Source: Mantamonas sphyraenae STR306 (taxonomy: Eukaryota; Protista; CRuMs). From it: a stretch of 64,000 nucleotides of DNA. Of the stretch, positions 1 through 64,000 are shown in pieces. Numbering within the stretch: the stretch's first letter is position 1; each line of letters starts with the position of its first letter. The stretch lies in assembly GCA_026936335.1 (NCBI GenBank), contig JAPMXV010000071.1:62001-126000 (forward strand), written 5' to 3'. The notes under the pieces are model-generated. The model was not told the DNA's origin. It did no database searches and saw nothing but the letters and a program-made list of their open reading frames with translations. The position numbers were made by a program, and so were the translations under genes.

Positions 1-33
<33 letters not shown>
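1..33. repeat. (TG)n microsatellite inside an intron of the minus-strand PH gene
   Basis: Direct: uninterrupted TG run at the window start. Confidence 0.95.
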
Positions 34-36
<3 letters not shown>

Positions 37-49
37 CTGGGCGACGTAC

Positions 50-472
50 CTCTTCGCTGGGAGCCTGCAGAAAATAGGCTCTGCGCTTGGGATGGAAGAT
101 GCCAAAGGTGTTTCGGCGGTCTGTGTGCTGCTCGGCGGTTGCCACGCTGCACCCGTTGAGGTCGATGGAGCCACGCTGGATGCCTGCTTGCTTGTCTTGG
201 TATGTTAGGAAGTAGTTGAGGCAGCAGTCTTCGGGCTTGAGGACAAAGTAGCGATCACGCCAGCGGCGGAACACATCGCTTTGCTTGCACAGCGTGCCTT
301 CCTTTGCCAGCCAGTCGTCGACCTCAGAAGTGTCGTCTGTGTCCTCGCTTGATGGCTCTTCCCCGAGCAGCTCACTGACGAGGTCCTCGGTCATCATCGA
401 TCCGCGCTGCTGAAGAGCAGTCTGGCCCTCTTGGTCTCCGCTTGCCTCGCTGCTGCTGCTGCTGCTGCTTCC

Positions 473-503
<31 letters not shown>

Positions 504-748
504 GAGGAAGACGACACCCCGGCCCCAAATGCCTCTTTGTCGTCGTCGCCGTCGTCCTCGAGACTCTGCAGCTCCTTGGCGTCGATCTCCAGTTGAGCGG
601 CAAGTTGGGAGCGTTCTTGCTTCACATCAAAGCCACCAGAGTTCTCCTGCTGCTCGTGCTCGTGCTCAGTGGTCTCCACAGCGAGGGCAGAGAAGAATGC
701 CTCGTCAAAGATGGTGATCTTGACGTCGGCAAACGGGTCGCTGCTCAT
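50..748 (-). CDS. PH-domain protein, first exon (continues off the left edge)
   Basis: Manual translation: MSSDPFADVK...KEGTLCKQSDVFRRWRDRYFVLKPEDCCLNYF...GSIDLNGCSV...NTFGIFHPKRRAYFLQAPSEE, then a GTACGT donor at 49. Not in the ORF track. Confidence 0.85.
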
Positions 749-823
749 GCAATTCAATTCCGTGGGCAGGCGCCGTGGCCGCCAAAGCAAATTTCAGCAG
801 AGCTCTGCGTGACCACGAAGGGC

Positions 824-3238
824 ATGGCAGCGACGGGCGCAAGCACGGGCGGCATGGCCACAGAGCTGTTTGGATTGGAAAAGGAACTGAATTGCTCGAT
901 TTGGTAGGTGTGCGTGTGTGTGGAGAGAGCGAGAGTCGTGAGGAATCGCTCACCTTTTCCTGCCGCTCGTCTGCACACAGCCTGGGCATCTATGACGACC
1001 CATACTCGACGCCATGCAATCACCAGTTTTGCAAGTAAGTGAATGGGCGAGTGTTTGGTGGCGTGAGCATGCACACACAGCTGCAGGAGCGCAAAGGATG
1101 TTTTTGGCGCGCGCGCTCGGGTTGTCAGGAACTCACAGGGGACCCATCGCCGCAGGGAGTGCATTCTGCAGTCATTACGTGTGACGAGCGCCTGCCCGCT
1201 CTGCAAGTGTCCGATGTACAAGCGGGCACTGTCGCGCAACCCACAGCTGGCCAACATCATCAACGCGTACCGGTCGATCAAGCAGGCCATGGAACCGGCG
1301 GAGCCGCAAGTGGCCAAAGAGGCCGTGGTCGAGCGCGTGTACCAGGAGGGCCCACTGCTCACCGAGGAGGAGATCAAACAGATGTTCCCAGACCCAGTGA
1401 AGCACAGCAAGATACTTGCACACAGGGAAAGCAAGAAGCTGGGCAAGACCAAAGGTTCGGACGATCCCATGCAGGAGGAGGAGACTCACAAAGGGCAGGA
1501 GGAGGTTGAGGACAACGACGAAGATGAGGATGACGACGAGATGGCTGTCCTGAGCCCACAATTGGTCAACACAGACGCGAATGTACAGACGCGCCGTACG
1601 CGCAGGCGCAGCAGGAGCCGCACGAGTGAATCAGACACAGACAAGGTGGCTGCAGAGGTGCAAGAGCTGCTTCAGAAGAGGACAACACGTGCGGGGCGCA
1701 AGAAACTTGAAACACTGACCATGCAGCTGCCGGAAGAAGTGGGGACCATCATAGGCGCGACGTCCCCGTCCAAGGGCAGCCGCAGGCGATCAAGGACACG
1801 GCGAAGCACAGAGGAGGATGAGGATGAGGAGGGAACAGAGGTTGGCAGCGAGCCGAGTGTGACACGAGGAAGGCGAGGCGGGCGAAGGAGAAGTCGCAGC
1901 CGCAGTCGATCTGGCCGCAAGCAGAAGAAGAAGGGCGGTCGAATGAGGAAAAGCTCACCCGACGACTGGAAGAGACAGTTGGAAGCACAGAGCAACGGCA
2001 AGTATCGTACACGTACACGTGTGTTTACGGAACAGGCGACCGGCAACACGCAAGAAGAAGACGAAGATGAGGATGAGAACATGTTGGAGCAGGAGGAGGA
2101 GCAGGAAGAGGAAACGCACCACAACGAGGCCGTGCGGCTGTCTGCATCGCCCATGGAAGAGAAGAAGCGCAAGCGGGATGACACGGAGCAGGAAGACGAC
2201 CTGTTGGAAGATGACGGCCAGGAGCTTGTGGAAGCAGCAACGACTACGACGACGACAACGACGACAACGAGCACCAGCAGCAGTAGCAGCAGTGGAAGCA
2301 GGGAAGGAGACGGTGAGGGTGACGACGAGGCAGAGCTGAATGACAGCGAGCGCAAACAACGAGACACAGCGCGGTGGGTGGAATCGATGAAGCAGGAGCT
2401 GGCCCAACAGGACGCACAGGTAAAGTCTGTGCACACACAACTGAAAGCTCGTGTGGCAGCAGCATCGACGGCGCCGCCTGCAGCGAAAAGACCGCGGCTG
2501 ATGCTTGCGTCGTCGTCGAACCAGACGAACCAGGGGTCTCCGTCGCGCAGGGCAGCGTCGTTGCTGAGCAGGCCGCTCGTGCTCATGTACACGGGCCTGG
2601 ATTCCAAGACGAAAGTGCTGCTGAAGAAACTGGCAGCCAAGTGCGGATGGAAGGTAGTGCGCGAATACTCGGAGGATGTGACGCACGTGATCGCCGGCAC
2701 CGACGAGTCCAACTGCGCGAAGCGCACGATGAAGTTGATGCACGCCATGGTGGCGGGCAAGTGGATTGTCAACGCACGCTGGATCATGACGTCGGTGCGC
2801 GCAAACTGCCTGGTGAAGGAGATCGACTTTGAGGTGGCGGGCGACGGGATCGGCCTGGGTGGACCAAGGCTAGCTCGCATGCGCAGGCAGACAGGACAGC
2901 CAGGCTTGCTTCACGGCTGGCGCGTCCACCTGCACGGCGAGTTTACGGACCCGCGGCCGTCGAAACGCGAAGTGGCACAGCTTGTGGAGCAGAGCCAGGG
3001 AGAGGTGTTGCGCCGCATTCCGCGTGCGGGCGACGCAGACTCTGTGTCACGTCCGCTGGGGGCGTTTCAGAGTGCACGAAACGACAAGACGGTGATCATA
3101 GTTGACGATGAGGTGGACGCGGACACGCGCCGGCAACTGGCCACCCAGAGCGGATGCGACGTCGTCACGCTCGACTGGCTCCTCGATTCCATCAGCTTGT
3201 TTATTGTGCAGTCACGAGAGCAGTACACGTGTGCGTGA
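824..3238 (+). CDS. BRCA1: BRCA1-like protein (N-terminal C3HC4 RING, acidic/basic linker, tandem BRCT); 2 introns (~904-980, ~1035-1155)
   Basis: Spliced RING [29 protein letters not shown]...CPLCK. C-terminal BRCT pair RTMKLMHAMVAGKWIVNARWI, DFEVAGD..GGPRLAR, VVTLDWLLDSIS. No ankyrin repeats, so not BARD1. Confidence 0.8.
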
Positions 3239-3303
3239 TCAGCGACACGTTAGCATTGTGCAGTCACGAGAGCAGAACACGTGTGCGTGATCAGCGACAC
3301 GTT
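3203..3303. repeat. Tandem direct duplication (49 bp copies, period 52, 1 mismatch) spanning two convergent stop codons
   Basis: ATTGTGCAGTCACGAGAGCAG(T/A)ACACGTGTGCGTGATCAGCGACACGTT at 3203-3251 and 3255-3303. Confidence 0.95.
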
Positions 3304-5058
3304 TTCAGCAGCGACGCGTTTGCATTCTCCCAGTCTGTCAGCAGCTGTGCCTTGCCAGCATCGGTGATGGCCTGTCCCAGAGCAGCTCGCTTCTGGGCAA
3401 ACCAGCGCAGATATGGAGTGGTCTTGAGGCGAAAGGTGCGGCACGGAGTGCCCGGACGCGCACGCGTCAGCGACCGGATGTCGTCCATGAACTTGACGAA
3501 TTCGCGCAGGAGCATGCGTTTGGCGTCGCTGCGGAACGTCTGCTTGAGCGCAGGCGTGTTCTGCGCCACAAAGTCCAGAAACAGATTGACGCTGGGCACA
3601 AACTTGGCCATTTGCTTGCGCGAGTGAGCAAGACGCTGGGCCGATGCAGCCTCGTTCACGCGTTGCTCAAATGTGGGCACAAACTGCTGGGCCTCTGATT
3701 TAAGATTGCCACTCGTGCACTTGTCAGCAGCCTTGCGTGCGCTGTCCAGCACCAGCCGCAGATCGGCCTCGTCCAGCTCGGGCAGATGGGCAGCCACACG
3801 CGCAATCTCCAAATGAACCAGACAGTCGTACAGCTCCATCCATTGGAAAAGGGAGCGCTGTGGCAACGCCAGCGAGGCGCCACGCTTCAGCCACGGGAAC
3901 GCACTCTTGGCGTCGCCGGACAGACGGTAGTGCTGTCCAATGTAAAACCATGGGTCGCACCGTTCAGGATCCTCCTCCGTGGCTCGTTTGTAGTACGCAA
4001 ATGCCTTGTCCCAGTCCTTGTAGAAGCGCTCCTGGATCTCGGCTTGCTTCAGCACCGCAAACCACTTCTCCTCCAGGTTGCCCGTGGGAAGGGCAATGCG
4101 CCTGTCAAAGTACTCCACTGCCTTGGCCAGACTCTGCCAGTGTTCGGGTCCAGGGTCGTCCTTGGCCACCAGAAACTTGTCAAAGTGCGCGTACGCGAGG
4201 TAATACAGCGTGCGTGGGTCGTCGGGGTAGTCCACCAGGTCCTTCTTCAGGTAAAAGATGTAACTGTAGGTTGAGGGCGAGTGTGTGAGGGCACACAGTG
4301 TGGGTGTGAGATTGGGTCAACAGAGAGAGACTTCGGAACGCGTGATATCCCCCCTCTCTCTCCCCTTGTGTTCCCACTCACTTGTCAAACTTCTTTCCCG
4401 TGCGGTCCTGGTAGCCTCCAGAGCGTTCTTCGATGGGCAAGTCGATGAGGGTCTGGAACACCTCCTGGTTGGGCATTTTGGGCACTTCGACAATCTGGTG
4501 GACGCGGCGGGAGACCTTGGCGCCCTTGATGTTGCGGTAGATCCAGTCCAGCTTGCGTTCATGCAGGTGGTCCTCGGTCCAGATGGAAAACATGTGCTTG
4601 GAGCAGCGCACGTCGAGCTGCATCTTGTCCAGGGTGTCGCGCATGGGCGCAAAGTCGGCGTCCGCCACAATGCCGTGTGTGGCCTGTGGGAACAGTTCCA
4701 GGCCACGCTCCACAAGTTTCGTCCACGTGGGTCCCATCCCATCAAAGTGCACCGTCATCATTTCGCCTGGCAGGTGGCCCAGGTGCTTACGGATGATTTC
4801 CGGCGAGTTGTCTGTGTTTTTCTCGTCAATGGCCACAATCCAGTAGTCGATGATCTTGGCCCATCGCGGCAGGGTTCGGTCTAGGTTTTCTGCCTCGTCG
4901 CGTGTCAGCATGGTCAGGATGAGGGTTCCGGGTTGCCGTGCCTCCACACAGCCTCCGTTGTTCCCTGCCAGCACCACACACAACACCACAGTTGCCCACA
5001 TGGTTGTCACAGCAGCCACAACGTGTGCCATCCGCCTATGCGTTCTATGCGTTGACAT
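3291..5058 (-). CDS. Glycosyltransferase family 2 plus TPR protein with signal peptide/anchor; intron 4264-4381
   Basis: Hydrophobic N-terminus; [27 protein letters not shown] motif, RRVHQ; [12 protein letters not shown] followed by TPR helices. Confidence 0.8.
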
Positions 5059-5137
5059 CTTCCCCTCGCTCTCGGGATTTGGGCAAGAAGGTTGCCACCG
5101 CTTGCGCACCCAACCCATTTCTCCGCAACACCGCACC

Positions 5138-5298
5138 ATGCCTCGCGAAATCATCAGTCTCGCCATCGGCCAGTGTGGCAACCAGAGTAAGTGTGTGGCT
5201 CGTGTTGTGCACGCTCAGCCGAGCGTCACTCGCGAAGAACAGTGCTCTCGCATCGTTCCAGCACCCTGCGTTTCCATGGCTTCATGCTCACTCATCCA

Positions 5299-5331
<33 letters not shown>

Positions 5332-6946
5332 TCGTGCACGTGTCTTCCCCGTTCCACAGTTAACCAGGAGTTTTGGAAGCGCCTGTGTGCCGAGCACGGC
5401 ATCAACGAGGAGGGCCAGCTCGAAGAGTTTGCCACCGACGGCAACGATCGCAAGGACGTGTTTTTCTACCAGGCCGACGACGAACACTACATTCCGCGCG
5501 CTCTGCTGCTGGATCTGGAACCGGGAGTGCGTTTGGCGCGGATTTTGGCTTTTTGCGCGCGCTTTTTTGTTCAGGCTGCCGCTCACACGTTCACCCTTGC
5601 ACGCATGCGTACGCGCTTCCCTTTTTGCCGCGCACAGGTCATCAACCACATCCAAAAGTCCGCCTACGCCAACCTGTACAACCCGGAAAACATCTTTGTT
5701 AGCGAACACGGAGGCGGCGCGGGAAACATCTGGGCGAGCGGTGCGTTGTTTGTTGCTCGCGTGTGGGAGCAAGCGTAGTGTGCATGTCGGAGTCCACCTC
5801 ACCGTGGCAATCACATCTGGGAACCCCATCACTCACACGTATAGCCCAAACGCATGCGTTCACGTGCCCACAGGCTATGCCAACGCGGAGAAAGTGAGCG
5901 AAGAGATCATGGAGATGATCGACCGCGAAGCCGAGGGGTCAGACTCGCTGGAGGGCTTTGTGATGAGCCACTCGATTGCAGGTGGCACGGGCTCGGGTAT
6001 GGGCTCGTTTATGCTGGAGCGGCTGAATGACCGCTATCCGAAGAAGCTGATCCAGACGTACAGCGTGTTCCCCAACCAGAACGAAACAAGCGACGTGGTT
6101 GTGCAGCCCTACAACTGTGTGCTGACCATGAAGCGTCTGACACTGAATGCCGACTGTGTGGTGGTGCTGGACAACACGGCGCTGAACCGCATTGCTTCAG
6201 ATCGCCTGCACATCAACAACCCGTCGTTTGACGACACCAACGCCATTGTGAGCACGGTGATGGCTGCCAGCACAACGACCCTGCGCTACCCGGGCTACAT
6301 GAACAACGATCTTATTGGACTGCTGGCATCGCTGATCCCCACGCCCCGCTGCCACTTTTTGATGACTGGCTACACGCCGCTGGCGCTGGACACACAGAAA
6401 CAGCAGAGTGTGCGCAAAACAACGGTGCTGGACGTCATGCGACGCCTGCTCCAGCCCAAGAACATCATGGTGAGCGCCCCGACGCGAAAGGGCTGCTACA
6501 TCTCCATTCTGAACATTATCCAGGGCGAAGTGGACCCGACGCAGGTGCACAAATCGCTCCAGCGCATTCGCGAGCGCAAACTGGCCAACTTTATCCCGTG
6601 GGGACCGGCCAGCATCCAGGTGGCGCTGTCGCACAAGTCGCCGTACGTCAAGACGTCGCACAGGGTCAGCGGCCTCATGATGGCCAACCACACAAGCATC
6701 AACCGCCTGTTTGCACAGAGTGTGTCCCAGTACGACAAGCTGCGCAACAAGAACGCCTTCCTGAACAACTACCGCAAGGAGTCGATGTTTTCCGACGGCC
6801 TCGAGGAGTTTGACCACTCGCGGGAGATTGTGCAGGGGCTCATTGACGAGTACCGTGCCAGCGAGACGGAAGAGTATCTGGATTGGGGCTTTGATGACGA
6901 CGACGCAGATGCAGGGAGCAGCAGCAGTTCGTCGTCGTCGTCGTGA
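5138..6946 (+). CDS. TUBG1: Gamma-tubulin; 3 introns (~5187-5359, ~5527-5637, ~5741-5873)
   Basis: [70 protein letters not shown]. Confidence 0.97.
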
Positions 6947-6997
6947 TGTCCTGTCGGGTGGGGGTGGTCGGGACACGAACAAATTGTCATGTGTACT

Positions 6998-7810
6998 CTA
7001 CAGTTTGGCCTTCATGCTTGTCGAGCGTGACCTCATGAAGAAACTGGCCACAGCTTCGATGCACTCGTCACTGCACGCGCGGACACGCATCACTCGCATT
7101 TCCTTGGCGTTGACATCGTGGAGCTTCTTGCGCAATTCGGGCGGGCGAAGCAGGGCTTTGGCAGAAAGGAGGGCCTGCGGCGGGAGCTCACACAATTCCT
7201 TGGCCTTGGCCAGGACGGCGTCGTGGAAGCCTGTGTCCGGGAGGATCTGCGAAACAAGGCCGACCTCGAGGGCGGTGGAGGCATCCATCTCTTCGCCGGC
7301 AATGAGGAGGGCATTGGCACGAATTGGGCCCATGACACGGGGCATGAGGTAGGAGGAGCAGCATTCGGGGGATTGGCCAAGGGCGACAAAAGGGCAGCGG
7401 AAGGTTGCGCTCTCGCGGGCAATGACCATGTCGGCCATGGGCAACAGGGTGACGCCCACACCGATGGCCTTTCCCGCGCCGACTATGAGAAGCTTGGAAA
7501 AGTCGATGAGAGTGTCGCAGAAGCTGCCAAAGGTCTCTGTGAGCAGCTGGATCTGCTCTTCGTGCGTGCAGTCGACCACAGCGGCTGCATAGAGGTCATT
7601 GCCCGAAGTGAACCAGTCGCCCGTGCCCTGTGCAGACGTGAGCACAGCCACCTTGATATCCGAGCTCTCGTCCGCCTGCTTCAGAGCCCTCTCGATCACC
7701 CGGTAGCCGTCGATGTCGATTGCATTCTTCCTGCGTGGCTTGTTCAGTTCGATGAGCAGCAAGGGCCCATCCACAGTGACGTCGACGCCCGACTCTGACA
7801 CAGTGGACAT
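6998..7810 (-). CDS. Peroxisomal enoyl-CoA delta isomerase (ECI2-like crotonase)
   Basis: LNKPRRKNAI, FTSGNDL, AIGVGVTLL, PFVALGQSPECCSS; C-terminal PTS1 AKL. Confidence 0.88.
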   Translation of the reverse strand: MSTVSESGVDVTVDGPLLLIELNKPRRKNAIDIDGYRVIERALKQADESSDIKVAVLTSAQGTGDWFTSGNDLYAAAVVDCTHEEQIQLLTETFGSFCDTLIDFSKLLIVGAGKAIGVGVTLLPMADMVIARESATFRCPFVALGQSPECCSSYLMPRVMGPIRANALLIAGEEMDASTALEVGLVSQILPDTGFHDAVLAKAKELCELPPQALLSAKALLRPPELRKKLHDVNAKEMRVMRVRACSDECIEAVASFFMRSRSTSMKAKL

Positions 7811-7865
7811 GTTTGGCCGTGCTGGCGGAGCGACGTTGCGGCCAATGCAGAACGAGCGGCTGGCC

Positions 7866-9239
7866 ATGTGGCCCATGGGCATGAAACTGCTTGTGCTGTT
7901 GCTCGTCTCACTCTTGTGTGTGTCGTTGCTGGTTGGATGGCGTCTGCATGCGGATTTGGGCGAGGAGGGGCTGGCGAGACTCGTCACCAACCGAGATCTC
8001 GAGCAGATGATACCAGATTGGAAGCCCATGACACTCGTCAAGAGATGCAAAAGGGGCTGTAGCATTCCATCCGAATGGGTCGATTTGATGGAGCGCTTCC
8101 CTGAAGTTGTGCGAGGGTTTGCCGCCACAGAACTTGTCGCTGACGTCATTGCTCGGCAACGAGTCCCGGAAGATGCCTTTGTGACCATCCACGGAGCGTA
8201 CATCCCGTGGGAACGCATGGAAGGCTTGTCTCTGGCGACAGTGGCTTCCAGATTGAACAACACGTCGTGGTGGGATGGAGAATCGAGTGTGCAGCTCGTG
8301 AAGGCGACCTGCCGAGACATTGACTCGCTGCAGGAAGCCTTTCAAGCACAGATGTTGTCACAGTGGAGGAGTGTGGTGTGGAACATCAGTGAGACGAGGG
8401 AGGGTGGCTTCGGGTGCGTCCTTGAGATTCGATCCCAGTACGACCCATCATCGCTTGTTCTTGCGCGATCGCCTGTGCTGGATGCGGCCACAAAGATGAT
8501 GGCGTGGGTGGAAGAACAACCGTGGACAGGGAATGGATTGTGTGCCGCCTCTCGTGGCCTCGTTCATGTGTCGCTCGCAAACGGCACGCCACGGCAGCGG
8601 GTGCTGATGCAGCAACTTGCCTTTGCGCGCCTGTCCGACGTGTCAGTGTGCACCACAGAGTACAGGTGGGCTGCCAAACAGAACGAATCCATCCGGATCC
8701 AGTTGTCTGTGAAACACGACGTTGCGCTGGAGCAATTCGGATCTGTGGGGATGCCCGAATGGAGGTTCTCCCACGAGGACACACTGTCCATTGCAGATGC
8801 AGTGCAATTTGTGCAAAACGTGAGAGACACGCCAATCAAGATGTCCGACAAGCAGCACTTTGACAATTGCGTTGGGAAGCATGCGAACGACGATGTGACG
8901 GAACTGACCCACGACAACGCCATGAAAGTGCTGTCACGAGGCACGTGGGTGCTACGTGTCTACGCGTTCTACTCGGGTCACTGCAAGGCGTTTGGGCCCG
9001 TGTTTGCCTCACATGCTCGCGCACACAAGAGCAATGGGTCCAGTGTCCAGTTTGCCCAGATCGACCTCGGGTGCAATTCCGTCCCTGTGCTCAAGGATGC
9101 ATCGGGTGGACCGTTTGATCCGGCAGGCTATAGTCGCTTGTGGTTCGTAGAAGATGGGCATGTGGTGCGTGAGGTGGACCGCAACGAGCTTCGCTCAACG
9201 CTGTTGCAGCCAACGAAATCCAAAACAGCGAACGGGTGA
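7866..9239 (+). CDS. Signal-anchored protein with a C-terminal thioredoxin/PDI-like domain (SGHC)
   Basis: Hydrophobic N-terminus; VTELTHDN...WVLRVYAFYSGHCKAFGPVF...VQFAQIDL. Confidence 0.65.
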   Translation: MWPMGMKLLVLLLVSLLCVSLLVGWRLHADLGEEGLARLVTNRDLEQMIPDWKPMTLVKRCKRGCSIPSEWVDLMERFPEVVRGFAATELVADVIARQRVPEDAFVTIHGAYIPWERMEGLSLATVASRLNNTSWWDGESSVQLVKATCRDIDSLQEAFQAQMLSQWRSVVWNISETREGGFGCVLEIRSQYDPSSLVLARSPVLDAATKMMAWVEEQPWTGNGLCAASRGLVHVSLANGTPRQRVLMQQLAFARLSDVSVCTTEYRWAAKQNESIRIQLSVKHDVALEQFGSVGMPEWRFSHEDTLSIADAVQFVQNVRDTPIKMSDKQHFDNCVGKHANDDVTELTHDNAMKVLSRGTWVLRVYAFYSGHCKAFGPVFASHARAHKSNGSSVQFAQIDLGCNSVPVLKDASGGPFDPAGYSRLWFVEDGHVVREVDRNELRSTLLQPTKSKTANG

Positions 9240-9260
9240 CCTCACATAGAGCAGAAAGTG

Positions 9261-10046
9261 ATGAGTGAATCAAAGTCATCGTTGGAGATTCTGGCAGACC
9301 TGCCATTGCGTCGCTACGACGCGAAAACCGGCGAATTTCTTGAAGAAGTCACGTACAAGACGCTGTGGCAGCCAAGCAAGGGGTACGACAAGGTGATTGT
9401 CAAGATGATGCGCCGTTTTGGCTGTCCGCTGTGTCGTCACGCCGTGGGCCGTCTGAACAAGGCAAGGCCGCTGCTCGACTCTCTGGGCATCGCCGTCGCA
9501 GTGGTGGGCCTCGAGGAGTACATGATGGACGACTTTGTGGCTCGTGGTTTCTGGAAGGGTAGGTTTTGGACGCATGCACGAGATGCAGAAGTGGTGTTCA
9601 GGCTGCAGCGAAGAGGTTGAAGGTGGGAAAAACTCGCCGACGCTGACTCTGCGCGTGCAGGCGACCATATCTACGTGGACGAGGGAAAGCAGGGATACAA
9701 GGACCTCGGGCTCAAGGTGATGGGGTTCTGGGACAGCGGCTATGGCCTCTTGGACAAATCGACGATCGCAGCGTACAAAAAGGCCAATAGTGAAGGCGCA
9801 GACTCCCCGACGATGAATGGGGATGGCATGCAACTGGGCGCCACGTTTGTGATCCAGTGTGACGACGACAAGCCCAGCCTGCTTCAGGAATATCGAATGG
9901 TCAACTATGCAGACGAGATTCAGCTCCCACAGATCCTCGAGGATTTGGGCCACGACGCAAAGGAAACCATGGCCAAGTTTGATTTGGAGATGGACGAAGA
10001 AGACGGCGGAGTGAAAGTGTGCTCCTCCGACTTTTGCGAACTTTGA
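9261..10046 (+). CDS. Peroxiredoxin-like 2 (FAM213/AhpC-TSA_2) protein; intron ~9559-9660
   Basis: RRFGCPLCR, GFWKG-DHIYVDE, GDGMQLGATFVI. Confidence 0.85.
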
Positions 10047-10135
10047 ATGGCAGGGAAAGGGACGGAGACGACGAAAAGTGAGGGGAGAACATGGAAGCTT
10101 TCGTTCAATTCTGCTCACTGCTGGCCTGTGGGTGC

Positions 10136-10363
10136 TCATGAGCTGTGAGCCTTGTCGTCTTGTGCAGTTGCGTTCTTGTTTGTAGTGTCTGTTTGGGTGC
10201 CTGCCACCACCCGCTTTGCAGCTCCAGTCGTGTTTCCAAAGAGCTTGGCGTAGATGCCGCCGCAAGTGGCGGTGACGGCCATCACCAAGGCCATGAGTAC
10301 GATCAAGACAAAGTTCAACACAGACACAAGTGCAAATTGCACACCTTGGACGACTCGTTGCAT
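10136..10363 (-). CDS. Possible small single-pass membrane protein
   Basis: 75-aa ORF with a hydrophobic stretch filling an otherwise empty gap; no homology recognised. Confidence 0.35.
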   Translation of the reverse strand: MQRVVQGVQFALVSVLNFVLIVLMALVMAVTATCGGIYAKLFGNTTGAAKRVVAGTQTDTTNKNATAQDDKAHSS

Positions 10364-10443
10364 GATGGGTGCACGAAAATGCCTGTGTGGAGGGCGGTTT
10401 TTGTTGTGGGATCCAGCGGAGTGGTCTTCTCCGCCACTGCTCG

Positions 10444-11725
10444 CTACAGCCGGAAACCAAATGTCACCTGATGTGCAACCATCATATAGTGGCATCGCGC
10501 ATAGGCTGCAACGTTCACACTGACACACACGAGCAACGCAACGGGGCTTTGCGACATGTCCCAAATCCACTGACCCACGGCTGGCAATGCTGCAAATGCG
10601 ACAAAGGGGGGCACAAGGATGCCTGGCCGCATGTTGGACGACCTAAACATCATCGCCATCAACGGTGCAGCGAGGACGAGACCCGTGCAGAACCATCGCA
10701 CTGCGTCGATGGCTACCACCGAGGCTCCAGTGAGATGCAGAATGACCCAGAGCCAGGAGAACATCGTGGAGAGTCCCACAAGCACCTCGGCCACAATGAA
10801 CCCACTGCGCATGGTGACCAGCGCGGCTGCAGAGTGGATTTCGTTGACAAGGGTTGGCGGTCCAAACAACAGCGCGAAAGCCAACGGGATGGTCAACAGG
10901 CCAGTCCAACCCAGAGAAGCGTCCAACGTCCCGTCGAGTTGCATCCCCAGCCACAACCACATCCACGCAGGCTGCGACAGGGACCAAAGCGGAGCTGTGG
11001 CGTGAACCCACCAGCGCACCGTAAACGGAGGCAGTAGCAGAAGCACAGACAGCTCCACGGCAGAAAACACCGCCATAGGAGACACCACAACTGTCCATGA
11101 CATGCTTTGTGTGGTCAATTGCACCCATGCCAGACACAAAGCCGCACCAAGGAACACGAGCGCCGTCCAGTGCTCCCTCTGTGCCATGACACGCACACCA
11201 CGCTCTTGGGCAGTCTCCCTGGAGTTCAAAGATTGTCTGGACTTCATCATATCCTCGAACGCTCTCTGTCGACACAGGCGCTGCTGCTGGAGAGCAGCAA
11301 GGCCAGCACGCCCACGCCCAAACTGCTCAAGAATAGCATCGGGAGAGAACTCCAGCTGTTGCTCCTGCGACAAGGTGGGCCACCCGTTTTGTAGACATAT
11401 GGCCTTCCACATCCGCCCTCCTTGGCCGAGAGGAGATCACGCGCGAGCGGAGGAGGGCGGACAGCAAGGTGCCCTTGCTCGTCTTGGCTGTGCGCAGCAG
11501 CTGCTCGATGCGATGCTCTGTCAGAGAAGGGTGTCCTACGGCGCTGTGCAGCTCTTTGCACGTCAGCGACAGCGCCGCCACGTCCTCCTCGTCCAGTTTG
11601 GCCGCAACGCGCAAGAAAACCTCCTCCGGAAGTGAAATCAGCGGGCAGCCATGATCCTCCTCCTCTTCCTCCTGCACCTCCTCGTGCTCCTCCACCTGCT
11701 CAATCAGCAATGGGACAGAGTCCAT
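10444..11725 (-). CDS. F-box plus multi-pass transmembrane protein (frame break near 11430)
   Basis: LISLPEEVFLRVAAKLDEEDVAALSLTCKEL (F-box) in one frame; WKAICL and several TM helices in the next frame. Confidence 0.6.
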
Positions 11726-11810
11726 CTCGATGGCACCCTTGTTGTGTGCAATTCCTTCTCCTTCGATGTTGATACAGCTGATTTTTTGTTGCCTTGCCTC
11801 GCGCTCCACA

Positions 11811-13633
11811 TCACCACAAATTCACCCTCTCCCAGTTATACTTTGTCAGAACTCCATATGTGGACGTAAAGTTGCCGCTGCAGCCCGAGATGGCCAGCGG
11901 CACATAGCGGTTGGCATCTGGGCTGAGTCGGGGCGCAAACGCAGGGGCACACGAGTCGACAAAGGTGTGTGCACACATGGGCCTAAAGATGAGTCCACTG
12001 TCGCGTCCCTTTTGCTCTCGTAGCCTGGATTTGGTGCGTCCGTTGCGGCATCGCCAGAGTTCGACGGTGGTATCCGCGGCATCGACGCCTGTGCCACGCT
12101 GGCAACAGCAGTTGTCTGTAAACTCGGTCCAGCTGGAGTAGCCAGCGTAATGGTGGGCGATCTGTTCCTGGCGTGCCTGCTCGGTTGTCACTGCGTTGCC
12201 CACGCTAAACGTGTACGTTTGGTTGGGGGACACCGCATCGCTGTACAGGATGCCCACCACACACAGGGCCAGCGACACAAAGGCCAACAGTCCCATGGCC
12301 AGGAAAAAGTTGCTGATGGTCTTGAGCGTAAACTCGTTGATGTTTCGGTCCACGTCCTTGGCCACCTTGCTTTGGGCTTCGTCCTGCTTGGCCACACGCA
12401 TTTCCTGGCGACGGCGGTCGTGTTCTGACATGCCGCGTGCCTGTTCCGCCTCTGCAGCGCGTCGCAGCATCTCGGCCTTTTTCTTCTGCCTGCGCTGGAA
12501 CACGACGCCGCCCAGCGTCATCACGAGCGGCAGTGCCACGTTGGCCATCAGCACATAGACAAACACGTCGTCGGGCACAGGGATGGAAAGGGCCAGCAGC
12601 AGAGAGAGAAGACAGCCCACTGTGATCAGGATGCCCGAGGCAGTGGCCATCATGTCCTGCGCGTTGGAGATGAAAGGCTGCGTGTACAGCGCAAACACCA
12701 GGAAGAGGCCGTGGATGACCAGACTCAGCGTGGCCAGGATCTGCGAGAACCGCACCAGGATGACAACACACACGACCACAGACAGCTTCTGCACCAGCAG
12801 CAGCAGCTTGTAGTATCGCCATTTTTTCTCAAACGCGGTGTACAGATTCTTTGCGCTGTTGCTGCTCAGTGCCAGGCGTTGGGACCACGCCTCTTCCTCC
12901 ACCTCACTCATGTCCACTGTGGAGGGCAGATGTACAGGCACCTGGCGAAGGTAGCGGGCATGCTTGGCAATCAGCCGGTTGTACAGGAGGGGCACGCCAA
13001 TCACAAAGGCCAGCACCATGATCAGGGAGGCAGGGAGGTAAAAGCGCTGCACATCAGCACATGACAAGGCCACATCGGACGCCAGTACCGACTTTGTGCC
13101 TCCGGGACACAGCTGTGTGGGCAGCTTGCACTCGTTTAGGTCCAGAAACGCACAGTCGGAGCACTCGTTGCGTCCGGCCGTGTATGTTCGCTCCGTGTTG
13201 TTGCCAGCCAGGGCGATGGGGAACGAGGTGCCGACGGGACACTCCAGATCCACGCATGCCCACACCGACGCCAGCGTGCTTGTCACGGGGATGTACACCG
13301 CCGTCAGCACAAACAGCACCAGCTTGATAAAGTTGGCCTGCAGCTTCTGCGAGATCTTGTCGAGCAGGTTGCGTCCACCTCGGGTCAGGCACAACACCAG
13401 GTACAGGAAGAAGAGGCCACCAATGCCAAGAAACACACGCCCAAACACGTCCCCCAAATCCTTGATGGTGTTGCTTGCGCCCGACACGTCCGCCAACCCT
13501 GCAGAGGCAAAAAGAGACGCGTCAATAATGTTCAGGGAGAGCAGACCAGCCAGGGTGAACACTGCAGAGATCAGCGTTGTGCGCAGCAACGAGAACACAC
13601 TCTTGCGCTCCACCACATGCTCCTTGACAACCA

Positions 13634-13664
<31 letters not shown>

Positions 13665-14349
13665 TCCTTCCTGTCCCTCGCCCTGCTTGCCGTCCTTGTA
13701 GTTTTTGTTGCCGTTCTTCTTGGGTAGCCGGTTGATGAAGTAGAAGATGGCGCTCACCGTCACGCCCGCCGCGCCGGCAATCAGCAGCGTCAACGTGGCG
13801 TCTGAAAAGGCGATGGACACCTCTGGCAGAAAGATGGCCACAATGCCGGCCAGCGTGGACGCAACAGTGCCCAGAGTGAAGAAATACCACACCACCGTCG
13901 TGGGTGGCCGGAAGGCAATGAGAGTCACAAACGTCATCAGCAGCGGGATGACAATCACCACAGCCACCCAGTGCATCCGATAGTCAAGGGTAGGGATGTT
14001 GGGGATGTTTACGTTCAGCTCGAGCGAAAAGAGAGACACCTGCGCAGGCTGGTGTCAGTGAAACGGCCCGCAAAACGGTTGTCGTCGAAAAGAGCAAAAA
14101 CCCCGCGTCGCCTCCGCGAGCCATGCCACTCCCTCTGCTGCTTCTCTCTTTCTCTCTTTCTCTCTCTCCCTCTGTCCATCTGCGCCTCAATCACACCACA
14201 CAACTGACCCACTGCGAATACTCCAGCCACACCTTGGGCCAGGGGACGTCAATCAGGTTGAGCATGCCAAAGAACTGGATGTGGCCCAGGATGATCTCGT
14301 TGAATGTGAGCAGGCTCTCAAAGAATGAGAGGGTGGGAACAAACAACAT
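11811..14349 (-). CDS. Multi-pass membrane protein with Cys-rich extracellular loops; intron ~14040-14207
   Basis: About 10 or more hydrophobic segments; QFFGMLNLIDVPWP; LYTAFEKKWRYYKLLLL and QPF motifs typical of protist TRP/GPCR-like TM domains. Confidence 0.75.
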
Positions 14350-14436
14350 GGTTTGTGTGCGGTCACCAATGTGGTTGGCAAAAAGTGAGGGATGCCTTGC
14401 TGGCAGCGCCGTCGCAGGCAAATCGAAAAGCCAACC

Positions 14437-15775
14437 ATGCACAAGCTGCGCATGGCCAAAACCATGATTGCCCAAAAGGTGGGCAAAGACAAGGGCAAAG
14501 TGATGACACAGGACTACGTGGAAATGGAGGACGCTCTGACGCAGCTGGCAGCGCTGTACGACGAGCTGGCAAAGCAGATCAAAAACAGCAACAACAACAC
14601 CAGCAAACTGACCAAGACGGGCTACAACATCGCCGCCACAATGGAAAAGTTTGCCGAACCCGAAATGTACCAGCACTTTGCCGTGTTCCCAAGCGTGCAG
14701 AGACACAACATGGATTTCATCAACGAGCTCGGTGAGCTGATGATCAACGTCATGGAGGAGGGCATCAAGGACGTGCAGTCGGAAATCAAGACTGCCAAAA
14801 CACTGCGCAAGACGGTGCAGAACGACAAGCTGGGCTACGACGCTCAGGTGAAGCTGGTCAACTCGTTGCGCGAGAAAAACAAGATGGAAAAGCTGCCCGA
14901 CGCAGAGACAAAGCTGGCCGCCCTGGACTCGTCTCTCGAGCAGAGCGAGCAGGCCTTTGTGTACATGATGATGTCACTGATCGAGTCGCACAACAAGACG
15001 TACGGCAGCATCATGCAGCAGTACTTTCTGGCCTACAAGGACCAGCTCAGAGAACACCTCACCCGCGTCGAGGCTGAAGTCGACTCCTTTGAGCCCATCA
15101 CCTTGTATGTGTGCACCCACGCAGCCCCAGCATGCCCTTCCTCCACACGCACGCACTTGGCCACACCACCACCCGCCTCTGTTTTCCATTAGCCCGCTGC
15201 ATGGCCGTCCCCCCCGCCCTGTGGGCAAGAGGGCTTTCGTTTTCGGCGGTGGGAAGGACGCGCTGACACGGCCACGTGCACACTGCCTGCACGCCCACAC
15301 ACCCACTGATGCACACCACCGCCTCGCACACAGCACAAACCTCTCTGTTTCCAAACTCTCAGGCTCCTCCTCCACAAGCAGCACAAGCAGCAACAGCGCA
15401 GACGACGACTCTGCGGCCGATGCCTACGCCGCTGCAGGCGCTGGAGCTGCCGCAGGCATGGCGGCTGGTGGCATGATGAGTCACAACAGCAACAGCAGCC
15501 TGGGTCCCACGTCCAGCATAGACACCAGCAGCGGCCAGGAAGCACCTCCGCCGCCCCCGGCTGCTCCTGCGCCCCCTCTGGACAACGGCAACAGTGGTGG
15601 CGACGTGTTTGTCACCGGTGCCTATGACTACGAAGGCGACGACGGTGACAGCCTGCCCTTCAAGGCTGGCGATCGCATCAAGGTGCTGGAAAAGAACGAG
15701 AGTGGCTGGTGGCTGGGCGAGCACGCCGAATCAGGCCAGCAGGGCTGGTTCCCGGGTACCTTTGTGGACGAATGA
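14437..15775 (+). CDS. BAR plus SH3 domain protein (endophilin/amphiphysin-like); intron ~15105-15333
   Basis: Helical BAR region (KLGYDAQVKLV..KLPDAETKL), Pro-rich linker, SH3 AYDYEG..LPFKAGDRIKVL..GWWLG..GWFPGTFV. Confidence 0.88.
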
Positions 15776-15852
15776 CATGCCCACTGTCTCTGGGTCTGTC
15801 AACAATGCAAAAGACTCCATTGCCTCTCCTCACTCCTCTTCTCACAGCTCGC

Positions 15853-16728
15853 TCACAGTTTGGCAAACAGCGGCGCCCTCTTCTCCATGCGCGCAAACAG
15901 CGCCTCAGAAATGTCAGTGGAGCTGACAAGACCTGCATTCCACAGAGCCACCTGTCGCAGTGCATCTCGTGTGCTGTGTTCCTTGCTGTAGTTGAGGTTG
16001 TGCTTGATGCCCACCATGGCCAGAGGGCTCTTGTTGGCAATGGTTTGTGCCACCTCCAGCACACGCTCGTCCATGGCACGCCTGTCTTGGAACACTTGAT
16101 TGACAAAGCCTGTGCGCACTGCCTCGCTGGCCTTGATGTTTCGGCCTGTGAAGCACCAGTCCCGCAACACGCAGTCGCTCACACCCAGTTTCACGATGCG
16201 TTGCAGCGTGCCCACGTCCGCCGTCAATCCGATGTCCACCTCTTTGATGCACATGTACGCGTCGTTGCTCATGTAGCGCAAGTCGGTGGCGCACAACAAG
16301 TCCACAGCGCCGCCAATGCACGCCCCGTGCACCTGAGCAATCACAGGCACTCTGCACTCGGCCACGCTTGTGATGCTCTCCTGCAACGACTCGATAAACC
16401 CGCGTGTGCGATACCGCAGCCGCGTTTTGTCCTCGTCGTCCTCGCTCTCCAGCTTTTCCTGCGCCCCCATCAAGAAATCCAGGTCGATTCCGCTGCAAAA
16501 GTGTTTCGACTCGCCCCCCGCAATGATGACCACCTGCACTTCTGCCGTCTCGTTCACCCAACGCATCACACGCGGCAGTTCCTCCCAAAACGCTGCGCAC
16601 ATCGCGTTGTACTTTGGCATCTCCAAGTCCAGCCGAAGCACGCCTGTGCTCGGCCACGACAGCTCCATTGTGCTGACACTGGGTGTGTCCGTCCCTCCCT
16701 TGCTTTGCGAGTCGGACGTCGTGCTCAT
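15853..16728 (-). CDS. ECH1: Peroxisomal delta(3,5)-delta(2,4)-dienoyl-CoA isomerase (ECH1-like)
   Basis: HFCSGIDL, VHGACIGGAVDL, KEVDIGLTADVGTLQR; PTS1 AKL. Confidence 0.88.
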   Translation of the reverse strand: MSTTSDSQSKGGTDTPSVSTMELSWPSTGVLRLDLEMPKYNAMCAAFWEELPRVMRWVNETAEVQVVIIAGGESKHFCSGIDLDFLMGAQEKLESEDDEDKTRLRYRTRGFIESLQESITSVAECRVPVIAQVHGACIGGAVDLLCATDLRYMSNDAYMCIKEVDIGLTADVGTLQRIVKLGVSDCVLRDWCFTGRNIKASEAVRTGFVNQVFQDRRAMDERVLEVAQTIANKSPLAMVGIKHNLNYSKEHSTRDALRQVALWNAGLVSSTDISEALFARMEKRAPLFAKL

Positions 16729-16888
16729 TGGGACAAACTGGACGTGTGTGGTTCCGTTCAAGTGTCGCCGCTGGCGCTGTTTCAGCGCTGTATTTTGAAT
16801 TGAATCCCCTCTGCACACACCTCACGTTGTCACATGCGCCCAAACACACTCTTCCTGTGCCTGGCACACACACATGCTTCAAAGCAAC

Positions 16889-17158
16889 TCAGGCGGTCGC
16901 GTTTTCAAGGTCCTCGATCGTGCGCAGCAAGTGCTGAATCCGGTAGGCCTGCTTGGCGATCTTTTCGCGCAGCTTGGCGTTCTCTTCTTCCAGTGCGTCA
17001 CGTTCAGCCACCACTGCGTTGGCTGCGCGTTTGTCCTTGCCCACATTCAGCTGCAGGGCACGGAGGGCTTCAAGAAATTCCATCTTGGTCGCATTCACCG
17101 CCTCCTGCACCTCCACGCTGTTGCTGTTGCTGTTGCTGCTGCTGCTACTGCTGCTCAT
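16889..17158 (-). CDS. Small coiled-coil protein (~89 aa)
   Basis: Heptad pattern ERDALEEENAKLREKIAKQAYRIQHLLRTIEDLE. Confidence 0.7.
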   Translation of the reverse strand: MSSSSSSSNSNSNSVEVQEAVNATKMEFLEALRALQLNVGKDKRAANAVVAERDALEEENAKLREKIAKQAYRIQHLLRTIEDLENATA

Positions 17159-17230
17159 TCTATGCAATTCGACTGTTTGACAAACAAAAGAACGATGGAC
17201 AAAGTTGCACTGGCTCCATTGCCGCTCCGC

Positions 17231-20162
17231 TCACCTGCCTCCTCGCTGTTTCCCCGCTCGTCCAGCTGCCTTGTTGCTGCTCTTGCTCTTTGCCTTGTGA
17301 CACAGCGGGCAAACGTAGTGCACAAAGTCTGTGTTGGGTCCGCCCGCACCGTCTTCTCCTGACCCGCCTGTGCTGCTGCTCGACCCTCCCATCTGCGAGC
17401 TACTGCGCTGCACCTGCTTGGCCTTTTGTGCTTCACCCATCATGTTGTTTACCAGACACGTTTCGTGGAACACGTGTCCGCAAAAGAATGGAATCAGAGT
17501 TTGCGTCGGCTTGCTGCTTGTCAGGCTGCCCGAACAGATCGAACACCGTGACTCGGTCATGTCCACCTTGACGGCCTGCTGCTGCCTGCGAAACAGACGT
17601 CGTGACAGGTTGACGCAATCGTGCTTGAGGACATCGTTGCACCCGTCGCGCAGAGACATTTGCAGGTGGTAATCGGCAATGATCTTCACCAGTTTGTCTC
17701 GCAGATGCTCAATGTGAAAGTTGTCTGGAATGCGCGCAATCAGCTTGATGGGGTCTACGTGTGCCCCGATGTGCTCCAGAAGTTCGCCCACATACTCTGG
17801 ATTCTTCATGCTGTGCTCAATCAGGTCCTCCCACAGGTCGTCGTCGCGCTGTTCAATCACAAAGTCAATGGCCACCTTGACGTCCCGAATCTTTTCCATA
17901 ATTAGCGTCAGTGCATCTTTGGTGTTTCCCATGCGCGCCAGAATGTACACCATCTCTGGGTACAGCTTGCGTTCCCGGCACTCGTGGTACGCACGCTCCA
18001 GCGGGTAGTAGTTGGACGACTTGAGGAAGCTGTCCAGCTTCTCGTAGTCGTACTCTGCATACAGTGCCACCTGCAGATGATGGAACTGCGATGCAATGTG
18101 GGGATCAACCACAAACAGCGCGTGCAAGTACTCGTGAAGCAGACGACGATTGCCCTCCAACTGGGCCACCACCTTGTCGATGGCCACCTTTTCCGTGTTG
18201 TGTACCAACAGGTGCACTGCCTTCTGTTCGTTGATCTCGATTAGCTGCATCACCTTGTCCTCCACAGCCGCAAAGAGGTCGTTCGCTGCAATCAAATCAA
18301 ACACATACGGCCGCTTCAGCTTCAGGTAGATGTGCAACGCCTTGTCTTGCTCCCCATTGTACTTGTACAGCTCCGCCAGCGCATCCAGCAGCACCGTCGA
18401 GTTTGTTTCCTGCTTCAACCGCCTGAGCACAAGTGCAATCACCTTGTCGATGCTGTACAGCTCGGGTGGCCAGTCACGCACCGTACTCTCAAACATCTCT
18501 GTGTCTTCTGTGGCCATGTATGTCATCACCATCTCGTACACGGCCGAACTCAGGCGCGGGTGGTCGATGGGCATCACCGGAATCACCGCCTGCAGCTGCT
18601 GCACCTTGGCAAACCAGTACACCCACTTTTCCCACAGTTCTGCGTCGTCCCGCAACACTTTGACACAGTTTTGTGCCGCCTCCTCATACATGCCTGCATT
18701 CACAAGCCAGGCCAGGTAGCGCTCGCCGATGTCCTTAAAGTTGTGCTTCTTCAGCTGCTTCTCGTTCTCTTGCGCCATGGCCAGCGCTTTTTCGTACTGC
18801 TCTCGCTCCAGCAGCCACGTGATCTTGTCGTCCAAGTCACGCGGACGTGCCACGACAAGGTCGTTGGGTGCCACCACATAGAACAGCGAGTCGGTGGGCA
18901 GGAAGCCCAGTGAGTAGTCGCCACAGTTGCACTGCTGGTAGCCCTTGATGGCCAGTGCGTCGTCACTGATCTCAAAGTTGGTGCGGTCCACAATGCGTAG
19001 ATCTGGCGGCAGCACTTGCGTCTGGCCATGTTCGTCCACCTCTTCGTTGTACGCAAGGATCACCAGGTTGGCACCGTACGGCGCAATCCCTGCCACAAAG
19101 TAGTCGGTTTGGAACATGGCCACGATTTCCACGTAGCGCGAAGGCAGGCCGCCGCCCTGCTGTGACTTTGGCTTCTCTTTGATCTGCCCAATCTTGACCG
19201 AGTCTGCCCACCCGATCAGCAGCATCGTGTCGCTCTCCCAACACAGGTTGCATGGGTATTGGTCAGCACGTGGCGAGTCTTCCGGCCTGTCGATGTATGT
19301 GATGCGCTGGTTTGTGGCAAGGTCGTAGATCTTCACGCCGAGCGGGTTGGCCCACGCAATGAGCGAGCCCCGCCACTTTACAGAGTACACCGGTCCCTCT
19401 CCTTGGTGCAGCACGTTGTCTTTGGACGAGAACCAGCCCTTCTGGTTGATGATCAGCTTCTCCTCCATGCCGCCAGTGGCAAACTGCCGGTTGTTCTTCT
19501 TGGCAAACTGAGGGTCCAGTGCCACACACTTGACCGGCCGTTCGTACATGTAGTTCAGAGTCTCTGGTTCATACAGGGCATTGATGACCACCGAGCCGTC
19601 GTTGCAGCACGACGCCACATACTCGCCCTTCGAGTCGATCGACAGGTCGTTCACCGTCGTCTGGTGGGGCGCAAACCGGATGATCTCGTTGCCGTCAAAG
19701 TCCATGACCAGCACACGTCCATTGTGTGTCCCGATGGCCTGCGCATGCAAGTGTGTAAGACTTTGTACACCTCGTGTTGTGCCTGCCACGCGCCGCGGCG
19801 GCGCACACGACGCGCTTCCGGCCCTCCCAAGCCGCAAAACTCACCAGGTACTTGCTGTGCACCTCAAACGCAGACGCCATATCCTGCTGGAACAGCGTCG
19901 CAATGTCGTTTCCCACACGTGAGTACTTCAGCAGCGGCTCCTGTGGTGTGTGTGCGCAAGCGTGAGCCAATTGTGCACGAGTTGAGTGCGATGTTCACGC
20001 AGCCTCGCCTGCCGCGCCGACGCGCCTCCTTCTGCGCACCTCTTCGTCCTCGTCCGACGACTCTCCTTCGTCCGAGTCGCTCTCCTCTCCGTCCAGCTCC
20101 TCCTCCTCCTCCTCTTCCTCTTTTGGATGTGCATGCTGCGGCTCGCCCGTCAACGTGCTCAT
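17231..20162 (-). CDS. VPS41: HOPS subunit VPS41 (WD40, clathrin repeat, RING-H2); introns ~19739-19845 and ~19942-20039
   Basis: Acidic N-terminus, EPLLKYSRVG, GTHNGRV, LHQGEGPV, WRGSLIAWAN, LLIGWADSVK, LYAEYD, FFCGHVFHETC. Confidence 0.95.
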
Positions 20163-20310
20163 GTCGCCAACTCGCTTTGTTGCTGGCACCCGCGCAGGTG
20201 GAGTCTTGTCGTCCATGTGGAAGAAACGAAAGTGACAGCTGTGTGGCGTGTTGAAGGAGAATGGAAGGTGGATGCATTGTTTTGCCCCTGCACACGAACA
20301 ATCCGGATGA

Positions 20311-23300
20311 TCACTCGTCCTCCAGTAATGGCCGATGAACCGTTTCCGACACTCGACGCTTCGCAACACGCACACGCCAGCCCTGTGAGGCATGATACCG
20401 CAGCTTGCGTACACCTACGATGAGTCCTTTGGAAGCTGTGGCCACCATGAGAGCGCAACCCACCGCAACCGTCACCACGACGACTGCAAGTGCAATCACA
20501 TCCACAGCCGCGGCGTCAAAGTGTGATCGAGACAATGTCACTGCCGTGCCAGTGACAAACACGGTCAGGAGCGTGAACAAGCTCAGGGTCTCCAACCGGT
20601 TGTCAAGGTCCCGCACAAATGGTTGTGTGCGTTGATGGTGCCAGATGGACACCAGCAGGGTGATGAACAGCACAATGAAGAACGATATTTGCGAGTAGAA
20701 TGGCACTGCGGTGACCAGAAGGGACACCACGACGCGGCGTGCCATGACCACCAGCTCGTACATCGCCTGTTCACGCCGATACGAACGATACAGAAATCCA
20801 AATGCCGTCTTTGCCCACGGTTCCTTCATCGAGCCAGTACGCCAAAGGTATGATAGGGCGACTGCGTCAAACGCAGGCAAACCAAGCCCCAGTGTGACGA
20901 TCAACACCCAGGCGACTGCCTGGACGCTGCCCAACGTCCCATCCGCGACCCCTGGCCCCGAGCACACAATGAAAGGATACTGGTTGAGATACCACCAGCC
21001 GTCTCTGACACCCGAACCTGTGTTTGCATCTGTGCATGTCAAAAAACTGAGCGCCTGAAGCAGAATCGGCCCGTAGGCCACGTGCAAGGTGAACAGCACC
21101 AGTCCAACCAATCTATGCTTTGGCTCTGTAGCCATTGTATCATTCAGAGCAACGGCAACAACAGCATCGTCCAGTTCGACCGCGCTCGCCTCCTCGTCAC
21201 TCTGCTGATCATCGTTGCGTCTGTTGGCCCACCACACGGCTGTCTTTCGCCACATCACGCTTGCAAACACGCCAATCACCATGAGTGGAACGATCAGCGT
21301 CGTGCTGGCCACAAATTCACCATTCCACCGCTCGGTGAAGCCCGGTGGAGCAACAAACAAGCACTGCAATGACGACACGCTCAGGTTCAGAGACGATGCA
21401 ACCTGTGTCACAAACTTCATCACGTTTCCAAGTGATTGATGAAACCCAGACGAGGTGCCTCCGTCGACAGTGTGCAGGGCGGTCGTCAACGAGATCGACG
21501 ATCGCTCAATCGTTGCCAGAATCTGCCAGAAGAACAGCACGATCTTCAGCGTGGCTGAATCGCCTCCCATGAACAGTTGTTTCGTGTTGACGACCCACAC
21601 AAACACTCCAAAGAACACAGTGACGAGGACAATCGTGAGGATGACTCCTCCGGCACTGGGGCAGGCCACACACACGCGCGCGGTCTTGTAGAAGCCCGTG
21701 TCACACTCTGTGCATAATCTGGAACCATTGCGGTAGCCTGGGGCACACGCTAGGCTAGATGCCATGCGGCCGACGCTGTTGTCCTGCTGCACCTCGACGC
21801 ACGCCTGCGACACGGGACAGGGCAACACAGCCAGAAACACAGTGTCGTCGTTGGGCTGCGTCACCACGCGGCATCCACGAATCGACCCTTGTGTGCAGCG
21901 GCATTCGGAAAACTCCTCTGGGCACAGCAAACACTGTTCGTCGTGGCCAAAGAACCTGTCTGCACACGCACACTGTTCCATCCAGTTGTCGGGATCGTAG
22001 AAGAAAAGCATGGACTCACCATCGCTTCGGACAAAGTTCTGGCACGACACATTGCCAAACAATCGCTGGCTGGCCGGATCGACGCGCATGAAGGAGGTGT
22101 CGCCAGAGGCCAGCCGCATGCTTGTGTTGGTCACATCCACATACCACAGCGACTTGCTTGCACGCATGGCTGACGGAAAACCTCCATGGATGGCGGTACT
22201 GTGCACATCGATGCGCTTCAGACGATCCAAACTGATCCACGACGCCATACTCCCCGTCAGCGCCGTGTTGTGCAGATCCAGCTGCTCCATCTGTGGCATC
22301 TGCACGTGTGTAATGTCACCTTCCATGCTTGGGTTGTTCGACAAATCGAGAATGTGCATGCTGGCCATGGAAGGCGGAAGGAGAATGTGCCCGATCGCGT
22401 TGTTTGGCAACAGAAGATGGCGCAGGGTATCCGGGATCTCTGTGAACAGATCGACGTTTCCCGCAATCTCGTTGTGGTCAAGACGCACGGTGGTGAGGAG
22501 AGTCAGGGCACTGAGACCCAATGGCATTGCCCGCAGCTGGTTCCGGGACAAGTCGAGCGTGTTCAGCCCGAGCATGGTACGCAGCGAGGGTGTCTGCTCC
22601 AGCCTGTTGAATGACAGATCCACCGCGTTCAGCGAGCTAGCTTCCACGAGCCCAGGCGGAAACACATCAAGCGAGCAGTTCGACGCAGAGAAGAAACGCA
22701 AGCCCGAAAGCGAAAACACCGCCGATGGCACACCTTTCAGTGGATTACCATCCACAGTCAGACTTGACAACGCTTGCAGCTGCCCCAAAGAGTCCGGAAG
22801 TGCTGAGAGCAGGTTGTCAGACACGTCCAGCACACTGAGCCGCCCCAGTCCTCCAATGTCCTCTGGAAGCGTCTCCAACGCATTGTTGCTCACGTCCAGA
22901 TGGTTCAGCATGTTGAGATTGACAATGGAAGGTGGAAGAGTGCGCAACTTGTTCGAGGCAGCCTCAAGCTGTTGCAGCGCCGTCAGCTGCCCGAATCCGG
23001 TCGGAAGCGACTGCAGCTTGTTTGATGACACCCGCAACACCGTTAGGTCCTTTGCGTTCACAATTGAGGCCGGGAGAGCAGAAAGATGGTTTCCGTTGGC
23101 CTCAAGCTGGTGCAACGACGACGGCAAGTCTGGCAACGAGGATAGCTCGTTGTTGGCAACCCTGAGGCTGCTCAAACGTGCACACATGTTCTGGGGGAGA
23201 TACTGCAGTCGGTTGCTGTCCAGGTAGACCGTGTTCAGATGACACATGGTTGCAAAGGATGCGGGTAGGCGAACCAACATGTTCTTGCTCGCTGTGAGCG

Positions 23301-24712
23301 TGGCCAGCTTCTGCAGTTTGCCCAAATCGGGCAGCTCCGAAAGCAAGCACTCAGTTACATCCAACCCATACAGCTGGGTGAGGTCATTGAGCGAGGATGG
23401 CAAAACACGGAGCGGGTTCCGCGCGACGGAAAGGCTGGACAAGTTTCTCAGGGTGCCGATCCGTGCATCCAGTGAAGAAAGCCCCACATTGGAAATGCTC
23501 AAAGACTGAAGAGCATGCAAGGAAAACAGACCATCAGGCAAGTGCCCGAGTGGGTTGTCTTCCATCCACAACGTCTGCAGTTGGGGAAGCGAGCCGATCC
23601 ACGCGGGCCAATCTCTCAGCCGGTTCCCGCTCACCTCCAGAGTTTGCAACACACCATGGTTCTTCAGAGATTCTGGAAGTGAATTCAATCTGTTTGACGT
23701 CAGACGCAGCACCGCGAGGTTGGAGAGGGTTCCCAGGCAGCTCGGAACACTCCCGATTCTGTTGAAGCTCCCGTCAAACTCCACCAACGCTTTGAAGCTG
23801 GCACATACTTTCGGGCACAGATGTCAAGCGATTGTTAGAGACATCCAGCGTCGTCAGAGTTCCAGAATGAAACTCAGGAAGCGTCTGTAGCAAATTCTTG
23901 GTGAGGATCAAGGTTTCCAAGCTTCCGTTCAAAGGAAGAGCGTTTGGGATGCTGACCAATCTGTTGCTGCTCAAATACAAAGTCCTGAGCTGATTTAGCT
24001 GCGAAAACGACTCGGGAACACTGGCCATCTGGTTTCCAATCGCTGAAAAATACGTGAGGTGTTTCAACGCGCCAAAACACGCTGGTAGTGCAACCAAATC
24101 ATTGGTATCCACCTCCAAATGTCTCATGGTGGTCATGTGACACATCCAGTCAGGCAAAGAGCGTATGATGTTCCTGTTCAGGATCAGGGTTTGCAGCGGG
24201 AGCTGCTGCAGACTCGCTGGCAGTTCCTGCACCGCATTGTTTCGAATATCCAACAAGAACAACTGCGTCATGTTGGCTACAAATGTGGGAAAACTAGTCA
24301 ACTTGGCAGTCTCCATCACCAGCTGCTGCACGCTCGGAACGGCAGCGATCCGAGCACCGGCCTCCTCCGACACCGCTACGCCTTGCAAAAGCAGGCCCAT
24401 GGGGACGTCGCCTGCAGCACAACATGGATCACTCATGTTGAACCCAGGAACGGATGCGTTGAACGGAAATACCCAGGGCAACAGACAGTAGCACAGGCCG
24501 CCAGGTGCCTGCAGTGCTGGCAACGCCTTGGCCATCTCCACCAACGCATCACGCTGTGTGCACGATCCATCCACCCCAGCTACGCACAGCAAGATGCCAC
24601 ACAGGATCACCGCAAGGACTGCACACCCGCTTTGCATTGCGCAAGAGTGCGCGACACACAGCAAGATGCCACACAGGATCGTCGCAAGGACTGCTTTGCA
24701 TTGCACGCCCAT
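20311..24712 (-). CDS. LRR-ectodomain receptor with Cys-rich stalk and ~7 TM helices (1-nt frame break at ~23792)
   Basis: Signal peptide, about 30 LxxLPxxxxxLxxLxxLxLxxNxL repeats, CAPGY..LCTECDTGFY, KIVLFFWQI, FGFLYRSY..YELVVMARR, QPF..DNRLE. Confidence 0.85.
24585..24706. repeat. Internal duplication encoding a doubled signal-peptide segment
   Basis: CACAGCAAGATGCCACACAGGATC..CGCAAGGACTGC occurs twice; protein AVLAxILCGILLCVA twice. Confidence 0.9.
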
Positions 24713-24746
24713 CCGCAAACATCGGCAAACACTCACAACAGTCGCT

Positions 24747-27603
24747 TCATTCCTCCTTGGCAATCTTCCAGCTCTTGTTGTACAGGACCTGGTCGTGTGC
24801 GGGCTGGTTCCAGCTCCACCAGGTGTGTTGGTGGTTCTCTCCCCAGTGGCAGTCAAAGATCCAGAACTTGCACTTCTTGGTGATGTAGTACGAGTAAAAC
24901 TCGGCGTCCATGGGATCGCTGGTCCAGCGCAGGTCGAAGCCCACTGTGCACTCGCTGCCGTGGATGTACGCTTGCGGGCGCAGGGCGCTGTCGATGTTGC
25001 CGTCCAGATCCAGGCCGGCCTTGATGATCAAAAGGTTGATCTCGGCCGAGCCGTGCACCGCAAAGCTCGCGCTGGGGATCAATTCCACCATGGCGCTGAG
25101 GTCCGAGTCGCACACCTCCCAGCCCCACGTCAGGTCCAGAGTCAGGGTGGCGCCGGCCTGGAAGGTCACGGGCACCACGCTGATCCACAGGGTGTAGGAC
25201 ACGTCGAAACCCGGAGCCACATGAGCAATTGGGTACGTATGCTCCTGGCAGTCCACCTCGGGCAGCTGCTTGTCGTACAGCACCTTGCCAAACACCTCCA
25301 GGTAGATGCGGTCGGCCAGAGCAGAGCCGTTGTCACGCCCGTACACAGCCTGTGCCAGCAGCGCCTGCTTGCTCACCTTCCACAGCGTCAACTCGGCCGT
25401 GGCCTGCGCCAGCGCTTCGTAGTTGAACCACGTCTGGTTGCAGTCAAAGTTGGTGCCCACAAACAGCTCAGCCTCAAAGTCTGCATACAGCTTGTCGCCA
25501 CCCACGTGCACCTGCTTGGTGAAGTTCTTGTTGAATGGAAAGTCCGGGTTCACGGTGGCCGGCGACGACGGCAGCGCTGCGCCAGCCAGAAGAGCGCCGT
25601 TGGCCTGGCCGTCAAAACGCTGCAGCAGGACTGCGGCAAGAGCACGCACGCGCTCGGGGAACTTGAGCGACGTCAGAGAGAGCAGCGGGAACAGCAGCGG
25701 CTGCGACTGCTGAAGGTTCAGCTCACCCAGAGCGGCCACGCTCTGCAGAGCGTACACAAGCGGTTCCTGCTTGCCCACCTGCTCCCAGGACATGATCACC
25801 TGCTTCAGGTTCTGCTGCAGCAGCTGCATACCGCGCACAAACAGGTCGCGCTCGGCATCGGCATCCACCTCGCTCAGCATCTGGCCCATCACGAGGTACG
25901 CGGTGCGGCTCAGTTCGCCCGTGCTGTGGTGTTCCATGGTGGCCGCGTCGTGCAGGCCGTCCAGCAGAGCAAAGGTGGGGCGGAACGCACGTGCGGCGTG
26001 CACGGCGCCCAAGCGCACGTGCGGGTTGTAGTGCCTCAGACCGTGCTCCACAAACAGACGCGTGGCGTGGTCGGTACCCACGCGCGACAGCAGATAGTAC
26101 AGCTTGGCGTGCACGTGCTCGTTGTGATCGTGCACACGCGCCTGCACGGCGCTCAGCATGTCGCTGACAGTGGCAAACAGCTTGCCCGGGTCGCTACGCA
26201 GCAGCTTCGCCAGGCGGCGGATGCTCGGGATGGCCTTGGACACGGTGCGCGCCTTTGCAATGCGATCCATCATGGCATCCAGGTCGGACTGAGCAACCTC
26301 GACAAGCGTGTGCTTCGACTCGGTCGACAGCGACTCCTGCAGTTGTCCAGAGGCAGACGCCATGTCGCCCGTGTAGTAGTTGGGTGCGCCGTCGTTCAGG
26401 ATGCTGTTGAGCTCCTCGTTGAGCGCGTCCGCTGGGAAGTACGTCGAGTTGGTCACCTGCGAGTTGAAGGTGACGGTCAGGTCACCCTTGGACGACATCT
26501 GCAAGTCAAAGCCAGTCATGTCCGAGTCCTGACGCACGTTGGTTCCCACCACACCCTCGCTGCTGCTCGGGTTGGCGTCCACAATGATGGCGTAGTGCTC
26601 CAGGGCACCCGAGTGCACCTGACCTGCGCTGTTCACCTGCACCGATCCCGTGCCCTGGAACTGCACATTCGACGCATGCACCTGCTTGTCCATAAACGCA
26701 GAGTAGTCCACCTGGTTGAACGTCTTGCTCACAAGCAGCATGTCGTCGGCGCCGTAAAGGCCGCTCGGGGCAACCGTGCCCACAAACAGGCTCTGGTGCA
26801 CGCCTGTCGGGTCGCTTTCCTTGGCCGTTGTGTTGCTGTTCACCGGTTGGATCTGCGTGTTGAACGCGTTGATCGCACCCAGCTTCACCTGCACAAAGTA
26901 CGGCGAATCGCCCTTTTGGTACCACACCTGCGTCACCTCGCCGTTCAATGCCTGCTGAAAGTACATGTCGTACCCCAGAGCGCTGCCTCCATCTTGACCC
27001 TTGACACTCTGCACAGTTGCGGCCTCCTCCTCTGTGTGTGCGCTGCTGTCAGCCACTGCGGACTCGACAAAACGGCAAGGTGGAAGCTCAAAATCTCACA
27101 ACCGCCCCCCCCCCTTTTTCCACCCGCGCTGCCTGCTCTTCTTACCTCCCTGCGCCACGGAAACGACCGTGTCAAACATGTTCATCACAAACATGTACGA
27201 GTCAGAGTTCACCTTGACCACCTTGGCGGCCACAATCGAGTCCATGGTCGAGTAGGAGCCTGCGGAGCGGCGTGGAGACGCGTGCCCGGAAAACGGGCGG
27301 TGGAAAGAGATGTGGGATGTGTCAGCGTACATTCGGCCTCCTCTTCCAAAGCAGACGTCACGGCGACCCACACAAGGTCCCATGTGTTTCAACCACACGC
27401 TGCTATGTGACTACGTCACATCTGCGCTTCCCACGGCTCCACATACCAGACGTGCGGTTGCCGCCGTCGAGCTGTCCGCGCGAGTCGACCTTGGCGTGCA
27501 GCTGGTACTCAAACTCTTGGTTCAATTCATACTTGAGGTTGGTTGGGAATGCGCTTACCACGCATGCCACAGCCAGAATGGCAACCAGCGTGTGTGTGCG
27601 CAT
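24747..27603 (-). CDS. Large secreted protein, possibly large lipid transfer protein/vitellogenin-N-like, with a beta-rich C-terminal domain; 2 introns (~27057-27145, ~27260-27447)
   Basis: Signal MRTHTLVAILAVACVVSA; LKYELNQEFEYQL; ESDPTGVHQS; central helical repeat; C-terminal beta-rich region GTNFDCN. Family call is inference. Confidence 0.6.
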
Positions 27604-27675
27604 GGTTGTCGTTGTTGTCGTTGTTTTTGTTTGCAGCGCCGGCGCAAGCAAGCAAGCAGCAGTCCACACGTGGCC

Positions 27676-28641
27676 ATGAGTCGCATGCAACAGTTCTCAC
27701 AGGAGGTGCAAGAGGCTCTTCGGGCACGACGCAGCTTCTACGACAAACACGCGGAGCAACTGCGGAGCAACGACGCGGGCGAACTCCACAAGCTGAATAG
27801 CAGGGACTCGGATGACGATGCAGATCTGCAAACGGCGCTGCGGCTGTCCATGTTGGAAGCAGAAAACACAGGCGGTCCATCCGGTCCGGCCAGGCAGATC
27901 AGCGACGCAGAGGCGAGCGAGCGCCTGTTCCCGGTCGCCAACAAGTGGGGCCAGCAACCGGCCATTGCCGAGCTGCTCGTCCATCAAGAATACGTGGAGA
28001 TTCTGTCCTGTCAGATTTGCATGGACTTGTTTGTCGACCCTGTCACCATGAGCTGGTGCGTTTTGTCTGAGGAAGGCCGAGGAAGGACGCAGAAGAATTC
28101 CCTTTCAGCCCTGCTTTGCTCACACCCTTCCCACCACAAACACACCGCTTTTTGATGCTTACTCTCCTCATCCACTCTCAGTGGCCACACTTTCTGCCGT
28201 CGATGCATCGTCACCGAATCTCGCAGTCGTCAGCGCTGCCCCGCCGACCGCGTAAATCTCGGCGGCAACGCGCCCATGCACGCCAACCGCGTCGTGAGCA
28301 CCATGCTGCAATCCATGCAGATGCGCTGTCCGCGCAGTGTACAGTATAACGAGGACACGCACGCCTGGGTGCGCAGAGACGATGGGTGTGACGAGGTGTT
28401 TTCTCGTGAGCGGCTGGAGTACCACACAGACAACGAATGCGGCTGCATGGCCGTCCGCTGCAACGACTGCGACGAATATGTGTTGCGACGTGACTTGGAC
28501 AAACACACCTGCGGCCAACAAGACAAGGAGCCCCAGGGAGAAGATGTTGAAGAAGACGACAAACACGAACAGGTCGCACAACAGCCACAGGATGCGCACA
28601 CACCCAGTGACAAGGAGATGGACGGGGAAAGCGAGGTTTAG
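27676..28641 (+). CDS. UIM plus RING plus TRAF-type zinc-finger E3 ligase; intron ~28055-28181
   Basis: DDDADLQTALRLSMLEAE (UIM); CQICMDLFVDPV..CGHTFCRRC..CPADR; LEYHTDNECGCMAVRC. Confidence 0.85.
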
Positions 28642-28740
28642 ACTGAAAATGAACGTGTATAGGTGCACACGAGCGCGTTGTCGCGTTTGCGCAATCGGCA
28701 ATCGCAAACGCCGTCCCAACACACGCGACCAGACCACGCG

Positions 28741-28979
28741 TCACTCGTCCGGCAGAGAGTTGCTGGAAGGGTCGCTTTCGTTCGACTTGCCCTCTTCCTT
28801 CTTCTTCTTCTTCTGCTTCAGACTCATCTTTTCTTCCCACTGCAGTCGCTGCGCCTCCTCAATCTCTTTCGCTGCCTCTTCCATCGCCCTCATGTCCTCC
28901 TCCGCTTGAATTTCCCCTCGCCTTCCATGAACCAAGCCTGTTCAAATTCGCTTGTGTAGTCCTTGTTGGTGTCACTCAT
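28741..28979 (-). CDS. Small charged hypothetical protein (frame break at ~28915)
   Basis: MSDTNKDYTSEFEQAWFMEGEG joined to EIQAEEDMRAMEEAAKE... if one G is added to a G-run. Confidence 0.45.
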
Positions 28980-29132
28980 TCGTTCTGGAACGCGGTTGCT
29001 CTGTTTCACTGGCCCCTCGGACGCTTGAATGGCACCAAGGCACAACGTTCATTCGCATGTGAGGGTGGTGTTCTCGCACACACCCTCACCTCGAACCACC
29101 TCCCCTTCTCCCGGAACCTTCCCCCTCAACCC

Positions 29133-30089
29133 TCAATCGTTCTTTTTGGCGTCCACAACAACGTCAAACACAATCGCCGTGTTGGTCGGACGGTACGACA
29201 CCGTGTTGTTCGCCGCGTTGACAAATGTGGTGTGCTTGGTCTTTGTGACGCCGTAGGCCTCGTGAATGTGGCCAAAGACGTGGTAGCGGGGCTTGTCACG
29301 CACGACCGCGTCGAGCAGTGGCACGTCGCCGACTCGCATAAAACGGAACGCCCAATCGCGGTAGTTCTTCGGTGGTGTGTGCGTCAGGAGCACGTCAACC
29401 CCTTTGAGCGATGTCTCCTTCCACAGCTGCGCGCGCTCCTCCTCGGTGCGGTTGAATGCCATCGAGCGGGCGTTGGGGATGTACGGTTGCATCGGCGACC
29501 CAAAAATTGTGACTCCTTCCAACTCCACGCGCTCGTGTTCCAGATACGTCACATGCTTGCGCAGCTCGTCCTTCAGAGCCTCGCAGTCCTCCTTTTCCTT
29601 GTGCCACTTCTGCCACTCGCCCTCGTACCACTCCGGGTCGAAGCACAGGTCGTGGTTGCCGCTGATCACCACTTTGTGTTTGTGCGGCAGCGAACGGAAC
29701 CACGCTGCAAAGTTCTCCACCTCCAGCTTTGTGCTGCGGTATGTAAAGTCACCTGCATGGATCACAATGTCGCCGTCGGGCACGTTGATCATGTCGTGCT
29801 TGTTGTGCGTGTCGCTCAGGCACACCACACGTACAACCCGCTTGCCTGCACGCTCCACCGCCTCACGTGCAGACTTGTCCAGAGTCATGTTTGGAATCCT
29901 GGGTGGCATGTAAAAGTTTGCCAGCCACGCCACTCCCGCCACAAGCGCCACCTGCCAAGCCTGTGCAAACACACTGCCCGCCACAATGTCGACCAGCCAA
30001 GGCACCAGTAGCACAGACACAGCCACGTGTGCCGCGTCGATGCCCACGATCAAGTGTTTGGGAGAGATGTTGAACAATCCGATGCCCAT
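29133..30089 (-). CDS. Metallophosphoesterase (MPPED-like) with N-terminal TM segments
   Basis: SDTH, HAGD, GNHD, THTPP, GHIHE motifs. Confidence 0.9.
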   Translation of the reverse strand: MGIGLFNISPKHLIVGIDAAHVAVSVLLVPWLVDIVAGSVFAQAWQVALVAGVAWLANFYMPPRIPNMTLDKSAREAVERAGKRVVRVVCLSDTHNKHDMINVPDGDIVIHAGDFTYRSTKLEVENFAAWFRSLPHKHKVVISGNHDLCFDPEWYEGEWQKWHKEKEDCEALKDELRKHVTYLEHERVELEGVTIFGSPMQPYIPNARSMAFNRTEEERAQLWKETSLKGVDVLLTHTPPKNYRDWAFRFMRVGDVPLLDAVVRDKPRYHVFGHIHEAYGVTKTKHTTFVNAANNTVSYRPTNTAIVFDVVVDAKKND

Positions 30090-30174
30090 GTTGAGAGGAG
30101 GAATGTGGTTTTTGGTGGCGCAAACGCGCAAGTTTCATTGCTGAGCTGAATCGTGCGACGAACTGATTCAGCGC

Positions 30175-32078
30175 TCAGTGCCAGTTGCGATCGTATGGCC
30201 CCTCGGGAGACATGTTGCCAAGGTAGTCCTGGACAATCTGTGCGTCTTCAATGGCACCTGTGGGCGAGGGCGGCTTGACCAGGCCCACGTCGTACCGCGC
30301 CGTCACATTGGTGTACAGGTCCTTGAGTCCTTCCATGAGCGACCATTCAATCAGCGGCCAGTGCAGCACGGGTGTAAACTCGTCCTCCACCGAACGCGCC
30401 ATCGTGATCAGCTTCGGGTAGAACGTTTCCGCATGGAACTCCAAAGCCGTGCGCATGTCCTCCACCATGTGGCGAATCTCCTCGGGCGAGCCCATGTGCA
30501 GCGGCAGATTGGCTGCACCGTGCATGTGCGATGCCATCTCCTTCAGGTACTCCGTGTCGTTGATCTCACGCACGACCCTCCAGTAGCGAACCAGCAGGTC
30601 CTCGCGTTTGTCCGGGCACCACGCAAGGTACAGACCCTCGTTCAGCGCCTTGAACTCCTCCAGTGTCGTGTTATACATCTTTCCCTTGGCCAGCGAGCCC
30701 AGCGAGTCTGTTGCGTTGTTGTACGTCTGCTGTCGCACCGTGTAGTTGGTGTTGCTCGTGCACAGGTTTTCCAGATCCCACGCGGCGCGCAAGTCTTCAA
30801 TCACCGTGTGGTTGCACTGTGTGTATGCAAGGGGTGGACTGTGGGTCAGCGTTGTTCCCCTCGGATGCCTCTTCTACCTCTCTCTCTCGCTCGCTCTGCC
30901 CACCTTTTCCTCAAACGTCAGCACGCCCGTGTTTTTGGTGGCGAAAAAGTCCATGTCGATGTCCAGGATGGCATACTTGCTCTTCACAAGCTGCTTAACA
31001 TCCTTCAACATGGAAAACGGGATCACACGAAAGGTAAACTTGCGCGGCCGCTGGATCTTGTGTGCCTCGGTCGCGTAGTTGTTTGCCAGCCAGTAATCCT
31101 CCTACACGCATGCATGCATCACATCCGCACGGGTTGTCAGTCTCTGAGCACGCGTTGGCACATTGGGGGACCTCCACATCTCCTCACACTCTCCCTTGGT
31201 TCCTCACTCACCGTTGCGGAAATGCGGAAGCGGCGTCGCCCGCGCGGGTCGCTTGCATTCTGCACTCCAAAGTACATTGTGCGCGGCTCCAAGATGTCCG
31301 GAATCTGTGTGACACAGTGCATGCGTGAGTCGACGTCGTGCAATCCAGGGAGCACAAGCTGCTGCTCTATCGGCGCGGTGGCAACTCCCCACCCCCCTGA
31401 TTCGGCTGCCGAACAAAATGGCTCACCTGCTTGCTCCAAGGAGGCTTGACCCAGACGATTTCGTTGACCAGACCGATCCACACGGCCGCCAGCTGGAAGC
31501 TGGCAATGTCCACCTTCTCTTCGTCTTCAATCCACGACGCCCTGCGCGGCCAAAGCAACGAACGACCCCAGGCAACGTCAGCAACACGGAAACCGACGCC
31601 CACGTGTGCATGCACACAGTTCAAAGCACACAACAGGGCTCAGCTCCCTCTTCTGTATCTACCACCATCATACAAGCACATGCACGCGCACAAGCACCCG
31701 TTCCAAACCCCATGAGGGCCGAGAGGGCAGTTTTGCGAATCACACACACGTCAACCACCTCCTAGCGCTCACACCCACCCAGCCACACACATACCTCTTC
31801 GGCAGACGACGCGGAATAAACTTTGGGATGCCCATGTCCGGGTGCGAATCAAAGTGCACGACCGCAATGCCGTCGTTGGGCAGGGCTTTGGCTCGAAGCC
31901 AGAACTTCAGCACCTGATGGTGGCTCTCGACCACTACCGCGGGCAGATTGCGTCGCGCTGCACCAAACTTGGGCGTTTGGTCCGACCCAAAGCCAATTGC
32001 AGTTGCACTGGGCACCAGCAGCGCCAGCACTGCAAGCACCACAACCGCAACAAGCACGTTTTCCTGGTCTCGCTTCAT
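30175..32078 (-). CDS. UPF0489 (C5orf22-like, arginase/deacetylase fold) protein with signal peptide; several introns
   Basis: [54 protein letters not shown]. Confidence 0.75.
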
Positions 32079-32263
32079 CTCTCTCTCTCTGTTTCACTGG
32101 TCAGAACAAACAATCACACGCGTGGGGGGTATTGATCTGCGTTCACAAAGCAGAGATCAGGGGTGGAGAAGAGCTTCGAAAGTGGGGGGGGGGTGTTGGT
32201 TGGTGTGGCACCGTTGCCGCAGGAACCCCGCTCCAGTCCAGCCAACCAGCGCATCCATCACCC

Positions 32264-32852
32264 ATGTCCACGACAGAAGACCAGCCTGAAATCAACGTCA
32301 CCAAGTTGGACATTGTCACCAACGACTGTCCGCTCACAGACCCCCTCGAAATCGCCATGGAGTTTACAGCCGGCGCCGCCATCAAAGACGCTGTGTGGGA
32401 GGTCACTGTACGTTGTGTGCCCTTCCTTTCCGCATTCCCTCACCCCACACCCATGTCCACCACTCACCCATCCCAACCCATCTCTCAGTACATGGTCGAC
32501 TACACGGGGAAACGCCACCGCATCGAGATCGGCAAGACGGAGGCCACCGACTATGCTGAGGGTGAGAACAGCATGGAATTCAAGGTAGATGACCAACCAA
32601 GCCCCACACACCCTCCATCCTATCATATGTGACCTAACCCTCAACCCTCCTTTCCCGTTCTCCTTCCCTGCCGCACCACAGGTCGATAGCATCTCTGTGG
32701 ACGGCATCAAGCCGAGCCGCCTCAAGAACACAGGTCTCATGCTCCTCACGCTCATGTCTGGCGACACCGAAATCATCCAAGTGTCCCTTGTCACACAGGT
32801 GGTCGACAACAATGGCGTCCTCGTCCGCTCCATGTTCAACCCGCTCGAGTAA
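32264..32852 (+). CDS. Divergent ASF1-like histone chaperone fold protein; 2 introns
   Basis: INVTKLDIVTNDCPLTDPLEIAMEF..WEVT-YMVD..GENSMEF..GLMLLT..IIQVS. Confidence 0.65.
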
Positions 32853-33050
32853 AACCCAAGCGCGCGCTCACCTCTTTCTTCCGCCCGCTCTCATCTTGTG
32901 AACACTCTCATGTTGTCCAACTACACCCACCATCCACATCATCGCTCCTTCCCACCCTCCCCCCCTTTGCCTCCCCTCCCTCTCCTCAATCCAACCTCAT
33001 CCTGCCCTCCAGCGCGCGCCGCCGGCACCCCAAACACGCGCTGCCACCCC

Positions 33051-34484
33051 ATGTCCTCCACATCATCCTCCTCCCTCGCAGAGGCTGCGGCCGAGGCAGC
33101 ACGGATATTGGCATCGTCCAACCCGAGCACCACGTCCTCATCCTCGTTCACCGGAGGCCTCTCCTTGTCCATGTCCAGCTTGGTGTCGGCAAGCGGCGAG
33201 GACGACCAACATCCCGTCGCCGCCAAGCTCTACGCCGACGAGCTCGAGCCAGTGGTCGTGTACAAGACCGTCACTCCTGTCAAGGTCGTCCTCAGCGGCA
33301 CCGTGCCGTACAACTGCACACACGTCAGCGTGGAAGCCAGCCTTTTTGAAGGCGACCTCGAAATCGGTTCGGGCGAAGACCTCCTCACGGGCAATCAGAA
33401 GGTTGTCGCCGTCCCGCAGGCCGACCACATCCTCGACACAGAAATCAACTTCAACAAACTCAAGATCCTGTACAGCTCCAAGGGCAACACCATCCAGGTG
33501 CGCTTCAGCATCCTCGCTCTCGACGAGGACGCCGCTGTCATCTGCCATCTCTCCCACGGCCTCTCCTTTGACATTGCCACCGTGTCTGGCATGCGTAAGC
33601 GCGATGCCGTCTACGCAGAGGTCCTCTGGGCTCGTCTTGGGGGCTCCTCCGGTGGCGCCCTCAACTGCAACGTTCTCATCCCTGCCCTCTCTCTCTACAT
33701 CCAGCGACGCACAGAGACCCGTCTGGAACGTCCACACACACATCTCGACCTCGTCTTTCTCCGCTCGGTCGCACACTACTTCCAGAGCCACTTTGGCAAG
33801 AAGCGTTCCAACAGCGCCAACTCATCCAACAGCCACGTCAAACGCAGAAAGATCGACGAAAACACATCCACCTCATCCTCGTCTGCATCATCCTTCACAA
33901 CCTCATCCTCATCCACCTCCTCTGACTTTTTTGGCGATGACAACGACCTGGCAGAGGACGGCGACGCACACGAACACGCCAACCCACACGAATTCGACAT
34001 CGACTACAAGGTGTACACGAGCCACCTGTTCCCCTGGTACAACCAAACCATCATCAACATCAAAAAGACAAAGGATTTGTACGTGGAAAGCTGCCCAATG
34101 GCGAGCCACTCATGCTTGGGTACGTCACCCGTTTCCAGGCTGAGGCGCTGTTGGGACGTGACTCGGTAAAGCCAGGCACCTTTCTCGTCCGCTTCTCTGT
34201 GCGCATGCCCCAGTACCTCGTCGTCAGCTACAAAGATGACCACGGAAACATCCAACACAACCAACACGATCCCAACGAGTACACCACGGCCAACCAGCGC
34301 ACCAAGAAACACGAAAAGATCAGCCAGCATCCCATGGCTGTCGAACTCCTCGGGGACGAGCGTTACAAGTTCTTTTGTCCCCACGTGCCCAAGCGCACCG
34401 CCTTTCATATCCCAACCCATCAACGAAGAGACCCTCAAGGCCCAAAGCAACTACGTCTATCTCGAACAGCTTGCATCGGGATAA
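33051..34484 (+). CDS. STAT-like transcription factor (DNA-binding domain, linker, SH2, C-terminal Tyr); frame breaks at ~34088 and ~34404
   Basis: FNKLKILYSSKG..VRFSI; ERPHTHLDLVFL; SH2 GYVTRFQAEALL..PGTFLVRFS..YLVVSY; tail SNYVYL. Confidence 0.7.
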
Positions 34485-34525
34485 ACCAAGGATGAACGCA
34501 GCAACCCACAGTGTTTTCCATTGAC

Positions 34526-36688
34526 TCACTTTCGTGATGCCTCCTCCAGCAAATCAATCAAATCTTGCTTCTTCGCTTTGGACGGGGCCTTGATCCCCTC
34601 TGCCGCCAAGATGTCTTTCAGCTCAGCCACCTTGAGCTTCTTCAGCGTCCCACTGGCTGCCATCGCCCTCCAGTCGGGCAGATCGCCGTCGTCGCCGCTG
34701 CCTGCTGTGCGTTGGCGCTTTGCGTCGCCTCCGCTGCGACTGCTGCTGCTGCTGCTGCTGCTGGCTGCATCTCGCGACCTCTTGCTGCCTGTGACCATGC
34801 CTCCATCCACCCATGCGTCGTCGCCCATTGTGCTCACTGCAAAGTGTTTGATGTCGTCTGCGGCCTTGGTCGACATGTACTCGTGATCCGGCAGCGTCAG
34901 GTCCTCCAGCTCCTGCACGGGCTGATTGAGCGCCATTGCCTGCAACGAGGCGTAAAACATCTGCAGTCCCGGGTTTTCAAAGTCATTGCTGTCAAACGGC
35001 CTGCTCAGTGTCTTGATCATGCGCTTGGCGTACACAATCTGCTCCTGCGTCGCAGCAGGCTTGCCGTGGTGCCTCTTGATGTCCAACTTGCGCACGTCGT
35101 CGTTGTAGGGCAGCTGTACCACCCAAAAGCCCGCAGGCTCCACTTGCACGCCGTCCTCATCCTTCTCCTCTGCCTGGGGCACCAGCGCGGCAAACACGGG
35201 TTGCGACGACTTGCTGCGGATCATGCGACACACGGCAAGCTTGTCCAGACTGAGCATCTTGGCATGCAGCGCATGGAATGCCACTGTGGACCCCTGCACC
35301 ACATCCTCTGCAGGGTAGGCAAAGTACGCGTGTCGCAGATTGTACTTCAGCTTCAATGCGCTGCGGTCCTTGAAGCCCATCAGCTCCAGACCCGGCGACC
35401 CAAAGTTCTTGATGCTGTTGAGCTCGTCCTTGGTGAAGCGCACGTCCATGCCTCCGTACGGATAGTAGTAGACAAAGTCGTCGCGGGTCAGTGTCGCCCC
35501 TGTTTCGGCGCACAGTTCGCGCGTTTGGATCTTGACTCGCTCGTTGTCCTTTTGGGACAACCACACGTGGCTGCGCTTGGTGGCACTCTGCATCAGGTTG
35601 TACAGCTTGATGCCCATGCCCAGCTTGCCTCCAATGTTCAGCGGCAGGACGCCCAGCGTCCGCTTCTTGTATTCGCGCATGCGGATTCGGTTTTGCAGGT
35701 CCTTGATGTGTTGTGTGCCCGTCACATTGAGGATTTCCGACGCGTCCACGCCTTCGGGCAGTGTCACCACGTCCGCGTAAAAGTGGCCTGCATCAAAGGT
35801 CTGGCCCTGGCGCGTCTGCATAAAGAACGGCTGCAGGTCGATGTCCAGCTCGGACAGATCCTTTGCACGCTGGCTGGCTTGTCGTTTCAGTTGTGCGTTG
35901 TCCCCGTTTGGATTGTCGTTGTCTGTAAACAACCACACGCGCTTCGTGCCGGGCTTGTGGGTACACGTGGAGAACAGGCTCGATGCCATCCACAATGCGT
36001 AGTGGAACTCAAACGGCCCGTCGCAGTGGCCATACCCTTCGTTCTGGAACGCGTTTGCGTCTGCAAGTGCGGTGCATGTGACATGATGCGTGTGTGTGAG
36101 CTCCCTGTTCCTGGCCTACACGTTTTGTCCACGCTCGCCCCCCGCTCTCCTCACCTTCCAGCTCCCGCATCTTGTTGATGCGCTCGGCTGTGATCACATC
36201 CAGGTCGTGCAACACGTACACGCCAGGGAAGCTGTTCGAGTTGTTGGCCTTGTCCTGCACACGTTCAAACGCGAGCGTGTGTGTGTGCGTGTGTGTGTGT
36301 GAGTGATCAAGTCCTCCAGCCGCCTTGTTTCCGCCGATCTGCACGCGCACCACGCCCTCTTCACCTGCCCATCCCCCACTCCATCACTCACCGTTCCATA
36401 CAACACCACCGACACCAGGTCGTTGTCCGACGAAATGATCTTGTCCTCCATCAGCAGGCGAACGGCCGACACCGCCTGCACAAACGCGCTCTTCTCGCCC
36501 TGCACGGGCGTCTCAAACATGGACGGCGAGCAGTCGATCAGTGCGACAATGCCGTCCCTTTGAGTGGCACGGTAGAACTTGCCCTTGTCCTCGTCGTCGC
36601 CTCCGCCACCGCCAAAGTCAAAGTCGTCGCCGTCCATCCAGAACGGCGTGTCGTTGTCAGCACCGGATGAAGAAGAAGAGGACGACAT
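34526..36688 (-). CDS. XRCC6: Ku70 (vWA, Ku core, SAP); 2 introns
   Basis: DGIVALIDCSPSMF, KIISSDNDLVSVVLYGT, KRVWLFTDNDNP, LMGFK, LPYNDDVR, FENPGLQ, SAP LKKLKVAELK. Confidence 0.95.
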
Positions 36689-36796
36689 GGCGCAAACTGT
36701 GGGTGGGGTTCAATCAGGTGAAAGCGGAGAGTGTTGTCACACCACAGGAAATCTGCTGGATCACCCTGCGCCTCCCTCGGCACACAAACACAAAAA

Positions 36797-38117
36797 ATGT
36801 CCACGCCAGAGTCGCCAGGCAGCGACGAGGGCGGTAGCGGACGCGAGGGAAGCAGTTCCATGTCAGCGTCCGCGTATGCAAGCGAAGAGATGTTGGCCAA
36901 TGCGGTGGACAGTGTGGAAGGCGAGCTGTTGTTTGAACTGGACGAGCTGCACGACTGGTCCAAGCAGAACCGCACCCTTGTGGACGAAAGCAATGTCGAC
37001 CAACAGGTGCGCAGGCGCATCTGGAGTGGCCGTGTGCCCGTGGTGTTTCGTCTGCACCCGGATGACCTTGCCAGCAACGAGAAACCTGCCCCGATGATGG
37101 TAACCCTCTCCCCAACGCACAGAAGATTTCGCAGCCTCCAAAACAACCACCGCCCACGCTCACACTCTGTGTCCGCACGCCCCCCCCCCCCCCCTACGCT
37201 GTTGTTCATGGCCCGTATGATCGGTGAATCTGTGCTGTGCACGTACAATCCACACGCCGTCGACACACCAGGTCATGGTTCCTCGCACGATGTACTTTCC
37301 CATGTTCTTTGCCAAGCTCGGCAGCCACTTTGCCCGCTTTGTGCCGTCGATCAGCACCGAGGTGTGGTTGGAGTACGCCAATACGCCCGTCAAGTGGCAT
37401 TTGCCCGTGGGTCTGCTCTACGACCTCATGGCAGGTCCAGACACGCTGCCGTGGGAACTCTTTGTCCATTTCCAGGGCCAGCCCGACTCTCTGCTCGCCT
37501 CACCGTCCATGCAGACCCTCTCCTGGCACTATGTGTCCACCATCAAAGAGGCCGACTACATCAAGAATGGCTCCACACGCAAAATCATGTCGCTGTCCAA
37601 GAACGACCAAGAGTCGCTGTGGAACGGCGTGTGCACCGCAGACTACGACGCCTTTTGGGCCGTCAACGACGTGCTGTGCAGCAACCCTCTCAAGTACAAA
37701 ATGTTGCCCATGCGTGTGTACACATCGCAATCCTCCTGGCGCCAGCGTGCTGTTGAACCAACCGTGAGCGACGAAAACACTCCGCGCTCCCTGTTTGCCG
37801 CCCTCCAAGTGTTTCTCCCAGAGGTCTTTGTCGATGAGGAAACAGACACACAGAGCATGGATGCAGACACAGACACAGACACAGACACAGACACGGATAC
37901 GGATGCAAAGGGCAAGCAGGCGAGCAAATCAACCTCGCAACACGGCGGCGTCGTGCCGGCCTCTGTCAGCACACACCGCGTCTTTGTACAAGGCGTCGAG
38001 GTGCCCCTGGACACACCCATCACATGGCTCTACCAGCACACCAGCTACCCTGACAATTTTCTCCACGTGGCTGTGGTGGCCGTCGCCGTGGACGACAAAA
38101 AGACATGGGCCAGGTGA
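36797..38117 (+). CDS. ATG5: Autophagy protein ATG5; intron ~37100-37271
   Basis: IWSGRVPV, KWHLPVGLLYDL, IKEADYIKNG, QGVEVPLDTP, YPDNFLHV. Confidence 0.93.
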
Positions 38118-38276
38118 CCGACTCTCCAGAGGAGAGTGGAGAGTAAAGGGGATTGTTGTGAAGGGGAAGCAACACGATTGAAGCATGGATTGGGGTTTCA
38201 TTGTGCAATGCACTGCACTGCCCAAGCTCGGGCCCGACCACCCAATCACTTTCCTCCTCCTCCTCTTCGGATTTCC

Positions 38277-39949
38277 ATGTTTGCACGAGCTACACGCACT
38301 AGCACAGGTGTGGTCCAACGCCTGGGTCTGGCCGCCATGGCCTCACACAACAGCGTCCAGGCGCTGTCCACGTCGGCTGTGGTCGACAAGTCGGCGGTAG
38401 GTTTTGTGACGTCGCTCTCGTTGTCTCACAACCCGGACTCCGAACCTGCGCAGACACCGCTGTTCGGCAAGGGCAGAGCACCACTGCCCACCCATGCATG
38501 CACCCATGTCCAACAAGCTTCCGTGTATGTCTGCATGCACTCCAATCTGCCGCGCGGGTCTCTGTGTGCCCGCACAGAGGCCCTGTGAAATGCGAGCATC
38601 CCTCTCGTCCCGCACGGAGAGTTTCTGCCCCCCCCCAACGCCCCCGTTGCCAGCTCATGTGTGCGAGCGCTGCGCACATCGCAGGCGAGATGACAGACGC
38701 AGCATAGACGGCAAGAGACTGACACGACACACACATGGATGCACACGAACGGCTTTCACAGGGCTTCCGCGACGAGCTGCCGGGTTTGGTGGAAAAGGCC
38801 AAGCTGGGCGGCGGCAAAGAACGCCTTGCCAAGCAGCACGAGAAGAACAAGCTGACGGCACGCGAGCGCATCGATGTGTTCCTTGACGACGGCAGCTTCC
38901 GCGAGTTTGACATGTTCAAGACGCACCGCTGCACCGACTTTGGCATGGAGAAGAAGCAGTACGCCGGCGACGGCGTGGTGACGGGCCAGGGCACCGTCAA
39001 CGGCAAACCAGTCTTTCTCTTCTCCCAGGACTTTACCGTGTTTGGTGGTTCGCTGTCCGAGACGCATGCCGAGAAGATCTGCAAGGTGATGGACAAGGCC
39101 ATGCTTGTGGGTGCACCGGTGATTGGCCTCAACGATTCGGGCGGCGCACGCATCCAGGAGGGAGTGTCGTCGCTGGCAGGCTATGCCGAGGTGTTCCAGC
39201 GCAACGTGATGGCCAGTGGCGTGGTGCCCCAGATTTCCATGATCATGGGCCCCTGCGCAGGAGGTGCGGTGTACTCGCCGGCCATCACCGACTTTGTCTT
39301 TATGGTGCAGAACACGTCGCACATGTTCATCACGGGTCCCGACGTGGTCAAGACGGTCACCAACGAGGAGGTGACGTTTGAGCAGCTTGGAGGCGCCAAC
39401 ACGCACGCCAAGAAGTCGGGTGTGGCCCACGGCACGTTTGAGAACGAGGTGGAGGCCCTGCTGCAGCTGCGTCGCTTTGTCTCCTTCCTTCCCTCGTCCA
39501 ACCGCGACGAGCCGCCCATGCGTCCCACCAACGACACACGCAGCCGCCTGGCCGAGGATCTGGATGCGATTGTGCCCACGGATCAGACCACGGCCTACAA
39601 CATCAAAGACGTGGTCGCCAAGGTGGTGGACGAGGCCGACTTTTTCGAAATCATGCCCACGTACGCACGCAACATTGTGGTGGGCATGGCCCGCATGGAG
39701 GGACGCACCGTCGGCGTGGTGGCCAACCAGCCCACGGAATTGGCTGGATGCTTGGACATCGACGCCAGCGTCAAGGCTGCCCGCTTTGTCCGCTTCTGCG
39801 ATGCCTTCAACATTCCCCTGCTCACGTTTGTGGACGTGCCGGGCTTCCTGCCGGGCACGGGCCAGGAACACAACGGCATCATCCGCCACGGCGCCAAGCT
39901 GCTCTACGCGTACGCCGAGGCCACCGTGCCCAAGCTCACCGTCATCACT

Positions 39950-39982
<33 letters not shown>

Positions 39983-40276
39983 AGCTCCAAGCACCTGCGT
40001 GGCGACGTCAACTACGCTTGGCCCAGCGCAGAAATTGCCGTGATGGGTGCCAAGGGTGCCGTGGAGATCATCTTCCGTGGCCAGGACGACCTTGCCAAGC
40101 ATGAGGCCGAGTATGTGCGCAAGTTTGCCAACCCCATGAGCGCCGCTCAGCGAGGCTTTGTGGACGACATTATCCGCCCGGCCACCACTCGCCAGCGTCT
40201 GTGCGAGGACCTGGAGATCCTTCGCACCAAGCAGCTGGAGAACCCGTGGAAGAAGCACGGCAACATCCCGCTGTAA
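38277..40276 (+). CDS. PCCB: Propionyl-CoA carboxylase beta chain, mitochondrial; intron 38397-38761
   Basis: Presequence MFARATR..; [55 protein letters not shown]. Confidence 0.96.
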
Positions 40277-40507
40277 ACGCACACAAAATGGAAATGAATT
40301 GAATGCAAAAAAAAAAGGCCTGCCTGCTTCCTGCTTGATTTGTGGGTGTTCCAGATGGCCAGGGGCCACAGACGGGCGTTTGGGAGAAAAAAAGGGGGGG
40401 CCGATTTGCAAGAAATGCAACGTGTTGTGCTGTGTCGATGGCAATGGCAAGCGAGGGCAAAAGGTCACATGGAGAGACAAGGCATGGTGGTGATTTTTGA
40501 TTGGTCA

Positions 40508-41425
40508 TCAGTGGCCCGGGTTGTGGCCACAGGCGTTGCCAAAGATGGGGTGCAGTTTGTTGAGATAGGGAAAGAGGTCGATGCCCAGGTAGTAGCCGTG
40601 GTCAATGATGGAGGGCAGGAAAGGATGGTCGTAGTGCTCGGCGTTGGGAAGGACCAGCACAGTTCCATTCTTGAGGATTTGATGGAGAGTGGGCACATGC
40701 TCGTAGCCCATGGCGGTGAGAGGGACCATGGGCACAATGTCCGCCCAGTTGACATAGCGCTGGGTGGGGAACTGGTCCTTGTACCACGCAGCACTGGCCG
40801 GGTTGAATGTACGCGGTGCACCGTAGGTGAGGTGTTCGTGCACGTCAAAGCCGGCGTTCTGGACAAAGGCGCAGGCGAGGTTGCTGATGGCAGCGCCCAG
40901 GCTGTGGCCGGTCACCGTCAGGCGGTAGGTGCCGTACTGCTGGCTCACCTGGGCAACTGCAGCACGCAACGTCGGGATGAGCGCGTCCTTGAGCGAGTCG
41001 TACGCCTTCTGGAAGCCTTGCTCGACCTTGCAGCCGTCGCAAAAGGGGTAGTCCACAAACTCAAACTGGAAATCCTCGGCCCAGTTGGTCCAGGACAGCG
41101 GCTCGGTGCCACGGAACACCAGCACCACAGACTCGTTCTTGGTGGCAATGTAGAACAGGTTCTCGCGTCCACTGCCACTCTTGAAGGGCTTCCCAAACAG
41201 CGTGTATCCGGAGGCGTTGCACACCTCGCACGTCCACGTCTCAATGGCCGCGGGCGGACAGTACGACACTGCCGCCAGTCCCATGATTGTCTTTGCATGG
41301 CTTTCGTCCTCGTTGGCATTGTACGAGGCCTCCACAGGCTGCGTGCAGCTAACCAGCAGCACCGCCGTCACCGCAAGCACCACCAGCGTGCTCATCGTCG
41401 CTCCACTTGCATGAGTCTGTGTCAT
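40508..41425 (-). CDS. Secreted class 3 lipase
   Basis: Signal peptide, VFRGT, GHSLG, TYGAPR, DIVPMVP, DHGYY. Confidence 0.92.
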   Translation of the reverse strand: MTQTHASGATMSTLVVLAVTAVLLVSCTQPVEASYNANEDESHAKTIMGLAAVSYCPPAAIETWTCEVCNASGYTLFGKPFKSGSGRENLFYIATKNESVVLVFRGTEPLSWTNWAEDFQFEFVDYPFCDGCKVEQGFQKAYDSLKDALIPTLRAAVAQVSQQYGTYRLTVTGHSLGAAISNLACAFVQNAGFDVHEHLTYGAPRTFNPASAAWYKDQFPTQRYVNWADIVPMVPLTAMGYEHVPTLHQILKNGTVLVLPNAEHYDHPFLPSIIDHGYYLGIDLFPYLNKLHPIFGNACGHNPGH

Positions 41426-41569
41426 CGTCGCAACCAGTGGTGGATGGCGTGTCCCTTTCAGTTGGTGTGGTTGGGGGAGGGGGGAGAGAGAGGCTGGAAC
41501 CGGTGGCGTTTGCGAAGCGGACTGGACGCGGAGCAAGACACCGAAACCCGATATTGTTTGCGCCCCACC

Positions 41570-44181
41570 ATGTCACGCGCAGTGATGCTGGACAGCGACT
41601 CTGACTCGTCGGACGACGAGTCGATGGTGCTGCAGGCCAACACGGACGCAGGTGGCCAGATGAAGCAGACGGCGCTGTTTATGGACGACTCTGACTCGTC
41701 GGACGACGAGGACGACGCAGCCCTCTTGCAGGCCCAGGCTCAGGCTCAGGCTCAAGCACAGCAGCGGTTGATGCTGCAGGATGATGACTCGAGCAGTGAC
41801 GACGAAGCACAGGCTGATGAGGCCCAAGAGGCTCAGGAGGAGTCGAAAGAAGGGGCGACGGAGGGCGGAGCACAAGTTACCTTCCAAAACGACGACGACT
41901 CGTCGGACTGGGAGAACACTGGCAACCAGGCGGGCGGACAGACACAGGCAGAGGAGGAGGAGGAGGAGGGTGAGCAAGAGAAGGGTGCACAGGCAAAGGT
42001 GGTGGAGGAGGACGTGTCGGACGACGAAGACGGCGACGAAGCAGACACTTTGCCAGCGTCAGAGATTGCGCACGCAGACAACGGCGACGCGACAGCCACG
42101 GAGGATGCGCAGGGCCAGGAGACGGATGTGGATGTTGGCCAAGCACAGGATGAGCCCATCCAGCAGGAAGATGAGGCGGACAAAGGTGAGGTGGCAGGGA
42201 CGGAGGCAACGGAAGAGGGTGCGCCAACGGAAGCCGGGGATGAAGAAGGGGAAAACGGAGCAAGCGAGGCGCAGGAAGAGAGCGGCGAAGCAGAAGCAAC
42301 ACAGACGCAGAGTACGGATGGCAATGACACAGCAGATGGGGAGGATGGAGGCGAGGTGACGCAGCAGGAACAGGAAGAGAAGGTGGAAGAGGAAAACCAT
42401 CGCATGACGGTGCGCACGCAGGCCATCCAGAACCTGCAGAGGTCGCGCGAGGACGAGGTGCAACCAGAGATGGATGAGCTGGACTCGCTGCTGGCAGGCG
42501 AGATGGAGGCGGCGGAGAAGGAGGTGAACGAGCGCAAGGAGTATGTGGAACAGAGGAAGCAGCACGCGGCGGCCGAGACGGCAAGGCTGCAAGCAGAAGC
42601 AGCGAGCGTAGAGGTGACAGTGTCCACCACGGAGGAGGAGGAAGAGGATGAGAAGACACAAGAAGCAGTGGCCACACCAAAGGTGGAGGAAAACGCAGGG
42701 GCAGGAGGGGGCCTGCAGGCGCAGGAAGACGAGGGGGAGAGGACCAAGAGTCCGGCAAGGCGAAGCCCACGCAAGATGCGACAGGCATCGACAGACGGAG
42801 GAGAGTTGGCACCGAGGACGGCAAGCAGGGCGCGACGCAAGGAGAGGACGCGCACAAAGAGCAAGAAGAACAAGTACGCCAAATGGGTGAACGAGATGCT
42901 GTTTACGGCGCAGGAGTGTGGCGCGATGGATGTGCAGCTGGATGGGGCCAGCGACTACGACACGGTGTGGACAGTGCTGCACTCACCCTACCTGTACGTG
43001 GCCAAAAGCTCGGACCAGGAAAGCTGGGACGACCGCGTGCTCATCGACCTGGGCACGACGGTGACACTGGTCAAGGACACCAAGCAGGCCAGTTCCGAGT
43101 ACCAACGCACAGGCGAGGAGTACATCGAGCTGAACACCAACGCAAGCGGCAAGGTGTTGATCCGCCCGGCCTCGAGCGACTCGCGCACGGGCGACGTGCT
43201 CATGAGTGTGCTGGAGCACTGGTGTGGCTCGTTGACGAAAATCATTGCGCAGGTGGAGCAGCAGAACAACAACCCGATTGTGCGCGAGGGCGAAATGACC
43301 GAGTTTGGTTCGGGCAGCCCCGTGTACTTTGTCCTCCAGGGCTTTCTGCTCAAGTACAAGCGCAAGAAGACGAGCAAGAAGTACTCGGGTTCCATCGACC
43401 TGCGCAAGGCACACATGTGGGAGCACGACGATGCCAACCCCAACGCCTGGGAGATCCAGACCGTCCTCAACGAATCCTACATTCTCGTGTGCCGCTCGCC
43501 CATGGAACGCAAGGAGTGGATGGACGCCGTCAGCGAACACATCAGCAGCCGCTGCACGGAATTGCGCTTCCAAAAGGCACGCGCCGACCAGGCCAAGGCG
43601 GAGCGCGAGGCGGCAAGCAGCAGCAAGTCGAGCAGCACTCAGGACGACGCGTCGGAGGGCACAAAGGGAGGCGAGGAGGAGAAGAAGGAGGATGTGGAGG
43701 TGAAGGTGGCCACGTACGATGTCCTGGAAGCCGAAACAGTGGTGTTGGAGGGCTATCTGACCAAGAAGAAGAAGAAGGAAAAGAGTTCGCTGTTCTCCAG
43801 CGGCAACAAGAAGCGGTTCTGCAAGCTGGTGCAAGGCAAGCTGTCGTACTACAAGGCCAAGGGGGACAGCACACCTGCGGGTGAGTTGTACCTGAAGGGC
43901 AGCTCGCTGCGCGACGGCGGCGCCGACTCGAGCTTTGAGTTGAACGTGGCCGAGGACGGCGTCACGTACGATTTTGGCACGTCGGACAACACGGAAAAGG
44001 CACGCTGGTTCCGTGTGCTCACAAAGTACATCGAGTGGATGGAGGCTGGCATGTCGGGCTCCAAGCTGGCCACCGCCGGCTTCTACTACGCCAAGGCCGT
44101 GGCCAACAACACCCAATCCGACTTTGCCCTGGACGACAACGGCATGGTGATCATACCGGGCAGTGGGACGGCAGGAGCGTC

Positions 44182-44215
<34 letters not shown>

Positions 44216-45016
44216 TCGTCCTCCGCGGCGTCATCCTCCTCCGGATCCTCTGCGTCGTCGACGGCATCCAAGCCGGTGGCGGAGGACATGGGCAAGCTGA
44301 TCGAGGGTCAGCTGGGCAAAAAGAAAAAGACGAGCAAGAGTGCGTTTGGAAGCAAGTGGAAGAGCAGGTACTGCTGCGTGCAGGGACGGCTGTTTCTGTA
44401 CTACAAGTCGCAAGATGAAGCGATGCCGCTGGGCTTCCTGAACCTGGAGGAGGCGACGGTGGACGAGGGCCGCGAGTTCAAAGTGTTTGAACTCAGCGTG
44501 GAGTCGGAGAACCAAGTGTACGAGTTCCAGACCGAGACGCCGCAGGAGCGCAACCGATGGATGGCCACCCTGAGCGAACACATCCAACAGCTGAAAGAAG
44601 GCGCAAAGGCCTCGCAGGTGAAGGTGTCTGAAGACGGCCAGGTCTCCTTTGACGCAAACGACTTTGACCTGGAAGTGATCACACGCTACTTCCTGGACAG
44701 CCGCGGGGACATTGCAGGCGCAGCACAGATTCGCGACTCGCGCAAGTCGTCCAACAGCTGGCAGGAGCGCTACCTGATCCTGTACCGGAGCACACTGTAT
44801 GTGTTTGCCAACGATGGCGCGCGAAGGCCCGAACTGCAGCTGGATATCGACCACGCTCTGTTGCTGCCTGCCGACGACGTCACACCCACCTGTCTCGAGC
44901 TCAAGACCAAGGGCCACGTTAACCTGCACCTCGAGTTTGGCAACAGCCAGGCCCATGCCAACTGGAAGCGTTTCTTGGACCAAGGCGCGGGAATCAAGCA
45001 GCCGTTCCTGGTGTGA
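41570..45016 (+). CDS. Multi-PH-domain protein (about 5 PH) with a long acidic N-terminus
   Basis: Repeated PH signatures (EGYLTKK..KKRFCKL..YYK; EGQLGKK..WKSRYC; ERKEWMDAV; ERNRWM; WQERYLIL). Confidence 0.85.
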
Positions 45017-45123
45017 GGGTGGTGAAGCAATGAAGCTGAAGCTGTTGAGTTGTGCGCGCTCTGTGCCCAAACAACCACATTTTCGCCAACCAGCCCACAC
45101 AGAGGCATCACACAACAAAGCAC

Positions 45124-48100
45124 ATGGCCACACCAGAAGACTTGGAACAGCCTGCAGCGTTGGCGCGGTTGTTGGCCAAGGGCGGCGTGTCGCCTCTGCA
45201 AAAGGCAACGTCGACGCTGCATCTGCTCGAGTTTTCGCCCTTCCGGACAAAGAAGGAGGAGAAGCCAAGGGGAAACATGCGTGGCATTTTGGCATCGCAG
45301 ACAACCATGCGCAAACTGATTGGACGTGTGCGACCTGTGCAGAAGAGCAAGCTGTCGGACGCAGAGCTGGCGGACATTCTCGTGGAATCGTACAATCCGG
45401 CGTCCATCATGGATGCATTGAGCAACCTGTGCAGTGAAGTGACACCCAGTGGGCGGGCGTCACGCATGCCCAGTCTCATTCGCAAGGCAAAGTTTGAAAA
45501 CCAGATGGAGGAGGTGTTGCGTCAGGAACGGCGGCTCTTGGAACACAAGCGGCGGCTGCTGCTGATCAAGAGGCGGAGGGAGCGCGCAACATGGTACGAG
45601 GCCGAGGCAGCACGCAAGAAACGAGAGCACGAAGAGCGAATGCGCAAGATGTACGGCTACGTAAAGGAGGCTGTGGATGGCGCCAAGCTGGCAACGGACG
45701 AAACGGCGGGGGAAGGGGAAACGGGACAGGAGGAGGAGGACGACAACATTTCAGACAGCGAGCTGCATGACCTGGACTACGACGAGCTACTGGAGGACGT
45801 GCAGCCGTATCTGAATGAGGCGGAGCTGGCAGAGAGCGAGGAGATTCGCAGCAAGACTTCGGAAGGGACCAACGCACGCTCGTCGCAGGACGGAGGGGAC
45901 GGAGGTGGACGCAGCGGAGGCCCAGGGACAGAGACACAGTATGAACTGACGCCTCAGCAGCTGGCGTTGAACCAGGAACGCATTGTGTGTCTGATCGGCG
46001 AGGAAGGGTTGGCGAGGCTTTTTGAGCTTCTGGAGCACAGCGACAAGGGCATCCGCAGGCTGGCAGCCAAGCTGCTGGTGTATCTGGCATACAACAATCG
46101 CGACAACCAGGAGCTGATTATGAAGCACAACGGCTTTACGTTTAACGGAGTGAGTTTTTCGGTGTTTGCAACGATCAAATGGCCCCCCCGATTCCCTTTT
46201 ATCGCAAAATTTCGTGGCCGCTAACACTGCACGCGGGGTTGCACAGGTGCGCATTTTCTCGGTGTCACATCGGTTCAAGACACTGTTTGAGTATCTGCTG
46301 TTTACAATGAGCATCCACCTGCACCAGCCACACGGGGCGGGAATGGTGCGGCCAGGCTCTGCTCGAGCGCGTGCGTGGGCGTCGCAGCAGGCAGCACAGA
46401 ACAACGACCCGTTTGTGCAAGCAAGCACAGAGGATTTCCTCGGGTTCCTCAAGGCGCTGGTGTTCATGTACCCACATGGTGCGCCGCTGGACGAGGAGCG
46501 ACACTACGAGGACGACGACCTGCCCATGGACAGGCAGGACGAAGCCGGAGCGTACGATTCGCCGGACGAGGATGGCGACGACGAGTATGGAGGGCACAGA
46601 AGGGGAGGTGCGGGTTCGTCGTCGTCGTCATCGTCGTCGTCGGATGAGGATGACGACGATGACGATGAGCACCACGAGCACAACGGGAAAAAGGAGCAAC
46701 CACTGTGCTGGGTATTTCCACCTGCCAAAGCAGTGTTGTTGGAGAACAGCAGCTCGTTCCCAGACCCGCGGGACCACATGATTGGCTTCTTTGTGGCGGA
46801 GGACCGGAGGAACGGGCGAGCGGGAGACGACGAGGGCGAAGCTCTGGGACAGGAGAGTGGCCATGGACAGGGACGATCAACACTGAGCGAGGGATTGCGT
46901 GCGTTGGGTCTGACCGACGACGTGGCAGCGCAACTGGCCATGTTGTTTCTGCACCAAAGCGTGTGCAACTCGGAGCAGATGTCTGCGGTGCGGCAACAGC
47001 TCGCCATGGAACAGCGCCTGGCACAACGGGCACAGAGTGCATCGTCGCGTCCCACAAGTGCAGTGATGAGGTCGATGGACGGTGAGGAGCACACCCAGGG
47101 AGCAGGTGATCAGCAACGCCAGAGGCCGCGCACAGCGATGCCCATGCATCGAGGCGAGAGCAGTGTGGGGGAAGGTGGAGGCAGCGGCGGAGGGGGTGGA
47201 AGGTATGCACCGGGCGTGCGCATGCATGTGGCACGCATGCAGCAAGGGAGGGAACAGACGCGTGCGATTCACCATCACAAACACGTGCAAAGGCCCAACA
47301 CAGCGGCAGGGCGCATCCAGGACAGGTACGCACACATCGAATCCAAGATCCAACCGCCCACGGGCACGCGTAGGTCGGCGCGGCGGCGCAAGAGGGAGGA
47401 AGAGGCTGCGGCGGCGACGTCGTCTGCCATGTCCAGAAGCAGCCGTGGAGGACACGGAAGCGCGTCGGTGTACAGCTCAAAGACGCGCGAGACAAGCACC
47501 ACGGCGGAGTTGATGCCGCGTCCAGACTCTGCACACAGCTTTGGTAGCATCGGCGACTCGGACGCCAGCTTCGAAGACATTCCTGCGAGCGATGATGAGC
47601 ATGACCACCGCAAGGGTGTGCGGACGACGACGACGACGACGACGACGACGACCACCACCACCACCAGTGCAGACGTGGACTCTGAATCAGACTCTGAAGA
47701 CGAGTACAGCAGCGACGACTTTTCCTCAGTGGACACCGACGACGTGTTGTCGAGCAGCGACGAGGAGGAGAAGGATGAGCAAGATGCAAGGACAACAACA
47801 GCCACAACTGTGGCCACGGAAGCCACGGTGGCCACGCCGACACTGTCGCCGCGATCGCGTCGTGCACGTGTGCGCGCCAAGGTGGATACGGGACGGGGAG
47901 GAGGCACACCTACGACGCCGCTGCTGGGCACAGCTGGAAGCAGCAGCAGCAGCGGGGCAGAAAGTGACAGCAAGATGCGTCTGTCCTTTTTGAGTTCGTT
48001 CACCGGCCAAACAGGGCAACCGAGGTGACGACGGGGCAAGCGTGGCGTCGTCGACGTCGTCCTCATCCCTGGACGACGACGACGTAGACTCGGAACGCAA

Positions 48101-48839
48101 GTTTGACGAACCGCTGGTGAAGGGATCGATCATGAACAGGGCCTTCTTCCGGTCGCTGGAGACGTCGTTGCCGCTTGACGTGAACATCAGCGAGGCGATC
48201 AATCTGCAGTTGGGACCGCAGGCTGCTTTCTCGCACAAGTTCCGCTCGCACCAGAGCAAACGGCGACTGCTCAGCGCACGCAGCGAGTTTGTCAAATCGC
48301 CGGACAACCACGAGGCGGAACGGTACAGTGTGCACAGCAACGTGGCACACAACAGCAACTTTGGTTCGGTGCCTACCCTCGAGCCCAGCGATCCGCACGA
48401 TGTCTACTCACCACGCAAGCTGCATCGTCGCCAATCTACGATTCCCAAGCATACCACGTCTGCACGTCCACACACAGCCCACGGGTACAGTGGTGGTGGT
48501 GGCGGCAGTGGCGATGGCGAACCGTTGAACGCCACCGCTGGCACGGTGGGAACCATGGGCAGCACAGGCAGCAGCGGAAGCAACACTGTGGTGGCCATGG
48601 AAAACGACATGCAGGAGACAGCCACATCGCTGGTGTCTCACAAGGTGCTGCTGGGCTTCCAAGAGCTGCTTGTGAAAACCAACGCCGAGCAGCGACGCAA
48701 CACTCAGAAGCAGCGCAAGAAACGACAGGGCAAAACCTATTCGGGTCGATTCCCAGTGGCGCCAGTCAGCATTGCGCCATCGAAACTGTCGCTGAGCAGG
48801 GGACGCAAACCAGCGAAGCAGCCCAAGACCTCTGGGTGA
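45124..48839 (+). CDS. Large hypothetical protein (coiled coil, ARM-like repeat, low-complexity tail); intron ~46149-46246; frame break at ~48021
   Basis: Contiguous ORFs 45052-46224, 46166-48028 and 48042-48839; GLARLFELL..IRRLAAKLLVYLAYNNRDNQ. Confidence 0.6.
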
Positions 48840-48905
48840 AGAAGAATTGTTTGATTGTTGATGAAGGGGCGAAGGTGGATCCATCCCAACTTCCCCACAT
48901 ACCGA

Positions 48906-51900
48906 ATGTACGAGGAGTTGGATTTGAGCAGTGATGAGGAAGATGGGGGCGGCGTGGTGGTGGTTGCACTGACGCCACAGGAGAGACGTGCGCAAGCGGG
49001 CGGACGCACGTACGGCTTTACCACGCCCGCAAGCACGGCGGTGGCCAGTGGAGTGGGCGAAAGTGTGTCTGGAGCGGGGCACACAAGCACAACAAACACA
49101 TCGTCTGTTTCAAGTGGCCAGGAGCAGGGTCAGGGCACGCGTGGGGGCGTGTTCTTGCCGCCTGTGGATGCAAGCGACGCGGCGGCAACCCGCAACAGCA
49201 ACGGGGGCAGCAACAGACATGCAGAAGGGACGAAAGACGAGCAACAAGTCATGGACGAACTGTGGGACGCAGCACTGCTGTCGTCGGCGTCAGAGTCGTC
49301 GGTGACAAGCAGCAGCGGGGCCAGCGAGCGACTGCGTGAGACGGCGCGGCAGAGCGGCGCGTTGTCGACGTCGACGGGCTCTGTGGCGGCCGGATCGACC
49401 ACCTCTGTGCACAGCCACCACACAGGGGCACTGGAAGCCGAGGACGTGTTTGTCAGCCCTTACATTGAAATCGATGACCTCATGGCCTCGGACAGCGAGG
49501 GAAGCGAACGATCGGGCGGTCCACGAGCCGCTTTGCTTGGTTCAGACGGTCCGGGTGACCGGCACGGCGATGGAAACGACGATGCCGAGGACGGGATGGG
49601 TCACAAAGTGGGCTTGGAAAGCAGCACATTGTCCCTGTCGAGCGGGGTGGAGTCGACGACACGGGAGGCCATTGAACAGGCGAGGCTTGTGTGGGACCCG
49701 CGCACGCGAGCGCAAATTGCAGCGGGCACGTTCTCAGACAGCACCGGCGAGCCTGGATCGTCGCCGTATGACATTGACGTGGAGCATGAACTGCAAATCC
49801 AGGCGGCGCACGGCAACATGGGCGACCTGGACGGCTATGAACCAGACGGCCAGTATTACGCCGTCGACGATGATTACTACGCATACCAAAACGATGCGGC
49901 GAACGACAATTCGGGATGGGCGTCTGACAGCGAACATGCGTACGAAAACTACCCTTTCCCCTATCCAGATGTGCTCGACGGCGGGGCCGATGCAGATGCA
50001 CAGGGCAGCGCCGCCCTGAGCCTTCCCACCAACGATTGGCACATGGATGCGTTTGACACCGATGAGGCACTCGGCTCGGGCTCATCTGGCGTCTCACTCA
50101 GCGAGAGCTTTTCCACATCATCGTTGAACGAGAGTGCTGCAGGCGGGTCAAGTGTGCCCTGGCTCGCCGTGCCAGCGCAGGGTGGCACGGGGAGCGACAG
50201 CAGCACGAGTCCAGTGGGCTCACCGCGTGGTGGTGGAAGCAGTGGAACAGGCTCTGGTGCAGGTGCAGGGAGCAGCAGTGGGGCCAAGCGACGCAAGCGG
50301 CGCAAGAGTTCGCGGCGCAGGCAAAAGGTCAAAGATTGGAACGCAGAGTTTCAGGACATCATTGACGGGCTGGAGAAGACGTCCGAGGACCAGGCAACGG
50401 CCATGTACAACCGACTGCGGCATCTGGCACACGACTTTGTGGCCATCGCAAAGCGATACGGCGAAATCATCATTTCGGAGTACTGCCTGCCTGACGAGCA
50501 GAAAACCATCCGGCCGGTGTCCATCGGTGGGCAGGCTGGTGGGGACAAGTACATTTGCCAGAACATTCTTTTCAAGTTTGCCATCGACCGCGGCCTGTAC
50601 AACGGGGACGAGTACGCAGCGAAAGCTGCTGGCCACGACCTGAAGGGTCTCATGAGCTACTTCAACGTGCGCACGCCGGACATCCACCTGCCACTCATGG
50701 CTCTGATTGACTACCGTGGCTTCCGTCTCATTGCCTTGTCGTTCCTGCCCATCCAGAAGGAAACAATCATCTACGGTTCCTGCGACGCCAAGGAGATCCA
50801 CGCCAGCGACCATCGGTTCAACACAATCATGTCTCAGTTTGGCAAGCGCCTGAATCTCAAGGGGCACCGTGTGGGTCATCCGTCCAATGCATGCACCATC
50901 CACGGACCGGGCGACATCGAGGGCCACCTGGGAACAGATGGGCGTTACTACCTGATCGACTTTGCACGTCTGATGCCCCCAGAGCCACCGCGTGGCACAG
51001 GATTCAAGGGGGGGCATCTGTTCCGTCTGCTGCGTCCGGAACTGGTCAAGTTGAGCTCCGTGCCCCTGAGCAGCGATGCATTCACGCGGTTTGGCCAGCA
51101 CAACAACCACATTCACAACGAAGAAGTGCGACAGGCGACGAAGCTGCGGGACCACGTGCTGATCCCAGAGTTTGCACGATGGCTGGACAGTCAGCCCGAC
51201 GCCGAGTTGCAACAGCTGCGACTGAGCGAGTTGATGCATCGCAAGGGCATCAATGTGCGGTGCTGTGGGCGAGTGCGTGCTTGTAGCACGAGTGTACAGG
51301 TGCGGAAGCTGCTGCTTCAGGAGATGGTTGTACGAACGATCAAAAACACCCTGCGGGAAGTGTTGCGCATGCGCATGCGTGAGAATGGCATGCTGAGCGA
51401 GGAACCATACCATCACGCGGTGGTTTCGTATCTGAACCTGGTTCTGGGCAACCACACACACGCAGAGGCAAGCCGTGCGTACTGGGTGGGTGACCTGAAG
51501 CCGCGGCTGGTTCGGCATTTTGTGTACGCGCTGAACAGCGACGAACTGCTGCCCGAGTACGACCTGCGTGCCACAATGGACTTGTACAGTGTGTTCCATC
51601 GGCTGCAGGGCATGTGCGGCATCACGTTCTCGGACGAGGCGCTGCGTGAGTTGCGCGAGAGCTCGCGCGAGTTTGAGTTTGTCGACCCGGACATCCAGAA
51701 GATCGAGGCCACGGTGAAGCACATGAACCTGATTGCGCATGCAGAAGGCAGCGCTCTGTACATCCAGGCCATGCAGCGGAGTGGCAAGGAGGGCGAACGG
51801 TTGCTGAAGCGGGCTGTGGAAAAGTTCCGCGAGGCCATCCAAAGCAGTCCGGACAACTTTGTCACGTTGCACCAGTGGGGAAACGCCCTGTTTCGCATGG

Positions 51901-54326
51901 CCATGATGCGTGAGGCCAACCTGTACAGTGGCGCAGACGTGATGCAGGAACTGCGGGTGATGGAGTCGTTTTTCCGAGAGGCCGAACTGAAGTTCCAAGA
52001 GGCGCTGCAGATCAGCAGCACAGCGCACGAGGTGCAGTACAGCTGGGGCAACATGAAACTGGCACATGCCATCATCATCGGGGACACGCTCGGTGATACC
52101 GTGCGGCAGGGGTCGCTGTTGGAGAGTGCGGGCGAGCACTATGAGCGTGCATTTGCGTTGCATCCCGCGTACCAACTGCGTCTGCATTGGCTGGCCGATC
52201 TGGAGAACCGCAAACAGCTTGCCATCATGGTGCACGTGGACCAACAGAACGCACGATATGCGTTTGAGCCGTACCAGGGATCGCAGCATCGCAGGCAGAC
52301 GAGCGACGGTGGCGAGGAGCTGGCCGATCTGGACGATCTGGGTCTGGGTCTGGGAGGAGGATTGGCATCGGGTGGAGTGTCCACGTCGTCGTCCTCATCG
52401 TCCCTGTCGTCGCTGAGCAGCGGCGGGCGCCCGACAGGCCATCATGGAGGACATGGTCCGTTCCAGCATCCACACTCGCCCGTGGGTGCAATGTGGGGCG
52501 GCGGAGGCATGCATCCGTCGCTTTCATCATCGTCACTGGCGTCGTCGTCGTCCACAAACTCGCTAAGCTCGTATCTGGACGAGTCGGAAGCGGCACACCA
52601 ACAGCACCGGCACCATTCGATGCGCGTGCACGGCGTGGTGGCGCCCATGGGCTCCTCATCCTCTTCATCTTCCTCGTTCGTGTCTGAGAACGACGGCCCG
52701 AGCTCCGGACTGGGCCGCACGACGAGCATGGAGCCGTACGAGTTGTATGTGGTGGACCTGTGCCACCTGAGCGAATTTGTAGACGACAAATTGATTGAGA
52801 ACCTGGCGTTGAACAACAACGAGATGCGCATCCTGCGCGTGCATCACTGCCGCAACCTGACCGACCGCAGCATCGAGGCGCTAAGCGAGTGCTGCCCCGA
52901 GCTGGAGGAACTGCGGGTGAGCAACTGCGAAGAGTTGACGTCGACGGCGATGCACAACCTCTTGGCCAATTGCTACGAATTGCAATCGCTGGACGTGAGT
53001 GGATGCACTGGGTTGGGACCGGAGTTCCTGGTGGATGTGACGATGGCCACGTCGCAGCTGCGAGTGCTGCGTGCAGACAGGGTACCATTGACAGACGCGG
53101 CACTGTGCAAGGTAGGCCAAAGCACCGAGGAGCTGCGTGTGCTGATGCTGAACGGATGCCGCGACGTGACGGACGACGGCATGCTTGCGGTGGCGGCGAC
53201 CAACCACAAGCTGCGTGTGCTGCACCTGGCAAGGTGTCGCTCAGTGAGCAACAAGTGCATTGGGATGGTGGCCCAACACTGCTGGCAAGACCTGGTGGAG
53301 CTGAATCTGGATTCGTGTCGCATCACGGACGAAGGAATCAACGCGCTGGTGTACCGCAAGGTGGCTCTGCGCACATTGGTACTGAGCAAGTGCACTGGCA
53401 TCACAGATGTTGCGTTGATTGCACTGAGCAGACAGATGGGCAGCACTCTGACGTCGTTGGATTTGAGCAGCTGCAGACAGGTGGCAGACAAGGGCGTGTC
53501 GCAAATAGCGTCGAATTGCACGCAGCTGCGCATGTTGCGGCTGGACGACTGTGTCAACGTGTCCAACGTCAGTGTGGCCGAGGTGTGCACGCAATGCACG
53601 GAGCTGCGCGTGCTGTCGCTGTCCAAACTGACTCGTGTGAGCGACGCCGGTATCATGCCGCTGGCCACGCATTGCCAGCATCTGCACGAGCTGGACCTGG
53701 GTGGCATGGTCAAAGTGACCAACGCGGCGATCTTGGCCATTGCCGACGGTCACTGCCAGCTGACCAAGCTTGTTCTGGAGGGCTGTGTCAAGGTGTCGGA
53801 CGAGGCCGTGTCTGCGGTGGCTGTGTTCAATCCCATGCTGACGTCGCTGAACATTCGCATGTGCGAGCTGGTGACAGACAACGCCATCAGCGCCCTGGCG
53901 CTGAATTGCCCGCAGCTGCGGTCGCTGCACCTGGAGATGAACTACAACGTGACCAACATGTCGATTGTGCAGGTGGCCAGCCATTGCCGTGCACTGCAGC
54001 ACCTGTCCATCAACCGCTGCAAGCACATCTCGGATATTGCCATCGACGCCGTGGCCACGTACTGTTCCCTGCTGCGCACGTTGAATCTCAAGGCCAACCG
54101 CAATATCAGCGGAGTGTCCATTGTGCGTATTATTGAAGAGTGTCGCTGGCTGCGCACGCTCATTTTGGAGGGAGTCAAGAACTTGGACGACACCGTGCTG
54201 ATCAGCATTGTTGAGAACGGTGAGAACCTGGCCAAGCTTAGCCTGGACAACAACGGACGCTTCTCGCAGGACGTGCGACAGATGCTCATTGACGGGCGAC
54301 CGGGATTGCAGGTGTTGCGATGGTGA
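48906..54326 (+). CDS. Clu-domain plus TPR-like plus Cys-containing (AMN1/FBXL-type) LRR protein, intronless
   Basis: DWNAEFQ, GGQAGGDKY, PLMALIDYRGFRL, DIEGHLGTDGRYYLIDFARLMPPE, LLRPELV, MHRKGINVR; about 18 LxxCxxITD repeats. Confidence 0.88.
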   Translation: MYEELDLSSDEEDGGGVVVVALTPQERRAQAGGRTYGFTTPASTAVASGVGESVSGAGHTSTTNTSSVSSGQEQGQGTRGGVFLPPVDASDAAATRNSNGGSNRHAEGTKDEQQVMDELWDAALLSSASESSVTSSSGASERLRETARQSGALSTSTGSVAAGSTTSVHSHHTGALEAEDVFVSPYIEIDDLMASDSEGSERSGGPRAALLGSDGPGDRHGDGNDDAEDGMGHKVGLESSTLSLSSGVESTTREAIEQARLVWDPRTRAQIAAGTFSDSTGEPGSSPYDIDVEHELQIQAAHGNMGDLDGYEPDGQYYAVDDDYYAYQNDAANDNSGWASDSEHAYENYPFPYPDVLDGGADADAQGSAALSLPTNDWHMDAFDTDEALGSGSSGVSLSESFSTSSLNESAAGGSSVPWLAVPAQGGTGSDSSTSPVGSPRGGGSSGTGSGAGAGSSSGAKRRKRRKSSRRRQKVKDWNAEFQDIIDGLEKTSEDQATAMYNRLRHLAHDFVAIAKRYGEIIISEYCLPDEQKTIRPVSIGGQAGGDKYICQNILFKFAIDRGLYNGDEYAAKAAGHDLKGLMSYFNVRTPDIHLPLMALIDYRGFRLIALSFLPIQKETIIYGSCDAKEIHASDHRFNTIMSQFGKRLNLKGHRVGHPSNACTIHGPGDIEGHLGTDGRYYLIDFARLMPPEPPRGTGFKGGHLFRLLRPELVKLSSVPLSSDAFTRFGQHNNHIHNEEVRQATKLRDHVLIPEFARWLDSQPDAELQQLRLSELMHRKGINVRCCGRVRACSTSVQVRKLLLQEMVVRTIKNTLREVLRMRMRENGMLSEEPYHHAVVSYLNLVLGNHTHAEASRAYWVGDLKPRLVRHFVYALNSDELLPEYDLRATMDLYSVFHRLQGMCGITFSDEALRELRESSREFEFVDPDIQKIEATVKHMNLIAHAEGSALYIQAMQRSGKEGERLLKRAVEKFREAIQSSPDNFVTLHQWGNALFRMAMMREANLYSGADVMQELRVMESFFREAELKFQEALQISSTAHEVQYSWGNMKLAHAIIIGDTLGDTVRQGSLLESAGEHYERAFALHPAYQLRLHWLADLENRKQLAIMVHVDQQNARYAFEPYQGSQHRRQTSDGGEELADLDDLGLGLGGGLASGGVSTSSSSSSLSSLSSGGRPTGHHGGHGPFQHPHSPVGAMWGGGGMHPSLSSSSLASSSSTNSLSSYLDESEAAHQQHRHHSMRVHGVVAPMGSSSSSSSSFVSENDGPSSGLGRTTSMEPYELYVVDLCHLSEFVDDKLIENLALNNNEMRILRVHHCRNLTDRSIEALSECCPELEELRVSNCEELTSTAMHNLLANCYELQSLDVSGCTGLGPEFLVDVTMATSQLRVLRADRVPLTDAALCKVGQSTEELRVLMLNGCRDVTDDGMLAVAATNHKLRVLHLARCRSVSNKCIGMVAQHCWQDLVELNLDSCRITDEGINALVYRKVALRTLVLSKCTGITDVALIALSRQMGSTLTSLDLSSCRQVADKGVSQIASNCTQLRMLRLDDCVNVSNVSVAEVCTQCTELRVLSLSKLTRVSDAGIMPLATHCQHLHELDLGGMVKVTNAAILAIADGHCQLTKLVLEGCVKVSDEAVSAVAVFNPMLTSLNIRMCELVTDNAISALALNCPQLRSLHLEMNYNVTNMSIVQVASHCRALQHLSINRCKHISDIAIDAVATYCSLLRTLNLKANRNISGVSIVRIIEECRWLRTLILEGVKNLDDTVLISIVENGENLAKLSLDNNGRFSQDVRQMLIDGRPGLQVLRW

Positions 54327-54388
54327 GTGGATTGGGATTGGGGAGAGCGTGGCAAAGAGAATTGTCCTCGAGCGAAAACGCACCGGAG

Positions 54389-56399
54389 ATGGAGGATAAA
54401 GACGACGCAGTGGCCACATTTGTTTCTCTTTCGGGATTGGATGCAGAGCGAGCAAGGCAGGTGCTGGCAGCGAATGGATGGAACTTGGAATTCTGCACAA
54501 ACTGCGTCCTGGAAGGGAAGCAGCCCGGCAGCGACGGGAGCTTCGACAGCATGGAAACAGACAGCGCTCTGGGCTTCTCTGGCTTTGGAACGGGTGGGAT
54601 GGGAGGTGGAGGTGGATCCAGGACCAGCAACAGCAGTGGAGGGTCGATGTCAGGATCGAAGCGGAAGCAGCCGGACGAAGGAGAAGCGCGGAAGATTGCA
54701 GAAGTGGTGAGCATCACTGGATGCGAGCCAGACAGCGCACAGAATGCACTGGAGGTGAGTGACCGGATGCGTGGGAGACGTATGGACCAATGCAACGAGA
54801 TGGAGCACGCGTGGCAAGGCCGCATTGGGCCTTTGCGCGCTCGCGCAATTCTCGCGACAACGGCCCGAGACAACTGAGCCGTAGATATGGGACAGATTGC
54901 TGACACAGCAGGAATGGGCTTTTCGAAATGGCTTTGTGACACTGTCACTGGGCCACACACAGGCGTCTGGATACGATGTGGCATTCTGTGTGAACGAGTA
55001 CCTGTCCGGTCGGACGGAACTGTTCGAGTGAGTTGACTGACGGGTGTTGGCTGTTGCGAGAAGCACGCCGTGTCATGATGCACTCAGTCGCCACGTACAC
55101 TGACACCAGGTGTGGCGGCACCGTACTCATCTACCACAGAGGAAATGGAGGGATGGGTGGCGGTGGAGGGCTGGAAGACGACGTGCGCGCGCCGATCTTG
55201 GCCAAGAACGATGTCCTGGCTGGCAACATGGGCAACCTGCGATGTGAGTGACCCCGCGCGTGTGACACTGTGTGACACGTTGTGTGGACGAGTGTCCTCT
55301 TGGAAACTGACACAGCCACGCAGCCAACTACGGAGTGACTCGGGGTGGCAATTCCTTCCAGGCGCCGCGGGCAGTGTTCCAAGTGGACCCTTTTGCAGAC
55401 TTTAAGGGCGCACGAGACAAGAAAGGGGCGGAAAAGAGGCAGAGGCTGGCCGAGATGTTCAAACCGCCTTTGGATCTGATCTATCAGGGCGATTTCAACG
55501 AGGCGCGAGCGTTTGCCAAGGCCCAAGGCAAGATGGTGATTGTAAACATCCAAAAGAACGACGAGTTTGCGTCGCAGGCGCTGAACAGGGACCTGTGGAA
55601 CAGGGATGAGGTGAAGGAGGTGGTGCAGGACTACTTTGTGTTCTGGCAGCAAGAGGAGAGCACGCTGAGTGGCAAGCAGTTCCTGTCATGGTACCCGACG
55701 TCATCTCTGCCATGCATTTGTCTCATTGATGCACGCACGGGCGAACGCGTGCAGCACTTTGAGGGCCAGGTGAAACGCGACTCGTTTGTGAACATCCTGA
55801 AGCTTCATCGCAACCTAGCCCTGGGCCTGTCCGAGTCCGAGGTGGAAGAAGAGGATGAAGAAGAGGGTGGAAGCTCGACCATGCTGACAGAGGAGGAGAT
55901 GCTGAAGCGGGCCATGGCCGAGTCGATGGGCATGACGGTGGAGGAGCTGGAAAAGGTGCAGAACGAGAACAGCACAACGACCACATCCACAACAACGACG
56001 TCCGGTGGATCAGACGCAATGGACGAACAAGAGACAAGCGGTGAAGGTGGTGGCGGAAGTGGCGATGCAACGGACGCAATGGACGAGGAGGAAACCGAGG
56101 GAGCAGGCGGCAGCGAATGGCAGGTTCCCACGCCCGACGTGGACGAGGACAGGGAACGAGACTGCACGGTGATGCTTCAAATGCCGTCGGGTGATCGTTT
56201 GGAGGGCCAGTTCAACAAGGAGGACCCACTGGCAGTGGTGCACAACCACGTACAGGCGCACATGGGCGAGGAGTTTACACCGTTTGAGTTGATGCAGCGT
56301 TTCCCGAAAAAGGTGTATGGCATGGAGGACATGGAGAGCACGCTGAAGGAGTTGGATTTGGATGGGGCAATGCTGGCTGTGCGACCGCTGGAAGAATGA
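54389..56399 (+). CDS. UBXN7/Ubx5-like p97 adaptor (two UBA-like, UAS, UIM, UBX); about 3 introns
   Basis: VATFVSLSG..LAANGWNLE; VVSITGC..ALE-ASGYDV; EDDVRAPI; LAEMFKPP; LNRDLW; TEEEMLKRAMAES; UBX with FP motif. Confidence 0.88.
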
Positions 56400-56423
56400 C
56401 ATGGCACCACATTCTGCTATTCG

Positions 56424-58031
56424 CTATTCTACATTTTGAATTTGCTCTCGGAATTGATCGATGCTGGTCTTGAGCTCGAGTCCCGTGCGTGTCAGATCCA
56501 GCGTGCTGCTCTTTGCAGCGAGTGTGTTTGACTCGCGCACCAATTCCTGACACAGGAACTCCAGGCGACGACCTTGGGGCCCGCCGTCGACCAAACTCTG
56601 GCCCATGGACACGATGTGAGCGCGCATCCGCTCGATTTCCTCGCGTACATCTGCAGGGAGATTGAGTCGATCACGTGGCGAGCTTCGTGCGCGCACGGGT
56701 CGCTTGGAAGGGCCCTGCGCAGCAGCGGCAGCTGTGTGTTCCAGCTGGGTCGCCAGTTCCAGCAGCTGTGTGCTCAGAATCTTCTTGAGATGGGCACCCT
56801 CGACGGCACGAGACTCGCGCAGCTGTTCAAACGCCTGCCACACGGAGTCATTCAAACGTTCTATCAGCTCCTGGCGCGCTGTTTCTTCGCGATGGGCCTC
56901 GCCGACCACCTGCGCACGCCGTTCGTCCTGCGCGTCTGCAGCAAGCCCCAGGGCCAGAGAAAGCACAGCATCGGCTCGTGGGGCACTGGGTTTCAGGCCA
57001 TGTTTTCTCAGACTGGCGTCTGCTTGCTTCAGGGCGCGTGCGACTTGGTCAAACAGACGGACAGCTGTCTGTGCGTCGTCCAGCTGCCTCCATGCATCCA
57101 TGCGTCCTACCACAGCGTCCATGGGCACCTCATCCAACGGGGACTGACCCGACGCCGACGGACGTTGGCGTGGGTAGACGCGGAGGCGGCCGACAACCGT
57201 GCCCCGATGCACAATCTTGTCCACCATGCGCTTGGCTTCGAATTCCACCTCTGGGTACGCCGTAGCCACAGGCCATGTGAGCGTGAGGCCTCGTCCGTTG
57301 AGAGAGCGGAATTCCACATCCCACGCGTGTGCCTTGTGGCTGCCGCTGACTCGTCCAAAGCCCGTCATGCTGTGCAGCGTCGCCTCGCCAGTGCCTTCGC
57401 CGTCCAGCATGCTCTGCAACTCGTGGGCAAACATTTCAAAGCCAGAGTGGCCACCACTGTTGTTGTTGTTGTTGTTGTTGATGCTGCTACTGCTGCTGCT
57501 GCTGCTGCTCTGTTTGTCTTTTGCCGGGTCTTGGTTCTGGTCGTCGTCGTCGTCGTCGTCGTCCCTTGGACTGTGTTCGTCATGCTCAGCTTGCCTATCC
57601 GTGTCCTGAAAGGCACTGGCAAACAAAGTCTCCATGCGTTCGTCCTCAATGGCTCTGCGGTGAGCTTGCTCGCTCACGTGACTCCTGCTCTGAAGCGGCG
57701 GCAACGCCCACTCGTCCTCGCTCTCTGCCTGACCCAATTCGTCCAAGTCGACCCAAAGTCGCTCCACCTCCTCCTGCACCGCCACTGGTGTCACGCCATT
57801 CACGTCATGGTCGCTCATCCCGTGTTCCGGTTCTATCACTTTGCTCAGTCTGGCTTGCATGCTTGCATCCAAAGCTTGCTGCACTCGCCGATTATGCTCC
57901 TTGTTGCCCTTTGTATCGTCTGCTTCTCGCAGCAGCCATGTTCCCATGTGCCTCCTTGCCAACTCCTGCTCCTGTATTCGCCTCTCAATGTGTCCACGCG
58001 CCACCCAAGAACAAGAACGCCGCACAAACAT
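56424..58031 (-). CDS. yicC: YicC/YloC-family endoribonuclease (YicC_N plus DUF1732) with a long N-terminal extension
   Basis: LHSMTGFGR, WDVEFRSLNGRGL, HRGTV, DVREEIERMRAH, GRRLEFLCQELVRESNTLAAKS, GLELKTSIDQFREQIQNVE-stop. Confidence 0.9.
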   Translation of the reverse strand: MFVRRSCSWVARGHIERRIQEQELARRHMGTWLLREADDTKGNKEHNRRVQQALDASMQARLSKVIEPEHGMSDHDVNGVTPVAVQEEVERLWVDLDELGQAESEDEWALPPLQSRSHVSEQAHRRAIEDERMETLFASAFQDTDRQAEHDEHSPRDDDDDDDDQNQDPAKDKQSSSSSSSSSINNNNNNNSGGHSGFEMFAHELQSMLDGEGTGEATLHSMTGFGRVSGSHKAHAWDVEFRSLNGRGLTLTWPVATAYPEVEFEAKRMVDKIVHRGTVVGRLRVYPRQRPSASGQSPLDEVPMDAVVGRMDAWRQLDDAQTAVRLFDQVARALKQADASLRKHGLKPSAPRADAVLSLALGLAADAQDERRAQVVGEAHREETARQELIERLNDSVWQAFEQLRESRAVEGAHLKKILSTQLLELATQLEHTAAAAAQGPSKRPVRARSSPRDRLNLPADVREEIERMRAHIVSMGQSLVDGGPQGRRLEFLCQELVRESNTLAAKSSTLDLTRTGLELKTSIDQFREQIQNVE

Positions 58032-58081
58032 TCGCTCTCGTTTCTCTGGTTTGCATTGCGCTTGCATTGTCCCACTTCCAC

Positions 58082-59835
58082 TCACATGCTGCTCCCAGCC
58101 ATGGCACTGCTGCTGCCTCCTTCGCTCGTGCCCTGCTTGCTCTCCTTCTGCGCCTCCTTGGCTTCGCGCAGGGAGGCTGTCAGGATGGAGGTGCGCAGCA
58201 TGAGCTCCTTGGTCTTGACCATGACCTCGTTGTGCACAGACGGGTATTGGGCGCTCATGACCACGTGGTTCTTCTTGGAGTCGATCTTTGGCTGGTGCTG
58301 GGCGCCAAAATGGGCGTTCTTGATGAGGCCCACAATCCACTTCTCGGCGGCCTTTTCATCCATGGCCAGCTTGTCCGCCAGCATGGCGATGTCGATGGTC
58401 TTGTGGATGCGGCAGTAGGTCTCAAAGATAAACAGGCGTGCGTTGTGGAGAAAGTCCTCGCGGATGTGGGTGAGGAAAAAGTCGTTGGTGAGCACCTGCA
58501 GGCAGATGTCCAGCTGCTTCTGGGCGCCGTCAAAGTCAAACTTGACGTACAGCGACTGCACAAACTCCAGGATGGGGTCCTGATACGTGTAGGCCTCCAC
58601 CTCAATGACGCGCACAAGGTCGTTGAGGACGGCATGGCCGCGCTTGTTGGTGATGACGGCGGCAGTGAGGTAGCGCAGCACGTGCGGCGCCTGTGTCTGG
58701 ATGGCGTTCATGTACTTGTCGTCCAGGAACATGTCGATGATGCCGTTGCGTCCGGTGCTGTGGTTGAAAAACACAAAGAGGGCCCAGTGGATGAGCCAGG
58801 TGCGCTGCTGCAGCTGTTCCAGTGGCGTCCAGCTGCTGCGTCCGTCGATGGCCTCCCGCAGCCTCTGCAGGTCGCCCTGGGCTTCGTCCCAGTTGTTTGT
58901 CATAATTTCGCAGGCAAACTTGCCCCACAGTGCGTTCAGCACTGCGTCCGAGTCCTTGCTCAGGTGCGTAAAGTTGTGCAGGTACGGAGCCGCCTTGCCG
59001 TAGTTGCCAGCCTCGTACTGCAGCTTGGCCACGTCGTACATCGCCTGGATATGATCGCTCGTGATCTGGACATGTGTGTGCAGGGTGTGGCGGGGTGGGT
59101 TGTTTCTGGGTGAGTGTGTGTCGTCGCGTCGAGGGTGGACGGCCGAGTCCAACGTGGCCGCATGCCGGGTTGCTTTGGGTGCCACTCCTTGCTCACATGC
59201 ACACGGAGGTCACTCTGTGCCCTGCTTGCGCTTCCGTGTGCACTGGATACTAGGGGATAGACAGCCCTTCCCAACGATCCATGGACTCACCTCGTAGTTC
59301 TCTGCCAGAAACTCGGCGCTGAAGGTTTTGTCGCTCTCAAACTGCAGCATCAGCTCCTGGTCGTCGACCACCTTGAGCAGCGGCTTGGCTGCATCCTTGC
59401 TGTCTTTGAGCTTGCTCTTGAGCTCCAGAAGCTTCTCGTCGGCCTCTTGGTGGCCTGTGTGTGTGCGTGTGTGGGAGGGAGTGTGCGTGTGAGCGGCCAT
59501 GCACAATTTCGCCAGCCCCAAGCCGTCGCGAGAGAGGCGCCTGTACGGCCCAGGGAAGTCGGTTGAGAGCACAGAGGATGCAGCAACCCACCTTCGTCGT
59601 TCTGGTACAGCTCTGTCCACAGGTCCTTGTAGGCACCGAGCATGGCGGTGTCCTTAAACACGGCGAGGCGGGCCTTGTTGATCTCCTCGACGGGGTAGAT
59701 GTTGCGACTTTCCAGGAAGGACAGCAAGGGCAGCATCATGTGCCGATCCAGAAACTGGCCCAGAGTGGCCGTGAGATCGTGTTTGGCGGCATCGAATCCA
59801 CCGGTCGCTTCCGAAGAGGACGATGAGGAAGACAT
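58082..59835 (-). CDS. EIF3E: Translation initiation factor eIF3 subunit e (INT6); 2 introns
   Basis: FLDRHMMLPLLSFL, AKLQYEAGNY, ALWGKFACEI, QRTWLIHWALFVFFN, ETYCRIH. Confidence 0.96.
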
Positions 59836-59893
59836 GGCGTGGTGCGGTTTTGGGCGACGCCGCGCAACGCAACCCACCCCAATCAAATCGACC

Positions 59894-60564
59894 ATGGCAA
59901 ACACAAACAAGCATACATTTTCGTGGGCCCTTTTGTTGGCACTGCTGCTGTGCGGGAGCGTGGCTCTGGTGACGGCGCAGGGTGAGCTGAGCGAGGACGA
60001 CGTGGCGGTGAGCGACGGCGAGGCGGCGCAGGGATCGCAGGATGCAACGGGAGGCAACATCAGCGACGCAGACGTGAGCGCGAGCGAGGATGAGGGGGCA
60101 CAGGGGGAACAGAGCGGCGAACAGGCAGCAGGGCAGCAAGGACAGGCAAGCGCGAGCGAGGGAGCAAGCGCAAGCGAGGGCATGAGCGCAAGCGACGACG
60201 ATGCAGCCAGTGGGGAGGACAACCTGAGCGCGTCGGACAACGACGACGAGGGTAGCATGAGCGATGAACAGGTGGCAAACCCGGATGAGGAGCTGCGCCG
60301 CTTCCAGGAGTCTGTGTTTTCTGGAGGAGAGGGCAACAACAACAACAACGCTCAGGACAGCGAGGTGTCGTCCGCCAGCGATGACGAGGGATCCAACGCA
60401 GAGGACAACGTGTTTTTCGCCAATGCCGAGCAGGAGGGTGCAAGGCTGCACAGGAGTTGGAGGGGCAGCAGCAGCAGGAAGGCGGTGCTGCCTCTGAGAG
60501 TGACGTGTCCGACGCCAGCAGCGACGACGACTTTCTGCAGGGCCACGACAAGGAAGAGCTGTGA
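59894..60564 (+). CDS. Signal-peptide, highly acidic low-complexity protein ending in KEEL (frame break at ~60442)
   Basis: MANTNKHTFSWALLLALLLCGSVALVTAQ, D/E/S/G-rich body; alternate frame ends SSDDDFLQGHDKEEL-TGA (60562-60564). Confidence 0.7.
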
Positions 60565-60699
60565 TGGAATGGATCCATGACGACCAAAGGCACACTCGTG
60601 TGGCCATGAGTACCATGGCAGCGTTGCATGAGGCGTGAGTGCAGAAAGAAACGAGAAGCAAAACGCAAGAAAACGGCCTTTGTTTTGTGGGGCAGATTT

Positions 60700-61781
60700 T
60701 CATTCCTCATCGGCGCCCCCCACAGCCTGCTGCGACTGCAGCAAATCGTGCCGAAGGGACTGTGCATCGAGTTTCTTGGCACGTCGTTGCTCACTCTGTA
60801 ACAGGGTGCTCTGCATGAGGGTGTACAGTTGGGAGGAGGCGTCCATGCACAGGTCCATGCCCTGCTGGACATGCTCCATGCTCATCTGGCCACTCTGGAG
60901 CACTTGGGTCACCTCTGCCAGGCTGACCATGGCAGCCACAGTGACCAGCGCCGTCTGCGCTTGTTCCTCGGCTTGGGTGGGGTCGACACACACGTGTGTG
61001 TCGTCGTCCAGCAGCACAGCCGAGCAGGCGGCGGTCATATCATACATCTCAATACCTGCGTCTGCCAGTGCCAGAGAGGCACACGAAATAGCAGCCCCCA
61101 AGGCTCCGCCGTCGTCCTGCAGGACGAGGACAAAGAGGTCGATGGCACTCTTCGGGTACTTGTGCAGCAGCAGCGAGTCGCGAAGGGCGTTCTGCATCAA
61201 CTGACTGTACTCTTTCTCTTCGTCGGTTTGGTAGGAGGTGCGTGCGTTGATGTGGTTGCTCTCTGTGCTGCTTGCTTGTGCCAGCGACGCGCTGTTTCCT
61301 CCGCCGCCGCTCCCTTTCGCTCGTCCGCCGCTCTTGCGTTGCGTGCGTGCAAACGGCGACAGGCGAAAGTCACAGTTGAGTTGTCCCACATCACTAAACT
61401 CCTTGTTGCTCGTCTGTCGCGGTCCATACACGCCGCAGATCAGCTTGGTGTTGTTCAGTTCCAGGTAGGCGGATCCCACGGCCTGGCTGATCGAGCCCGT
61501 GCGCATGTCTGTGCGCAACCATGGGTGGTCAGAGGCGTCCGTGTGTGGTAAAGTGCGTTTTGGGGTGGAGTAAGCATGCGACGGCCGTTGTTCCCTCTGC
61601 ACTTCTCTCTCGCTCCTCCTGTGCCTCACGTACACACTTGGCGGCATTCGTCCACTCCGCGTCCGTCCGCACGCTGTCCCTCGGGCGACACCAGCGCAGG
61701 CGTGGCTCCTTTGGCATCCTCGGCCGATTCGGTGACAGCCACGTCGCGAGGACGCACAGAGGGTGGAATGGAGCTGGACAT
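60700..61781 (-). CDS. Exosome RNase PH-like subunit (MTR3/EXOSC6-like); intron ~61509-61632
   Basis: RADGRGVDECRQV-YMRTGSISQAVGSAYLE, VYGPR, KYPKSAIDLFVLVLQDDG, LALADAGIEMYD, DPT. Confidence 0.88.
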
Positions 61782-61850
61782 CCTTTCGGGGCCGGGGAAA
61801 CGGGGAGTTGGGGTGCGAGCACGTGCGCGGGTTGCCACACAGCAACAGCC

Positions 61851-62589
61851 ATGGCCGACGAAACCACACAGAACAGTGCGCAAGGGAAGCAAGTGGAAGA
61901 TTCGCCTGTCTGCCAGGCAGTGCTGTTTGACATCGACGGCACGTTGACGGACACGGACCCGCTTCATCTGGTGATCTGGAGGCAACTGCTGAAAGAGCAC
62001 CTGGACATCGACTGCACGCACGAATACTACAACGAGACGATTAGTGGACAGAACAACGCCAAACTGATGGCCACGCTGTTTCCAGACATGACAGAGGATG
62101 AGAGGGCACAGTTTGCGTGGGACAAGGAAGCGTTGTTTCGAGAGCAGGGTCGGCATGTGCTGGAGCCCCTCGCAGGACTCATCGACCTGCTGGATGCCCT
62201 GCAGGCGCGCTCCATCAAGATTGCCGCCGTCACCAACGCCCCTCGCGAGAATGCAGAGATGATTATTGAGACTCTGGGTGTGGGCAGCTACTTTGAGACG
62301 CTGGTGATCGGCGACGAGTGCGCCGCACCCAAACCCGACCCAGAGCCGTACCTGGAAGCGGCACGACGTATGCAAGTGGACCCCACACGGTGTGTGGTGT
62401 TTGAAGACTCGCCCACAGGGGCCGCAGCAGGCGTGGCAGCAGGCTGCACCACCGTGGGCATCCTCACCTCCCAGCAGGCGCAGGTTTATGACCAAGGTGG
62501 GGTGTACAGACGTCTGTGACGATTACACACAGGTGAGGTTGGACCAATTGGCTGTGCTGGGCAATGATCTGGTGGGAGAGCGGCAATGA
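61851..62589 (+). CDS. HAD-superfamily phosphatase (CbbY/beta-PGM-like); frame break at ~62484
   Basis: FDIDGTL, VTNAPR, KPDPEPY, FEDSPTG; C-terminus continues FMTKVGCTDVCDDY in another frame. Confidence 0.88.
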
Positions 62590-62698
62590 AACCAAAAAAA
62601 AGCACACAGCTCACCCGATGTCAGTGGCAGAGGGCAATCGGCTGCGGACAAAGGGCTCCCTTGGTTTTCCTCCGCCAAATTCCCTTCAGAAATCGTTG

Positions 62699-62699
<1 letters not shown>

Positions 62700-62740
<41 letters not shown>
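62700..62740. repeat. (CAG)n microsatellite, intergenic or 5' UTR
   Basis: About 13 CAG units. Confidence 0.95.
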
Positions 62741-62742
<2 letters not shown>

Positions 62743-62803
62743 GGATGCTGGGCAAAACACAAGGATCATCCCCAACAACACACCGTTGCCTTTTGAGCAC
62801 GAG

Positions 62804-64000
62804 ATGCCGCGATTTGTGGGTCTGACAGCTCACCAGCTGGCGGTAAAGAACATGATAAGTGCACACTCGCGTGATTGGATACCGTGGATCATCCCGTACA
62901 CGGAAGCGGCGGGGCTCCACGACCGACGTTTGGGAAGCAGCGACCCAGTGGTCAAAGCGGTGCTCACTCATTTGCAAGAGTCATACGGAGCTGCGGCATC
63001 TGCGAGTCAACGTGACACACTGGAGGCTGGGCCGGGGCGCGTGTTGCGTGGAGAGACGTTGCAGGCGGTGTTGACGGCGTGGGAGGGCAGCGCGACGCGT
63101 TTGGAGCAAGAGGAAGAGCTGGCTGGTCTGCTGCGACAGGATGCAAGGGGCGTCACCAGCTGGGTGGGCATGTTTATTACCAGCAGTGATCTGATGGAGA
63201 TTGTGCAGGAGACAGGGCACATGCCCATGTTGTTGGCGGCGCTGGTGTTTCTGCCGTCCGAGTTGGACACGAACACAGGAACAAACGACGTCCGCACAGA
63301 CCGCCAGGCCGCAAGCCTCAAGCTGTTTTCCAGCACAAAAGTCATCCAGTTTGGCTTTCGAGTGCTCGAGAGTGTCCAGAAGCTGATGGCACACGCACAG
63401 AGCGAACGCAAACGGCGTGCGTGGCTGCGGGCGTGTGTCACGTACAAGAGCATGATGATTGGTCATGCACATGACACCGATGGGGTGCTGGAACACGTCA
63501 AACGGGCACGCACATATGCTCTCTTGTGCCAAGACATGCCACAGGCGTTTGTGCACCCAGTGGGCGAGCTAAACTTTGCGCACCTGCGCACCCAGGAGGA
63601 CTACCAGGACCCGACCAGAGTGCTTCCGCCCATGCTCATGGAGCGTCACACCGCAAGCTTTCGCACGCGTGTGATGCAGCTGTGGGAGGAGTTTGAGGCG
63701 TCGACTGCAACGAAACCGGAGCTGCACGTGCACATCGACTTTTTGCGAGGCTCGTTCGACACGCCAGAGTACGACACCGAGTCACCCGTGACTTGGTTGT
63801 CTTCATTTGTGCTCGACAAACTGATGGAGGGGATCGACGACGACACGGCCGAACTGCACATCCGGCTGTGGCGAGTCGCACGTGACAACCAGCTGTACAG
63901 CATTCAAGGGAAGAAGGTCACAGACCACTATTCCATTGAGGATGTCAGCACACCCGCACAGTGGCACGAGTATTGCCGTGTGGCCCCCAAGGAAAAGTGG
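62804..64000 (+). CDS. Hypothetical protein, partial (runs off the right edge)
   Basis: Open frame MPRFVGLTAHQLAVKNM...APKEKW with no stop, read manually; no recognised domain. Confidence 0.7.
   Translation, partial: MPRFVGLTAHQLAVKNMISAHSRDWIPWIIPYTEAAGLHDRRLGSSDPVVKAVLTHLQESYGAAASASQRDTLEAGPGRVLRGETLQAVLTAWEGSATRLEQEEELAGLLRQDARGVTSWVGMFITSSDLMEIVQETGHMPMLLAALVFLPSELDTNTGTNDVRTDRQAASLKLFSSTKVIQFGFRVLESVQKLMAHAQSERKRRAWLRACVTYKSMMIGHAHDTDGVLEHVKRARTYALLCQDMPQAFVHPVGELNFAHLRTQEDYQDPTRVLPPMLMERHTASFRTRVMQLWEEFEASTATKPELHVHIDFLRGSFDTPEYDTESPVTWLSSFVLDKLMEGIDDDTAELHIRLWRVARDNQLYSIQGKKVTDHYSIEDVSTPAQWHEYCRVAPKEKW

What the first reader, a model, noticed from the sequence alone, without database searches (positions are those of the whole stretch)
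56424..58031. Nuclear-encoded bacterial YicC/YloC endoribonuclease with alphaproteobacterial-type motifs and a possible mitochondrial presequence
Seen: an intronless ORF embedded between eukaryotic genes (UBXN7-like, eIF3e) carries both YicC halves (SMTGFGR...WDVEFRSLNGRGL; DVREEIERM...GRRLEFLCQE..RESNT..KS...GLELK..IDQFREQIQNVE). It has an extra ~240-aa N-terminus that starts with an Arg/Ser-rich, acid-free stretch (MFVRRSCSWVARGH) and contains host-style poly-S/N/D tracts. Established: YicC/YloC are bacterial hexameric endoribonucleases linked to sRNA decay and are not a standard eukaryotic protein family. Inference: from my recollection, the 'RSxNGRGL' and 'LTxxGLxLK..IDQ' variants resemble alphaproteobacterial rather than gammaproteobacterial 'RSVNxRYL' versions. 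This would suggest an endosymbiont-derived organellar RNA-processing enzyme, possibly an undescribed mitochondrial RNA decay system in this lineage. This is the best candidate for a novel system in the window.
Basis: partly seen in the sequence, partly recalled or inferred. Interest (0 to 1): 0.85.

Follow-up and report, generated by a model that had tools for sequence, protein, structure and literature searches.

The report
Bacterial YicC RNase gene in Mantamonas nucleus
A deep-branching protist, almost certainly Mantamonas sphyraenae, carries in its nuclear genome an intact gene for YicC, an RNA-cutting enzyme so far described only in bacteria; it came from Alphaproteobacteria, but whether it is a mitochondrial relic or a later gene transfer, and where it acts, is still open.

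Summary
Window 56424-58031 (-) is one uninterrupted 535-codon ORF. Its C-terminal 317 residues are a YicC/YloC endoribonuclease:
- Both Pfam halves score above their cut-offs.
- The AlphaFold model matches the E. coli YicC structures.
- All ten residues shown to be essential in E. coli YicC are kept.
- 29 of 31 near-invariant bacterial columns are kept.

The gene lies 24 nt and 50 nt from real eukaryotic genes and uses host-like codons, so it is not contamination. Assembly statistics and the nearest relative identify the organism as Mantamonas sphyraenae.

Phylogeny places the protein with alphaproteobacterial-type YicC (100/99 support) on a very long branch. Nested-in versus sister-to Alphaproteobacteria cannot be resolved. 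A position outside Pseudomonadota is rejected.

An exhaustive search of 1.84 billion representative proteins found only bacterial-sized proteins among its 150 best hits, and none closer than about 49% over the matched stretches. Two narrower searches also found no eukaryotic or environmental relative, so the gene looks lineage-restricted.

The "mitochondrial presequence" is unproven: only 15 acid-free residues, in the one part of the ORF without coding signal, and a downstream Met29 start would remove it.

Best reading: a functional, old, alphaproteobacterium-derived nuclease with a new acidic N-terminal extension. A lineage-specific transfer is somewhat more likely than a mitochondrial relic. 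Read evidence could not be obtained.

The parts
56424..58031 (-). Whole ORF, 535 codons plus a TAG stop at 56424-56426. Intronless, and single copy in the 25.06-Mb genome.
57948..58031 (-). First 28 codons (Met1 to His28). Arg-rich and acid-free for 15 residues: the proposed presequence. There is no codon-usage signal here, so the true start may be Met29 at 57947.
57378..57947 (-). Eukaryote-specific N-terminal extension (residues 29-218). The full 218-residue extension has net charge -24. It holds poly-D, poly-S and poly-N tracts and has in-frame host-like codon usage. It is predicted as helices joined by disordered linkers, and no homologue was found.
57069..57377 (-). YicC-like_N alpha/beta domain (residues 219-321). 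Holds Met222, Asn245 and Arg247, the counterparts of E. coli M5, N28 and R30.
56655..57068 (-). Long helical middle region (residues 322-459), the most divergent part. It has eukaryote-specific inserts at domain residues 94-116 (which starts in the end of the YicC-like_N match), 123-126 and 153-162. It also has a 16-column deletion just before the ADVREE motif.
56427..56654 (-). YicC-like_C (DUF1732) domain (residues 460-535). Holds the catalytic Glu cluster Glu464, Glu465, Glu500 and Glu529, plus Arg499, Arg528 and Phe492.
58082..59185 (-). Upstream neighbour on the same strand: the last exon of eIF3e (PCI domain). Its TGA stop lies 50 nt before the YicC ATG.
55335..56399 (+). Convergent neighbour: a UAS(thioredoxin-like)/UIM/UBX protein. 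Its stop lies 24 nt from the YicC stop.

Best explanation
This is a functional nuclear gene of Mantamonas sphyraenae. It encodes a YicC/RNase CS-type, divalent-metal-dependent endoribonuclease of alphaproteobacterial ancestry.

Shown:
- The C-terminal 317 residues have the YicC fold: an N-terminal alpha/beta domain, a long helical arm and a C-terminal DUF1732 domain.
- The four catalytic glutamates, the three RNA-binding arginines and the three structural residues needed for activity in E. coli YicC are all kept.

Inferred:
- The protein assembles, like bacterial YicC, into a hexameric 'clamshell' that closes on an RNA and cleaves it.
- The gene entered the mantamonad lineage from an alphaproteobacterium long ago, most likely by a lineage-specific transfer from prey or an associate rather than by descent from the mitochondrial ancestor.
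- It then evolved about twice as fast as its bacterial relatives, took on host codon usage, and gained an acidic, partly disordered N-terminal extension of about 190-218 residues.

Its cellular compartment and substrates are unknown. Mitochondrial import is possible but not demonstrated.
For: Family membership:
- Both Pfam halves are above cut-off.
- Sequence matches to PDB 8VER, 8VES and 8HVJ.
- AlphaFold model with pLDDT 82; Foldseek top 11 hits are all E. coli YicC, E down to 2e-13, TM 0.45-0.63.
- All ten residues whose alanine mutants kill E. coli YicC (PMC10793500) are conserved.

Purifying selection:
- The protein keeps 29 of 31 columns that are at least 95% conserved in 174 bacterial sequences, against 16% of variable columns.

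Nuclear residence:
- 24 nt and 50 nt from eukaryotic genes, one of which has introns.
- Uniform GC across the window and in-frame host-like codon usage in both domain and extension.
- Spacings of 21-107 nt are usual in this window.
- Single copy in the genome.

Alphaproteobacterial ancestry:
- Named best hits are all Alphaproteobacteria.
- 139 of 146 top representatives from the exhaustive search fall in the alpha-type clade.
- Careful IQ-TREE (LG+C20 PMSF) gives the alpha-type-plus-eukaryote clade 100/99 support.
- The AU test rejects placement outside Pseudomonadota (delta lnL 82.7, p 0.005).

Old or fast-evolving:
- The best bacterial identity is only 33-40% over the full domain (up to 49% over the matched stretches alone).
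- The terminal branch is 2.05 against a median of 0.51.
- Crown-to-tip distance is 2.70 against a bacterial mean of 1.27.

Lineage restriction:
- The 150 best hits of the search of 1.84 billion representatives are all of bacterial size, and none is a closer relative (that collection holds EukProt, including M. plastica).
- No longer homologues were found.
- No near-orthologue was found in 241 million metagenome records.
Against:
- TIGR00255 scores below its equivalog cut-off (108 against 167.5).
- The helical arm carries unique inserts and a deletion. These could alter oligomerisation or substrate choice.
- Codon adaptation (0.31-0.47) is lower than in the neighbouring genes (0.42-0.90).
- HGT versus endosymbiotic origin is not resolved. 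A position sister to all alpha-type YicC is not rejected (p-AU 0.25-0.36).
- The host is known to retain uniquely ancestral mitochondrial systems.
- Only the best 150 of 10,913 hits could be inspected, so divergent eukaryotic homologues could exist below them.
- Only Pseudomonadota and Bacillota were sampled as labelled groups in the trees.
Confidence: 0.58

Rival explanations
1. Mitochondrial relic. [quoted passage not shown] Its product is imported through the Arg-rich N-terminus and cuts the bacterium-like polycistronic transcripts of the gene-rich Mantamonas mitogenome. On this reading it was lost in all other sampled eukaryotes.
For: - Alpha-type affiliation with no well-supported link to any crown alphaproteobacterial subgroup; the sister-to-all position is not rejected.
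- A very long branch, compatible with an ancient split.
- The M. sphyraenae mitogenome encodes 62 proteins, rnpB and a complete Sec system found in no other eukaryote. This is a precedent for unique retention.
- The N-terminus starts MFVRR and is acid-free for 15 residues. It resembles the start of the presumed PCCB presequence in the same window.
- The nuclear genome shows no PNPase, RNase E/G or Hfq match and no SUV3_C match. Its mitochondrial RNA-decay kit is therefore not the standard one.
Against: - No homologue was detected in any other eukaryote, including M. plastica. Retention would need many independent losses.
- Three Glu residues at positions 16-23, and a net charge of only +2 over the first 25 residues.
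- The first 28 codons lack coding signal, and Met29 gives an acidic N-terminus.
- The rest of the extension is strongly acidic (net -24), which is unusual for a matrix protein.
- The free ML tree nests the protein inside crown alpha-type sequences.
- The SUV3_C search had no positive control, so that absence carries no weight.
Confidence: 0.28
2. Domesticated or decaying transfer. The gene is a relic of HGT that no longer works as a YicC nuclease. Either it is drifting toward loss or it has been re-used for non-catalytic RNA binding.
For: - The longest branch in the tree and a sub-threshold TIGR00255 score.
- Rearranged helical arm.
- Weaker codon adaptation than the neighbours.
- No expression data.
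Against: - A 535-codon ORF without stops.
- 94% retention of near-invariant family columns against 16% of variable ones.
- Every experimentally essential residue is kept.
- A confident YicC-like fold.
Confidence: 0.08
3. Assembly artefact or bacterial contamination. A prey-bacterium fragment was stitched into a eukaryotic contig.
For: [quoted passage not shown]
- Read support could not be checked.
Against: - The junctions to eukaryotic genes lie within 24 nt and 50 nt.
- There is no compositional break.
- Codon usage is host-like and the in-frame extension carries host-style low-complexity tracts.
- No bacterium among 1.84 billion representatives is more than about 49% identical over the matched stretches, so no plausible contaminant source exists.
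- The contig is longer than 126 kb in a PacBio assembly in which most contigs carry telomeric repeats at both ends.
Confidence: 0.02

Closest known systems
E. coli YicC (RNase CS; PDB 8VER, 8VES, 8HVJ)
   Same: Same two-domain architecture and fold (Foldseek E 2e-13). The catalytic residues E216, E217, E252 and E281 are identical, as are the RNA-binding residues R30, R251 and R280, and M5, N28 and F244.
   Different: Only about 22% identity in the structural alignment. The Mantamonas protein has a 218-residue N-terminal extension, extra helical inserts and a 16-column deletion before the ADVREE motif. R211 is replaced by Pro. It is eukaryotic and nuclear-encoded. No Hfq partner system was found in this genome.
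Alphaproteobacterial YicC/YloC-family proteins (about 295 aa; for example in Rhizobium, Rhodospirillaceae, Asticcacaulis)
   Same: They are its nearest relatives by score and by phylogeny (alpha-type clade 100/99). They share the RSxNGRGL and LT..GL.LK..IDQFREQ.QN motif variants.
   Different: 33-40% identity only. The branch is about twice as long as any bacterial member. The extension and indels were seen in none of the 174 aligned bacterial sequences. None of these bacterial proteins has, to my knowledge, been characterised biochemically.
B. subtilis YloC and C. difficile CD25890
   Same: Same family. Both are experimentally shown metal-dependent endoribonucleases acting on small RNAs (PMC8906540 and PMC12255296, listed).
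   Different: The Bacillota clade is clearly separate in the tree (100/100), and an AU test rejects grouping the Mantamonas protein on that side.
Uniquely retained bacterial systems of the Mantamonas mitochondrion (SecYEG/SecA, Ccm, rnpB)
   Same: Alphaproteobacterial ancestry, and occurrence in Mantamonas but in almost no other eukaryote.
   Different: Those genes are encoded in the mitochondrial genome, which proves their organellar descent. This gene is nuclear, and its origin and destination are unproven.

Membership tests
YicC/YloC endoribonuclease family (Pfam PF03755 + PF08340; TIGR00255) | YicC-like_N domain above the Pfam gathering score | tested here: met
   65.2 bits against cut-off 25. 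Residues 219-321 match profile positions 1-101 of 156.
YicC/YloC endoribonuclease family (Pfam PF03755 + PF08340; TIGR00255) | YicC-like_C (DUF1732) domain above the Pfam gathering score | tested here: met
   91.2 bits against cut-off 27, at residues 460-535.
YicC/YloC endoribonuclease family (Pfam PF03755 + PF08340; TIGR00255) | Full-length NCBIfam TIGR00255 equivalog score | tested here: not met
   108 bits against cut-off 167.5. Whole-gene matches in the sampled bacteria score from 146 to 450 bits, nearly all above the cut-off. It is a divergent member, not an equivalog by NCBI's rule.
YicC/YloC endoribonuclease family (Pfam PF03755 + PF08340; TIGR00255) | Catalytic glutamate cluster (E. 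coli E216, E217, E252, E281) | tested here: met
   Glu464, Glu465, Glu500 and Glu529 align to them. Their essentiality is from PMC10793500.
YicC/YloC endoribonuclease family (Pfam PF03755 + PF08340; TIGR00255) | RNA-binding arginines (R30, R251, R280) and structural residues M5, N28, F244 | tested here: met
   Arg247, Arg499, Arg528, Met222, Asn245 and Phe492 are conserved.
YicC/YloC endoribonuclease family (Pfam PF03755 + PF08340; TIGR00255) | YicC three-dimensional fold | tested here: met
   AlphaFold2 model with pLDDT 82 and pTM 0.66. The Foldseek top 11 hits are all YicC chains, and the next hit has E 9e-3.
YicC/YloC endoribonuclease family (Pfam PF03755 + PF08340; TIGR00255) | Hexameric clamshell assembly and metal-dependent endoribonuclease activity | not testable with these tools
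   Needs biochemistry or a multimer model. The inserts in the helical arm leave this open.
Endosymbiont-derived (mitochondrial) nuclear gene | Groups with Alphaproteobacteria in phylogeny | tested here: met
   Alpha-type-plus-eukaryote clade 100/99. A position outside Pseudomonadota is rejected at p 0.005. Nested versus sister is unresolved (p 0.25-0.36). This is also expected for HGT from an alphaproteobacterium.
Endosymbiont-derived (mitochondrial) nuclear gene | Orthologues in other eukaryotic lineages | tested here: not met
   None among the best 150 hits from 1.84 billion representatives. None among proteins of 351-1116 aa, among the best 120 of 174-555 aa, or in metagenome contigs. Limits: weaker hits could not be listed, and transcriptomes are incomplete.
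Endosymbiont-derived (mitochondrial) nuclear gene | N-terminal mitochondrial targeting presequence | tested here: inconclusive
   15 acid-free residues with 3 Arg and an amphipathic moment of 0.71, followed by three Glu at positions 16-23. The first 28 codons have a codon score of -0.14. The alternative Met29 start is acidic. No validated predictor was available.
Endosymbiont-derived (mitochondrial) nuclear gene | Mitochondrial localisation of the protein | not testable with these tools
   Needs tagging or organelle proteomics.

The most novel reading that the evidence does not exclude
The gene is a surviving piece of the RNA-processing machinery of the alphaproteobacterial ancestor of mitochondria. 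It is now nuclear-encoded and imported. It cleaves the bacterium-like polycistronic transcripts of the exceptionally gene-rich Mantamonas mitogenome, and Mantamonas alone has kept it, as with its complete mitochondrial Sec system. That would be the first YicC-type RNase working in a eukaryotic organelle. It would imply that LECA's mitochondrion had one.
Probability: 0.25. Interest if true: 0.8.

Novelty: new variant of a known kind. Interest (0 to 1): 0.5.

Why it matters
YicC/RNase CS was recognised as a ribonuclease only in 2021-2024. The YicC papers read here describe it as a bacterial family and do not mention eukaryotes.

An intact, selectively maintained copy in a eukaryotic nucleus shows that this clamshell nuclease can be put to work in a eukaryotic cell. 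It also provides a natural variant with an added acidic extension and a remodelled helical arm.

The host is Mantamonas, whose mitochondrion is one of the most bacterium-like known. The gene is therefore a concrete, testable candidate for an ancestral mitochondrial RNA-processing factor. If it is instead a lineage-specific transfer, it is a clean example of long-term domestication of a bacterial RNase by a bacterivorous protist.

Tried and rejected
Expression, transcript ends and contig linkage are untested.
- Own protein in public collections. There was no exact record and no self-hit.
- Long, eukaryote-style YicC homologues. A search restricted to 351-1116 aa found nothing.
- The N-terminal extension. 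No Pfam family, no phmmer hits and no ESM-Atlas look-alike. The whole-protein Atlas hits were bacterial YicC clusters only, at 0.86-0.87.
- Near-orthologues in metagenome contigs. Only bacterial hits of about 30-34% full-length identity.
- Host presequences for comparison. The N-termini of mtHsp70, Hsp60 and ATP synthase beta lie in separate first exons and could not be read off the DNA. Only a presumed PCCB start was usable, and it is not confirmed by Pfam.
- Taxon labels. One MAG labelled Flavobacteriaceae belongs to the same GTDB phylum as the alphaproteobacteria. It and a MAG labelled Lactobacillaceae fall in the alpha-type clade. I treated both labels as unreliable. Phyla other than Pseudomonadota and Bacillota could not be sampled with labels.
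- AU tests. The treekit AU test on the careful tree did not finish in three runs. A full C20 mixture AU run timed out. The reported AU values come from PMSF runs, and the 'outside Pseudomonadota' tree came from a fast constrained search.
- A functional link to the RNase PH exosome subunit 2.3 kb upstream. I considered it and set it aside as ordinary gene neighbourhood in a compact genome.
Full report
**What is there**

Window 56424-58031 on the minus strand is a single uninterrupted ORF of 535 codons ending in TAG.
- Pfam finds YicC-like_N at residues 219-321 (65.2 bits, cut-off 25).
- Pfam finds YicC-like_C (formerly DUF1732) at residues 460-535 (91.2 bits, cut-off 27).
- The full-length NCBIfam model TIGR00255 matches at 108 bits, below its equivalog cut-off of 167.5. 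This is a divergent member of the family.
- Against PDB sequences, the only hits are the three E. coli YicC entries 8VER, 8VES and 8HVJ.
- An AlphaFold2 model of residues 219-535, built on a 28-sequence alignment, has mean pLDDT 82.
- The eleven best Foldseek matches to that model are all YicC chains (E 2e-13 to 4e-7, TM 0.45-0.63). The next hit has E 9e-3.

**Is the enzyme core intact?**

Mutagenesis of E. coli YicC (PMC10793500) showed that ten alanine changes abolish cleavage:
- the glutamates E216, E217, E252 and E281, proposed to hold the metal ions;
- the arginines R30, R251 and R280, which bind RNA;
- M5, N28 and F244.

In the alignments all ten are conserved here. They are Glu464, Glu465, Glu500 and Glu529; Arg247, Arg499 and Arg528; and Met222, Asn245 and Phe492.

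Conservation follows the family's own gradient across 174 bacterial sequences:
- columns at least 95% conserved: 29 of 31 kept;
- columns 80-95% conserved: 65% kept;
- variable columns: 16% kept.

This is the signature of purifying selection on the family's functional core, not of a decaying pseudogene.

The part that differs is the long helical arm. It has eukaryote-specific inserts at domain residues 94-116, 123-126 and 153-162. It also has a 16-column deletion just before the ADVREE motif. None of the 174 bacterial sequences shares these changes.

**Is it really in a eukaryotic genome?**
- The convergent neighbour is a thioredoxin-like/UIM/UBX protein whose stop is 24 nt from the YicC stop.
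- The upstream neighbour on the same strand is the last exon of eIF3e (PCI domain). Its best hits are eukaryotic eIF3e proteins and its stop is 50 nt before the YicC ATG.
- GC content is flat at 0.55-0.61 across the window.
- Spacings of 21-107 nt between adjacent ORFs are usual in this window.
- In-frame codon scores are positive for the YicC domain (0.31-0.32) and for the N-terminal extension (0.47), and negative in the other frames.
- The scores are lower than in fifteen neighbouring genes (0.42-0.90). That fits either a weakly expressed gene or one not fully adapted to the host.
- The gene is single copy in the genome.
- The closest of the best 150 hits among 1.84 billion representatives is 33-40% identical over the full domain, and up to 49% over matched stretches. 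No contaminant source exists.

**Which organism?**

The genome handle has 25,061,354 bases in 78 contigs, and the window GC is about 59%. Table 1 of the Mantamonas genome paper gives 25.06 Mb, 78 contigs and 59.19% GC for M. sphyraenae (PMC10492846). The best eIF3e hit, at 77% identity, is the EukProt protein of Mantamonas plastica, and all other hits are at 59% or less. I therefore take the window to be from M. sphyraenae, a deep-branching CRuMs protist. This is an inference from matching statistics and the nearest relative, not a labelled record.

**Where does the gene come from?**
- Every named hit among the best 120 of a word-indexed search is alphaproteobacterial. So are nearly all of the 80 best GTDB loci.
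- In a FastTree of 292 sequences, 139 of the 146 best representatives from the exhaustive, taxon-blind search fall inside the clade defined by named Alphaproteobacteria, together with the Mantamonas protein.
- A careful IQ-TREE analysis used LG+C20+F+G4 by PMSF on 91 rows: 58 alpha-type, 22 other Pseudomonadota and 10 Bacillota. It recovers the alpha-type clade including the Mantamonas protein with 100/99 support.
- Inside that clade the protein has no well-supported partner. The nearest are two metagenomic sequences at 77/91.
- Its terminal branch is 2.05 substitutions per site against a median of 0.51. The distance from the crown node is 2.70 against a bacterial mean of 1.27.
- AU tests under PMSF give three results:
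  - The free tree (protein nested) has lnL -37966.7.
  - Forcing the protein to be sister to all alpha-type sequences costs 13-18 lnL units and is not rejected (p 0.25-0.36).
  - Forcing it outside Pseudomonadota costs 82.7 units and is rejected (p 0.005). That constrained tree came from a fast search.

Caveats on the phylogeny:
- The ultrafast bootstrap had not fully converged (correlation 0.982).
- Only two phyla could be sampled with labels.
- The named alphaproteobacterial rows were chosen as best matches to the query.

**Is it found in other eukaryotes?**

The collection searched includes EukProt, as the M. plastica and other EukProt hits for eIF3e show.
- The exhaustive phmmer search returned only bacterial-sized proteins (186-328 aa) among its best 150, none scoring above 124 bits.
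- A search restricted to proteins of 351-1116 aa found nothing.
- A scan of metagenome contigs seeded with Mantamonas-specific peptides confirmed only bacterial homologues with about 30-34% full-length identity.

A Mantamonas plastica orthologue should have outscored every bacterial hit, so it is absent from that transcriptome-derived proteome. Transcriptomes are incomplete, and I could not list the 10,763 weaker hits. Divergent eukaryotic homologues are therefore not excluded.

**The N-terminal extension and the presequence claim**

The extension is 218 residues, not about 240.
- From about codon 29 onward it has clear in-frame coding statistics.
- The full 218-residue extension has net charge -24 and holds poly-D, poly-S and poly-N tracts.
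- It has no homologue or Atlas look-alike.
- It is predicted as five helices joined by low-confidence linkers.

The proposed presequence is weak evidence on three counts.
- It is acid-free for only 15 residues (three Arg). Glu16, Glu21 and Glu23 follow, and the net charge over the first 25 residues is +2.
- For comparison, the presumed first exon of mitochondrial PCCB in this window is acid-free for 36 residues. That exon is my inference; Pfam did not confirm it.
- The first 28 codons are the only part of the ORF with a negative codon score (-0.14). If translation starts at Met29 (57947), the N-terminus is acidic and unlike a presequence.

No validated predictor was available. Mitochondrial targeting is possible but undemonstrated.

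**Context for the organellar idea**

The M. sphyraenae mitogenome is among the most bacterium-like known. It has 62 protein genes, rnpB, and a complete Sec system found in no other eukaryote, and the authors infer that system for LECA (bioRxiv 10.1101/2024.01.30.577968). Unique retention of alphaproteobacterial machinery therefore has a precedent in this organism.

The nuclear genome gave no PNPase match above cut-off and no RNase E/G or Hfq match. An SUV3_C search was also negative, but it had no positive control and carries no weight. They do not test it.

**Verdict**
- Observation: confirmed.
- Alphaproteobacterial ancestry: supported.
- 'Endosymbiont-derived organellar RNA-decay enzyme': a live minority hypothesis, at about one in four.

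I judge an old, lineage-restricted transfer from an alphaproteobacterium somewhat more likely. This rests on the absence of any other eukaryotic homologue and the weakness of the targeting signal.

In either case the gene most probably encodes a working YicC-type, metal-dependent endoribonuclease. I found no description of a eukaryotic YicC in the papers searched. I rate it a new variant of a known kind, of moderate interest.

Noticed in passing
window 60703-61500 (-): An RNase PH-fold exosome subunit (RNase_PH 115.9 bits plus RNase_PH_C) lies about 2.3 kb upstream of the YicC gene. It looks like an ordinary eukaryotic exosome gene, and the proximity is probably chance in a compact genome.
   Followed up: partly
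window 48855-54326 (+): One 1823-codon ORF combines a CLU (clustered mitochondria) domain and an eIF3_p135 region with a long C-terminal leucine-rich-repeat solenoid. This is an unusual architecture for a Clu/TIF31 protein.
   Followed up: no
window 61491-62519 (+): A HAD-superfamily hydrolase (HAD_2, 117 bits) preceded by an Arg/Ser-rich N-terminal region of about 140 residues. It overlaps the 5' end of the exosome-subunit ORF on the opposite strand.
   Followed up: no
window 37224-38117 (+) and 38274-38396 (+): An ATG5 gene (all three ATG5 domains) ends about 155 nt before the presumed first exon of PCCB. That exon starts MFARATR and is acid-free for 36 residues, a presequence-like start that is useful as a host comparison.
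   Followed up: partly
whole window: Gene packing is extremely tight. Stop-to-ATG or stop-to-stop gaps of 21-107 nt are common, so UTRs must overlap neighbouring genes. Long antisense ORFs, such as 56574-58418 (+) at 614 aa, arise by chance in this 59% GC DNA and are not evidence of genes.
   Followed up: partly
G000 (whole genome): Six-frame searches found no PNPase (TIGR03591) above cut-off and no RNase E/G or Hfq match. Only S1 and RNase PH fragments matched the PNPase model. The make-up of the mitochondrial RNA-decay machinery in this organism is therefore an open question.
   Followed up: partly
L031 and L055 (GTDB loci): Two MAGs are labelled Flavobacteriaceae and Lactobacillaceae, but they carry alphaproteobacterial-type YicC. 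The first sits in the same GTDB phylum as Asticcacaulis. They are probably mislabelled or contaminated bins.
   Followed up: partly
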